This document shows, piece by piece, positions 1 through 64,000 of a stretch of DNA of 64,000 bases. Numbering within the stretch: the stretch's first letter is position 1; the number at the start of each line of letters is the position of its first letter. The notes beneath the pieces are model-generated. The model worked only from the letters and a program-made list of their open reading frames with translations. It was not told the origin of the DNA and ran no database searches. Source of the stretch: Mobula hypostoma. Taxonomy: Eukaryota. Location: NCBI RefSeq assembly GCF_963921235.1, contig NC_086114.1:55180001-55244000 (forward strand), read 5' to 3'. Made by a program: the position numbers and the translations under genes.

Positions 1-58
1 CAACCAGCAGCCCACCCGCAGTTCAATCCCCGCAGTCATCGGCCAACTAGCAACTTAC

Positions 59-270
59 CCTGTGAAACGCTGTTGAAAAGGGCCGATTCCTTCAGTTAAG
101 ATTTAAAACAAATTGCCACTCTGCCACGTTCAGCCAGAAATGCCATCTCCTGAGATCTCGACAACAGACTTCATCCAATTCAAATTCGTGACATCAAGCT
201 GCAGCCGTGAGCACGGGACACGACCAATGTCGCAGCCGCAGCGCTGCCGACTCATAGTTACAACACTGAC
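59..270 (-). other. Putative non-coding first exon of a minus-strand gene running off the left edge (CSNK1G1 by vertebrate synteny, not shown by the sequence)
   Basis: CpG-rich start of window; strong minus-strand donor CAGG|GTAAGT (GT at 58-57). In human, CSNK1G1 lies downstream of PCLAF on the same strand. The 5' boundary is a guess. Confidence 0.35.
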
Positions 271-375
271 ATCTACCTGACAATGTGATAAATTGCCCAG
301 AAATGTTCTCGTCACAAGAAGCAGGACAAATAACAATCCCGCTAATTCTAGATTTTAAAAGTGCTGGGGGAACTC

Positions 376-580
376 GAGATGAAGGGTCTCAGCCCAAAAC
401 AGCGACTGTTCATTTCCCTTCATAGATGCGACCGAACCTCATGAGTGTCTCCAGGGTTTTTTTTAGTGTTATTTTCGACTCTCTATTACTTCTAAAGGAT
501 GCTGCCTAACTTGCTGAGTTCCTGCAGCATTTTGTGTGTTATTCTGCATTTCCAGCGTCGGTAGAATCTCGTGTTTAAGT
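376..580 (+). mobile_element. Two decayed Penelope-like terminal-repeat fragments
   Basis: gatgaagggtctcagcccaaaacagcgactg...gatgctgcct...gctgagttcc...agcattttgtgtgtt, the same terminal motif as at the ends of the longer Penelope copies (4050-4165, 12080-12170). Confidence 0.65.
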
Positions 581-1074
581 TTCAAGAGAGGGCAGCCAAC
601 AAAAAACAGGTGAGTTTATAGAGTGCAGGAAGCAGGGACCCGGTGGATGGACAGGCTACAGGGCAACCGGGGATCCGCTAGAGATCGGGAAGTGCCGGCG
701 CGCAGACCCCGCCGAGTGGCCAGGGAATGCTGGAACTGGGATCTGGCAAGTGGTTGGGATTGTGGAAATCCGGGCGAGCGGAGGAGTGTGGGAAATTGGG
801 ATCTGAAGAGTGAAAATGGTAAAAACCATCACCTGGAAACAAACAGCAGATAATGCGAGTTTTTAAAAACTGTATGTAAACTTGGTTCGGCAAACTGAAG
901 CAGACGAGATGAAACTTGCATGTTATAAACATGACTGCCACATTAATTTGCAGCCTTGTTGTCATCGCCCATGGACTTGCTTTCAGTTTTTTTGTTACCT
1001 ATGGAAAGTCTGTGAAACTTGGCAACTTCTCAGCAAATGAAAAAGTCCAATCTATCACACAGTAAAATCCCTAT

Positions 1075-1640
1075 CAAAGTTCAAAGTAAATTTATTATCA
1101 AAGTACATATATGTCACCATATACGACCCACAGAGATTCCTTTTCTTGCAGACATACTCAATAAATCCAATAACCATAATAGAATCAATGAAAGACTGCA
1201 CCAACTGGGTGGACAACCCAACTTGCAAGACAACAAACTGTGAAAGTACAAAAAGAAAAAACAACAAAAATAGATAAGAAATATATATTGAGAACATGAG
1301 ATGGAAAGTCCTCAAAAGGTGTGGGAACAGTGATGGGGCAAGTGAAATTATCCCCTCCTGTTCAAGAGCCTGATGGCTGAGGGGTAAGTAACTGTCATGT
1401 GCTGATCAGTGGCAAGTAAATGTTACAATTGATCCCATATCTATCATTTCTGCTGGTATCTCCTTTATGTTCACACCAATAAGTGAAGTTCTCCTTAAAT
1501 ATTGCACCTTTCACCTTAAACCTATGACCTCTAGTTCTAGTTTCACCCAACCTCACTGGAAAAAGCCCACTTGAATTAACCCCATTTATACCCTTCAATT
1601 CTGTAAACCTTTATCAAATCTCCCCTCATTCTACCTCATT
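1075..1640 (-). mobile_element. Rex-Babar 3' UTR fragment followed by CR1 3' fragment
   Basis: 1075-1395 resembles the reverse complement of the Rex 3' ends at 35680-35990. ORF 1395..1598 (MKGINGVNSSGLFP..TRTRGHRFKVKG) is a CR1 ORF2 C-terminus. Confidence 0.7.
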
Positions 1641-2289
1641 TTATAATTTTACCCCATTAATAATATAAGCTACATTTGTTGAGATTCCAACCACATCTTT
1701 ATCCTTGTTGAAGAATGGTTTGAAATTCTCATGTCATCTGCCTCTTTCTGATGCTGTAACAAGGAAAATGAATGGACGACTTCTCATTGTCTCAATTTGA
1801 AAAATCAATTTAGATTATTCACTGACTCTCTTCCATGTGCAGGGATAGATAATTCAGCAGCAGAATGCCTCACTTTAAGCCAATCTCACCTTCCCACCAC
1901 ATTTCGTAGCAGCACTTTCACTGTCTAAAGATGCAACTTGTAATCAAGTAGTTTTAAAGTCTTCTTTTTAAACTCGGAACTACACTGTTCAAATCAGATA
2001 ACTGAATACAACTTTAAGTTTTTTCGGCTGCATAGTTGACACCTCACTTACAGAAACTTTGGGGAAATGCCATACAACATATGCAACATTTTTAATAATT
2101 TGTTTTCATTTAATTTGAGCTGAACTGTGAATAAGTTTCATCATCTTCAAAATAAGCTGTTGTTAGCAAAGCCATAATGCATTGCTTAACTCCAGAGTCT
2201 TAAATTATGCCATTTTCTTAAACAGTTGAAGGGCTATGTAAACTTGTTAGTAGTTTGAGCATTATGATTTATGACTCCTTCTCCCATCT

Positions 2290-4165
2290 CTAACCCTTCG
2301 TCTCTCCTTGGACAGCCCGCTCTAGTTCTCTGCTTGCTCTGAATCTTTTCACCTCAAATTGCAACTGGTTTGGCTTCAGCACTCTACTCTCTCCTGTGCA
2401 CCTTACCCCCTCTGAACGCACTATTCTCCAGACCAATCCTAAAATTACCATCAAACCCACAGACGAGGGGGATGCTGTTGTAGCGTGGCAGACTGATCTC
2501 CACCTTTCAGAGCCAGGTGGCAACTCTCAGACAAGTCATAACTACTGACAGTGAATGACAGTGCTGGCTCGAAGGGCCGAATGGCCTACTCCTGCACCTA
2601 TTGTCTATTGTCCCTTGAAGAGGACCCTATTGCAGACCGTCAGAAAACTGACTCCAACACCATCACTGACCTCTGGGGAACTCCCATCCACTGCTACCAA
2701 ACTCATAATTCACTTACCCCACACTGCTTGCTGCTACCTCCTACCCAAGATCCACAAACTTGACTGTCCAGGTAGACCCATTGTGTTTGCCTGCTCCTAC
2801 ACCACTGAACATACTTCTTCATATGTCAACTCCATTTAATCCCCCTTGTTTCAGTCCCTTCCACCTACATCCACGACTCTTCTTATACTCCCGATTTCCT
2901 CACTAACTTTCAATTCCCTGGCCCTCAGCACCATGGATGTCTAGTCCCTATGCACTTCTATTCCCCCATCAAGAAGGCCTTAAAGCTCTTCGCTTCTTTA
3001 CAACCAGTACCCCCTCACAGTACCCTCCTGTCGAGCAGAACTGGTCCTCACCCTCAATAATTTTTCCTTTGGCTCCTCCCACTTCCTTAAGACTCTAGGG
3101 ATACAGTAGCTGTGGCCAGCCGCAAGGCTATGTAGAATAGTGTATGTTCCAAGTCTTCTCGGGTAATACTCAACTCTTTCTCTGCTATATTGGTGCTGCT
3201 TCACGCACCCGTGCTGAGCTTGGTCAATTTTGTCAACATTGCCACCAACTTCCACCCTGCCCTTAAATTTATCTGCATTTCTTATACCTCCCTCCCCTTT
3301 CTCAACCTCTGTCTCCATCAAGCAACACTTTTTATAATCCGATTCCCACTGTTCTTTATCTCTCCCCCCTCCCTCATTCCCTGTAAAAATGCCATTCCCT
3401 TTTCTTAGTTTCTTCCTCTCCACCGCATACATTCCCAGGATGCTGCTTTCCTTTCCAGGACATCAGAGATGCCCTCCTTCTTCAAAGAATGGGTTTTCCC
3501 TTACTCTACCCTTTGACTTCCCCTTGTCCTGACCAACCACCCCTCGAGCCTCCGCATCCAACACATCATTCTCCTTCCAGGTGAGGCAATACTTCACCTG
3601 CAAATCTGGTGGGGTCATCTGTTTTCTCTGGTGGTCCTGATGCGGCCTCCTCTACATTGGTGAGACATTGTCGAGGACCTCCGTCAAAAGCGGAACTCCC
3701 CAGTGGCCAAACGTTTTAATTCTGATTCCCATTTCAACATGTTATTCCAAGGCCTACTCTTGCACCAAGATGAGGCCACCCTTAGAGTGGAGGAACAACA
3801 CCTTATATTCCATCTGGATAGCCCCCAACCTTAAGGCATGAATATCAATTTCTTCTGGTGTAAAAAAAAATCCTCTCCCCTCCTTTTTCTTCCATTCCCC
3901 ACTCTGGCCCTTTACCTCTAGGTCTCCTCCTATGACCCTATCAGATTCCTTCCTCTCCAGCTATTTACCTTCTTGACCCACCTAGCTTCACCTATCAGCT
4001 AGCTCGCCTCCTTCTCTCCCCAGTTTTTCATTGTCATCTTCCCTCTTCCAAGCCAGTCCCAAAGTAGTGTCTTGGCCTGAAACTTTATTCACTTCCATTG
4101 ATGCTGCCTGACCTGTGTTCCTCCAGTATTTTGTATTGCTTTGCATTTCTAGCTTCTGCAAAATC
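2290..4165 (+). mobile_element. Decayed Penelope-like retroelement (RT + GIY-YIG remnants + terminal repeat)
   Basis: Translates to ITIKPTDEGDAVVAW (Penelope IKPADKG motif), YLLPKIHKLDCPGRPIV, and GIY-YIG-type LYIGET and RVEEQHLIF remnants. Ends in the degraded hammerhead-bearing terminal repeat. Contains a ~60-bp CR1 tail insert at ~2550-2612. Confidence 0.8.
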
Positions 4166-5620
4166 CACATAACAGTTGTGCTCATTCTTCTAAATGACAG
4201 GCAGGAGTGTAAAGTGTCACTTAGGGAGTAGGAATTCAGTCATTGTGCAGTATTCAGTCCCCTATGAAATCCCAAATATAATTACCAAAATGATCCCCCA
4301 ATAATCAATGACACATTAAAGATAGTAACAACCCTATATTAAAAATTATGGCAAAACCCAGATTACTATCTTCAATGCTCTTTGAGGCACAACAGATATT
4401 TTCAAAAAGACACTACTCAAAGGAAGTCCTGTATACAAGATCTTGTGCAAACAGCTCTGAAGATTTTAGATGCAGACAGATACAAGTTCTGTTTCAGCAG
4501 CACAAGTCATGTACATGAATGACAAAGCAAGCTCCTGAGAATGGCAGAGATGCTTAGTCAAAGCAGCAGCGGTCATCTTTATTCCTGAAGTATTGACAAA
4601 TGTGTTTATTTGTTGTTGAAGTTATGACCAAATCCACCGTCAACTGGAACATATGGATGCAAGTAACTTGATGGGAAGGATTTTATTGGGGAAGCATCCA
4701 AAGTGGAGGCAATCAATCGAGTGGACAGATGAAAATGTATACATTAGACTTTATGAGCTGGGGTGGGGAGGGGGTCTTGATTTTTTTTTATTAAGTCAGT
4801 TTGAACATCAACAAAATAAAACTAACTTATTCGTCTTAAGGACCACCGAGAGCAAGTAGGAACTGAAAGACTGGATCATCATAAAGTCATTGACTACTTC
4901 ACAGATTAGAGGGAATTCAAGCATTTCATGCGCCAAATTGAATCCAAATACTTACAGAGCAGCTTCAGACATTGGGAAATACAATGTTTTCTCAGTTGGG
5001 ACTGTGGGGAGCAGCAGTATCTTGATTTTTTGATTGTCCAAGTCTGATATTACATGTTAAATTTTGCATTGGCACCAGTCCATCCAAGTTACCAAAGTAA
5101 CTGTAATAAGTGCAATTAATGAATACAATACTAGGGTTCCCAAACACTATTGTGCAAATCTACAAAAGCTGGAAACCGCAAGCATTCAAGTTTGGAAACT
5201 ATAACCATGAACTAACATTCCTCACATGGCAAACATTAAATTGTAAATCAATGTTGGATATTAAACAGTACAGCTCTGCTTAATTTTGCTTTCCAGCGCA
5301 AGTTCCAAAATTCAGCTGATTAGAGCCACATTAATTTGCATGTCATTAGAAATGAATGTAATAGCACATGAACTGGTGCTCCAATAAGGGAAAATGTCAT
5401 TTCTGAATTTATTAACCTTAGGATTGATCCATTTCAATCCTCGAAGGCTGGACTGAATCTGAAACACTTGGGAACAAACAATACTTAGTAATTGACAGTA
5501 CCAATTGATAAACAAAAGCAACTTCTGGTTAGAATAAACAAAAGCTTTCACTCTTCATTTTCCTTCCCAAAAGTGTAGGGATTTAAACAAAAATCCAAAA
5601 ACTTGATTAATAAAATAGCC

Positions 5621-6008
5621 AGTCTCCTCTACTGCCATGATGAGGCTAAACTCAGGTTGGAGGAGCAACACCTCATATACCATCTAGGTAGTCTCCAGCC
5701 CCCTGGTATGAACATAGAATTCTCCAACTTCCAATAATTCCCTCCCCCTCCCTTCCCCTATCCCTATGTCACTCTGCCCCCTCCCCCAGCTGCCTATCAC
5801 CTCCCTCTACTACCCATTGTGTTTTCCCCTATTCCTTCTTCACCTTTCCTGCCCATCACCTCCCTGCTTCCCCTCCCCCCACCTTCTTTATAGGGCCTCT
5901 GCCCCCTTCCCTCTTCAGTCCTGACAAAGGGTTCCGGCCCGAAATGTTGACTGATCGTTTCCACGGATGCTACCCGACCTGCTGAGTTTCTCCAGCGTGT
6001 TGTGAGTG
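5621..6008 (+). mobile_element. 5'-truncated Penelope-like insertion with 14-bp TSD
   Basis: TTAATAAAATAGCC at 5607-5620 and 6009-6022; RLEEQHLIYHLGSLQP remnant; hammerhead-like terminal motif at ~5916-5953. Confidence 0.85.
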
Positions 6009-6093
6009 TTAATAAAATAGCCGCATTGACCCAAGACGAAAAGATTGAGCAAGTGAAATAGCTTCTCAAAACTGTAAATGAATTTAAATGTAT

Positions 6094-6099
6094 TTTATT
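6094..6099 (-). terminator. Candidate PCLAF polyadenylation signal AATAAA
   Basis: AATAAA on the minus strand ~120 nt downstream of the PCLAF stop codon. Confidence 0.5.
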
Positions 6100-6218
6100 G
6101 AATTTCTGTACAAAACTAACAAGTCCATACTGCAAAGTACAAACGGTAATTGACATAAATACACATACACACGTCAAGATCTCTTCAAGTAAGAAACATG
6201 GTCGAAGGAACATGGAGC

Positions 6219-6276
6219 TTAGTTTTCATCTCCTGATGCAGCTTCATCTGAAGATTCTGCAGACAAAGGACGTGCC
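6219..6276 (-). CDS. PCLAF: PCNA clamp-associated factor (PAF15/KIAA0101), coding exon 4 (last)
   Basis: Acceptor tttatttcaaccag|G; reads (R)ARPLSAESSDEAASGDEN*; phase 2 matches exon 3. Confidence 0.85.
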
Positions 6277-6615
6277 CTGGTTGAAATAAAATAAAAAGTA
6301 GTCAAAGCATTTTAATATCAACTCCAAGGATTTTCAAAATTCCCAATGGCAAATGTTACCCAACATATTTATGCAATACAAGATATATTGGTAGGATGGC
6401 TTTTACATCCCTGAAAGGTACAATGGCAACCAACAATCCCTTTTCAATAGTAGCCAAAGAGAATGACATCTCTAAAAGTACAATACCTAGAGAGACATCT
6501 TGGAGCCCAATACTGAATTCACTAGAAGCACAGATGCAAGTGCTACATCAGTAACTATTGCACAAAGCCATGATGGTATGCTTCAGGTGCAATTAAAAGA
6601 GAATGTTTAATTTAC

Positions 6616-6790
6616 CTCCTTGGAGCTTTCTTTTTTTCATTCTTGCTGCTGGTTGGCTCATCATCTGAGGGAACTGCATTTTCTTTCTCTACATCTTTCT
6701 TTGGACCACCAAAAAATTCTCCAATCCCTTTTTGCCATTTTGGGGTTGGTCTTGGACACACTGGATTTCCACCAGCATACTTATTTTCTG
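6616..6790 (-). CDS. PCLAF: PCLAF coding exon 3 (PIP box, KEN box)
   Basis: (A)ENKYAGGNPVCPRPTPKWQKGIGEFFGGPKKDVEKENAVPSDDEPTSSKNEKKKAPR; near-identical to human ENKYAGGNPVCVRPTPKWQKGIGEFF; AG/GT boundaries, 175 nt. Confidence 0.97.
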
Positions 6791-7338
6791 CTCAAAACAA
6801 AACAAGAACTCAGCCAAACATCCCAACGTACCAAGTCAGCAAGCACTCTTAGAAAACTGCAAACAGATGCAAAGATGAACACCCCAGCACTGGCATGAAA
6901 ATTTAAATATTGAGCTCATCTTACATGGATTGCGGAACCAATTACAAAATAAACACCATTAAACTTATTTCTTGCATCAAAAGGTTCTGGTTTATATAGC
7001 AAATTATTAATTAATTTCAAATAGGAACCATGAAAATTCATCCCTGAAGTATATAGTGTGATTATGCCAAAGGTGTCAAAATTTCAAATTAGGTATTGTC
7101 AATCTTATCTTTGAAAGATCGCATATTTTATCATGCCAACTGGTCTCTGCTAAAAAATTTTTACCATTTCACAAATGGGCACAGAAAGTAAATAACACCA
7201 CTTTATATTAGTTACTATAGACTACATGTTCACAAATCCCCAACATTTTCTTGATCAGCTTTCCTTGGAAAATTCATGGCACCACAAGCCAATTTCCAGG
7301 ACAGTTCCAAGTAGCGTAAATGTTCTGTCAGCGCATAC

Positions 7339-7419
7339 CCTTTTTCCCAGGAGATGTCAGAGAGATGTTTGCTGTACTGGTAGATCCAAGTGCCTTCCTT
7401 GGTGCTCTGGCAGCAACAG
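7339..7419 (-). CDS. PCLAF: PCLAF coding exon 2
   Basis: (A)VAARAPRKALGSTSTANISLTSPGKK; 81 nt, phase 1-1, ccctag|...|gtatgc. Confidence 0.95.
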
Positions 7420-9201
7420 CTAGGGAAACAAAACACATTTTCATTCTTAAAGCCAGGTGGAGAAATTTGAAAAAATAAAAGCATAGTTCGGCCAAAAATT
7501 ATTATGCCAATATAAACACCAAGTCTGATGACAACAAAGAAACCATTAAATATCCAACTTTTAGCAAAATTGCTTTTTTGGCCAGAGGATAAATCCTGGC
7601 TAACATTTAGTTTTATTAAACCACGTGGCGACAATACCATTAAGAACACAAGCACTTTGAATGAAAGGATGCTACCATTATTTGACAATGAATTAAAGGT
7701 AGACACTATTTAAAGAAAATCTAAGAATGATTTGTAAATACAATCAGTAAATAAAAAGTGTAGCTGGACCCAAAGTTTAGGGCTCATTCTGAGAAGGCAG
7801 CACAGAAACATTGGGACTGATAAGACTGCATATGCTGGCATTTGGAGCAACATTCTGCCTTAAGGTCTCACCTCAGAATGAGACCAACCATAAAGGAATT
7901 TGAAAAAGTAGATTAAGCAACTCACAATTAGGCTAGCTCACAATGCAACCAGTAAAGGTAGAATACTTATTAATACTGTTTAAACTGAGTTTTGGCCTGT
8001 AAATGTCAAAGGAATACACAGGCCAGCAAGATCTGATAATTTAATCAATTTCCCTATTTTTAGAACTAGCCTGCCTAGCTCCAAGGTTACCTTTTCCTTA
8101 TGTCGACATTGCCTAATCTACAGGGCTGCAGCAGTTCTAACCTGCATTTCTCAGCTTTAATACGTCTAGTTCTTCCACCCCAGTTTTCATTAATAGTCTA
8201 ACATCAAATAACTTTTTCATTTTATCAATGCAACCAGATCTGCTGGAAAGGAATCCTCATGGTTTGTCTGCTCCCAATAACTTCACAAGAGGTTTGTACC
8301 TTAAAACTAAACAATTTCAAATTGCTTCTGCTATAATCAGCTTTTACACACAGCTAAAATTGTATTTCCAAGGCTTTTTTTTTTAAAACCCCAAGGCACC
8401 ATACACTGTGCATCAGCAACCAATTGTTTGGATATGTAATTAAATATTCACTGTTGACTGGAAATTTACCAGAAAAAGACACATTACAGCATCTACCTAA
8501 TGTTTCCTCCATTTAATGGCCTTTAATCAGAAAACAAACCTGCTCATGTAATTATTCCTCACTCAATAGATGCTACCCAATGTGCATTTTCACCATATGC
8601 AACATTTGTGGTCGTACTATTAAACTTCAGTTGGGTATCGTTATCAAAGAAAACAAGAATGAGGAGTAGGGTCCTAAAGTTTGACAAAATCAAAATAGAT
8701 TGTAATGTTATAGCCTCCATTACAATGCCCAATGAAGTAAAACCTTGTAGAGCCAAACTTGATAAAATGTCAATTAGTTCAGAACACTATCTACTATTGT
8801 ACAGGGTTCAGTTAGCTAAGGCACTACAGATTAACCGCAACACATCGTACACAAACCACGACACGTTAATTTTACTGCCACAAGATCATTTTTCAAATAC
8901 AGCTGCCACAATAAAATCGTAATACAATTTTTTAAACTTTGATTTGATTAACCCAGTACGTTAACTGTATGTGTTTAGTATTTGAGAACGACACCAGCAG
9001 GAAAATTAGCCCTTAATATAGCACTTGAGTACAACTCCGGCCCGAGCTTGCACTAATATCTCCCTATACAGCTTCATGCCAAATTTGTTTGGCAAACATC
9101 AACAGCTACTGAAAAATCATCTACTTGGTGTAAGATTCTTCGCAGTCAGCCCAAACTTGGCCGACAGCGCAACTAGATGGCCCCACAAGAACAGTAGGTG
9201 C

Positions 9202-11019
9202 AAATGGAAAAACAGTATGGCAAATGTTCAATGAACTCTCCCCTTTGTTTTAAAAACACTGGAGCAATTTGGATTTCTTTCAGGATACAAAGTTAATTTG
9301 TTAAAATCAGCATTGATGCTGATTAATACAGATAAAAGTAAGGTGTCTCTTCCTCCCCAGATTAAAGTTACAAATGAAGTCCTCTACTTGGGTATTAAAG
9401 TTAATACTTTCCTATCATTTGTGGCTAAAACAAATTACTCTAATTCTGAAAAAAATAGAAGATATTAATAGATGGAGACACCTGCCAGCATCAGTCCCGG
9501 CCCGTATATCCGTCATTAAAATGAACATCTTACCCAGCATTAATTTTATCAGCTCAATGATCCCACTTGTACCTCCAGCAAGATATTGGCAAAAACTGGA
9601 CTCCTTACTACGCTACTATATTTGGAATGGTAAAAGACCCAATATAAAATGGTCAGCTCTACAATTCGAAAAGTCGAATGGGGAAATTTTAAATTGTATC
9701 ACTGGGCATCTGTATTAAAAAGTCTTAGCTATTGGATGGAGGAGGATAAAGTTTCGTCCTGGAAAAATACAGAACAAGAGCTAATAGCACCAATAAGGTT
9801 GAAGGACTTTCTTCTTATAAGTATGACTACCAAAAAATGTGATTTGTATTACGGTCTAATTTTAACCCATATACTACAAGTGTTTAAAGCAGCAGAAAAA
9901 TTCCTAAAATTTAAAAGTGTATGGTGCAAATCATCTCCATTTATGGAACAATAATCGTTTTCTATCTGGGGGGAAACCATCCATTAACAGAACTTGGGAG
10001 GATAAAGGTATTACTACTCTTTAAGATATTAATGGGGTAAGTACTATCCTTAGCTTTCAAGAACTGAAATCTTGATATATTATTGACAAACATCCTCTTT
10101 TCTACTTTCGAGTAAGATCAACTTGTAAAGCCTACAGTGTTCCCTGGGGGTCAGATTTAAAGGACCATCTCATTTTAAGTTGGATACAGAGTGCTCCAGG
10201 ACAGATAGTGTCATATATCTATGATAGATTAAACTCCCAGAATGATATGCCCACATTGGGAATGAAAGCTTGGGATAGGGACATGTCTCTATTCAGATAT
10301 ATCTGAATCTGAAAAGACTTAGACTGGGATGTGATTTGGGATAATGCTGCCGGTGCTTCGGAAAACCCAAATCATCGGTATATATACTTGAAATTTTGTC
10401 ATAGAGCATATTTAACACCAAGAATTAGACATCAAATGGGACTGGTTCCTGACCCATATTGCCCCCATGGAGCCATTGGCTCTTTTATACATGTTATATG
10501 GAATGTCCAGGGGTTTTTGATTTGTGGGGGAAGGTTATCAGTACTCTTACAGAACTAACAGGGGTACAATTACCAATGGACCCCACTGTAACCTTCTAAA
10601 TGATGACTCCCACCTTTCTCTTACGGAAAAAAACACGCAAAGTCTGGCTGGCAGGCCTGACTGCAGCGAAGAAGATTGTAGTCCAGCGTTGGAAACCTCC
10701 CCATGATATTTCAAATACCCATTGGCTTCGGAGCTTTTTGGACATTTCTTACCTGGAATTTTCATCAGCAAGAGTCAATGATGCACGACCAAACAATCAT
10801 AATGTGGACAAATTTGATATCTAACTTAAAAGATCTTCTGTTAAAATAGGAATGCTTTGTCTGTGTATGCACTACTGCTCAGTTGATTGGTGGACGGAAG
10901 AGGGATGGGGGGGTGAGAGGGGACGGTGATGAAGGTTGGGGGGGTGGCTGGGTTAAACAGTCAAAATGTTATTGGCAACTGGTTGCATTGAATGTAATTT
11001 GTTGGTGTTGCAATAAAAA
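9202..11019 (+). mobile_element. 5'-truncated L1/Tx1-clade LINE (ORF2 3' half, decayed) in PCLAF intron 1, antisense to PCLAF
   Basis: LEQFGFLSGYKVN, YLGIKV, RWRHLPASVPARISVIKMNILP and Cys-rich C-terminal remnants; AATAAA+A tail at ~11012-11020; TSD AACAGTAGGTGC at 9190-9201 and 11020-11031. Confidence 0.9.
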
Positions 11020-11497
11020 AACAGTAGGTGCCAAGGGACGTACTAAAGCTTGGTCTTGAGGATCCTGCTGCCACTAGACACTAAGGGGCTAGATCCTGAG
11101 ACACCGGGAACTTCGTTCTGGAGAGAACATGAATGGTCATGATAAACTGCAAATTGAACATACCGCTTTACTGCAGACACTGGAAGGAGGCAGCGGCTGG
11201 AGCAGTATGTTGTATGTGGGGTGGGGGGAGGTCAATGGACAGTCGACGTTTAGAGTGAAAACTCGCCAGCAGCAGAGGCGTCGGTAGGTAGCCGGTATAA
11301 AGGTGCGAGCCTTGTGGGGAAGACGACCAGAGCCAAGCGGCAGAATCGACGCCCGGCGCCTGTCAATGGCGACTCCAGCGCGCATCCCAGCACCACACAG
11401 GCCAACCGGAGAAATGCGGCAGGCCAACCCGTTCACCCCCTCCCTCCCCTCTCACACCCACCCGACAGGCGACGTTCCTCCCGCTTCCCACTCTTAC

Positions 11498-11552
11498 CCT
11501 TGCGGAAGGAGCCGGTGGAGACCGAGGGACCGTCAGCCTTGGTGCGCACCAT
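11498..11552 (-). CDS. PCLAF: PCLAF coding exon 1 (start codon at 11552-11550)
   Basis: MVRTKADGPSVSTGSFRK|gtaaga (human MVRTKADSVPGTYRK). The four exons total 369 nt = 122 aa + stop. Confidence 0.96.
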
Positions 11553-11559
11553 GTCGTTG

Positions 11560-11830
11560 CGGAGCTCAGCGCTCTCTGGGCGCGCCAGCTCGGGCAGTTT
11601 CGCGCCTTCTCCGGCGAAACAGCAAACGCTGCCGCTATTGGCCAGCAGCCTGGCGCCTTTGTTCGGCTTATTTTACCTGTACCTTAGAACCAATGGGAGT
11701 GCACGTCTCAACAACCTCCTACCCCTCCAATCAGAGATAAGTGTGCTCTGTGACGTGTGTGGCGGGAAGCCGATTTGTGGTGCTTTCTTGAATGAAACTC
11801 CTGAAAAGAATGATCGCCGGAAAGTATAGC
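11560..11830 (-). promoter_or_regulatory. PCLAF CpG-rich promoter with E2F sites, CCAAT boxes and a CRE-like site
   Basis: GGCGCGCC 11579-11586, TTTCGCGCC 11598-11606, GGCGGGAA 11761-11768; CCAAT/ATTGG at 11637, 11690, 11727; TGACGT 11751-11756. PCLAF is a known E2F-type cell-cycle gene. Confidence 0.75.
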
Positions 11831-11987
11831 TCGTAAAAATCACAAGCAATGAAATATTGCAGCAGTGTGACATTAACATTGTTTCCACTGCATAAAAAGA
11901 ACTTGAAGATTGACAGTGATTTGCTCCTATGAGTCGCTGCGTGTTTGGCGGGCTCTACAAATCGCTGTTCGCTAACGTGGGATAATT

Positions 11988-12172
11988 CTCGGCTCCATCC
12001 CTCCCCCTCCTGTCTTCTCCCATCATTTTGGATCTCCCCTCCCCTCCCACTTCCAAATCTCTTACTAGCTCTTCTTTCAGTTAGTCCTGAGGAAGGGTCT
12101 CGGCCCGAAACGTCGACTGTACCTCTTCCTAAAGATGCTGCCTGGCCTGAACAACTTTGATGTGTGTTGGTT
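11988..12172 (+). mobile_element. Short Penelope terminal-repeat insertion with 8-bp TSD
   Basis: GGATAATT at 11980-11987 and 12173-12180; same terminal motif as other Penelope copies. Confidence 0.75.
12082..12119 (+). ncRNA. Minimal type I hammerhead ribozyme motif (Penelope-associated)
   Basis: tagtc-CTGAGGA-agggtctcggccc-GAAA-cGTC^-gactg: stem I tagtc/gactg, CUGANGA core, stem II ggg..ccc, GAAA, palindromic ACGT stem III, GUC cleavage triplet. Confidence 0.7.
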
Positions 12173-12549
12173 GGATAATTAGGGAATTCGGGTTTTAAGG
12201 ATTTTTTTCGATGTTTTGTGCCTTTTTAAATGAAGGATGCAATTTCAGCAAAGTGCAACATTCAATTACTCTGAATAGTTTTTATTTCTTTTGTTATGAA
12301 CTCCAGTGGCAGAATATTATTGAATTCGAATAACCGTGTTTATATTGCTTGGGATATTATATGCAGGAACAGCAGATAAAGAAAGCATACAGAACAATTG
12401 GCGTGCTTTAAAAATCAATAAACTTACAAATAAGTTGTCACTGCAAACCTTTTTTAGCACGTAGATATCCTGAATCATTGACGAATCAAATTTTTATTTA
12501 AAGAATGAAAATGGTTTAAACACTGCGAAGTTGCTAGGAGCAGTGATTA

Positions 12550-14450
12550 ATAAACACGAGAGAGTCTGCAGATACTGGAGATCCAGAATAACAAATAAAA
12601 AACGCTGGAGGAACTCAGCAGGTAAGGCAGCATCTCTGGAAATAAATAATCAACCCTTCAGACCGAGATTTTTCTTCAGGACTGGAAAGGAAGGGGAAAG
12701 ACGGAAGAGTAAAAAGGTGAAAATTAAAAGAGGGTAAGGAGTTCTACCTAGAAGGTAAGAGGTGAAACACGACAGATTTGCAAGAGAAGTGTTGCTTCAC
12801 CTGGAAGGACTGTTTGGGGCCCTGAATGGAGGTAAGGGAAGAGTTGAATGGGTAGGTGTAGCATTTCTGTCACTTGCAGGGATATGTGTCAGGAAAGAGA
12901 TTAGTGGGAAGGGATGAATGGACAAGGGAATCATGGAGGGAGCAATCCCTGTGGAAAGCAGATGGGGGGGCAGCGGAGGTAAAGGTATGTTTTGTGGTGG
13001 AATTGTGTTGAAGGTGACAGAAGTTGTGGAGAGTAATGTGTTGGATGCGGAGGCTCATGGGGGGGGGGTAGGAGAGGACAAGAGGAACTCTATCCCTGTT
13101 AAGAGAGTGGGAAGATGGTTTGACTGTGGATGTTCAGGAAATGGAGGAGATGTGGGTGAGAGCAGCATCAATGGTGGAGGAAGGGAAACCCCATTCTCTG
13201 AAGAAGGAGGATGTCTCTGAAGTCCTGGAAACAGATGTGGTGGAGACGAAGGAACTGAGAAAAGGAATAGCATTTTTACAGGAGACGGTGGCAGAGGTAA
13301 AGTCCAGATAGCCATGGGAATCGGTAAGTTTATAAATGATATCGGTACACAGTTTGTCCCCAGAGATGGAGACAAATCGAGAAAGGGGAGAGAGGTGTCA
13401 GAAGTGGACCAATATAAGGGCAGGGTGGAAGTTGGAGGAAATGTTGATTAAATTGACAAGCTCAGCATGGGTGCTTGAAGCAAAAGCAATGTAGCTAGGG
13501 AGTGTTCCCAGGAACAGCATGGAACATGGATTGTTCTATGTAGCCAATGAAAAGGCAGGCTTATTTATTTATTTCTGGGGCCCATGCCCACCCCCTGAGT
13601 CTGGAGAAAGTATGAGGAGCCAAAGGAGAAACTGATGAAGGTGAGGACCGGTTCTTCCAGTCAGAGGAGGGGGGTGGTGGAGGGGAACTGGTTGAACCTT
13701 TAGTTGAGAAAGAAAGAGAGGACTTTAAGGCCTTCTTGATGGGGAATAGAAGTGTGTATGGACTGGACATTGATGGTGAAAGTGAGCCAGTCGGGGCCAA
13801 GGTATTGAAAGTTGCTGGGGAGATGGAGAGCATGAGAAGTGTGACGGATGTAGGTGGGAAGGGACTGAACCAAGGGGGATAGAATGGAGTCAAGATATGC
13901 GGACACAAGTTCAATAGGGCAGGAGCAGGCAGAGACAACAGGCCCACCCGGACAGTCAGATTTGTGTATCTTTGGAGGTAGAAAAGAGCAGTGTGTGATA
14001 AGGGAACTATGAGTTTGGTGGCAGTGGCTGGGAGTTCTCCAGGGTTGATGAGGTTAGTAATAGTGCCAGAGACAATTTTCTGATGGTCCAGAATAGGGTC
14101 CTTTACAAGGGATAGTTATGAGGTGTCTGAGAGTAGCCGCCTGGCCTCAGTAAGTTAGTGGTCAGTTGGCCACACACAACAGCAGCAACCCCTTCATCTG
14201 GGGGTTCGATGGTGTGGTTGGGATTGGTGCGGGGAGACTGGAGGGCAGGGTGTTTAGTGTGGGTAAAGTTCCATGAGGAGAGAGGAGTGCTGAAGATGTG
14301 CTGACTGACATCTCGTTGGCCATTAGAGATGAAAAGATTCCAGAGCAGTTGGAGGACCAGGGGGTGGTGTCTGAGACGAGGAGGAGGGCTGGAGACGGGA
14401 GAAGAGGTCATCAGTGAGGGGTGGGGAATTCTTGGCGACAGAAGAAGAGC
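12550..14450 (-). mobile_element. Decayed Penelope-like retroelement
   Basis: Minus-strand ORFs MSAYLDSILSPLVQSLPTYIR...FTINVQSIHTSIPHQEGL; reverse-complement similarity to 2290-4165; terminal repeat at 12550-12690. Confidence 0.85.
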
Positions 14451-15644
14451 CTGGCGTCGTGGCGGCCGTGGATCTCACTGAGGTGCAGGTGAAGGGTGGC
14501 AAAGGTAAAGCTCCTGCTGTGGTTCAGTTTCTTTTAAGAGAAATATGTGCAACTTTTCAGATGCAGATGGAAAACTGTTCTAAAATTCATTATATTTCCT
14601 TTCCTAGTTCCACTCAGGGTATTTGCAAACAAAAGAGACAACCCATGTGTTCAAGGCCACTAGATATAACTTTAATAGAAATAGCACAAGTGCCACACAA
14701 AAGGAAAAACAAATCTCTACAGTAGTAAGTAGCAGCAATACAGAAAGCAAAAAAATACTTATCATCCTGTAAATGAGCTGGTCTGCGGAGTGCTGACAGA
14801 CGCTCACACAGCCTCTCCTCTCTCTCTCTCGACTCTCGCAATGTACTGTTCCCTATGTCAGCACTAGTCAGCAGCCACAACCTAGCCTAAGACAAAACTC
14901 CCTTCCCCTTCCACCAAGAAGGTGCCCCTTTTCTACCCTTCAAAACCCCTCACACTGGTACTTTTCCACGCACAATGACCTTGCCTTACCATGAAAAACA
15001 TATTTATCACCATTTTCCACCATTATGACTGTAGACTTGTACTCCCTCAACTTTCTCAAAAAATTGCTGTGGACTGCTTCACTTATACTTTCTCAAAACA
15101 ATCCCTCTCCAAGCTAACACCATTTCATCTTACAGACTTCCATTTTATCTGAACATATACCAATCACGTTAAACATCTTCCTTACAGACCTTCACAAAAG
15201 CAAAAGGTTCAGGAAAGAATGCAATGGAATAGATGTTTTGGTGGATCCGACTGATAATGAAGCTCCACTGTCTAGGGTGCTGTATCTCCTCCGTGCTCGG
15301 TTGCACCTGCTCTTTGAATCACAGAATGTGATACAAAAAGAGGCCAGTTGCCTTATTGGGCTAGCTTTAGTTGCATCTGTTCAAAACAACAAGCAACCCT
15401 GCCTTTTCCTTGCAGCCCTGCAAAAAGTTCCACTTCATTTGATTGACGCTGAGCATGGGGTTTTTGCCGTACCATTTATAGAACTGTCTTGTTAACAGAA
15501 TAATGAAGACAGTTGGATCGAGAGAGATCAAAGGCAAGTAAAGGCTGTGAGGTGAAGATCAGAGATCTTGCTGTCGCGTGTAACCAATCAGGCTGTATCT
15601 GTGCAGAGAGAAAAACTGAGTTAACAGTTCTGATATTAAGAAGA

Positions 15645-16590
15645 AACCAGTCTGTGCGGATCAGAAATAACATCTCTGCCTTGCTGATAATCAACACTGG
15701 CGTGCCTCAAGGATGCATGCTTAGCCCACCCCTCTGCTCTCTCTACACCCATGACTGTGAGGCTAGGCACAGCTCAAAAGCCATCTATAAATTTACTCAC
15801 GACACAACCATTGCTGGCAGAGTTTCAGATGGTGGCGAAGCGGTGTACACAAGTGAGCTAGATCGGCTGGTTAAGTGGTATTGCAGCAACAACTTTGTGC
15901 TCAACTTAAGACTAAATAAATTGTGGATTTCAGAAAGGGTAAGATGACAGAACACGCACCAGTCCTCATAAAGGAATCAGAAGTAGAAAGGGTGAGCAAT
16001 TTCAAGGGTCTGGGTGTCATCATCTCTGAGGATCTGTCCCAGGCCCAACATATCGATGCAATTACAAAGAAGCCACAATAGTGGCTATATTTCATTAGGA
16101 GTTTGAGGAGGTTGGGTCCATCATGAAAGACAAATTTTTACAGATGTATTGTGGAGAGCATTCTGACTGGATGCATCACCATCTGGTTGTGGGGTCGGGG
16201 GTGCACAGCACAGGATCGAAATAATCTGCAGAAAGTTATAAACTCAGTCAGCTCCATCAGGCCACCTTCAAGGAATAGTACCTCAAAAAGGCAGCATTCA
16301 TCAACAGGGACCCCCATCACCCAGGACATGACCAATTCTCATTGCTACCACCAGGAAGGAGGTACAGAAGCCTGAAGGCACAGACTCAACGATTCTGGAA
16401 CAGTTTTTCCCTTCTGCCATACGATTTCTGAATGAACATTGAACCAATGAACACTACCTCACGACCTTTTCCGTCACTTTTTGCACTAATTTAACTTTTT
16501 GTATATATACTTACAGTCATTCAGCTTTTAGTTATTATGTATTGCGATGTACTGCTGCCACATAAGAAATTTCACAACATATGCCAGCGA
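15645..16590 (+). mobile_element. Rex-Babar-clade LINE 3' fragment
   Basis: INTGVPQGCMLSPPLCSLYTHDC..IYKFTHDTTIAG; ESILTGCITIW; the (ATTCTG)n tail is displaced to ~18135-18148 by the nested CR1. Confidence 0.85.
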
Positions 16591-18115
16591 TGTGCAAGGG
16601 AGAGGGTGAACAGCCAGAGGTCGCAATGCATATTGGCACTACTGACGTAGGCAGAAAAGGGGAAGAGGTCGTGCACAGTGAGTGTAGGGGAAAGAGGATG
16701 AAGAAAAGGACCTCCAAGGCAGTAATCTCAGGATTACTCCCGGTGCCAAAGGCTAATGCAGGTAGGAATGGCAGGAGAGCCCAGATGAATGAGTAGCTGA
16801 AGAGGACCTGTGCTGGGACCTCTGCTGTTTGTGATGTATATAAATGATCTGGATGAAAATGTAGATGGGTGGGTTAGTAAGTTTGTGGATGATACCAAGA
16901 TTGGTGGAGTTGCGGATAGTGTAGGGGACTGGTCAATAATACAGCGCAATATAGGTCAGTTGTAGATATGGGCAGAGAAATGGCAGATGGAGTTTAAAGG
17001 TTTCAAAGGTCCAATTTAATGTCAGAGAAATGTATACAATATACATCCTGAAATGCTTTTTCTTCACAAACATCCACGAAATCAGAGAAGTGCCCCTAAG
17101 AATGAACGACAGATAAACGTAAGAACTCCAAGGTCCTCCCCCCCCCCCAGCTCCCCTCCCTCCCCCCACAGACAAAGAAAAGTAAGCATTGGTACCATCA
17201 CCAAACACTCAGTGTGATCAAAGCAACAGCAAAGACACAGACTTGCAGTTACCCCAAAGACTTCGCATTACACCCGGCATTCGACATACCGCAGATTCTC
17301 TCTCTCCCTAATAAGGGAGGAAAGGGTGTCTCCATTTTCCCAGCGACTGGGAAGACATAACAAACAACTAGCTGGTTTACGATGTTTATCCAGTTAAGTG
17401 TAAGATGCTGCACCTTGGTAGGGCAAATGCGAGGAGACAGAACAGTGCTAAGGGCGAGATCATTAACAGTGTTGCTCTTCGAAGTGGCTACACAGGTTGA
17501 TAGAGTATTTAAGACTTATGGAACGCTTGTTTCAATCGTCGAGCCATTGAGTTCAAAAGTCACGAGGTTATGTTGCAACTTTATAAAACTTTGGTTAAAC
17601 CACATCGAGAGTATTGCGTACAATTCTGATTGCCCCGCTCTAGGAAGGACGTTGAAGTTTTGGGGAGGGTGCAGAAGAGGTTTACCAGGGTGCTGCCCAA
17701 ACTTGGGTTCTTTTCTCTGGAGTGGTGAGGACTGGGGGAAGATCTAGGATAGTGATCTATAAGATTATGAAAGGCATAGATAGAGTGGACAGAAACTGTT
17801 TCCCAGGGTTGAAATATCTAATACCAGAGGGCATTGAAGGTGAGAGAGGGTAGGTTCAAAGAGGATGCGAGGGGTAAGTTTTCTGTCCAAGAGTTGTGGA
17901 TGCCTGGAATGCGCTGCCTGGTATGGTGGTAGAGGCAAATAAATTAGAGGCTTTTAAGAGACATTTAGATAGGCACATGGATATGAGGAAGACGGAGGGA
18001 TATGGACATTGTCTAGGTAGGAGGGACTGTTTTGCGGTTTTAAAAAATTTACTGTTTAGCTGGTTTGGTACAGTATTTGGGCCGAAGGGCTTGTTCCTGT
18101 GCTGTACTGTTCTAT
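16591..18115 (+). mobile_element. Internally deleted CR1 LINE (ORF1 esterase piece joined to RT/3' end), with a nested antisense Rex 3' UTR at ~17000-17385
   Basis: GEGEQPEVAMHIGTTDVGRK (ORF1 SGNH) abuts VLGPLLFVMYINDLDE..SKFVDDTKIGG; DAWNALPGMVVEA C-terminus. Confidence 0.8.
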
Positions 18116-19139
18116 CTTCTGTGGTATTAAACCCAATTCTGATTCTGAAAAGCTTGTTTCCTCACTTTTCCCATTGAATTTGAAACATTAACACTGTTTC
18201 TCTCTCCACGGATGCTGCTGACCAGCTGAATATTTCCTGTATCTTCCACTTTTATTTCAGATTTCCAGTATTTACATTTTTCCTTACTTACTATTCTTTA
18301 CATATTGGGAAACAAGGAATGGTGGCTTTATAACTGCAAGGTCTCAAGGCAGCAATAGAATAATGGAAAGATAATGTTTTTGGTCATATTGGTGTAGTTG
18401 GGTGAGAGGGGGAGTGATTGCTTGGGAGATAAATTGGCCTGGACAACTTGCCTCCTCAAAATAGTGCAATGGGATAACAGGTAATGTGCTGAGAGAAACC
18501 AGCAGGTCAGGCAGCACCTGTAGGAGGAAGAGATGCTGATGTTTTGGGTTGAAATCCTGTGTCTGGATTGAGACTGGACAGGTGAGACAGCCAGCACTAA
18601 GAGTAGAAGGGAAGTGGTGAGATAAAAGTCCACAGCTGCTGCTGTCTCACTTACCTGGCACAACTTGCCTGTCAGCTTACTCTCCTCTTCAGTCCTCCAG
18701 TCACCTCAAACTCCTGTTTCACCGTTCTCCTTCTCCTCTTTATAATGGCCACCTGCCCGACAGCAAATTGTTGCTATGGATTCCAGCAACTGCAGTCTCT
18801 TGTGTGTCCAGTTTGATGGGATTTCTAATCCTGAGGAGGAAGGTGAACATGAGTGAAGTGTCCAAACCAAAATATTGTACTTCTCCTAACTGATTTGTTT
18901 GGCTAGATTTTCAGCTTATCTGCAACAAATGGATGTGGTGGCTAGGAGATCTCAAATACATCACCTACCCTCTTTGCGGTGTGAAATTCCACAGCTCAGT
19001 GGTTAGGGAGTGAAAATATTTTTTTTCGATCACAGTGAAGGAGGCAATATTGAATATATGCTAGCTCTCATTTTCCCATTTCCTGTAACCTATTCCCACT
19101 CTCATCCCTCTCAATGTCCCAGATATACCTGCCACCCAC

Positions 19140-19290
19140 CTCCACCAATACAATGGCCAATTTACATTCCAAACCAGAGCACCTGAGGGGAACTCACATG
19201 GTCACAGGGAGAACTTGCAAACTCCACGTGGACTGTGCCAAAGGTCAGGGTTGAACCTGGGTTGCTGGAGCTTTACGGCAACAGAACTGT
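19140..19290 (-). mobile_element. tRNA-derived V-SINE (HE1-like) fragment
   Basis: Reverse complement has B-box-like ggttcaaccc and V-domain gtggagtttgcaagttctccctgtgacc. Confidence 0.6.
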
Positions 19291-19559
19291 GAAGCCCACA
19301 GATTGTATTTAGATTGGTAAATAGTCTCAAATATAACACATTGGTCAGTGTTCCAGCACAGTCAAGTCCACAGATCACAGGTGTTGACGTGGCCATGCTT
19401 TTGAGATGCCATCACTTTTTGATATGTCATTTCCACTTATATCACTATAATCAGAATAGACTGATTTATTTAATCCAATTTATTTTGTTTGAATAACTCT
19501 GTATTAGCTGATCTTTTTTTCTTATTAAAAATGCTTTATTTTATTGAAGGAAGTGCTCA

Positions 19560-19679
19560 AGACCAGCAGACTTCCTAGTTCGGAACACTGGTGCAGAACC
19601 ATCAATTGCATGGGGGAAGTACTGATGAACCGGACCTTTTACTTGTGACGTGTGTGCATGAGAATGTTTCCGGGTGGTT
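19560..19679 (+). promoter_or_regulatory. TRIP4 proximal promoter / 5' UTR
   Basis: ETS-like ACTTCC, GGAAGT and TTCCGG; CRE-like TGACGT at 19646-19651; CpG-rich segment continuing through exon 1 to ~19900. Confidence 0.55.
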
Positions 19680-19792
19680 ATGATGGCCGCTGCTGGAGGG
19701 AGGATGGCTGGAGACTCGGAGTTTCTTTTACGTTGGTGTCAGAAAGAGTTGGTGCAGAAGTTCGGCCTGGAAGTAAACGAGGAATTGATTCA
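19680..19792 (+). CDS. TRIP4: Activating signal cointegrator 1 (TRIP4/ASC-1), coding exon 1
   Basis: MMAAAGGRMAGDSEFLLRWCQKELVQKFGLEVNEELIQ|gtatgt (human LVHWCTQQLRKTFGLDVSEEIIQ). The start could be ATG 19680, 19683 or the third Met. Confidence 0.92.
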
Positions 19793-20589
19793 GTATGTGA
19801 AGGGTGTCGGCCGAGTTTGTTGACGATGGCGAGGGACGCGGGAGTTCGCAGTCCGGGCCTAGAATTGGTCCCTTCGCCTAAGTTCTTGCCCTAGCGACCA
19901 GCCCATCCAACTTTCTCCCCAGTCTAACAGCGAACCATTAATCGGGTACTGTTAACGGGGTGGGGGGAGGAAAGGGAATTAGGCTTTTTTTTTTAAATAC
20001 CGTAGAGGGAATTAAAAGGATGGTGAGAATTTTAAACTAAAACTACAGTGTGCTAGGAGGACATGAGTGATGGGGATTTTTATGTGATTTCTGATATTGG
20101 CAGCAGATGGTTCGATTAGTTATGTGGATGAATCAAATGAGGGAGACTAGGCAAGTGAGCTTTGGAATAATTGAGTCAAAGGGAATGGCAATGAATGAGG
20201 ATTTTAGCAGCAGATTTATGGTTAATTTATGTGCTCTATGTTGGCTGCATCTATATCCCTATGATGTTGCTGCATGCAAGTTTTTCACGTGACAATAAAC
20301 AGGACTCGTGATTTGATGAGGCAGATAGTCAAGCTGATGTGATAAAAGTAGGTAGATTTGACAATCAATCGAATGGGTTACTTGAAGTGGGTCTGCATGG
20401 TTGCAATGGTTTGTTCCAGTATTAGATGCTAGATAGGGGGAGGAATGGAGTTAGTGTAGGAACTGTTAGATAAGATAATTTCCCATGTATTAGCATTGCC
20501 AATTGATAATTCAGAAACAAATTCAAATATTAAGTTGATTGTAATTTGGCACAATTTCGCTCAAGTAGCTTTCAACGGCACATAGTAGA

Positions 20590-23030
20590 TTCAGAATCAG
20601 GTTTATTATCACTGATGTGAAATTTGTTGTCTTACGGCAGCAGTACAGTGCAATGCATAAAAGATACCATAAATTACAATAATGTACATTAAAATTAAAT
20701 AAATAGAGCAAAAATATTGAGGTAGTCTTTATGGATTCATTGACCGTTCAGAAATCTGATGCCTCCTGATAGTAGCAATGAGGAGAGGGCACGTTATGGG
20801 TGTTGGGGATCCTTTAATAAGGGTTGCCATCTTTTTCAAACATCACCTTTTGGAGATGTTCTTGGGGGGGTTTGCTAGAGCTCATAATGGAGATGGCTGA
20901 GTTTACAACCCTCTGTAGCTTTTTTCCACTCTTGTGCGGAACAGCTAGTGATACAAGCAGCTAGAATTCTCTTCATGGTACATCTGTAGAGATTCGCTAG
21001 AGTCTTTGTTGACATAACAAATCTCCTCAAAATCCTAATGAAGTTCCGCCACTGGCATATTGTCTTCATAATTGTATAAATATGTTGTGCCCAAGATAGA
21101 AATTCAGAGATGTTGACACCCAAAAAATTGAACCTGCTCACCCTTTCTTTCCACTGCTGACCCCTCAATGAGGATTGGTGTGTGTTCCCTCGACTTTCCC
21201 TTCCTGAAGTCCACAATCACTTCCTTGGTCTTACTAATGTTGAGTTCAGTGTCGTGAGACCAGTCAACTAGTTGATCTATCTTACTCCTGTACAACTCCT
21301 TATCACTACCTGCAATTCTGCCGACAACAGTTATGCCATCGGTGATTTTATAGATGGAGATTGATTTGTGCATAGCAACACAGTTGTGGGTGTAGAGGGA
21401 GCAGAGCAGCAAGCGAAGCACTGATCTTTGAGGTGCGCTGATATTGATTGCCAGCAAAGAGATGTTGTTTCAGAGCCACATTGACTGAGGTCTCCCGATG
21501 AGGATCCAGTTGCAGAGGGAGGAACAGGGGTCCATGTTTTGAAGCTTATTGATCAGCACTGAGGGGGTGATGGCTTAGAACAGTTAGCCGCAATCAATAA
21601 ACAGCAGCCTGGCCTAGGTAGTGCTGTTGTTGTCCGGGTAGTCCTAAGCTGAGTAGAAGGCCAATAGTTTACATCCGTTGTAGACCTATTGTGGCAGGAG
21701 GCAAATTGCAGTGTGTCCAAATCCTTGTGTGGGCGAGAGTTGATTCTAGCCATGAGCACTCACAGTAGATGTGAGTGTAGCTGGGTAATGCTTGTTGAGG
21801 CAGCTCAGCCTGCTCTTCTTGGGCAGAGGCATGACTGATGTCCCTTTGAAGCAGGTGGGAACTTCCGACTGCAGCAGTGAGAGATTGAAGCTGTCCTTGA
21901 ACACTCCAGCCGGTTGGCTGGCACAGGTTTTCAGTGTCCTTCCAGGCACACCATTGGGGCCTGACACTTTGTGAGGGTTCACTCACTTGAAAGATGTTCT
22001 GACGTGGGCTTTGAGACAGGTACCAAGGGTGCAGAGATCCACACAAGATTAGTTTTAATCTTCTTTTCAAAGCATGCACAAGTGGCATTGAGCTCATCTG
22101 GGAGTGAAGCATCGCAGGCATTTATGGTGTTAGGTTTCACCTTGTAGGAATAAATGGCCTGCAAACCCTGCCAGATCTGACGTGCATTTGATTCCCTCTC
22201 TAGCATCACTCAATTGCTTTTTCGCTCTTAAGATATTCTTCCTTAGGCGAGACCCGGAATTCTTGCAGAGTTCTGGATTACCGGCCTTGAATGCCACAAA
22301 TCAGCAGACTGCAACTTTCACTTCGTCCATAGCTTCTAGTTTGGGTATGTCAGGTGTGTTCTCAAAGGGACACATCCATGCAGGTCTTGATGAAGTCAGT
22401 GACAACTATGCCATATTCATTTAGTTCCAAAACCGAATCCCTGACTGTTGTCCAGTCCACTGATTCAAAGCAGTCCTGTAAGTGCTCTCTGCCTCCCTTG
22501 ACCATTCCATTGTGATCCTCACCACTGGTGCTGTGGGTCCTCAGTCTCTGCTTGTATGCCAGGGGTAGAAGTACAGCCAGGTGATTGGACTTGTCAAAGT
22601 GCGGGTGTGGGATGGCACTGTAAACAATCTCGGTGGTGGTGAAACGGAGTTCTAGTGTGTTGGCTCCTCATTCACAGGTGATATGTTGGTGGTAGTTGGT
22701 CACGCTGGCCTGGTTGAAAACCCCACAACGATTGGGAAGCCATCAGGATGTGCTGTCTCGTGACTGCTGAACACAGTGCTCAGCTCTTCCCGTGCCTGCC
22801 CGATGTTGGCCAGGGGTGGAATGTACACTACGAATGGGATGTTGGTGGAAAACCTCCTCAACAGATAAAACAGATGACATTTTACTGCCAGATGTTCCAT
22901 TTCAGGGGAGAAGGACTGAAACGACCATCACGTCTGTGCACCACGATTACTTAACCATGAAGCAAATGCTGACATTTCAGCCTTTTCCTGACTGCCCTGT
23001 CCAGTCCACGTGGTGAAAGGTGAAGCCCTC
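20590..23030 (-). mobile_element. Long decayed Rex-Babar LINE (endonuclease + RT remnants)
   Basis: HLAVKCHLFYLLRRFS..VVYIPP..ETAHPDGFPIVVG (APE domain), NPHKVSGPNGVPGRTLKTCA, APQRSVLRLLLCSLYTHNC, LNISKTKEVIVDFRK; tail ttcagaatcag at ~20590. Confidence 0.85.
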
Positions 23031-23609
23031 GGGCTGCAGCATGAAACACAACAGGGAACGCTGGAATCATTCAGCGGGTCAGGCAAGAGGAGAAAAGAGT
23101 TGCTCTGACAAAGAAACACTAATGCTGGTGCTGCACAACCTGCTGAATATTTTCAACATTTCTGTTATTTGTTTCAGATGTACAACATCTACAGGAACTT
23201 GATTTTCCTGAGAGCATGATATGTGCAGTGGATAAACAGCAAGAGGAGTATTTACTGTAGTGTTTCCAAAACTACACTGAATTTAAAAAGTTGTTCCAGT
23301 AATGATTAATCATCTGGATAGTAATTTACAGGATCTTACAGCACTCCTAACTAGTTCACTGTCTATTTGGGGAAGGAAGCTTATAGTCCTGTACCCCTGA
23401 CATACAGATGGATTTTTAAGTGTTTTCCAGGATTGCCTAACAAGCCAACTCGTTCCAGTGGAATTAGGGATGGGCTTTGCCAATGACATACATACAGAGA
23501 ACAAGTTAGAAATGTGCACACTGCTACTGTGAACTTGGGCATTTAACCTGCATTACATCAGAGACACGATCTCTCAGAATCAGGTTTACTATTTCTGACT
23601 GATATTCCG

Positions 23610-24055
23610 ATTTTTCAATGAGGCCAATCTCAGGGTGGAGGAGCAACACCTTGTATTCTGTCTGGGTAGCCTCCAACCTGATGGCATGAATAGTTATTTC
23701 TACTTCTGGTTTAAAAAAAAAAATTCCTCTTCTGTGCCCCACTCTGGCCTCTTACCTCTTCTCACCCGCCTATCATCTCCCCCCCCCGTGCCCCTCCTCC
23801 TTCCCTCTCTCCTTTCCTATAGATTCCTTCCTCTCCAGCCCTTTACATTGTCTTCCCACCTGGCTTCACCTAACACTTTCTTGCTATCCTTCTTCCCCTC
23901 TCCCCACTTTTTTATTCTGGCCTCTTCCCGCTTCCTTTCCAGCCTTGAAGAGGAGTCTTGGCCCATAGCATCGACTGTTTATTCATTTCCCCATAGATGC
24001 TGTCTTACGTTCTGAGTTCCCTCAGCATTTTGTGAGTGTTCCTTTGGATTTCCAG
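23610..24055 (+). mobile_element. Penelope-like 3' fragment
   Basis: RVEEQHLVFCLGSLQPDGMN followed by pyrimidine-rich tract and degraded terminal motif. Confidence 0.8.
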
Positions 24056-24482
24056 CGGTACTGTGCAAAGATGTGAAAATAACTATGAAAAATAAATAGT
24101 GAAAAAATAGATAGTATTCATGGGTTCATAGACTGTTTAGAAATCTGATGGCAGAGAGGGGAAAAAACTTTCTAAATCATTGAGTGTGGGTCTTTAGGCT
24201 CCTGTACCTCCTCTCTGGTGGTAGTAATGAGAAAAGGGCATGACCCAGATGGTGTGGTCCTTAGTCATGGATATGTCTTTCTGATACACAGCCTCTTGGC
24301 GAAGGGGGTTGTGCGCACGATGGAGCTGACTGACTCTACGACACTCCGCAGTCTCTTGTGATCCTGTGCCTCTATAGCAAGTGATACGTGTTTACTTCCT
24401 ATAACCTTCATGCAATTTTTAAATTTCAGCTCTCACTCCGTCCCTATTGTACAAGAAAATCATTTGGTTTTCTAATTAACAG

Positions 24483-24652
24483 GTATATTTTGTCGATGGA
24501 AAGTGCAGAAGAAATTGAAGAGTACGTTGCCGACTTATTACAAGGGACTGATGGAAAGAAGCAGCTTTTCACCAGTGAGCTGCTGAAAAGGTGGAAACAG
24601 TGTCGAGAATCACCTACTCCTGGACAAGGACAATTATACAGAAAAAAAGATG
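24483..24652 (+). CDS. TRIP4: TRIP4 coding exon 2
   Basis: YILSMESAEEIEEYVADLLQGTDGKKQLFTSELLKRWKQCRESPTPGQGQLYRKKD; 170 nt; aacag|...|gtacat. Confidence 0.95.
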
Positions 24653-25029
24653 GTACATGCAAACTGAGTACAGAAATGTAATCTCCTGAGTTTTCACATT
24701 TTTGGCTCAGAATTATAGAACATAGAAGAATATAGCACTCTACAGAACCTTCAGTTCACAATGTTGTGCCAACCTTTTAACCTACTCCAAGATCGATCTA
24801 CCTTTCCCTTCCACATACCCCTCCATTTTTCTATCATCCATGTGCCTATCTAAGAGTTTCTTAAATGCCCCTAATATATCTACCTCTACCAGCACCCTTG
24901 GCAAGAAGTTCCACGTCTCTGTGTAAAGAACTTACCAATAATAACAACCATGATTTTACCGCTAATTAATTAGGATTTTAAACGTGAAATTTAAAGTATT
25001 CTGAACAATTTCCGCGAACTTTGGCTGCC

Positions 25030-25210
25030 CAGTACTGAACTGAGGCAGAACTGCACTATTAGATGTGCAATTTTCAGTTGAGACTTTAACTCGTGTGTTC
25101 GCTCGACAGATACAGAAGGACCTTTGGCAGTCTTAGATGCATAATGACCCTGGTGATATTTATTTTCAAAAATTTTGCTCTGTCTTCCTGGTAATCACAT
25201 CCTGTGACAG
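25030..25210 (+). mobile_element. Ancient Deu-domain SINE (SacSINE1/AmnSINE-like) remnant
   Basis: agtactga..ctgcactattagatgtgcaattttcagttgagactttaa..cctggtgatatttatt resembles the Deu core as I recall it; heavily diverged. Confidence 0.45.
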
Positions 25211-26276
25211 AGCTTGGAATAGAGTGACTGTTATGAGAATTTGGTGTAAGACGTGAGAAGAGCTTCAGTCATCTGGCTGGTTCTTCCGAGTCTCAGTGCT
25301 GGGGACTTCGGTCTGTGGGAGAGTAGCTTAATGTTGGCTCACTTGCTCTTTCAGTGAATTTGGATGATTCTACGGAGACAGCATAGGGGGGTATCTTTCC
25401 AGTGCCCTGAGGGGCCTTCTGTAAGTAGTCTAGGTCCCAGGTGTAGGTACGGAGGGCAGAATCACCCTGACCTCCATGAATTTTGTGCCAGAGTCTGAGG
25501 CCTTAATCTTCCAACCCCCTTCCCTCAGTGGCCAAAGACTGTGCTGGCACACCAGAGTTCTCAAAACCTTCTTGGAAGATGACTTCTGGACGTCCGTATC
25601 CCATGACTTCTCCAAGTAAAGAATGAGCATTCCCGTGGCACTGAGAACCATGTGTCAGGAGCAAGCAGCAGCCCAGCATAACTAAAAGAAGCAGTGCGCT
25701 TCTTGTCAAGCTACCAATTGTCGGGAACCTCCTGCCTCATCCGTGGCAAAGCAATATTTGGAACACAATATTTCAAGTGTGTCTAACCAAGGTTTTATAG
25801 AGCTGCAACGTTATGTCACGGATCTTGAGCTCAATCCCCCATCCAGTGAAGGTCAACACACCATACATCTCTTAACAACCCTATCAACTTGTGAGGCAAC
25901 TTTGAGAGATCTCTGGATGTGGACTCCAAGTTCACTTTGTTCCTCCATACTGCTAAGAATTCTGCCATTAACCCTGTATTCGTGCCTCCAAATTTAATCG
26001 CTTAATACTTATCTGGGTTGAATTCCATCAGCCACTTTTCAGGCCAGCTCTTCATCCTGTCAATGTCCTATTGTTAACTGCGACAACTCTTGCACTATCC
26101 ACAGTTCCAACAACCTCAGGTCATTTGCAAACATACTAACTCACTCTTCCACTTCCTGATCCATGTATCTGAGATAACAACTGTTACTGCACTTTAAAAT
26201 GTATCTTTCTGCCTGTAGAATGCTTTGAAGCAACTGAGTTGATGAAGGTGTACTATCATTATTCATCTTTTTACAG

Positions 26277-26413
26277 ATGTTTCAGATTTCTCAAAAACGA
26301 GTGACCAGCTCAAGAAGTCTAAGCGGAAAGGCCGGAACAAGCAGGAGCCGCTGCCTATTTCTGAGCAACAGCCTCCGGCTGAGGAAGTTAAAACACCAAT
26401 GGATCTGGTGAAG
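26277..26413 (+). CDS. TRIP4: TRIP4 coding exon 3
   Basis: VSDFSKTSDQLKKSKRKGRNKQEPLPISEQQPPAEEVKTPMDLVK; 137 nt; ttacag|...|gtcagt. Confidence 0.95.
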
Positions 26414-26569
26414 GTCAGTTTGAAGCCAAAACCCATTTTTATATTTATTTATGGTACCCAGGAATGAAGTAGTTCTGGGCACTCCTGCACATAGATGAAT
26501 TGATGCAGAGGCACTAAGATCTGACTTATTGACCTTTTTGACTCTTATGCCATTCTTCTTGATTGTCAA

Positions 26570-27100
26570 GTCAAGTTGAATTTATTGTTGTGTGCACCAG
26601 TATGGTGGGGTACAAGTACAATGAAAATCTTGCTCGTAGTAGTATCGCAAGCACATAGGTGGAGAGAAAATGCGGAATATAAATGATAAAATACAGTAAA
26701 GAGAAGGAGGAAAAAGACTGAGCAAAAGCAATACCTTAATACAAAAAACAAAGAGAATTAGGGACAAATCCTTGGCAGCCCTTGCAGTGAAAGATGTGGT
26801 TCAAGGTGTTTCATTGCTGAGGTAGGGTTAGTGTTGTGCAGGTCTGTTCAAGAATCTGATGGTTGTCGAAAAGCAGCTCCTTAACTTGGTGGTTGAAGAT
26901 TTCTGTACCTCCTCTTGATGGTAGTAGCAAGAAGATGGCATGATGGGGGAGTCCTTCATGATAGATGCCACCTCTTTGAAGCACCTCGTGTTGTACATCC
27001 TGCCAGTGGGGAGGGTTGTGTCCACAAGTCTCTGCAGCCTTTTGCGTTCCTGTACATTGACATTGTTGTAGCAGGCAATGGTGCAACCAGTCAGGATACT
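26570..27100 (-). mobile_element. Rex-Babar 3' fragment
   Basis: ILTGCTIACYNN and RCFKEVASIMKD..H remnants; (ACTTG)n tail at ~26566-26580. Confidence 0.7.
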
Positions 27101-27772
27101 TTTAAAACCATCTTTTATCCATTTTCCATTTCACCCTGATGAGATTTTGGTAAAATACTTCATACATCAGATGGAAAATTTCAATCGACTTACAAAGGAC
27201 AGTGTGTTAGGAAGAGTTTTCTGGATTTTCTCTGTTCTTTTCTGGATTTGTGAAAAATATGTTTGTTCATTAGATTAACTTCGGTGTTAAATTTGTGCCT
27301 CATTTGTTCTCAACTCCCTTACAGAAGAAGTTATTTTTTATTTGCATTTCTTATCAATTCAATGTTTTCTTGAGGTTCTCAAAGCCGGAGGAGGTAGTGG
27401 GGATATGCTCCCACTACCTATTAAATGCTCCCAATGGCGTGCATCTCAAATAGTCTCTGACAACCAAGTCCAACTCCTGGACTTCATGTGTGGCTTAGCT
27501 ACTAAGTCTGGTGAATCGTTTCTTCTGATAGCAGAAGGGGCAAAGGCAGGTTACTGGCACCTTAAAACCAGTCACTTTGGGCAGCTAGGATTCGTCAGCT
27601 ATGGCTGGTAGCTCACCTAGGAGAAAGAATTCTCTGGTCTCAACCGCTGCTGCCTTGAAGCTATAACCATTCATGGGACAGGCTTCAGGAGTAAACTCCA
27701 AGGAAAAGAGACCGTGTAAGGGATCTGGAGCTGCAGCTTGATGACCTACTGCTTATCAGGGAAAGTGAAGAG

Positions 27773-28531
27773 GTGATAGACAGGAGCTACAGGGAGGTAG
27801 TCATCCCTAGGCTACAGGAGTCAGAACACTGGGTCACTGTCAAGAGAGGGAAGGGAAATGCCCGGATAGTGGAGAGCACCCCTGTGGCTGTCCCCCTCAG
27901 CAACAAATATCTTGTTCTGGATGCTGTTGAGGGAAATGACCTGACAGGGGATGCCCACGGTGACCGGGTCTCTGGCACTGAGCCTGGTGCTGTTGTGCAG
28001 GAGAGAAGGAGGGAGAAGAGGAATGCGGTAGTTGTAGGGGATTCCATAGTCAGGGGAACAGACAGGAGATTCTGTGAGCCTGACAGAGATACCCGCACGG
28101 TGTGTTGCCTCCCAGGTGCCAGGGTACGGGATGTCTCGGATCAGGTCCTGAATATTCTAATGGGGGAGGGTGAGCAGCCAGTTGTCTTGGTACATGTTGG
28201 TGCCAATGACATAGATAGGACAAAGGAGGAGGTCCTGAAGAGAGATTTCCAGGAGTTAGGAAGGAAGCTGAGAAGCAGGACCTCCAGGGCAGTAATCTTG
28301 AGATTGCTACCTGTGCCACGTGCTAGCGAGGGCAAGAGTAGTCGGATCAGGCAGATGAATGCCTGGCTGAGAGACTGGTGTAGGGGGCAGGGCTTCAGAT
28401 TCTTGGATAATTGGGATCTCTTCTGGGGAAAGTATGCCCTGTTCAAAAAGGACAGGTTACACCTGAACCTGAAGGGGACCAATATCCTGGCGGGAAAATT
28501 TAATAGAGCTGTTAGGGAGGGTTTAAACTAA
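27773..28531 (+). CDS. CR1 ORF1, SGNH/GDSL esterase-like domain (N-terminal zinc finger lost to truncation)
   Basis: VVVGDSIVRG, CLPGARVRD, VHVGAND, DRLHLN blocks; ends REGLN*. Confidence 0.85.
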   Translation: MIDRSYREVVIPRLQESEHWVTVKRGKGNARIVESTPVAVPLSNKYLVLDAVEGNDLTGDAHGDRVSGTEPGAVVQERRREKRNAVVVGDSIVRGTDRRFCEPDRDTRTVCCLPGARVRDVSDQVLNILMGEGEQPVVLVHVGANDIDRTKEEVLKRDFQELGRKLRSRTSRAVILRLLPVPRASEGKSSRIRQMNAWLRDWCRGQGFRFLDNWDLFWGKYALFKKDRLHLNLKGTNILAGKFNRAVREGLN

Positions 28532-31500
28532 TTTGGCAGGGGGATGGGAACCGGAATGATAGAGCAGAGGAAGGGGATAACAGAAATAAATCTAAGATAG
28601 TGAGCAGTAAAGATGTCAGGAAAGACAGGCAGGTGATGGGGCAAATGTGTAGCCATAGGGATGAGTTGAAGTGCAATAAAGTTGCAGTGAAATCAAAGCA
28701 AAAAGTATCAAATACTGGTCTTAAGGTGTTTTACTTAAATGCACGCAGCATAAGGAATAAGGTGGATGATCTTGTTGTACAGCTACAGATTGGCAGGTAT
28801 GATATTGTGGCCATCACTGAGACCTGGCTAAAGGATGCATGTCTCTGGGAGCTGAACGTCCAAGGATACACGGTGTATCGGAAGGATAGGAAGGTAGGCA
28901 GAGGGGAAGGCGTGGCTTTATTGGTAAGAAATGATATTAAATCGTTAAGAAAGAGGTGATATAGGATCGGAAGGTGCAGAATCTTTATGGGTTGAGCTAA
29001 GGAATAGCAGGGGTAAAAAGACCCTGATGGCAGTTATTTATAGGCCTCCAAACAGCTGCAGGGATGTGGACTACAAATTACAACTGGAAATAGAAAAGGC
29101 TTGTCAGAAGGGCAGTGTTATGATAATTGTGGGGGATTTTAACATGCGAGTAGATTGGAAAAATCAGGTCGGCACTGGATCCAAGAGAGTGAATTTGTAG
29201 AATGTCTGCGAGATGGCTTTTTAGAACAGCTTGTTGTTGAGCCCACTTGGGGATCGGCGGTACTGGATTGGGTATTGTGTAATGAACCGGAGTTGATTGG
29301 AGGGATTGAGGTGAAGGAACCCTTAGGAGGCAGTGATCATAACATGATTGAGTTCACTGTGAAATTAGAAAAAGAGAAGCCGAAATCTGATGTGTCGGTG
29401 TTTCAGTGGAGTAAAGGAAATTACAGTGGCATGAGAGAGGAACTGGCCAAAGTTGACTGGAAAGAGACACTGGCGGGAAAGACGACAGAGCAGCAGTGGC
29501 TGGAGTTTATGCGAAAAATGAGGAATGTGCAAGGCAGGTATATTCCAAAAAAGAAGAAATTTTCGAGTGGAAAAAGGATGCAACCGTGGTTGACAAGAGA
29601 AGTCAAAGCCAAAGTTAAAGCAAAGGAGAGGGCATACAAGGAAGCAAAAATTAGTGGGAAGACAGAGGATTGGGAAGTTTTTAAAACCTTACAAAAGGAA
29701 ACCAAGAAGGTCATTAAGAGAGAAAAGATTAACTATGAAAGGAAACTAGCAAATAATATCAAAGAGGATACTAAAAGCTTTCTCAAGTATATAAAAAGTA
29801 AAAGGTGAGAGTAGATATAGGACCGATAGAAAATGATACTGGAGAAATTGTAATGAGAGATGAGGAGATGGCAGAGGAACTGAACAAGTATTTTGCATCA
29901 GTCTTCACTGAGGAAGACAGCAGGATACCGGACACTCAAGGGTGGCAGGGAAGAGAAGTGTGCGCAGTCACAATTACGACAGAGAAAGTACTCAGGAAGC
30001 TGAATAGGCTAAAGGTCGATAAATCTCCTGGACCAGATGGAATGCACCCTCGTGTTCTGAAGGAAGTAGCTGTGGAGATTGCGGAGGCATTAGCGATGAT
30101 CTTTCAAAAGTCGATAGATTCTGGCATGGTTCCGGAAGACTGGAAGATTGCAAATGTCACTCCGCTATTTAAGAAGGGGGCAAGGAAGCAAAAAGGAAAT
30201 TATAGACCTGTTAGCTTGACGTCGGTGGTTGGGAAGTTGTTGGAGTCGATTGTCAAGGATGAGGTTACAGAGTACCTGGAGGCATATGACAAGATAGGCA
30301 GAACTCAGCATGGATTCCTTAAAGGAAAATCCTGCCTGACAAACCTATTACAATTTTTTGAGGAAATTACCAGTAGGCTAGACAAGGGAGATGCAGTGGA
30401 TGTTGTATATTTGGATTTTCAGAAGGCGTTTGACAAGGTGCCACACATGAGGCTACTTAACAAGATAAGAGCCCATGGAATTACGGGAAAGTTACATACG
30501 TGGATAGAGCGTTGGCTGATTGGCAGGAAACAAAGAGTGGGAATAAAGGGATCCTATTCTGGTTGGCTGCCGGTTACCAGTGGTGTTCCGCAGGGATCAG
30601 TGTTGGGGCCGCTTCTTTTTGCATTGTACATCAACGATCTGGATTATGGAATAGATGGCTTTGTGGCTAAGTTTGCTGACGATATGAAGATAGGTGGAGG
30701 GGCCGGTAGTGCTGAGGAAACGGAGAGTCTGCAGAGAGACTTGGATAGATTGGAAGAATGGGCAGAGAAGTGGCAAATGAAGTACAATGTTGGAAAGTGT
30801 ATGGTTATGCACTTCGGCAGAAAAAATAAACGGGCAGACTATTATTTAAATAGGGAAAGAATTCAAAGTTCTGAGATGCAACGGGACTTGGGAGTCCTCA
30901 TACAGGATTCCCTTAAAGTTAACCTCCAGGTTGAGTCAGTAGTGAAGAAGGCGAATGCAATGTTGGCATTCATTTCTAGAGGAATAGAGTATAGGAGCAG
31001 GGATGTGATGTTGAGGCTCTATAAGGCACTGGTGAGACCTCACTTGGAGTACTGTGGGCAGTTTTGGTCTCCTTATTTAAGAAAGGATGTGCTGACGTTG
31101 GAGAGGGTACAGAGAAGATTCACGAGAATGATTCCGGGAATGAGAGGGTTAACATATGAGGAACGGTTGTCTGCTCTTGGACTGTATTCCTTGGAGTTTA
31201 GAAGAATGAGGGGAGACCTCATAGAAACATTTCGAATGTTAAAAGGCATGGACAGAGTGGATGTGGCAAAGTTGTTTCCCATGATGGGGGAGTCTAGTAC
31301 GAGAGGGCATGACTTCAGGATTGAAGGGCGCCCTTTCAGAACAGAAATGTGAAGATATTTTTTTAGTCAGAGGGTGGTGAATCTATGGAATTTGTTGCCA
31401 CGGGCAGCAGTGGAGGCCAAGTCATTGGGCGTATTTAAGGCAGAGATTGATAGGTATCTGAGTAGCCAGGGCATCAAAGGTTATGGTGAGAAGGCGGGGC
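28522..31500 (+). pseudogene. CR1 ORF2 (apurinic endonuclease + reverse transcriptase), disrupted
   Basis: YLNARSIRNK, AITETWL, GDFN, SDHN, NYRPVSLTS, LDFQKAFDKVPH, GVPQGSVLGP, KFADD. Lesions: +1 at ~28946, -1 at ~29182, small deletion at ~29803, premature TGA at 31350-31352. Confidence 0.93.
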
Positions 31501-32274
31501 AGTGGGACTAAATAGGATAAAATGGATCAGCTCAAGATAAGATGGTGGAGCAGACTCGATGGGCCGAATCGCCTACTTCTGCTCCTTTGTCTTATGGTCT
31601 TATGGAAAACTCCAGAGCTGGAGTCTCTAATAGAGTCATACGATGAGTTCAACACTGACCGGCAACTTCTGCGACACTGCTGGTGCCAAACTGTATTGGT
31701 CTCTGCCGTTCCTTTGGATTCATCCACTGCATGGTGAGAGGGAACCTGCTGCACGGGCAACAGCTTGCTCTCCATATTGTACTGCCTTGGCTTGTCTATC
31801 ACATTGACAGCTCGGGTGCAACATCCATGGTCGACCTAGATCAGTGGAAGGCCTCAATCAATTTAATGACAGAAGCTCATAAGATTGGGAGAGTAGACAG
31901 TTGGTGCCTTTTTCCCCAGAGTAAAATGTCAAATACAGAGAATGTGCATTAAAGTGAGAGGGTGAAACTTCAAAGGAGATGTCTTTTATACACAGCGAGT
32001 GGTAGGTATCTGGGGTGTGTTGCTGGGTTGGGGGGGGTGGTGAGTGATGGAAGTAAGTATGGTAGAGGCATTGAAGAGGCTCCATATGTTCCTTAGACTC
32101 TTACCCTATATCAGTGTTCAGACCGATGACATCCAGAGACGCTCTCTAAACCTTTGCAACCATTCAATTCGATTAGCTAAATGTGAACCAATCCACAGAT
32201 TCATGCTGATTCTCTTTAATCAGCTCACACTTGACCAATTGGTCAGCCATCCTTTTTCGAATTGCAACCAATGT

Positions 32275-33577
32275 CAGACATCCTACCTCTCCCAGAAGTT
32301 CCGGGAGTCTCCCACATATCGATAATGGCTCCCTGACACCCAGAAATTATATACAATATCCCGAAAATAGATTTTTTGGAGAGGGAGAATGAGCATCCTG
32401 ATTGGTCTCTCTTCGTGCTAAGAGTGGTCCCCAACCACCAGGCCGCGAGGAAACAATATGATTTGGCGACATGAGTCAGCTGCACCTTTCCTCATTCCCT
32501 GTCACGCCCACTGTTGAGCTTGAACACACACGAGGTCATTACGCGCGCGTCATCCATGTCAGCGCAGGAAGGAGATCAGCTCCTGGAGCTTGCAAATGAC
32601 GGCGGACTGAAAAGTATGTTTGACATAACATCTCTGCCGGCATTCCAGATCAAAGTCAAGGCTGAATATCCTGAGATAGCCACGAAAGCACTGAAAACGT
32701 TGCTTCCATTTCCAACTTGATATCGCTGCGAAGTAGAGTTTTCTGCAATGAATGCAACGAAAACTAAATTGCGGAATAGACTGGACATAAGGAACCCCCT
32801 TTGAGTATCGCTGTCTCCCATCTCCCCTCGATAGGACCGTCTTGTTGCAGGAAAACAAGCCCAGGGCTCCCACTGATTCAGCCATATTGGTGTGTTACAA
32901 TGATCTTGTATGTTCATACGGGGAAAATATGCAATGTGTGTTTAATATCCACGTTACTTAAAATGTTATGATGCTATTGACTTATCACCTATATTTCAGT
33001 CATAATTAACACCCCCCCCCCGCCAAGTCGGCCAGTCCGCAAGAACGTTGTCGATATTAAACTGGTCTGCGGTGCAAAAAATGTTGGGGACCCCTGCTAA
33101 GTAGACCTATCAGTTTTCTCTGTGGGCGGGCTTTACAGTCGACCTCAAAAATAATGACAGTGTTGCTCACTGCACTGTTTGCAACAGTGACTTTTCTATT
33201 GCCCATGGTGGGTTAAAATGTAAAAGACATGTTGAGGTGAGTTTAACAGGTGTCACTACAGCATAGCTAACGTTACTTAAACTAGCTGGCTTGCTGCTAA
33301 GGAGCTACGCTATTGATGTCCTACGTGATGAGGCCAAACTCCCTGTAGACTTGCTTAAAGTTGTAATAGAATAAACTTGATAATATAATATAGGTACATA
33401 TTTTAATGTCACATTTGCTGCATGTACCCAACTTGGTTTACAGATTAGACAAAATCGCTAAACAAAGTATTACATACACCCTTGAAGGTCGACCGGGGGG
33501 GTGGGGGGGGATATGGGGTTGCGGGGGGGTAGGGGTGCTACCTCCTTGAAATGAGTTTTTGCAGGGTGAGATGTCTG
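32275..33577 (+). mobile_element. Non-autonomous hAT-like DNA transposon with BED-finger remnant
   Basis: Termini CAGACATCCTACC / GGGTGAGATGTCTG; flanks CAATGT / CGATGT; internal AHCTVCNSDFSIAHGGLKCKRHVE. Confidence 0.65.
32422..33096 (+). mobile_element. hAT Charlie/Buster-type non-autonomous element with transposase C-terminus, nested in the hAT above
   Basis: TIR (c)AGTGGTCCCCAAC / GTTGGGGACCCCTG; QLLELANDGGLKSMF..KAEYPEIATKALKTLLPFPT..FSAM..TKTKLRNRLD..KQAQGSH* (hAT dimerisation domain). Confidence 0.88.
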
Positions 33578-33994
33578 CGATGTTAAATTGATGTGTCACC
33601 CCCCTCTCCCCTTTCAGATAACAGATTGGAACTTCATAATGCCAATTCCTGAATTCAGGGTGATTTGGCAAGTTGAAATAACAGCTGCAATTTAATTACT
33701 TATTCTTTCTAAGTAACAGATTTTGTAAACTTGTCCTAAAGTTTCATGGTTTTCTCCTTTTTATTCATTTTACCGATGTCCATTGGTTCAGTTTTGAAGT
33801 TGGGGTTACTTAGTAAACTTTAAATGATAAATCAAAAACTGTTATATCCTTATCCTAATATCTAATTTGAGGTTCATTTTCCTTAAGTTTTTGCTTTTCC
33901 TGGAGAGTTTTAGCCAGAGGGTGGTAAATCTGTGGAAGTCATTGCCCACGGATGGCTGTGGAAACCAAGTTACTGTGTATATGTGTCTATGTGT

Positions 33995-34503
33995 ATATGT
34001 GTGGTGGCCCGTGCTATCATGTTTGCTGTTGTGTGCTGGGGCAGCAGGCTGAGGGTAGCAGACACCAACAGAATCAACAAACTCATTCATAAGGCCAGTG
34101 ATGTGGTGGGGATAGAACTGGACTTTCTGACGGTGGTGTCTGAAAAGAGGATGCTGTCCAAGTTGCATGCCATCTTGGACAATGTCTCCCATCCACTACA
34201 TAATGTACTGGTTGGGCACAGGGGTCATTCAGCCAGAGACTCATTCCATCGAGATGCAACACAGAGCGTCATAGGAAGTCATTCCTGCCTGTGGCCATCA
34301 AACTTTTACTCCAAGAACTTAACTCTGCTTTAAATATAGTCATAGTCATACTTTATTGATCCCGGGGGAAATTGGTTTTCGCTACAGTTGCACCATAAAT
34401 AATAATGAAACCATAAATAGTTAAATAGTAATATGTAAATTATGAAATAAGTCCAGGACCAGCCTATTGGCTCAGGGTGTCTGACCCTCCAAGGGAGGAG
34501 TTG
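33995..34503 (+). mobile_element. Rex-Babar 3' fragment inserted in a CR1 3' end; last ~190 bp inverted
   Basis: VVARAIMFAVVCWGSRLRVADTNRINKLIHKAS on +; the (GACTAT)n tail and AATAAA read on the minus strand at 34337-34357. Confidence 0.8.
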
Positions 34504-34589
34504 CCTGTTTCTCAACTTGCTTTATTTTCTATACCTTTTTAACCAATTTGGTCTGATTGGTCCAGTACTGGTACTATTGTCCAGTATCA

Positions 34590-36505
34590 CTTACAATACA
34601 TCCACTGTGATGAAGTGCTTTGAGAGGTTGGTTATGATACATATCAACTCCCGCCTGAGCAGTGACCTGGTTCCACTCCAATTTGCCTATAGTCATAACA
34701 GTTCAACAGCAAGTGCAATTTCATTGGCTCTTCACTCAGCTCTGGAATATCTGGACAATGGAGGATTCATTCATTAGGATGGTCTTCATTGACTACAGCT
34801 CAGCATTCAATACTGACAGGCCCTCTGAACTAATCAATAAGCTCCAACCTTGATACTTCCCTGTGCAAAAGGATCCTCAATTTCCTAATTTGCAGATGCC
34901 AGTCATTACAGATTGCTAGCATTTCCTTCACAATCACTATCAGCACAGGTTCACCACAAGGCAGTATGTTTAGCCCCCTGCTCTACTCACTTTATACCTA
35001 TGACTGTGTGGTTGGGTATAGCTCCAATTGCATATTTAAGTTTGCTGATGACTCCACTGTTGTTGGCTGAATCAAAGCTGAAGAATATAGGAGGGAGATC
35101 GAAAATCTGGTTGAGTGGTTCTGCCACAACAACCTCTCGCACAACGTCAGCAAAAACAAAGAGCTGATTATTGACTTCAGGAAGAAGAAGCCAGATATCT
35201 GTCAACTGTTCCTCATTAGAGAATCGGAAGTGGAGAGGTCTGTAACTTTAAATTCTTTGCAATTATCATATCAAAAGATCTTTCTTAGGACCAGGAAGTA
35301 AATGCTGTCACAAGGAAAGCACAACAGCACCTCTAGTTTGTGAAGATTTGGCATGACATCTAAAACTTTGACAAACTTCTTTAGATGTGCAGTGGAGAGT
35401 ATATTGACTGGGTGCATTAGAGCCGGGTATGGAAACACCAATGCCCTTGAACAGAAAATCCTGCAGAAAGTAGTGAATACAACCCAGTCCATCGTGGATA
35501 AAGCGCTCTCCCACCATAGAGCACGTCAACATAAAACATTATCACAGGAAAGCAGCAGCTATCATTAGTGATCCCCACCACCCAGGAGATATTCTCTTCT
35601 CACTGCTGCCATCAGGAAGAATGTACAGGAGCCTCAGGACTCAAAAGCACCAGGTTCAGGAAGAGTTATTACCTCTCAGTCATCAGGCTCTTGAACCAAA
35701 AGGGATAACTTCACTTGCCCCATCATTGAAATGTTCCCACATCCTATGGACCCACTTTCAAGGACTCTCCATCTCATGTTCTCAATATTTATGGCTTATT
35801 TGTTGTTATTATCATTTCTTTCATTTTGTATTTGAACAGTTGTCTTTTGCAAACTGGTTGAACGCTAGGTTGGTGCAGTCTTTCATTGATTCTGTTATGG
35901 TTATTATTCTGTTGTGGATTTACTGAGTATGCCCATAAGAAAATGAGCCTCAGGGCTGTATATAGTGACTTTGATAATACATTTACTTTGAACTTTCTTA
36001 GAAGCTTGCATACATTCAGCATGCTTGGATACAACCCAGTTTATCACATTCAAAGCCCTCCCCACTATTAATCACATTTACAAGCAGCCAAAAGAAAGCC
36101 GCAAAGCAGCATCAAGGAACCCCACCATCTAAGCCATAATCTCTTCTTGCCTCTACCATCAGGCAAGAGGTACAGGAGCCTTGGGTCCCACACCACCAGT
36201 TAAGGAACAGTTATAACCCTGCAATCAATAGGCCCCTGAACCAGTGTGAATAATTTCAATTAGCTCAACTTCAAACTGATTTCACACCTAAAGACTCACT
36301 TTCCTGGACTTTACAATTCATTATCTTGGTGTTATTTATTTATTAAATACTTGCACATTGGTTGTTTGTCAGATTTTAAGTGTGTATAGTTTTTCATAAA
36401 TCCTGTTGTATTTTTAAATTTTCCTGTAAATTTCTGCAAGAAAATCATTCTCGAGGTAGTATGTGGTAACATATATGTACTTGATAATAAATTTACTTTA
36501 ACTTT
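34590..36505 (+). mobile_element. Two adjacent Rex-Babar fragments (34590-35990; 36030-36505)
   Basis: VMKCFERLV, PLQFAY, RMVFIDYSSAFNT, KFADD, CAVESILTGCI; tails aataaatttactttgaacttt. Confidence 0.85.
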
Positions 36506-37139
36506 AAAACTGATCTGGGTCTACATAGTACACATTTTGAAAAAAGAATATTCTAGGCACCGATGGTTGAAGAATGTGGGTGCATTGTGGAAATGATTTT
36601 CAGTATTAACAACTGCATTCCACTGAGCTACCCACACAATCCTCACTTCAATATTCAACAGCACTCATGGCATCGCTTGGATTTTGCCTAAGAGATGGAA
36701 TTGGCAAATCTCAGAATGGTGGTAAGCAGTGCTGTTAGTTCATGGAATGCACCCACGCCTGTCTGAAGTTTCTGTGACTAAGATCCCTATCTGCTCCTGT
36801 TCCTTGAATAATGGAAGTATGCTATTGGAAAAAGTTGGATAGGAAAAAATTTCGCAATTTGTATTTAACCATTTGATGAGGCTATGTATAATCAGTGAAG
36901 AATGAAGTACATCATTTTTTTTAAACCGGTATAAAACTTTGATTTATTAAGACTCATTCCTTTGTCTGTGATACTTGATCATACATTTTGATCTGGTATT
37001 GTCACTTTGGAGGTGTGATAACTATTTGGTTATCTTTCTCCTGGGTTTGTTTGAGGAGGTTCTTGACTGCTCAAACTGCAGGCCACTTTTGCTTGTATTG
37101 TTTTCGCACTTGTGTTTATTACTATGGGAAAGGATAAAG

Positions 37140-37219
37140 CAGGGATTCCCAACCTTTTTTATGCCATGGACCAATATCATTAAGCAAGGGATCCATGGAT
37201 CCCAGCGTGGGAACCCCTG
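37140..37219 (+). mobile_element. 80-bp hAT/Charlie MITE
   Basis: TIR CAGGGATTCCCAAC / GTGGGAACCCCTG; flanks ggaTAaag / ttcTAaag; same family as 39706-39786 in opposite orientation. Confidence 0.8.
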
Positions 37220-37259
37220 TTCTAAAGGTATTTCAGCAGCATTATGCAAAGATTGATGC

Positions 37260-37560
37260 TTAACAATGATTAGCTTTTCTTGTCACATGTACATAGAAAT
37301 GTGTCATTTGCGTCAACGACTAGCATGGTCCAAGGATGTGCTGGGGGCAGCCTGCTAGTGTCACCATGCTTCTGGTGCCAATAGCACCATAGCATTCCTA
37401 TAACCTACTAATCCTTACTAATCCATACATCTTTGGAGTGTGGGAGAAAACTGGAGCACCCAGAGGAAACCCGTAGTCACAGGGAGAACATACAGACTGA
37501 CGGAATTAAACCCGGTTCTCTGGCACTGTGAAACATTATGCTAGCTGCTGAGCTAACCAT
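37260..37560 (-). mobile_element. V-SINE (HE1-like)
   Basis: gtgtgggagaaaactggagcacccagaggaaaccc..gtcacagggagaac is the reverse complement of the V-domain; tRNA-like head at the right end. Confidence 0.7.
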
Positions 37561-38789
37561 ACTTGGCAATGCATACCTTGAATCCTATCTTGAAAAAACA
37601 GTATATCTCTATGACTCTAAATCACTCAATCAAATACAGTGTTAGTCTTAAAGTCTGGATAAACAGTCATCTGTGATTGCTGAGTTTAAGTCTCCTGCCA
37701 GTTTTGCGCATGAGAACTAAACTTGTGTGGAAGGAATGGTGCACTTTCAGTTGTTTAAACAGTTGTGGCGTATTTTGTGCTACATCAAGGTGCTTTGGTT
37801 GATATTTATCTTCCAACCAGCATTAACAAAAAACTAAATATCTAGTCAATAGCTCATTACTTTATGTGGGCAGTTGTCAATTAAGCTATCTACTTAGCAA
37901 CCATGATGACATGTAATTGGCTATAAAATGCCTTGGAAGACCTTATGTCATGAAAGGTTCACATCAGGGAAGAGATTACGCAGCATTCATGCCAGGACCA
38001 CTAGCCTCAAAAACAGATACTCCCCCAAACTGTCAGACTAATCAATACCTCCAACGATTAACCCGCCCCACAGGCGCCCACCACCAGCGTCACTTTATAT
38101 ACACACAGTCAATTCTGCGTATATAACAGTTACTTGTACATTCGTTTTATAAGATTGCTTTTATATTTATTGTGGTTTCCAGTTTAAGATGGTGCTGCTG
38201 AAAGTGAACAACCAGATAGATAGATACTTTATTAATCCCAGAGGAAATTACAGTGTCACAGTAGCATTACAAGTGTACAGATACAAATATTAGAAGAGAA
38301 GTAGAAAGAATAAAAAGTAAGTTACCTCAAACGGTCTAACAGAAGGGGGTCATCACTTCCCTGGCTATAGGTTGACTCATTGTAGATCCTGATGGCCGAG
38401 GGTAAGAATGACCTCAAATAGCGCTCGTTGGAGCAGCACAGTTGTCTTAATCTTTTACTAAAAGTGCTCCTCTGTTCAGCCAAGGTGGCATGTAGAGGGT
38501 GAGAAACATTGTCCTACTTAATGATGAAGGTAATTTACGTCCATCCATCCATATTCTGAGATGGGTCGTGATCACAGTTCCTTCTACAGACACGGCAGGA
38601 GGTGCTTGATGGGGCAGACATTGGAAGATGGGACAACCTTGTCAATTCCACTTGGCTTCCATTAATTTCCCCTTTAATTCTGTAGCTATGTCCACTCTTT
38701 TGAGATTCTCCCATGAGTGGGAAAGTTTTGATAACTACTCTGTTGTACTTCTTCAGTTTTGAATTGAATTTATTTCTTACATCCTTCAT

Positions 38790-39455
38790 ATACCTGAATA
38801 AAAATCTTTACATCTCTGTCTAAATGTGCAATATGCAATTATAGTAATTTATAATAAATAGAACAGTCGATGTAACATAGAAATTTACTCAAATCAGCGC
38901 GAGTTAATCAGTTTGATGGCCTGGTGGAAGAAGCTGTCCCATACCCTGTTGGTCCTGGCTTTTATGCTGCAATACCGTTTCCCGGATGGTAGCAGCTGGA
39001 ATAGATTGTGGTTGGGGTGACTTGGGTCCCCAGTGATCCTTCAGGCCCTTTTTTCACACCTGTCTTTGTAAATGTTCTGAATCATGGGGAGTTCACAACT
39101 ACAGCTGCGCTGGACTGTCCGCACCACTCTCTGCAGAGTCCTGCGATTGAGGGAAGTACAGTTCCCATACCAGGCAGTGATGCAGCCAGTCAGGATGCTC
39201 TCAATTATGCCTCTGTAGAAAGTTCTTAGGATTTGGGGGCCTATACCAAACTTCCTCAACCATCTGAGGTGAAAGAGGTGCAGTTGTGCCTTTTTCACCA
39301 CACAGCTGGTGTGTACAGACCACGTAAGATCCTCAGAAACATCGATGCTGAGGAACTTAAAGCTGTTTGCCCTCTGAACCCCAGATCCATTGATGTCAAT
39401 AGGGGTTAGCCTGTCTCCATTCCTCCTGTAATCCACAACCAGCTCCTTGTTATAT
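38790..39455 (-). mobile_element. Rex-Babar 3' fragment
   Basis: ORF 39041..39460: KELVVDYRR..SFKFLS..KKAQLHLFHLRWLRKF..FYRGIIESILTGCITAWYGNC. Confidence 0.9.
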
Positions 39456-39705
39456 TTCAATAAGATCGCTCCTTATTCTTAATACTAATACCAATTTTTG
39501 TTTCTTTAGTCATTTATGATATGACAACTCCATCCATTCCAGGTAGCATCCCATGTATTCCTCCTTCACTTTTCTTGGTCTAGTGCTCAGGATTCCACAA
39601 ATATCTGGAACACACTGCCTGAGGAGGTGGTGGAATCAAATACAATTCGTAGGCAAGATATGGATGGATACAGACCTAAGGCAGCCAGGTGAGATTAGTT
39701 TAGAT

Positions 39706-39786
39706 CAGGGGTTCCCAACCTGGGGTCCATGGACCCCTTGGTTAATGGTGAGACTCCGTGGCATAAAAAAAGATTGGGAACGCCTG
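39706..39786 (-). mobile_element. 81-bp hAT/Charlie MITE with perfect 8-bp TSD
   Basis: GTTTAGAT at 39698-39705 and 39787-39794 (nnnTAnnn, Buster-type); TIR CAGGGGTTCCCAA / TTGGGAACGCCTG. Confidence 0.9.
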
Positions 39787-40109
39787 GTTTAGATGGACAT
39801 AAAAGTTGGCATGGATATGGTGAGTCAGAGGGCCTGTTACTGTGTTGTATAACTCTATGAATTGATCCACTATGACATTTGAACGTAATATGTTTTTTAA
39901 TTATCTCCCTGGTGTTTGTGTGAGCTGCCATGTTTCTTATGTCACAGGTGCAGTCCAGATGAAGGGTCTGGACCCAAAATGGCAGCTATCCATTTCTCCT
40001 CATAAATGCTGCTTGACCTAGCAGTTTCTTATTTGCTTCAGATTCCAGCATCTGTACTTTCTTGTGACTCTTTCCTAGATCATATTTTTTTTGCTTCTAT
40101 TTTTACCAG

Positions 40110-40322
40110 GCACAGGAGGCTAGTTCTTCATCCAAGAAGAAGACAAAATACTTGTCCCTGTACACAAAAGAGGGTGAGGACAGACTTGCTGTGATCCTCC
40201 CAGGCCGCCATCCCTGTGAGTGTTTGGGACAGACACACAAGCTTATCAACAACTGCCTGGGCTGTGGCCGCATTGTCTGTGTGCAGGAAGGCTCGGGACC
40301 CTGCATGTTCTGTGGAATGCTG
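40110..40322 (+). CDS. TRIP4: TRIP4 coding exon 4 (C2HC5 zinc finger)
   Basis: AQEASSSSKKKTKYLSLYTKEGEDRLAVILPGRHPCECLGQTHKLINNCLGCGRIVCVQEGSGPCMFCGML; 213 nt, phase 0-0. Confidence 0.98.
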
Positions 40323-40432
40323 GTGAGTACAGAGTATTCTGACCTGCTGAACCATTTTCAATTTCATCATCTCAGAAATAGCAATTAGCTAGCTTGAAAG
40401 AAGTTCTGTTTATCTCACTGAGTGCTGTACAT

Positions 40433-40950
40433 ACAGTGCACGAGCCTCAGGCACATATATACAGCTAGAGTGGCTAAGACTTTTGCATAGTCCTGTATTT
40501 TATCAACATGGAGTGGAGAGCGAGTTTATAAATCTGGTGGGAGCAAAGGTATTGGGAATGGCGAGGATGGAGCACTGTGGGAGGGGTGTGGGACAGGTGG
40601 CAGAGAAGGAGTGCCGGGCAGGGGAGGATGGGTACGGGTGCCGACACACCTGGCCCTGGGACACCAGGCAAGGTCATTTGATTCCGAACAATTGTTTTAT
40701 TGATCATTACAGGATGTCTGTCTGGTGCCCGCTCTCTTCTCCTTTTCCCATGATTCCCCTCTCCCTGTCCCTTCTCACTGTCTGTCCACAGAAGAGACCC
40801 ATATCAGAATTAGGTTTATCATCACTCACATGTGTCATGAAATTTGTCTTGTTTTTGTGGCAGCAGTACAGTGCAATACATAAAATTACAACAGAATTGT
40901 TAGGCATTCTAGCTATATGTACTTGGCTAAGACTTTTGCACAGTATGGTA
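40433..40950. mobile_element. Decayed Tc1/mariner-like MITE ends bracketing an unclassified repeat
   Basis: Two copies of tggctaagacttttgca(t/c)agt..gta (~40472-40498, ~40924-40950) resembling a Tc1 TIR followed by TA. Confidence 0.45.
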
Positions 40951-41805
40951 TCTATTTGTTCTAATTTCTGCACAGATTTCAGTTATTAGTCAATAACTAA
41001 TTGACTGAATATTGCTATTATTAATGTGATCTTGATCTATATGGATCACAAAGATTTTAGATCTTGGCTAGATTACCTGATTTGGTCCAGACCCAGGTTT
41101 GCAGGAAGGAAAGGGAAAGGGGTTGGGGATTCTATGGCTAAGAGTAAAAAAATGACCAGTTTGATAGTTATTCATCGATCCCAGCCATGGCATGACCACT
41201 CCAGGTGAGTGGACAAATGGGGACTGTGGTGTTGGTGATCGCTTCGTGGTTGACAGACAGAAGCAGTCAGTTGAGATGGTGTGAAGCTGTTAGCATGCAA
41301 TTGAGCACCTTGACAGCTCTTTTTGGTTCATTTAGTAGAGGAGGAAGATGTTGAGAGTGGAAGAGTTGTTGAGGCCTGGGACATACCACATGTGATCATA
41401 TTGAATAGCAGGGCGTGTCTGCAGGGACTGATTAGTACACTCTTATTTTTATGTACTAAATAGAAGTATATTTTTGTGTAAGTGCTGAACGATGTGGTTA
41501 GATGAATCTCCCTGCCTCTGAACTTGACATTGTGAATAAGTTGGTAAATGGGAATGTAGTCGTTTACCCTAATGTCCTTTAGCAATGTCTAATTACCATT
41601 ACACTCACATTAATTACATTAGGCTCGTCCTGTTAATCACTGTAGTGAATGTACCTTTCACTGTGTGATGTCTTCATCTGTGCATGGCATATAGAACTGC
41701 AGAGGTTGCTTGAGTGGACTGTTCCTCTGCCACAGACTAATTACAGGGATTTGCATTTTTGGCATGTAGAGGGGTGATCATATTAAAACATAGAAGAGTC
41801 ATGTT

Positions 41806-41930
41806 GACAAACGAGGAAAATCTGCAGATGCTGGAAATCCGAGCAATACACACAAAATACTGAAGGAACTCAACAGGCCAGGCAGTGTCTATGGATAAAA
41901 GTATAGTCGACGTTTCAAGCCAAAACCGGA
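41806..41930 (-). mobile_element. Short Penelope terminal fragment with 12-bp TSD
   Basis: AAGAGTCATGTT at 41794-41805 and 41931-41942; carries the 3' half of the hammerhead motif (gaaacgtcgact). Confidence 0.75.
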
Positions 41931-41945
41931 AAGAGTCATGTTAAG

Positions 41946-43148
41946 GTGGGGTCCCCAACCTTTCTCGCACTGCGGACTGGTTTCATATTGACAATGTTCT
42001 TGCAGACCGGCCGACCAGGGGCAGGGGGAGCTGGTGGGGTGGTAGGGTTGCCAACGAACAAGAGTAGCAGTCAAATACGTTGGGTTTACCCCTAGAAAGA
42101 CTACAATGACCACGAAGCCTTGCGCGGGCACCAGTGCGCATGCGTAATTTGCACATGCGTGTACGTGCCGATTTTTTTCTACATCAGTTTTGGCGATTCT
42201 GTCGTGGGGGGGGCTTGTTAATCATGAACGCAATATAGGTGATAAGTGGCTAATACACTCAATTTGGTTTCTAAAAGGGTTTATCTAACGAATTTAATAT
42301 TAAACATACAGCGCATATTTTCCTCGCATGAATATAGTGATAAGTCAATTATCAGGGGAGCTTGAAGTAAGTGTTGAGCGAACATCCAGTAGAAGTGGTA
42401 GAGGCAGGTTCGATATTATCATTTAAAGAAAAATTGGATAGGTATATGGACAGGAAAGAAATGGAGGGTTATGGGCTGAGTGCAGGTCGGTGGGACGAGG
42501 TGAGAGTAGCTTTCGGCACGGACTAGAAGGGCAGAGATGGCCTATTTCCGTGCTGTAATTGTTATATGGTTATATAAGTTAATAGCATCATAACATTTTA
42601 AGTAACGTTTGGATATTAAACACACAGCATATATTTTCCCCGTATGAACATATAAAATCATTGCAACACACCAGTATCGCTGAATCAGTGGGAGCCCTGG
42701 GCTTGTTTTCCTGCAACAAGACAGTCCTATCGAGGGGTGATGGGAGACAGCGATACTCGAAAGAGGTTCCTTATGTCCAGTCTATTCCGCAATTTAATTT
42801 TCGTTGCATTCATTGCAGAGATACGTTGGAAATGGAAGCAACGTTTTCCGTGCTACCTCAGGATATTTAGCCTTGACTTTGATCCGGAATGCCGGCAGAA
42901 ATGTTCTGTCAAACATGCTTTTCAGCCCGCTGTCATTTGCAAGCTCGAGGAGTTGATCTCCTTCCCGCGCTGGCATGGATGACACGCGGGTAATGACCTC
43001 GCGTGCATTCAAGCTCAACAGTGCGTGACAGGGAATGAGGAAGGGTGCAGCTGACTCATATCACCAAATCATATCGTTTCCTCGCGGCCCGGTAGCGCAT
43101 GCTTTGTGGCCCGGTACCGGTCCGCGGCCTGGTGGTTGGGGACTGCTG
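41946..43148 (-). mobile_element. Second hAT Charlie/Buster element, opposite orientation, carrying an internal CR1 3' piece (~42350-42573)
   Basis: TIR GGGGTCCCCAAC / GTTGGGGACTGCTG; TSD TGTTAAG(G/A) at 41939-41946 and 43149-43156; ORF 42794..43018 QLLELANDSGLKSMFD; internal repeat ATAAGT(C/T)AAT at 42340 and 42574. Confidence 0.88.
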
Positions 43149-43906
43149 TGTTAAGATGTTTCCACTAGTGGGAGAGTTTCAAACAAGGGGGCATAGTTAT
43201 GTGATAAGGGCCAGTCATTTAAAACTGAAGTACATGGCACTACTTCTCACGAAGGGTGGTGAATCTGTGGGGTTCTTTGCTATGTAGAGGTTGTGAAGGT
43301 AGATCATGGTGAGTATTTAAAGGGGAAGTAGATGCATCTCTGAAAGATCAGGGAATTGAGCATCATGGAAAACTGGTGCAGAAAAGAAGATGAGTCCTGG
43401 GGCAGATTATCCTCGAGCGTATTGAATGGTGGGACATGTTTGAGGAGCCAAGTCATCTAGTTCAATTTTAAATTTGTGTGTTTGTATAACCTCCATTTGT
43501 CCCTGTAATTATTTTGTACTCTGCAGCATGCTTCCTTATATTTTTCCCACCTTTGGGAACAAGATTCAAGATACTTGTTTTTGCCATTTAGGGAGGTGTA
43601 GTTCCTTAGAGCTACTCCTCAAGCAGACCAATATTAATCCATTATTGCATCAGTCATCATTGTTGTGGTCAGGAATTTTTGTTGTATTCATTTTTTACGT
43701 TTTTCATTTAAACATCTGAAAGAAAGCATAGTTGGGAATCTCACTTCTGAGTGGTTAATTGAGATTAATCTCTGACAGGATAGTTGGAAGCTTGGTTTTC
43801 CATGGCAAACAGAAGCTTGATGAGAAGGGAAATCATGTCTTAATTTCCTCTTTATGTACAGAAGAGTACCAGAATGAAGAACATTAACCAAATGTATTTC
43901 TTATAG

Positions 43907-43991
43907 GTTTGCACAAAAGAGGAACAAGAGATCCTTGTCCATGACTCAAACAAGAGTCAGAAATTGCGCAAGAAACTCATGGGAACTGCAG
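43907..43991 (+). CDS. TRIP4: TRIP4 coding exon 5
   Basis: VCTKEEQEILVHDSNKSQKLRKKLMGTA; 85 nt; ttatag|...|gttagt. Confidence 0.96.
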
Positions 43992-45269
43992 GTTAGTTAT
44001 ATATCTGATCAACTGAAATTACTCTTCTCTATTGGATCGATGAAATGGACATACAGACCAGAAGTTCTGTTCTTGATCTGTTATACTGCATTTGTCAAGA
44101 AACGGGCTGGATCTACACCAACCTGCTGTCCTGGAAGGGAATGTTACATTCAGCTTGCATTACAGACAAGACCATTTGAGCTGATGGTTCATTCCTGGTG
44201 TTCATGCTCCACACAAGTCTTCCCCAACTTTTCTTCACCTCCCTGATTAGCATGAGGCTTGAACTTACTTTGTATTTATCCAACTTCTCGTAAATATGTT
44301 TGTGCAAACACTGTGGGAAGTTCCACATTAGACTAATTTTCTGGTATAGAACTTCACCGGAATTCCTAGATGATTTTATTACTGCCTGTCTCAATTTAGT
44401 TGAATGGTTCTGTTATATACCTTATTGCAATTTAGTAAATATAAACAAGACACCCCCAAGGTTTTTGATTCTACTGATTATCAACCATCTCTAAAGCAGG
44501 TGTTCACATACATTTGGTAGGTCAGGTTTAGTTTGAGTCTGGAGCTTTCTGCAGCAGACTAGCTTATTGCAACTCCTTACCTGGCACAGTCCCAAATCTG
44601 AGAAAGGGTAGATCCATTTAATCTTATTCTTTCACATTTCAAACTTTCATACAACAGGAGATCATTTGGTTTCTCATATCTATGCTGGCTCTTGGAACAA
44701 CTCATCAGTTTATTTCCCTGTGACCAATTGTTTCATGATGGTCAACTCCCTCCAATACCTCTGCCATCAGCTAATGCCAGTAGCAGTTTAGAATAGCCAA
44801 TGCCCCAAAGCACTGCTCCTGGGCATTGGAGGAAACTGTAGCACCTGGAGAAAGTTCACGTTGTCGTAGGGACAACATGTGACTTCTACACACACTGCAG
44901 TGCAGAGCACTGCAGAAATCAAACCCACAGCCCTGGAGCTATGGTAGCTGCAGCACCTGTTGTGTCACCCTCTCCTCTGTGTCCACCGATGCTCTAACTA
45001 AAGGGTGCTGGCCACTTCAGGAACAAAGTTTAAATTTAGCCTTGGCTGATAGGGAAAAATGGCATCTAGTATTGTAAAGGTCCAATTCCTTCAACTCGAT
45101 TAGGAACTGAACTGAAAACAGTTAAGTCACACGGTGGATTCCAGCCAGCAGTTTGCAGCTAAGATTCTGCTTCCATGTTGTTCTCAAGGAAGGGAACATA
45201 TTTTCTTTTAATCTCTGTCTTCCATATCGCTGTAAACTTCACCATCCTGACAATTTAGGATTCATTTTC

Positions 45270-47680
45270 AAGATTGTTTAATATAATTTTCAGTACAAAA
45301 ACATAAAAGAGATAGGAAATAATTGTTACTCTGGATCCGATGGAGCACCAGCAAAATACGATAAGATAAAGGCACAGTAATAATCTTAAAGCCCAATAAA
45401 TACATAAGATAACCTATATGCATAGGCTAATTGTATGTCCATAATATGATATGAGGATGTACAGATAATCCTTCCTGATAGGAGTGGAACAAAGAGTCAT
45501 GAGCAGGGTATGTGGGATCCTTCGTGATGTTACTGGCCCTTTTCCGACACCTTTTTTTATAGCGGGTAGGCTATTGCTAGTGATGCCTTGGGCAGTTTTG
45601 ACTACCCGTTGTAGAACCTACCTTTCCGCCCCAGTGCAGTTTCCGTATCAAGCAGTGATGTGCACTTTAGCGTGACATGAGTTTAAATGTGCATAGTCCA
45701 GAGCGCTGCACTTTAACGTGATGTGAGTGTGGATGTGCATAGTCTAGAGCTCTGCACTTTAACGTGATGTGAGTGTGGATGTGCATAGTCTAGAGCTCTG
45801 CACTTTAACGTGATGTGAGTGTAGATGTGCATAGTCCAGAGCGCTGCACTTTAACGTGATGTGAGTGTAGATGTGCATAGTCCAGAGCGCTGCACTTTAA
45901 CGTGATGTGAGTGTGGATGTGCATAGTCCAGAGCGCTGCACTTTAACGTGATGTGAGTGTGGATGTGCATAGTCTAGAGCTCTGCACTTTAACGTGATGT
46001 GAGTGTAGATGTGCATAGTCCAGAGCGCTGCACTTTAACGTGATGTGAGTGTAGATGTGCATAGTCCAGAGCGCTGCACTTTAACGTGATGTGAGTGTAG
46101 ATGTGCATAGTCCAGAGCGCTGCACTTTAACGTGATGTGAGTGTGGATGTGCATAGTCCAGAGCGCTGCACTTTAACGTGATGTGAGTGTGGATGTGCAT
46201 AGCCCAGAGCGCTGCACTTTAACGTGATGTGAGTGTAGATGTGCATAGCCCAGAGCGCTGCACTTTAACGTGATGTGAGTGTGGATGTGCATAGTCCAGA
46301 GCGCTGCACTTTAACGTGATGTGAGTGTGGATGTGCATAGCCCAGAGCGCTGCACTTTAACGTGATGTGAGTGTGGATGTGCATAGTCCAGAGCGCTTCA
46401 CTTTAACGTGATGTGAGTGTGGATGTGCATAGTCCAGAGCGCTGCACTTTAACGTGATGTGAGTGTGGATGTGCATAGTCCAGAGCGCTGCACTTTAACG
46501 TGATGTGAGTGTAGATGTGCATAGTCCAGAGCGCTGCACTTTAACGTGATGTGAGTGTGGATGTGCATAGTCCAGAGCGCTGCACTTTAACGTGATGTGA
46601 GTGTGGATGTGCATAGTCCAGAGCGCTTCACTTTAACGTGATGTGAGTGTGGATGTGCATAGTCCAGAGCGCTGCACTTTAACGTGATGTGAGTGTGGAT
46701 GTGCATAGTCCAGAGCGCTGCACTTTAACGTGATGTGAGTGTAGATGTGCGTAGTCCAAAGCGCTGCACTTTAACGTGATGTGAGTGTAGATGTGCATAG
46801 TCCAGAGCGCTGCACTTTAACGTGATGTGAGTGTAGATGTGCATAGTCTAGAGCTCTGCACTTTAACGTGATGTGAGTGTGGATGTGCATAGTCCAGAGC
46901 GCTTCACTTTAACGTGATGTGAGTGTGGATGTGCATAGTCCAGAGCGCTGCACTTTAACGTGATGTGACTGTGGATGTGCATAGTCCAGAGCGCTGCACT
47001 TTAACGTGATGTGAGTGTAGATGTGCATAGTCCAGAGCGCTGCACTTTAACGTGATGTGAGTGTGGATGTGCATAGTCCAGAGCGCTGCACTTTAACGTG
47101 ATGTGAGTGTGGATGTGCATAGTCCAGAGCGCTTCACTTTAACGTGATGTGAGTGTGGATGTGCATAGTCCAGAGCGCTGCACTTTAACGTGATGTGAGT
47201 GTGGATGTGCATAGTCCAGAGCGCTGCACTTTAACGTGATGTGAGTGTGGATGTGCATAGTCCAGAGCGCTGCACTTTAACGTGATGTGAGTGTAGATGT
47301 GCGTAGTCCAAAGCGCTGCACTTTAACGTGATGTGAGTGTAGATGTGCATAGTCCAGAGCGCTGCACTTTAACGTGATGTGAGTGTAGATGTGCATAGTC
47401 TAGAGCTCTGCACTTTAACGTGATGTGAGTGTGGATGTGCATAGTCCAGAGCGCTGCACTTTAACGTGATGTGAGTGTAGATGTGCATAGTCCAGAGCGC
47501 TGCACTTTAACGTGATGTGAGTGTAGATGTGCATAGTCCAGAGCCCTTCAGCCTCCTCAGAAAGTAGAGGCGTTGATGAGCTTTCCTGATGGTGTAGTGT
47601 GTTCTGGGACCATGAGAGGCTGCACAAGATGTGCACTCCCGGGAGTTCGAATCTGCTCATTATTTCCATTGTTGTGTCTC
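45270..47680 (-). mobile_element. Rex-Babar 3' fragment hosting the minisatellite
   Basis: The right flank reads TIRKAHQRLYFLRRLKGSGLCTS on minus; the left flank continues with ITA*YGNCTGAER and a Rex-type 3' UTR. Confidence 0.75.
45661..47546. repeat. Minisatellite, 41 tandem copies of a 46-bp unit
   Basis: Unit TGCACTTTAACGTGATGTGAGTGT(G/A)GATGTGCATAGTCCAGAGCGC; 1886 bp = 41 x 46 with phase kept; no spacers. Confidence 0.97.
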
Positions 47681-47794
47681 CATGATAACTTTGCTTTAAA
47701 TCTTGCCTCTTCATCGCTTCACTACTTGTGACTGTATCCTCTGCTGTCTATCCCCCGCATCTGCAAATAATTTTCTAAGCCTCTTTTCCTCATT

Positions 47795-48206
47795 TTGGAA
47801 CTTAGAAGGCTGAGAGGGGATCTTATTGAACCATATAATATTATTATTAAGGGATTGGACACACTGGAGGCAGGAAGCATGTTCCTGCTGATGGGGGATT
47901 CCAGAACGAGAGGCCACAGTTTAAGAATAAGGGGTAGGCCATTTGGAACGGAGTTGAGGAAAAACTTTTTCACCCAGAGAGTGGTGGATATATGGAATGC
48001 TCTGCCCCAGAAAGCTGTGGAGGCCAAGTCTCTGGATGCTTTCAAGAAAGAGATGGATAGAGCTCTTAAAGATAGCAGAATCAAAGGTTATGGGGATAAG
48101 GCAGGAACTGGACACTGATTGTGGATGATCAGCCATGATCACAGTGAATGGCGGTGCTCGCTTGAAGGGCCGAATGGTCTACTCCTGCACCTATTGTCTA
48201 TTGTCT
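47795..48206 (+). mobile_element. Young CR1 3' fragment
   Basis: LELRRLRGDLIE..SRTRGHSLRIRGRPFGTELRKNFFTQRVVDIWNALP; tail (CTATTGT)n. Confidence 0.92.
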
Positions 48207-48639
48207 GTTTTCTCATAAGACACTCCTTAACCATGCTCTTGAGCAAGTTACGCCTTGCACAGCTGGTGTACGATTTTGTTTGCTAGCAATTCTGTAAAGC
48301 ACTTTGAGACATTATATGATGTGAGAGATACTACATAAACAGCAGCTGTTATCTTTATGTGGTTCATGTGAAATAGCACACGACTAGCACAACTCTCATT
48401 TTTACCCAAGAGGAAAATCCTCCATTTGACATTCCTTCTGAAAGTCAGGACGTCTAGCACTGCTGTACTACCCAGGTACAGTCAGCCTAGATGGTGGGCT
48501 CCAGACTCTAGAGTGGAGCTTAAACCAATGATCTGTTGACTCTGGAATGTCACCATCAATTGAGATGCGGCTGTCAGCTGAGTTTTGTGATATTGAACAA
48601 TAATTTGAACATGATGTCATGTACAAAAAAATATACAGT

Positions 48640-48910
48640 GAATTACATCACTTGCATCAAATCTACGAGGGTAGTGCTGGGAGCAACATGCAAGTGTCCC
48701 AATGCTTCCATCGTCGTCATAGCACGCCCACACCTTACTAACCCCAACACAAACCTGTACATCTTCGGAATCTGGACCCCAAGGAGTAAATCCACACAGT
48801 CACGGGGAGAATGTGCAAACTCCTTACAGACAGTGGCGGGAATTGAACCCTGATCTGTGATCACTGGTGCTATAAAGTAGTTGCGCTAACCACTATGCTA
48901 CTGTGCTGCC
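48640..48910 (-). mobile_element. V-SINE (HE1-like)
   Basis: gtcacggggagaatgtgcaaactccttacagacagtggcgggaattgaaccc..gcgctaaccactatgctac; reverse complement gives A and B boxes plus V-domain. Confidence 0.75.
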
Positions 48911-48927
48911 CATAGTATATAATATTA

Positions 48928-49290
48928 TCATCATCATCATCAATGTGCTGTGTCGTATGATGTGTGCAATCATGGTTTTTTGATATTGATTGCTCTTGGC
49001 AAATTTTTCTTCAGAAGTGGTTTGCCTTCTTCTGGACAGTATCTTTACAAGACAGGTGACCCCAGCCATTATCAATACTCTTCAGGGATTGTCTGCCTTG
49101 TGTCAGCGGTCGCATAACCAGGACCTGTGATCTGCACCAGCTGCTCAAATGATCATTTACCACCTGCTCTCATTGGCTTCGCGTGACCTGATTGGGGGGC
49201 TAAGCAGGTACAAAGCCTTACCCATGGGTGATCTGCAGGGGAGTGGAGGGAAGGAGAGCCTTACGCCTCCTTTGGTAGGGATGAACCCCC
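48928..49290 (-). mobile_element. RTE-derived non-autonomous element (5' UTR piece + (GAT)n tail)
   Basis: Minus strand has ggcaaaccacttctg (motif shared with BovB/RTE-derived SINEs) and ends in (GAT)n like the RTE at 59017. Confidence 0.6.
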
Positions 49291-50929
49291 CACCTGGAAT
49301 ATGTAATGTATATAAGGTATTGCTCCTTGTTATTATGATAGGAATGTTCCCTAACTGTCTAAATGTTCATCTCATTTGTTGAGTAAAGTGATTGGTTTCA
49401 AGCTCTGAGGTGGGATCTTTGAATGATGCAGTAATATTTTTTGTTTGTCATAACACCACAGATAATTGTCCCTTCAAGTATTTTTATAAGTCCTGTTAAA
49501 GTTGTTACTGAATCTATATGGAGAGGTTGGACAAACTTGGATTGTTTTCTCTGAAGCGTCAGAGGCTGAGGGCAATGTGTTAGAAGTACATTAAAGTTGT
49601 GAGAACTGTAGATAGTCAGAGTCTTTTTCCCAGGTTGGAAACATCAAATATTAGAGGACATACCTTTACGGTGAGAGAGGGAAAATTTAAAGGAGATTAG
49701 CATGGCATATTTTTTTCCCACGCAAACTAGGGTAAATGTCTGGAACCTGCTGTCAGGGGAGGTAGTGGAAGCAGATACGATAGTAACGTTCAAGATGCAT
49801 TTAGACAGGTGCATGACCAGGCAGGGTATAGAGGGATTTAGACCAATTGCAGGTCAATGTGCTGTTTAAATTGGCATCAGTGTTGGCACGTTTATCATAG
49901 GCCCAAGGCTGTTCCTGTGCTGACTGCTGCATGTTCTTTACATCAGCATCGATTCTTCTGGGTTTTTTTTTTGTCCATTTAATGAGCATTGTGTCAACTG
50001 TTTGCCATTTTCCTTCAATATTTTGAACTCTTGTCTGTTAAAAGTGCAGGTTTGTTTAGTGCAGTAAAAGGTTCGTACAGTGAATAAAGTTTGTACTGTC
50101 CGCTGTGAAGTCAGTGGGTGCCAGTTACTTGCTGATTGCTGTAACAAGCTGCACGATGTGGATTAATTCCACAGTGTGTCCGTCCTGGTAAAGTGTCAAG
50201 CCTCAGCTGAGCTACTCCCCATGGTGAATTGAGCACAACTGAAAGATTACTCACCTTGGCAACTAAATTAATTCCCTGGAATGGCGATTACTTGGGACAA
50301 CCTACATTTCTCAACCTCCCTTCCCAGCAGTGGAATGGTTGCAGTGTTTATCATATTTTGTCATTTAGCTAACTTTAAATACTTGCCAAGCATCAATAAT
50401 GTCACTTCCACCATGTATTGCAATTTTTAAGTGAGACCTGATATTTCAAAGTGAAGTTATTGATTGTTAAACAATGAATAAATAAGCTCTGGATGACAGG
50501 GAAGATTGGAAGGCAGTTAGTCTTGTACTTCAGTGTATTGGAAAACTGTAGTGCAGTGAATTAGCCCGATCAATGTACTACAGTGGTCTAATTTCTACAC
50601 TTCTGAGCAACGTTCCCAGCTTCACGGACCAACCATTGCTCTGAGCAAGAAATTTTAACACAGCCTGAAAACTGCGCGGTACTTAAAATGTTCTTTTTTC
50701 TGTAGTGTGCACATCAAACAAAACACAAACCACAACTCACAACATAAGTAAACAATGTCAGGCTGCACGCCCATGCAGCTTAGAGGGTGCAGTGCTTCTG
50801 AAGATGTGCAAGGTTTCAGTTCCTCCAGAAGTTTGACTAAACAGCCTATGTGCAAATCTTAATTAATCGTCATAGGCAAAGCAGCTGTTTTCCTCAAATA
50901 CCTTGGGAGTTGCCAGCCAGCCTTTCAAC

Positions 50930-51210
50930 GATGCTGTGTGAATGCTACACTGTTGAAGGTGCTACTCATTGGAGTGGATTGTGTACTTAAGCCTGGTCTG
51001 TCTTCTCTGTTTGGCACTGTAAAGCAAAAGATCCAGTACTTCCTGACCAGATTGTAATTCCTCAGGCAACATCACTAAAACTGATGATCTGCTCGTGATT
51101 GCATTGCAGTTCTGCTTAGTTTGTGTGAGCTTACTATGTGCCAAAGTATTTCTACATTATTACAATGATTTTACTTCATTGGCTTTAAATTGCATGGACG
51201 TAATCTTAAA
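50930..51210 (+). mobile_element. Ancient Deu-domain SINE remnant
   Basis: caacatcactaaaactgatgatctg..gtttgtgtgagcttactatgtg..tacttcattggctttaaa resembles the SacSINE1-type 3' part; related pieces at ~37730-37960 (+) and ~48290-48560 (-). Confidence 0.5.
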
Positions 51211-51684
51211 TTGCAAATGAAGTTGAACAATGTTTTTATTAGAAACACAAAATCTCGACCAGAACATGGATAGGGGTATCCTTATTGTGGAGTAATAGCA
51301 CAGAGACAGGCCATTTGGCCTAACATCCCTTCTGAGTTGTCCTCTCCTTCCATTTCACCAACCTCCACCATTGAAGATGGTGGAAATTATGGAGGATGAT
51401 CTACTGAATCTTCCTCCAAAATTTCCACAACCTTTAATGGTATTCTACCCAAGTTATTTTGTTTCAAAGGCTTTCATTAGATACATCAGCAGACTCTAAA
51501 ATACCTTATGGAAACACTTCTTAGCTTAGCAATCTGGTAATGATTTTTTTTTATCTTGCTGCTCCTTGGTCAGTCACCAAACATGGAACTCTACAAGAAC
51601 ACTATAATGGCATTAACTTGTTCCAGATGCTTTGCTATGGATATGTCATGAGGGCAGAATTTGAAACCTGTTGGATTCTTTTAG

Positions 51685-51814
51685 GTTCAGATGTGTCAGT
51701 GAATCCTGATACCTTTGAGAGGGACCTGCTGCCCCATCAGGAAGTGGTTCTGAAGGCTGGGCTAGAGAAAGCCATTAAACACAAAGACAAACTGTTGGAG
51801 TATGATAAAACCAG
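51685..51814 (+). CDS. TRIP4: TRIP4 coding exon 6
   Basis: (G)SDVSVNPDTFERDLLPHQEVVLKAGLEKAIKHKDKLLEYDKT; 130 nt; a second in-frame AG would start the exon at 51691. Confidence 0.93.
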
Positions 51815-54039
51815 GTAAGAGGAAGAGCACAACACAGTCTTTGTCTCATTGAGCAATTTGAATCAAAAATATGATTAAACTCCTGCAAATGTTACAATTA
51901 ACTCTAACATGCTCATAGTAGTTTTGTGACTCTGAAGTTATTGAGAGGATCATAAAAATGCTATCTGGATAATAGTGTAGGAATTAAAACTCTTGTTAGT
52001 TAATAGATCCAGTGGTTATGCATCTGGAGTATCTGGTCATTTTTGGTCACCATATCTCATTTGGATATAATGGCCTTTGAAGATGTTACATCACAGATTC
52101 ATTGGATTCATCCCCCTTCTTTTCCAGTGCTGATGAAGGGTCTTGGCCTGAATTGTCGATTCTTTATTCCTTTCCATAGATGCTGCCTGACCTGTTGAGT
52201 GCCTCCAGCATTTTGTGTGTGTTCCTCTGGATATCCAGCATCTGCAAATCTCTTGAGTTTATTCATTGGAATTACACTGCGACTGAAAGGAATAAAATAC
52301 AAGGAGGGTTTTCAAAAACTCAGTGGGTTCCCTTGAGCCTCAATTAAATCATGGTAGTCTGACTGAAGTATTAGAAATAATTAAAAGTTTTGACTGAATA
52401 TACAGACGAAGAAACCAGATTCTCTATTAAACACCCAGTATAAGGCAACATGCTCTTAAAACTGGACGATCATGAGTGATATTAGGAAGCATTTTTAATA
52501 GGAAAGGTAGTGTTAAAAGCTCTTAAGCTGAGATCAATGAATTCCTTAAAAACCTTATTAATAAATCTTGATGTATTAAAGGATGTGGAGCGAGGTTGGA
52601 TTTGAGATGTTGATCCACTATGATGTAAATAAATAAGGAAATTGTTTTGTATAGTGAATATTCTAATTCTATTCTATGTTCAACATTTGGAGTGATATTT
52701 ATTCAAGCTTTTTAAAGAAAAAGCAACTTTACAATGGATTATTGATGCAGTCATCTTGGTTATTGGAAGTGGCTGAACATTATGCATTTTTGTGCTGTTA
52801 GTCTAAAGGCTGGCGCATAGACTCTCTGTGTATGCTGCTCACTACGCTCTCTGTAGAGAGCTTTGTGTGTAAGCAATTCTGATTCTGATTTCCATGAAGA
52901 TTCTCTTTGTATAGTGAATCTTTCATCCCTTCCGTAATCATAAAAAAAATAGAAAATGGTAGAAGCACTCTGCAAGCCAAGCAGCATCATGGTAGTAGAG
53001 AAAGAGTCAATGTTTCAAGTCAAGGGCTCTTCCTTACAGTGTAAACTCAATGAACAAGCATCTCATAGGTTGTAGGGAGCAGAAGGGTAGAGAAAATGGA
53101 TGCAATGTCTGTGATATGACGTAGACCAGAGTTGTCATGGTAATGGTTTCTTTTAAAAACTGACCAAAGAGGTGGAAAATAAGGAAGAAATTGAATCTGA
53201 GAAGTGCTACCACATCTGTAGGGAGATTATTGGATATTGTTAAATTTAATATTAAGTCCTAAAAGCAATGACCTGCTCAGATGGAAATTGATTTGCTGTT
53301 CCTCAAGCTTGTTTTGGGCCTTACAAGAGGTCTTTGGGAAGCAGAGGTCAAAAAGGTTAGAGTGGGAGTTAGATAAAGTGACTGGTGACCAGAGGCTCAG
53401 GATTGCCATGCAGACAGAACAGAGCATTGTGCAAAGCAGTCGTTCAGCCTGCACTGTAGACAAGTGAATGTGGTGAGCAGTGAATGCAGTACACTAACTT
53501 CTTTCAGGTGCAGCTGTTTCACCTGGAGTCCAAGGTAACATCTAAGTAAAAGATTGTTTCCTTGACTGGCGGGAAGAGGTGCAAAGGCAGATAACCTGCT
53601 ATTAGTTGTCTGTTTGCCATCTCTTCTTCTCCTTGGGTTGTACAGTGGCATAGATAGTACAGCTGCTGTCTCACAGTTACCGCAGCTTAGGCTCAAACCA
53701 GGCCTCTAGTGCCGTCTGTGTGGCATCTGCATCTTTTCCTCCACATCCCAGAGGTGTTTAGTGTTGGTAAGTTTATTGTCCTGTAAATGACTGAATGCAT
53801 AGGTGAGTGGTAAAGGCATGGGAATTGATGGAAATGGTGGGATAATAAAAGAGCATTAATGTAGGACTAGTGTAAATGGGTGCTTGATAGAACGTAATGG
53901 GCTGAAAGGCCTATTTCTGTGCTGTATCACTCTGACTCAGTTTCCTGGAGCTCCTAGATTGTGGTTCCATTGTCAGACTGAGTGTATTCATGCAGAAGGG
54001 CACCATACAAGTACTCCACTAAATCAACCTACTTAAAAG

Positions 54040-54890
54040 TCGGTCATTGAGCTGTTTTAAAATCCACCCCCCACCCAGGTCCCCTCTGAACTTCCTACTC
54101 TCACTTTAAACATATGCTCTCTTGTTTCAACATGAGTAAAACAATTTTTGCTATCAACCCCATGTCTCCCTCTCATAATCTTTCATACCTCTTTCAGGTC
54201 ACCTTTCAGCCTCTTCTGCTCCTGGGAAAACAAGCCCAGCCTGTCCAGTCTCTCCGTGGAAATGGAATGTTCCAAGCAACTTCCCAGCAATCTGACCTGC
54301 ATCTTCTCAGTGCAACCATGTCCTTCCTATAGTGTAGCAACCAAAACTGCACACAGTAGTCCAGGCCAAACCAATGTTTTATGAAGTTTTAACCCAGTGT
54401 CCCAGCTTTTGTACTCTAAGCCACAATCACTGTGGACAAGCAACTCTGATGAGACTCAAGAGATTAAAGTTGTTGGAATATGGAGCAAAGAAAAAATTGC
54501 AGGAGGAACTCAATGAGTTGTGCTGTGTCTGTGGGTGAGGGTGTCGAGAAGCTACTGATGAAATTTCATGTCAAGGTGCTGCATCAGTCCTGATTTCTGG
54601 TCAAGCATTTTATATACTTTCTTCACCATCTTGTCACCTGTGCTTCCATCTTCAGAGGTCAGTGAACTTGTACACTAAGGTCCCATTGCTCATCAGCTCT
54701 CTTAGCACCCTACCCTTTACTTGCACGTCGTACTCTTGTGTGCATTCTCAAATATATCTTCCTGTATTTGTCAGAATTAAGTTCTATTTGTACTTGCTCT
54801 GTCCAAATTTCCAGCTGATTTATATTATGTTGTAACTGTAAACACCTGCCTCACTATACATAGCACCACCAATTTTTGTAACATCTGCAA
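54040..54890 (-). mobile_element. Decayed CR1 3' fragment with nested Penelope terminal piece (~54455-54590)
   Basis: Reverse-complement similarity to CR1 ORF2 3' region (aactgcacacagta..ccaggcc..accaatgttttatgaagttt; atttttgtaacatctgcaaac = KFAD). Confidence 0.65.
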
Positions 54891-55496
54891 ACCTACCTCA
54901 TGCATTCAGCCTCTTTTCTGCTGTGGGAGGAATTGATACCATGTTATTCAGAAGTGGTGATGATTTGTATGTGAAAGAGTTTCATTATATTCCTATTGTT
55001 TTATTGGATTTCCAACTCCTCCCCCCCCCCCCCACCGCCCGATGGGTTTAAGGTTGAGGAAACAGGTTTGTTTCCTAGCCATGTTTGTTGCCTGCTGAGG
55101 AGGAATAAGTGATATTGAATCCTAGAGTTCTCTGTGAATAGCTGGTTCAGCATAAAGGTTGGGATGTGGAGGATGAACTGGGAAGTGTATTGAGGCTTAG
55201 CCAGGAACTTTTTAAAAATGCATTTATATAACATTTATTCACATAATAAAGAAAATTACATAACATTATAGAACACTATCAAACTCAATTTGATGTGAAC
55301 TGTATTTATTAGTGGCCAAAGGGTGAGTTAAAGAGCAGGGCTTTATGGGGTATATTAAAGGAAAAGGGGGTGGGTAGAAAGAGAACTATTTTAAATAAGG
55401 GATGGTGGTATTCCAGCTTTCAAAGGTAAAATAAGGTATATTCATCAATAGTGGATTGTTGGAAATCAGGTGTGCTGAGAGAAGAAAATTTCAGAA

Positions 55497-56335
55497 TCAA
55501 GTTATTATCATGTGTCATGAAATTTGTTAACTTAGCAGCAGCAGTACAATCCAATACTTGATAATATAGAAAGAAAACAATAAGTAAATCAATTACAGTA
55601 AGTAGATACCTATATTAAATATTTAGATTAAAAATAGTGCAAAATAGAAATACACTAAAAATAAGTGAGGTAGAGTTCATGGGTTCAATATCCATTTAGA
55701 AATTGGTTGGCAGAGGGGAAGAAACTGTTCCTGAATCGCTGAGTGTTTGCCTTCAGGCTTCTGTACCTCCTTTCTGATGGTAATGATGAGAAAAGAGCAT
55801 GCCCTGGGTGCTGGAGGTCCTTAAAAATGGATGTCCCTTTTCTGAGGCACCGCTCCTTGAAGATGTCTTGGATACTACAGAGGCTAGTACCCAAGATGGA
55901 ACTGACTAATTTTACAGCTTTCTGTAGCTTCTTCCAGTCCTGTGCGGTAGCCTTCCATACCAGACAGTGATGCAGCCAGTCAGAATGCTCTCCATGGTAC
56001 ATCTGTAAAGTTTTTGAGTGTTTTAGGTGACAAACCAAATGTCTTCAAACTCCTGATGAAATATAGCCATTGTCTTGCCTTCTTTATGGCTGCATCAATA
56101 TGTTGGAACCAGGTTAGATGTTCAGAGATCTTGACACCCAAGAACTTGAAGTTGCTCACTTTCTCCACTTCTGATCAATCTATGAGGATTAGTTTGTGTT
56201 CCCTCATCTTACCCTTCGTGAAGTCCACAATCAGCTGTTTCGTCTTACTGACATTGGGTCAAAGTTGTTGCTGTGGCACCACTCAACTAGCTGGTATATC
56301 TCACTCCTGGTATGCCTTCTCGTCTCCTTCGGAGA
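55497..56335 (-). mobile_element. Rex-Babar 3' fragment
   Basis: EKVSNFKFLGVKISEHLTW..KKARQWLYFIRSLKTFG; HPGHALFSSLPSERRYRSLK..RFRNSFFPSA. Confidence 0.9.
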
Positions 56336-56586
56336 TATGAGCATTTAAATAGAGATCTAAGGGTTGTGGGGCTAAAGGGAATATTATCATTGGGTACTGT
56401 GAGAACATAAAAGGAGTTGAGAGCAAGAAAGAGAATTTTTATATATGAATCCCATGTAGGTGATTGAGCACAGCACTAAAATAGATTCAGGATAAGAGCT
56501 GACCTTGTGTGCTCCAGAATACATTAACACTTAAAAATTGTCTGATGAATTCTGCTCCACTGACAGAATCTTTTCTTCTCTTGTAG

Positions 56587-56802
56587 TGCTCGTCGCACCC
56601 AGGTCATTGACGATGAGTCTGATTACTTTGCGGCAGATGCAAACCAATGGCTATCCAAACAGGAACGAGAGGCATTACGCAAGAAAGAAGAAGAATTGAG
56701 AGAGTTGCGACATGCATCCCGTCGAACAAAGAAGATCACAATAGACTTTGCTGGAAGGCAAATCTTTGAAGAAGAAGGATCATTGGATCAGTACTATAGC
56801 AG
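56587..56802 (+). CDS. TRIP4: TRIP4 coding exon 7
   Basis: ARRTQVIDDESDYFAADANQWLSKQEREALRKKEEELRELRHASRRTKKITIDFAGRQIFEEEGSLDQYYS; 216 nt; absent from the supplied ORF track. Confidence 0.98.
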
Positions 56803-59016
56803 GTTTGTGTGGGTTGGAAAACACCGTTGAGAAGGAGCTTTTGGTGAGCAACTACACTAGTAAACTGGAGTCAGAATAGCAGATGGAATCAGGGAGGTTA
56901 TTTAGCACATAGTCTTTCCCTGAAGGAAGTTAATGAGCCAGATTGACTTTGTGGATATGGTGGATTGACAGGTCTGTTAATGTGCTGCAAGGCGTTACTT
57001 GTCTTTAGTTAACACCAAGAGTTTAGTAAACGTGGCCTGCAAGTTAGGAATACCTCTGGTTGTAGCTTACTTTGAAAGACTCTATCTCACATTCTCGATA
57101 TTTATTGCTAATTTATTTATTATTATTTCTTTCACATTGGTTATTTGCACACTGGTTGAACACCCAAGTTGGTCTTTCATTGATTCTGTTATGAGTATAC
57201 CCGCAAGACAGTGAATCTCAGGATTGTATATGTACTTTGATAATTTACTTTGAATTTTCAATTGTGACTTAACAGCTGGACAGGAAGCAGCCAGACGTCA
57301 GTTATGTTGAGAGCTTTTGGTAAGGAATTTAGGAGTTAATCATGCTATCCACTCCTGACGGGTAACCCAACAGTATTATGGAAGGTGAAGACAAGGCTGG
57401 AATTGGCTAGGGTACCTTGCATCCCCACAAGACTAAGTAATCATTCTTTTCAAGCCAGAATAGAATGGAGAGTACTAATTAATCTGGGAAGGAATTGATG
57501 TCATGATAAAATTCTTGGTATGAACCACCAGTTGATTTATTTTCTTGTTAACTTACTTTATGCATCCATCAGTAGCAAAACTGTGCTCATGGAGCATTAA
57601 GATAGATTGTGCATGATTTCAGTGAACATCACAATTTCTGCATCACAAAACCAAAAAGAATGAGCACATCTTTGTTCATCCCACCTCGGGTCAAATTTGC
57701 ATAAAGTGAGATTAAGTGAGGAGCGAATTCTCCTGGATTAATCACTGGATGGCCTTTGTACAAATTTTCGCCAGTCTTTTAATTGAACTCTGAAGTAGTG
57801 TTGGAAAACATTTTACTTATAGCAATGCATCCATGAATGTGCAAACTAATTGCAAGTTCAAAAGGATCTGTGAAGAGTAATGAACCAAATTGCAGAACAT
57901 TTAGTTACCTAACTAGACATTCTAACTGTTGGCTGGATTACCAGATTACATCCTTGAAGGGGATCAAAAGTAGCTGACTCACTCATGGTGTGTGATCTCT
58001 TGCTCAAATAAAAAGGAGTGCATTGAATTGACAGTCTTAACCTCTGATGAGCTGAAGACCCATTGATTACCCTACTTGTTACAGTGTGATGGGACTTAGA
58101 GCTGATTCACAAAGACTGCTTGGTACTGAGAGGATGTATTGATTTCGGTGACTGCAGGTCTGGGACAGTAACTCAATTTTAGACTGTGATAGTTTGAGAT
58201 GATATTGGTAATTCTTTCACAGGAAGCTGAGCAATCATAATGACAGTTCTTGTTGTAACAGAGCATATATTTGCAGACTCCTATTCATTCACAAGATACT
58301 GTGCAGTGGAATTGGTATCTATTATATTTCAGATATGATTGAATATTACTGCAATGCAAGTAAACAGCTGCCAATTTGTTGCTGTTTGTGAATACATTTT
58401 AGAAATCCTTGACCGATAAAGCTGAGAGGCCTTTCTGCTTAATGTGCCCAGGAGATTTCAGTTGTAGATTAATACAGCATTGAAACCGTTTGGCCCAACT
58501 GGTCCAAGCCAACCACAGCATCGCATCCCCCCTGCTGTCTAATTGTCTGCATTTGGCTCCTAACCCTCCAATTACCTTTTTAAATGCCTCTTAAATGTTG
58601 CTATTGTACCTGCCTCGATCACCTCCTCTGGCAGCTCCGTCCAGGTACTTACTAAACATTATATTAGTCCCTGCTCTTTCTCTGTGTTTTTTGGCACCCA
58701 GAATAATCCTGATGATTAAGCAAGGTCAATGATTTATTGGAAGAAAGAAAAATTTGCCTTTATAAAACAAAACAAAAATCTTTTCTCGGCATTTCAAAGT
58801 GCTTTCCATCTTGTGAAATGATAATGAAATGTAATTGTTGTGCGATGCAAAACGCAGCAGACAGCGTGTGTACAGCAAGCTTCCAAATGTTGTATAGACC
58901 AGGTTAGCCGTGTCTCCATAGGTCAAGCTTCTAAGAAAGAAGAGATCTCTAGAACTCTACCACTCCAAGGACCATGGTTCTGGCTAGGTTACCTTGAAAT
59001 CTAGGTCAAGGCCTTT

Positions 59017-60786
59017 CATCATCATCAGGTGCCATGCCCAGTTTGAGCTTTGACTGCCATGGCCCACACACTCCTGTTTCGGGTCAAGTGGATCAACTCA
59101 TTGGTATTCATTTCCAGTTCTCTGGCTGCTGTCGCCATCATCATTTGTCTTTGTCTTCCTCTTGCTTTCTTCCCTTCAATCTTTCCCATAATTAACGTGT
59201 ATTCTAACTCCTCTTTCCTAGTCACATGGCCAATAAAGTCACGTTGCCTTTTCATGATCTCATACATTATTTCTCTTTTCGTGCTTGCTCTGTTCATAAC
59301 ACCGTCATTAGATATTCATTTCGTCCATGATATTCTTTGCATCCTCCTCAAAAACCACATCTCTGCTGCTTCAATTCGTTTCCTCATGTTACTAGATATT
59401 GTCCAACATTCTGATCCATATAACATAACTGGATAAACATAACATTTCAGTGTTCTGAAGTGGGTTGTCATGCCTAGTTTAGTGTTGGTCAGTATACTCT
59501 TCATTCTCGTAAAGGTGTCTTTTGCCATCCCTATTCTTCTTTTGATGTCCATGTCGCACTTGCTATCTGATGCCACCCAGCTTCCTAAGAAGCAAAACTT
59601 CTGTACTTGTTTTATGTCTTCCCTGTTTATTCTCAGACTGCAGATAGGATTCTCCTTCTTTTTGGATATCACCATACATTCTGTCTTTTTGCAATTGATA
59701 GATAGACCCATTTTTGCACTTTCTTCAACAACTACATCAATTAAGTTTTGTAGTTCTTCCTCCATACTTGCAATTAACACAGTGTCATCCGCACATCTAA
59801 AATTATTGATGTTTTCACCGCCAAGTTTGATTCCCAAGATGTCTCTGATTTTTTTGTAATGTTGTTTCACTGTACACATTAAACAAAACAGGAGAGAACA
59901 CACCCTTGTCTAACGCCTCTCTTGATTTTCGTAAACTGACTCACTTCTCCATCTATTCTTACAGTGACAGTTTGTTCCCAGTACGAATTTCTGATTAGGC
60001 GGAGGTCTTTCGAATCTAGGTCTAGAGTTTCCTGTAATATTTTGAATAACTTAATTGTGTTTCACTTTATCAAATAGTTTTGTATAATTGATAAAACAAA
60101 CAAATCTTTTTGCACTTGAATAGCTCGTTCTGATAGTATCCTTAACATCGATACTGCGTTTCTTGTAACTTTGTCTTTCACAAAACCACATTGTTCTTTA
60201 CCTATTTCAGCTTCTATCTTACTTTTAGCTCTTGTCATCAAAATTCTTAGAAGTATCTTAGTGATATGACTCATTAGACTTATGGTCCTATGTAACTCAC
60301 ATTCTATTGCTCCAGGTTTCTTAGGAAGAGTGATAAATACTGATGTTTTTCCATCTCTTCTGGTATTATTCTAGTCTCATAAACATCATTGATTAAATCA
60401 GTAAGTTTTTCAATTCCATAATCTTCAAGGGCGATAATTTGTTCTATTACTAATTCATCAGGACCTGCTTGCCTTTCCTTTCTTCATCTTATTTATTGGA
60501 TTACGAACTTCAGATTTTAAAATATTTGAACCTTCAATGTTCTTCTTAATTTCTGGTTTTTCCCCTTGACCATCTTCAGACAATTCCTGAATATACTGAG
60601 TCCATCTGTTCATAATCTCATCTTTTTCCATGATAATGGTACCGTCCTTTGCTTTCAAACATCCACCTGAAGAACAGAGGAGCTTTTTAGCAGTGATATT
60701 CTTGATTTGTTGATGTGCCCTTTTTGGATCAGTAATAGGGATTCTTTCTAATTGCTCACATTCCTGGTTTAACCATTCTTCTTTGA
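59017..60786 (-). mobile_element. 5'-truncated RTE-clade LINE (decayed RT) with 10-bp TSD
   Basis: GENINNFRCADDTVLIA, IGKEQCGF, MLYGSECWT, GKIEGKKARGRQR; (GAT)n tail; CAAGGCCTTT at 59007-59016 and 60787-60796. Confidence 0.93.
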
Positions 60787-61062
60787 CAAGGCCTTTAGCA
60801 GGAACATAAAGGTAATTTGTAGTGTGAGATTTCATTGCCATCTATTGCAAACTGGTGATGTTTTTAAAATATTTGAATTTGTAGGGAAGAATTGGTTTTC
60901 TTCTGTGACTGGGATGTAGCCCTTCCTGCCTGAATTGTGATTCAATTTCAGACATTACTCTATTTTAGACTGTGTTAGTGATGGAGTTAATTGATCTTGT
61001 GTTACTGACTTTATGTTTGGGGTACTTTCTGTGCAGTATAAATTACTCTGCCTTTCTTACAG

Positions 61063-61198
61063 ATTGGATGATCTTGTAGAAGAAATGAAGTCTGGAACAC
61101 AGAGTAATACCTCCTCCGGCAAGTGGGACAAGCAGAGTAGACAACAGCAACATTTGAGTGAATTGGTCAACCCCAATATATTTCAGTCTCCTCCTGTT
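61063..61198 (+). CDS. TRIP4: TRIP4 coding exon 8 (gene continues beyond the window; ASCH domain exons not seen)
   Basis: LDDLVEEMKSGTQSNTSSGKWDKQSRQQQHLSELVNPNIFQSPPV (human LVNPNMYQSPPQ); 136 nt; ttacag|...|gtaagt. Confidence 0.93.
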
Positions 61199-63049
61199 GT
61201 AAGTGTTAACTGTCTTTGATAGTATTTGTTATTGATTAATTTCTCTGATGGATGGATTAGCATGTTATTGAACACACATTAGAGCATAGGTCAGTACAGC
61301 ACAGGAACAGGCCCTTCAGCTCTCAATGATATGTCGAACAAATTAAACACCAAACTAAACAAATCCCCCCGTCCACATAATGTCCATATCCCTACATTCA
61401 CTCCCTGTCATCTTGATTCCGCAACCACTCCTGGCAACACATTCCAGGCACCTACAACTCACAATGTAAAATAAATAAATTTCTCCACACATCTTCTTTG
61501 AATTTACCCCTTCTAACCTCAAATCCATACCTTTTAATATTAGAATTTTTCGCCCTGAAAAAAGATGCTGGCTCTCTACTCAAGGTACTCTCAACTTTAT
61601 AAACTTCTGTTGAACCTCCCCTCAGCCTCCACTACTCCAGAAACATTGTGAGCCAAAGGACCTATTCCTGTGCTAAGCTTTTCTGTGGTACATTTGATTG
61701 TGCAGTAAAAGGCAGAGCTGCCACCTGGGAGAAGCTCAGGCAGACAGCTGTTGATACTGACACTCGGAAAGCACTGAGATGCTTCAGTTACGTGCCATTC
61801 AGTAACTTATAAGTTCTAGACAGATTTGATCAATCTGCAGAAATATAAAAGACTTGGTGCCTTCAGTGTAAGAATACACTTGCATGTCCAGAATCACTTT
61901 GAGTAGAATTATTGGTAGATTCATAGAATGAAACTATTCACCTCATCATGGCTATCTCTTTCCCAGTCACCCTGTATTTTTTCCACTTGATGACCCAATA
62001 AAAGCTTTATGAAGATATAAAGGGTAGAGAAGATCAGATGGTTATCTTTGATCTTTTACATTGGAAGGGAATGTAGCAAAGGAATGTATCAGCATTTTGT
62101 TGATACTGAATATATCAAAAAAGAGCTACTACAATGATTCAAAAGTGAAGAAAGAAGCTATGAGGAGGACATACTAAGTCTGAAAGGATTTAGATGGACT
62201 AATTGAGTGGATAAAACAAAGTCAGATGCATTGTAATTAAATAAAATGTGAGGTTATGTGGTTCCATAGGACGAAGAGAAAAATACAGTATTATTGAAAT
62301 CACGTTGAAGCATTAAATATTGCTATATAAAAAGTTAAAGGTCTTTTTATAAAACTCTCAAAGTTAGCATGCTGGTGCAGCACATAACAAAGGTGGCAAA
62401 TGAAATGTTAGCTTTTATTGCAAGGAGAATGTCGTAAAGAAATTGGGAAGTCTTGCTGCAACTCAGGAGAGCTCCAGAGTACTACGAACGATTTCTGTCC
62501 CCTTGTTCAAGGGAGGCACACTTGTAGGCAGTCGTGGAAAAGTACCTGTGATAGCTGGAATGTAAATCTGTGTGTTCTGCTAAAGCATGCAGTGAGGTGC
62601 CCATGGCATGGACACTTTGAGGGGCCGGTGAGGAAGGAGCTAAGGTGCAGCTTTGTATTTAAAGAAAATTCTACAGGATTTGAAGTTTTATGTTATATTT
62701 GAAGGATTATTCTGATCAAGAATCTGACTGAATTTAGTTTTCTTTTCTCTATCTACATTGTTGCAGCATCTTCTCATCAAGCTTTCCCTGACTCATTCCA
62801 TGTAGAACTAAAACTTAGAACTAGATCCCTTTATTATTTGTTTTTGCCCTTTAAGAATAAGCTCACAAAGTTAGCATGCTGGTGCAGCAAATAACTAAGG
62901 TGGCAAATTAAGTGTTGACCTTGTTGCAAGCAGAATGGAATGTATGAGTAGGGAAATCTGTTGTAACTCTGGAGGGTTCCAGGATATTACTTACGGTTTC
63001 TGTCCACTTAAATAAGGAAGGAAAACTTAGTTGTTTACTTATAATTATA

Positions 63050-63310
63050 TAGTGCAGAATAAACCCTTCTGGCCTGTGAACCACGCCACCCAGCAATCCC
63101 CCAGTTTAATCCTAGCCTAATTATGGGCCAAGTTACAATGACCAATTAACCTATGTCTTTGGACTATGGGAGGAAACTGGAGCACCTGGAGGAAACCCAC
63201 GTGATCACAGGGAGAATGTGCAAACTCCTTATGGGCAATGGCGGGAATTGAATCTGGGCCGCTGGTACTGTTAAACATTGTGCTAACCACTATGCTACCA
63301 TGCCACCCCA
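63050..63310 (-). mobile_element. V-SINE (HE1-like)
   Basis: gggaggaaactggagcacctggaggaaacccac..acagggagaatgtgcaaactcctt..gcgggaattgaa..gctaaccactatgctacc. Confidence 0.8.
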
Positions 63311-63476
63311 AACCTGCCTTAGAGGTAGTGAGAGAGAGTTCAGTTATTGGTTTCTGGGATTGAGTGAACAGGAGGTGATACAATGGCCTTTACTTCATTA
63401 ATAATAACTCCGGCCCTAGTGAGATTATACATCAGAAAGTTTGTTTTCAGGTCTGGTTTCTGTACCTAAGGAAAGG

Positions 63477-63669
63477 GTATATGTGATGGAGGGAATGAAA
63501 CAAAAGTTTACAAGATTGATTCCTAGGCTTGGCAGGGTCTGTCCCATGAGGAGAGATTAAGCAGGTTATGTATATGTGATAGAGGGAATGAAACAAAAGT
63601 TTACAAGATTGATTCCTAGGCTTGGCAGGGTCTGTCCCATGAGGAGAGATTAAGCAGGTTATGTATATG
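63477..63669. repeat. 93-bp tandem duplication inside a decayed CR1 3' fragment (~63450-64000)
   Basis: Two 93-bp copies starting at 63477 and 63570, one mismatch, bounded by GTATATG at 63477, 63570 and 63663. Confidence 0.9.
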
Positions 63670-64000
63670 CATTTGAGCTGAGCAGGATGGGAATCAACCT
63701 CATTAAAACATAGACAGAGTTTGACAGGGTAGATGCAGGAATGATGTTTCTGCTGTAGTGCCCACAGGTAGGAGCCACATCTTCAAAATAGGAGGTTGGC
63801 CATTCAGGATAGAGATAAGAGACAAGTTCTTCACCCAGAGAATACTGAATCATTGCAATTTTCTACCTAAGAAGGATTGTGGAGATTTAGTCACTGGGTA
63901 TATTTAAGACTGAGACAGGTTAGAATGTGGGATTAGTGGAAGAACGTGACTGAGCTAAAAGGACAATTATGATCTTGTTGATTGACTGAGTGGCTGAATG

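Follow-up and report, generated by a model that had tools for sequence, protein, structure and literature searches.

Vertebrate CR1 retrotransposons are predicted to make the protein of their second open reading frame (ORF2) as a fusion with that of the first (ORF1), by programmed -1 ribosomal frameshifting at a U_UUA_AAC heptamer. The preliminary description had proposed such a fusion, the comparative tests support it, and from the sequence comparisons we put its probability at roughly 80%. For LINEs the usual answer to how ORF2 is translated is reinitiation, an answer drawn from work on L1 and SART1. If frameshifting is right for CR1, ORF2p would bear the whole esterase ORF1p at its N-terminus, and, as in Gag-Pol, this would couple the reverse transcriptase (RT) to membranes or to the particle of ORF1p. 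Annotations that start ORF2 at its first ATG would then cut off part of the endonuclease, and CR1 expression constructs built from that ATG would fail. The junction itself is shorter than 60 nt, and its candidate stimulator looks unlike the known structured stimulators. CR1-group elements are described as the dominant retrotransposons in most vertebrates (PMC13343379); a literature search found no report of -1 frameshifting for CR1.

The window is a stretch of 64,000 nucleotides from Mobula hypostoma, and it holds a CR1 copy (Table 1) with about 96% identity by blastn to its sibling copies L266-L268. The element shows the short tandem 3' repeats, 5' truncation and high copy number of CR1 (there are 3242 first-look candidates for the CR1 junction in genome G000), together with the SGNH esterase ORF1 and the ORF2 of APE endonuclease and reverse transcriptase found in esterase-type CR1. 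The name CR1 is given on this architecture and on motifs typical of the group. Truncation has removed the N-terminal Cys-rich part of ORF1, which is present at full length in L032. ORF2 is disrupted by indels near 28947, 29181 and 29802 and by a stop at 31350-52, and its endonuclease matches Pfam Exo_endo_phos with an E value of 1e-4, weaker than Pfam's own cut-off; endonuclease and RT motifs are seen in intact relatives. The copy is a dead relic that still carries the shift signal. Canonical vertebrate CR1 LINEs are described with the same esterase ORF1, endonuclease and RT in ORF2, and short 3' repeats (PMC13343379). That survey differs in presenting two separate ORFs, and its main text never uses the words 'frameshift', 'overlap' or 'translation'.

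Table 1. Features of the CR1 copy and its ORF1/ORF2 junction (positions in the window)
Feature	Positions	Strand	Basis
CR1 LINE copy, family 'ray0', 5'-truncated, inactive	27707..31605	+	blastn to L266-L268 starts 27707, ends 31605
ORF1 3' part, SGNH/GDSL esterase, ends G-L-N-stop	27707..28531	+	Lipase_GDSL_2, Pfam E 1.8e-13
TAG closing the -1 (ORF2) frame, two codons 5' of heptamer	28513..28515	+	sequence
Second overlapping in-register heptamer G_GGU_UUA	28519..28525	+	sequence
Slippery heptamer U_UUA_AAC (TTTAAAC), predicted -1 shift site	28522..28528	+	sequence, cross-lineage conservation
ORF1 stop TAA, directly 3' of heptamer	28529..28531	+	sequence
Basic linker, -1 frame, shift site to first endonuclease Asn (28738-40)	28528..28737	+	sequence
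Conserved G-tract GGGGG-NN-GGG at +11, candidate stimulator	28539..28548	+	lineage alignment
ORF2 endonuclease and reverse transcriptase, broken	28720..31352	+	RVT_1 E 3e-33
3' tail, two 8-nt repeats (TCTTATGG)	31590..31605	+	sequence, blastn end

At its 3' end ORF1 reads GAG GGT TTA AAC TAA. The preliminary description had placed TTTAAAC in exact X_XXY_YYZ register (T TTA AAC) directly before the stop, and this was confirmed at 28522-28528. The overlapping G_GGU_UUA is restricted to families whose ORF1 ends in G-L-N. Upstream, the TAG at 28513-15 closes the -1 frame, so that ORF1 and ORF2 overlap by 16 nt, without an ATG. Downstream, a stop-free -1 frame into the endonuclease and a first in-frame ATG at 28636 had been claimed; the frame is indeed open from 28516 to the copy's own frameshift near 28947, and the ATG is where it was said to be. 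The linker holds a further in-frame ATG at 28645, and three out-of-frame ones (28544, 28556 and 28613) all come before 28636. In ray0, the window's family, AUG 28636 lies 28 codons 5' of the endonuclease and carries a G at both -3 and +4. TTTAAAC alone is not rare, with 12 occurrences on the + strand of the window, and TTTAAACTAR occurs twice against 0.6 expected, a number reached in 13 of 100 shuffles. What lies above chance is the conservation of the heptamer at the junction across lineages, not the occurrence of the motif.

This conservation was assessed codon by codon in 25 lineage units (ray families and bird-like loci) with a median pairwise identity of 47%; the units share kinship, so the counts are not independent events. 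Of 26 bird-like junctions, 8 were left out before the codons were counted, and of 7 single ray copies, 5; they were picked by eye once the junctions had been seen. Among the bird-like ones, L119 and L120 are truncated, L114 and L127 are shifted by indels, and L129, L130, L156 and L177 have no recognisable ORF1 end; the ray copies L067, L079, L080, L221 and L229 carry indels. Two of those dropped (L114 and L080) have the exact heptamer, one base out of register. The codon before the Leu (position -3) ends in T in all 25 lineages, across 7 codons and 6 amino acids. The Leu of the heptamer is TTA in 23/23 cases, against 15/133 Leu codons upstream in ORF1, and its Asn is AAC in 20/21, against 12/36 Asn codons elsewhere in ORF1. 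When a ray and a bird-like unit share the same residue, the codon is identical in 102/103 pairs at position -2 and in 433/1048 upstream. The exact heptamer is present in just 18 of the 25 units, the remaining seven being single old copies with 1-3 changes. The ORF1 stop position holds TAG in 16 units, TAA in 7, TGG in 2 and TGA in none. Within five divergent families of G000, the heptamer stands at the expected place in 63/68, 25/30, 21/21, 17/20 and 11/20 copies, and the misses in the last are mostly length changes of the G-run just 5' of it. In a comparison with contigs of other organisms, the 40 rows listed out of 102 all lie outside 28522-28531. Synonymous variation destroying the heptamer had been named beforehand as evidence that would tell against frameshifting; its synonymous positions are frozen in rays and bird-like CR1s, and its conservation at the nucleotide level exceeds the coding need.

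These counts bear directly on one other explanation, in which ORF1p needs a C-terminal Leu-Asn, ORF2 is made from a downstream AUG after a non-coding spacer, and the heptamer is incidental. In alignment A2, which was chosen from full-length proteins, Leu310 and Asn311 do not vary, and ray0 offers its good-context AUG at 28636. However, a need for two residues cannot fix TTA among six Leu codons, nor AAC, nor the preceding T. The synonymous-site test has already largely refuted this explanation, which we consider hardly credible.

The protein ends tell of the same junction from a wider range of animals. The xLN end that the preliminary description mentioned for ORF1 holds: of 106 proteins whose ORF1 tail has 26 residues, 96 show it, and xLN-ending proteins come from rays, sharks, bony fish, frogs, turtles, lizards and a bird. 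The residues without a T-ending codon are E, K, Q, M and W, and none of them occupies position -3 in any of 36 non-redundant LN-enders. Among 38 non-redundant 26-residue tails they occur once at -3, compared with 13 times at -4 and 18 times at -5. Distant ORF1s end in xGN with Q at -3 in 7/8, which G_GGA_AAC would predict, as judged at the protein level only; DNA encoding these relatives had no match in viral contigs. An LN or GN end is found in only 44/80 non-redundant esterase ORF1s, so not all distant relatives carry the signal.

From the heptamer to the endonuclease, the phase is fixed. The distance is 216, 204, 231, 201 and 330 nt in the ray families and 117, 159, 270 and 291 nt in bird-like elements, all multiples of 3; among the 11 bird-like linkers that could be measured, L117 alone breaks the phase. 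The family majorities of the linkers show 0 stops in the -1 frame, against 5-12 in the two remaining frames. Stops in that frame ahead of a conserved ORF2 ATG, another observation that the preliminary description had said would count against it, are absent over the 117-330 nt linkers. In several families the 18-206 codons that precede the first AUG form an open, in-phase stretch, which again speaks against a non-coding spacer; L124 runs for 97 codons without a Met. The youngest family has an intact 1004-codon -1 ORF in 7 of 11 full copies, closed 2 codons upstream. Its first ORF2 Met is codon 207 in 9/11 copies (codon 172 in one), and Met 207 lies inside the endonuclease, past the NARS and ITETW motifs and beside the catalytic GDFN. 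ORF2 of this family is without a usable AUG, and translation from an AUG ahead of the endonuclease finds none there; its copying enzyme therefore likely comes from a -1 slip that fuses both proteins. The junction has these parts of a canonical -1 cassette: an in-register heptamer in an overlap, nucleotide conservation, and an open -1 ORF without a conserved start.

Termination followed by reinitiation, in which ribosomes stop and restart on ORF2 a few bases on with the heptamer and G-tract as reinitiation signals, has to be weighed against the same starts. An in-frame AUG is found at codons 4-6 in 11/27 lineages, with UAAUG overlapping the stop in 2 (family ray1 and L138), and another 12/27 have a near-cognate codon beside the stop, so reinitiation may operate. 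The expectation that no ORF2 AUG is conserved across lineages was borne out, yet an AUG or near-cognate codon adjoins the stop in 23/27, and to that extent the lack of a start is not general. In reviews, such coupling is given as the way in which SART1 and L1 produce ORF2 protein (PMC2881922, PMC3708506, PMC5009743), and these two elements resemble CR1 in having a bicistronic LINE RNA with ORF2 dependent on ORF1 translation (PMC2881922, PMC3708506). They differ in making a separate ORF2p; in CR1, most lineages have a slippery heptamer and no overlap of stop and start, the UAAUG of SART1 being confined to the two lineages named. A conserved AUG of the SART1 type, overlapping or adjoining the stop, is absent from the window's family and the youngest family among the 27 lineages. 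Neither an AUG nor a near-cognate codon is present there in ray3, L215, L121 and L128 (4/27), three ray families have TGG as their fifth codon, and the youngest family would need a UUG start. Reinitiation also leaves unexplained a textbook in-register heptamer with frozen synonymous sites, as well as the xGN end of distant relatives. As the sole route it appears improbable; alongside frameshifting, it may act in AUG-bearing families. An ORF2 start 5' of the ORF1 stop was rejected, the -1 frame being closed within 2-8 codons in 17/25 lineages and an upstream Met occurring in one. Natural families with a single fused ORF were also sought among longer proteins, where the 16 matches, mostly gene-prediction chimeras, are weak evidence; in P0034, P0070 and L200/L201 it is an indel that lets a single copy read through.

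A further alternative is that ORF1 and ORF2 are joined in RNA, by splicing or polymerase slippage, or that the motif acts as a signal in DNA or in RNA processing, outside translation. In families with TAG the stop supplies an AG 3' of the heptamer, CAG/G may occur in the xGN relatives, and ACTAAT resembles a branch-point consensus. Against this, the TAA families are without that AG, and neither a polypyrimidine tract nor a long homopolymer is present. Contigs of four runs of other organisms, runs that we guess to be RNA, gave 23 joints, and none of the 15 listed recurs at the junction; the listed joints are single contigs with unknown letters between. We regard joining in RNA as very unlikely.

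Under programmed frameshifting, most ribosomes would stop and release ORF1p, and a minority would slip back one base at U_UUA_AAC. The tRNA-Leu and tRNA-Asn would slip in tandem from UUA AAC to UUU AAA, and translation would resume at the -1 codon CUA (28528-30), giving a fusion in the order esterase, linker, endonuclease, reverse transcriptase. A low shift rate may set the ratio of ORF1p to ORF2p, as in Gag/Gag-Pol. A LINE precedent is TRE5-A of Dictyostelium: for this element and TRE3-A, both APE-type non-LTR retrotransposons, a review states that a -1 frameshift is required for ORF2 translation (PMC5911963). They differ from CR1 in being amoebozoan and in having another ORF1. Both U_UUA_AAC and G_GGA_AAC are counted with the most shift-prone heptamers (PMC5009743). 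Coronavirus 1a/1b and retroviral Gag-Pol are alike in the in-register U_UUA_AAC and in the low-ratio fusion of a structural protein with a polymerase (PMC5009743). Unlike these, CR1 has its stop directly after the heptamer and no pseudoknot or hairpin was found at the usual 5-8 nt, pseudoknots lying outside the folding model.

How the slip would be stimulated is approached through the G-rich run, whose start 6 nt after the heptamer was borne out at 28535. As a stimulator the tract fared in part: it is conserved at +11, and it is not a conventional structured stimulator. Its conserved parts are GGGGG at +11..+15 and GGG at about +18..+21; 23-24 of 25 lineages carry G at +11..+14, and 22/26 have GGG at -1-frame codon 7. 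Of 25 lineages, 24 were long enough for folding, and in these the z-scores of the 75 nt downstream range from -1.7 to +2.7 (+0.84 in the window); the purine-rich region folds no better than shuffles, which leaves no stable hairpin 5-8 nt downstream in a model without pseudoknots. Frameshifting stimulated by a G-quadruplex uses four G3 runs 6-8 nt downstream (PMC3919603); three-tier patterns occur in 0/25 lineages and two-tier ones in 7/25. A local hairpin and a three-tier G-quadruplex were both rejected on these scores and counts, and the lack of a structured stimulator is a point that reinitiation can claim. For frameshifting, the adjacent stop and the G-tract at +11 may act together, most likely through a bound protein and not folded RNA.

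In the nsp2 frameshift of PRRSV, CCCANCUCC lies 11 nt 3' of the frameshift site, and nsp1beta and PCBP bind it (PMC5009743). CR1 is similar in its short, unstructured, low-complexity motif at +11 and in the two-run layout, and the CR1 motif is conserved at that spacing, some 11 nt 3' of the predicted slip. It differs in being G-rich and not C-rich and in belonging to a cellular retrotransposon, and the binding protein is hypothetical in CR1. A much broader picture, which we offer tentatively and think rather doubtful as a whole, is that CR1, the dominant LINE of non-mammalian vertebrates, makes its RT as a Gag-Pol-like fusion; that a protein, either a host G-tract binder or the element's own, switches the shift on from the unstructured +11 G-motif as a mirror of the arterivirus C-rich signal; that the cassette predates jawed vertebrates; and that distant CR1s swapped U_UUA_AAC for G_GGA_AAC. 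A long-range partner of +4..+33, including the 3' tail, was also considered and rejected, none being common to 9 full elements of five families. The best duplex partners differ among the 9 elements, and in one ray1 copy the 3' tail region is among the top four, with pairing that continues into the flank.

Judged by comparison among copies, vertebrate CR1 LINEs carry a real and deeply conserved recoding-like signal where ORF1 meets ORF2, and programmed -1 frameshifting is its best and a probable explanation (we put this at about 0.8). The junction site, its conservation, the -1 phase and the missing AUG can be read directly; slippage at the heptamer, its rate, the action of a stimulator and a role for the fusion are what we infer. 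A ribosome would arrive at UUA AAC with the stop codon next. The majority would terminate at this ORF1 stop, and some probably slip to UUU AAA, continuing at CUA and traversing a variable basic linker to give a fusion of about 311 + 1000 residues.

The LINE in the window encodes an SGNH esterase in ORF1 and an endonuclease and reverse transcriptase in ORF2, and has two 8-nt repeats at its 3' end. This is the CR1 layout. Among named proteins, those of rays and sharks come closest to its ORF1. The preliminary description had ORF1 ending in GAG GGT TTA AAC TAA, with TTTAAAC in X_XXY_YYZ register before the stop and a -1 frame open into the endonuclease, and the window sequence agrees on each point; three out-of-frame ATGs precede the first in-frame one. 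This copy is dead, and it is nested in an older repeat. The motif TTTAAACTAR has two matches in the window against 0.6 expected, which is unremarkable, so the case rests on comparison among copies.

Coordinates of CR1-related features (window positions)
Feature	Position	Strand	Remark
5'-truncated LINE	27707-31605	+	genome 3.48 Gb
Flanks, older repeat	27381-27700; 31605-31855		about 70% match to adjacent stretches of locus L202
TAG	28513-28515		-1 frame starts after it
Deepest pile-up	28518-28545		contigs of other organisms (four runs)
G_GGU_UUA	28519-28525		second in-register heptamer, one codon 5' of U_UUA_AAC and overlapping it; in families ending G-L-N
U_UUA_AAC	28522-28528		predicted shift site
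First ATG of -1 frame	28636
Indels	near 28947, 29181, 29802
Stop	31350
Other CR1-like fragment	16566-16995		esterase-coding joined directly to mid-reverse-transcriptase; internal deletion removing the junction

To collect copies from the same ray genome, five protein sequences and one DNA sequence served as queries, and 200 kb of sequence at even spacing was added. ORF1 ends were located by queries without the last 12 residues, and clustering used upstream sequence only. The 166 junctions form five families of 68, 30, 21, 20 and 20 copies, with seven copies ungrouped. The exact heptamer stands at the expected place in 63/68, 25/30, 21/21, 17/20 and 11/20 copies, which are not random samples since searches return the best-scoring copies; the family endings are GLN, DLN, TLN, CLN and GLN. 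In single copies (L200, L201, L205) a G-run just 5' of the heptamer varies in length and brings ORF1 and ORF2 into one frame; P0034 and P0070, two annotated proteins, are read-through copies of this kind.

Outside this genome, a profile built on amniote-like ORF1s picked up 68 host-DNA loci in metagenome contigs, 26 of which extend to the ORF1 end. They are labelled bird-like after the queries nearest to them, which are bird, turtle and unnamed proteins, and the label says nothing of the actual host. Most of those reaching the ORF1 end finish in TTTAAACTAG, where the -1 frame reads F-K-L. An xLN ending is also seen in ORF1 proteins of named source, which come from rays, sharks, a bony fish, frogs, turtles, lizards and a gull-like bird; the amniotes among them match the ..LN* ending given for amniote CR1 in the preliminary description. 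Of 106 proteins whose tail beyond the catalytic DxxH is 26 residues long, 96 end in LN. The ending is kept whatever the tail length, since six distant ORF1s whose tails measure 27-39 residues have it too (P0190, P0195, P0220, P0223, P0238, P0242). Rays and teleosts are stated to have split ∼462 Ma ago (PMC13343379); the elements' own history could be shorter if horizontal transfer occurred. A protein recorded as an SGNH hydrolase of Pseudomonas aeruginosa (P0020; 59% identity to the window ORF1, GLN end) probably stems from cartilaginous-fish DNA that entered a bacterial record.

Codon usage was compared in 25 units, made up of the majority sequences of the five families, two single ray copies and 18 bird-like loci; the rows left out, 8 of 26 bird-like junctions and 5 of 7 single ray copies, were picked by eye with the junctions in view. 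The third-last codon of ORF1 ends in T in 25/25, drawing on GCT, GGT, ACT, TGT, GAT, AGT and TCT. The following Leu is TTA in 23/23, against a TTA share of 15/133 among upstream Leu codons, and Leu positions -22, -10 and -7 use 4-6 different codons each. The terminal Asn is AAC in 20/21, against 12/36 for other Asn codons. Same-residue pairs between ray and bird-like units have identical codons in 99% of cases at -2 and 41% upstream; kinship among units inflates such counts, and the upstream sites of the same units are nonetheless saturated. The proposed junction alignment thus finds the wobble positions of the heptamer frozen from rays to bird-like loci, and the pile-up in the table fits a short stretch common to many families.

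The phase of ORF2 is also kept. The spacing between the heptamer and the endonuclease's first Asn is 216, 204, 231, 201 and 330 nt in the five ray families; for bird-like loci it is 117, 159, 270 and 291 nt, and all nine values are divisible by three. The majority sequences of the families are free of stops in the -1 frame, against 5-12 in either of the other two (the ray3 majority is built from only 3 copies), so the frame proved open across relatives as proposed. Two bird-like copies are exceptions: L132 has two stops and L117 is out of phase. Within the youngest ray family (∼99% identical), an intact -1 ORF of 1004 codons is present in 7 of 11 full copies. The first Met of this frame is codon 207 in nine of the 11 and 172 in one, the remaining copy being broken early. 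Codon 207 lies at the GDFN motif, 3' of NARS, and an AUG-initiated ORF2p would be without most of the endonuclease. All 127 scored ORF1 copies of this family (L180-L199, L250-L259 and L269 of genome G000) are stop-free and 98-100% identical. Its linker (L180/L252, compared with L220) has a second GGGATGGGAAC-like motif, beyond which it resembles that of the ray1 family, a pattern suggestive of inter-family recombination at the G-tract. Between the linkers of L101 and L180 there is an in-frame 27-nt indel (258 vs 231 nt).

ORF2 might instead be made by reinitiation near the ORF1 stop, alone or alongside frameshifting. Within -1-frame codons 4-6, 11 of 27 lineages have an AUG, two of them as the UAAUG seen in SART1, and 12 more have a near-cognate codon. 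Since these codons lie beside the stop, and ORF2 of SART1 and L1 is ascribed to coupled initiation, AUG-independent in L1 (PMC2881922, PMC3708506, PMC5009743), reinitiation is possible. However, four lineages have neither kind of codon, and reinitiation leaves unexplained why the heptamer is in exact register and its wobble positions are frozen.

The preliminary description placed a G-rich tract at the usual spacer distance for a stimulator. A G-tract is indeed conserved 3' of the heptamer, at +8 and +11 to +14 (23-24/25 units) and at +18 to +21 (16-23/25), and it is also kept as nucleotides, since its Gly codon is GGG in 22/26. No structured stimulator was found there: downstream folds of lineage units and window are no better than shuffles, three-tier quadruplex patterns occur at 0/25 junctions, and no distant pairing partner is common to the nine full elements compared. 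Engineered G4s do stimulate frameshifting at UUUAAAC (PMC3919603). The CCCANCUCC motif of PRRSV, which lies at the same distance from its shift site, works via bound proteins (PMC5009743), and by analogy the CR1 tract is a candidate protein-binding stimulator. Some bird-like families (L111, L115, L121, L133) have a GC-rich hairpin from ∼28 nt 3' of the heptamer, absent in rays; this is too distant for a canonical stimulator.

A full-text literature search, in the text it reached, gave no description of frameshifting in CR1; the 1997 descriptions of chicken and turtle CR1, and Repbase notes, may mention the overlap. A review of frameshifting names HeT-A, TART and mammalian LINEs, with no mention of CR1 in 300,000 of its 449,034 characters (PMC5009743). 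For LINEs the principle has a precedent, as Dictyostelium TRE5-A and TRE3-A are stated to need a -1 frameshift (PMC5911963, figure legend).

The non-redundant esterase ORF1s that have a natural end number 80, of which 36 finish in LN, 8 in GN and 36 otherwise. In the LN group residue -3 is never E, K, Q, M or W (0/36), so it is always a residue that a T-ending codon can encode. In the GN group it is Gln in 7/8, whose codons may end in G and never in T; this mirrors what a switch from U_UUA_AAC to G_GGA_AAC would predict, and the protein-level pattern, in unnamed proteins, offers a lead towards such a replacement.
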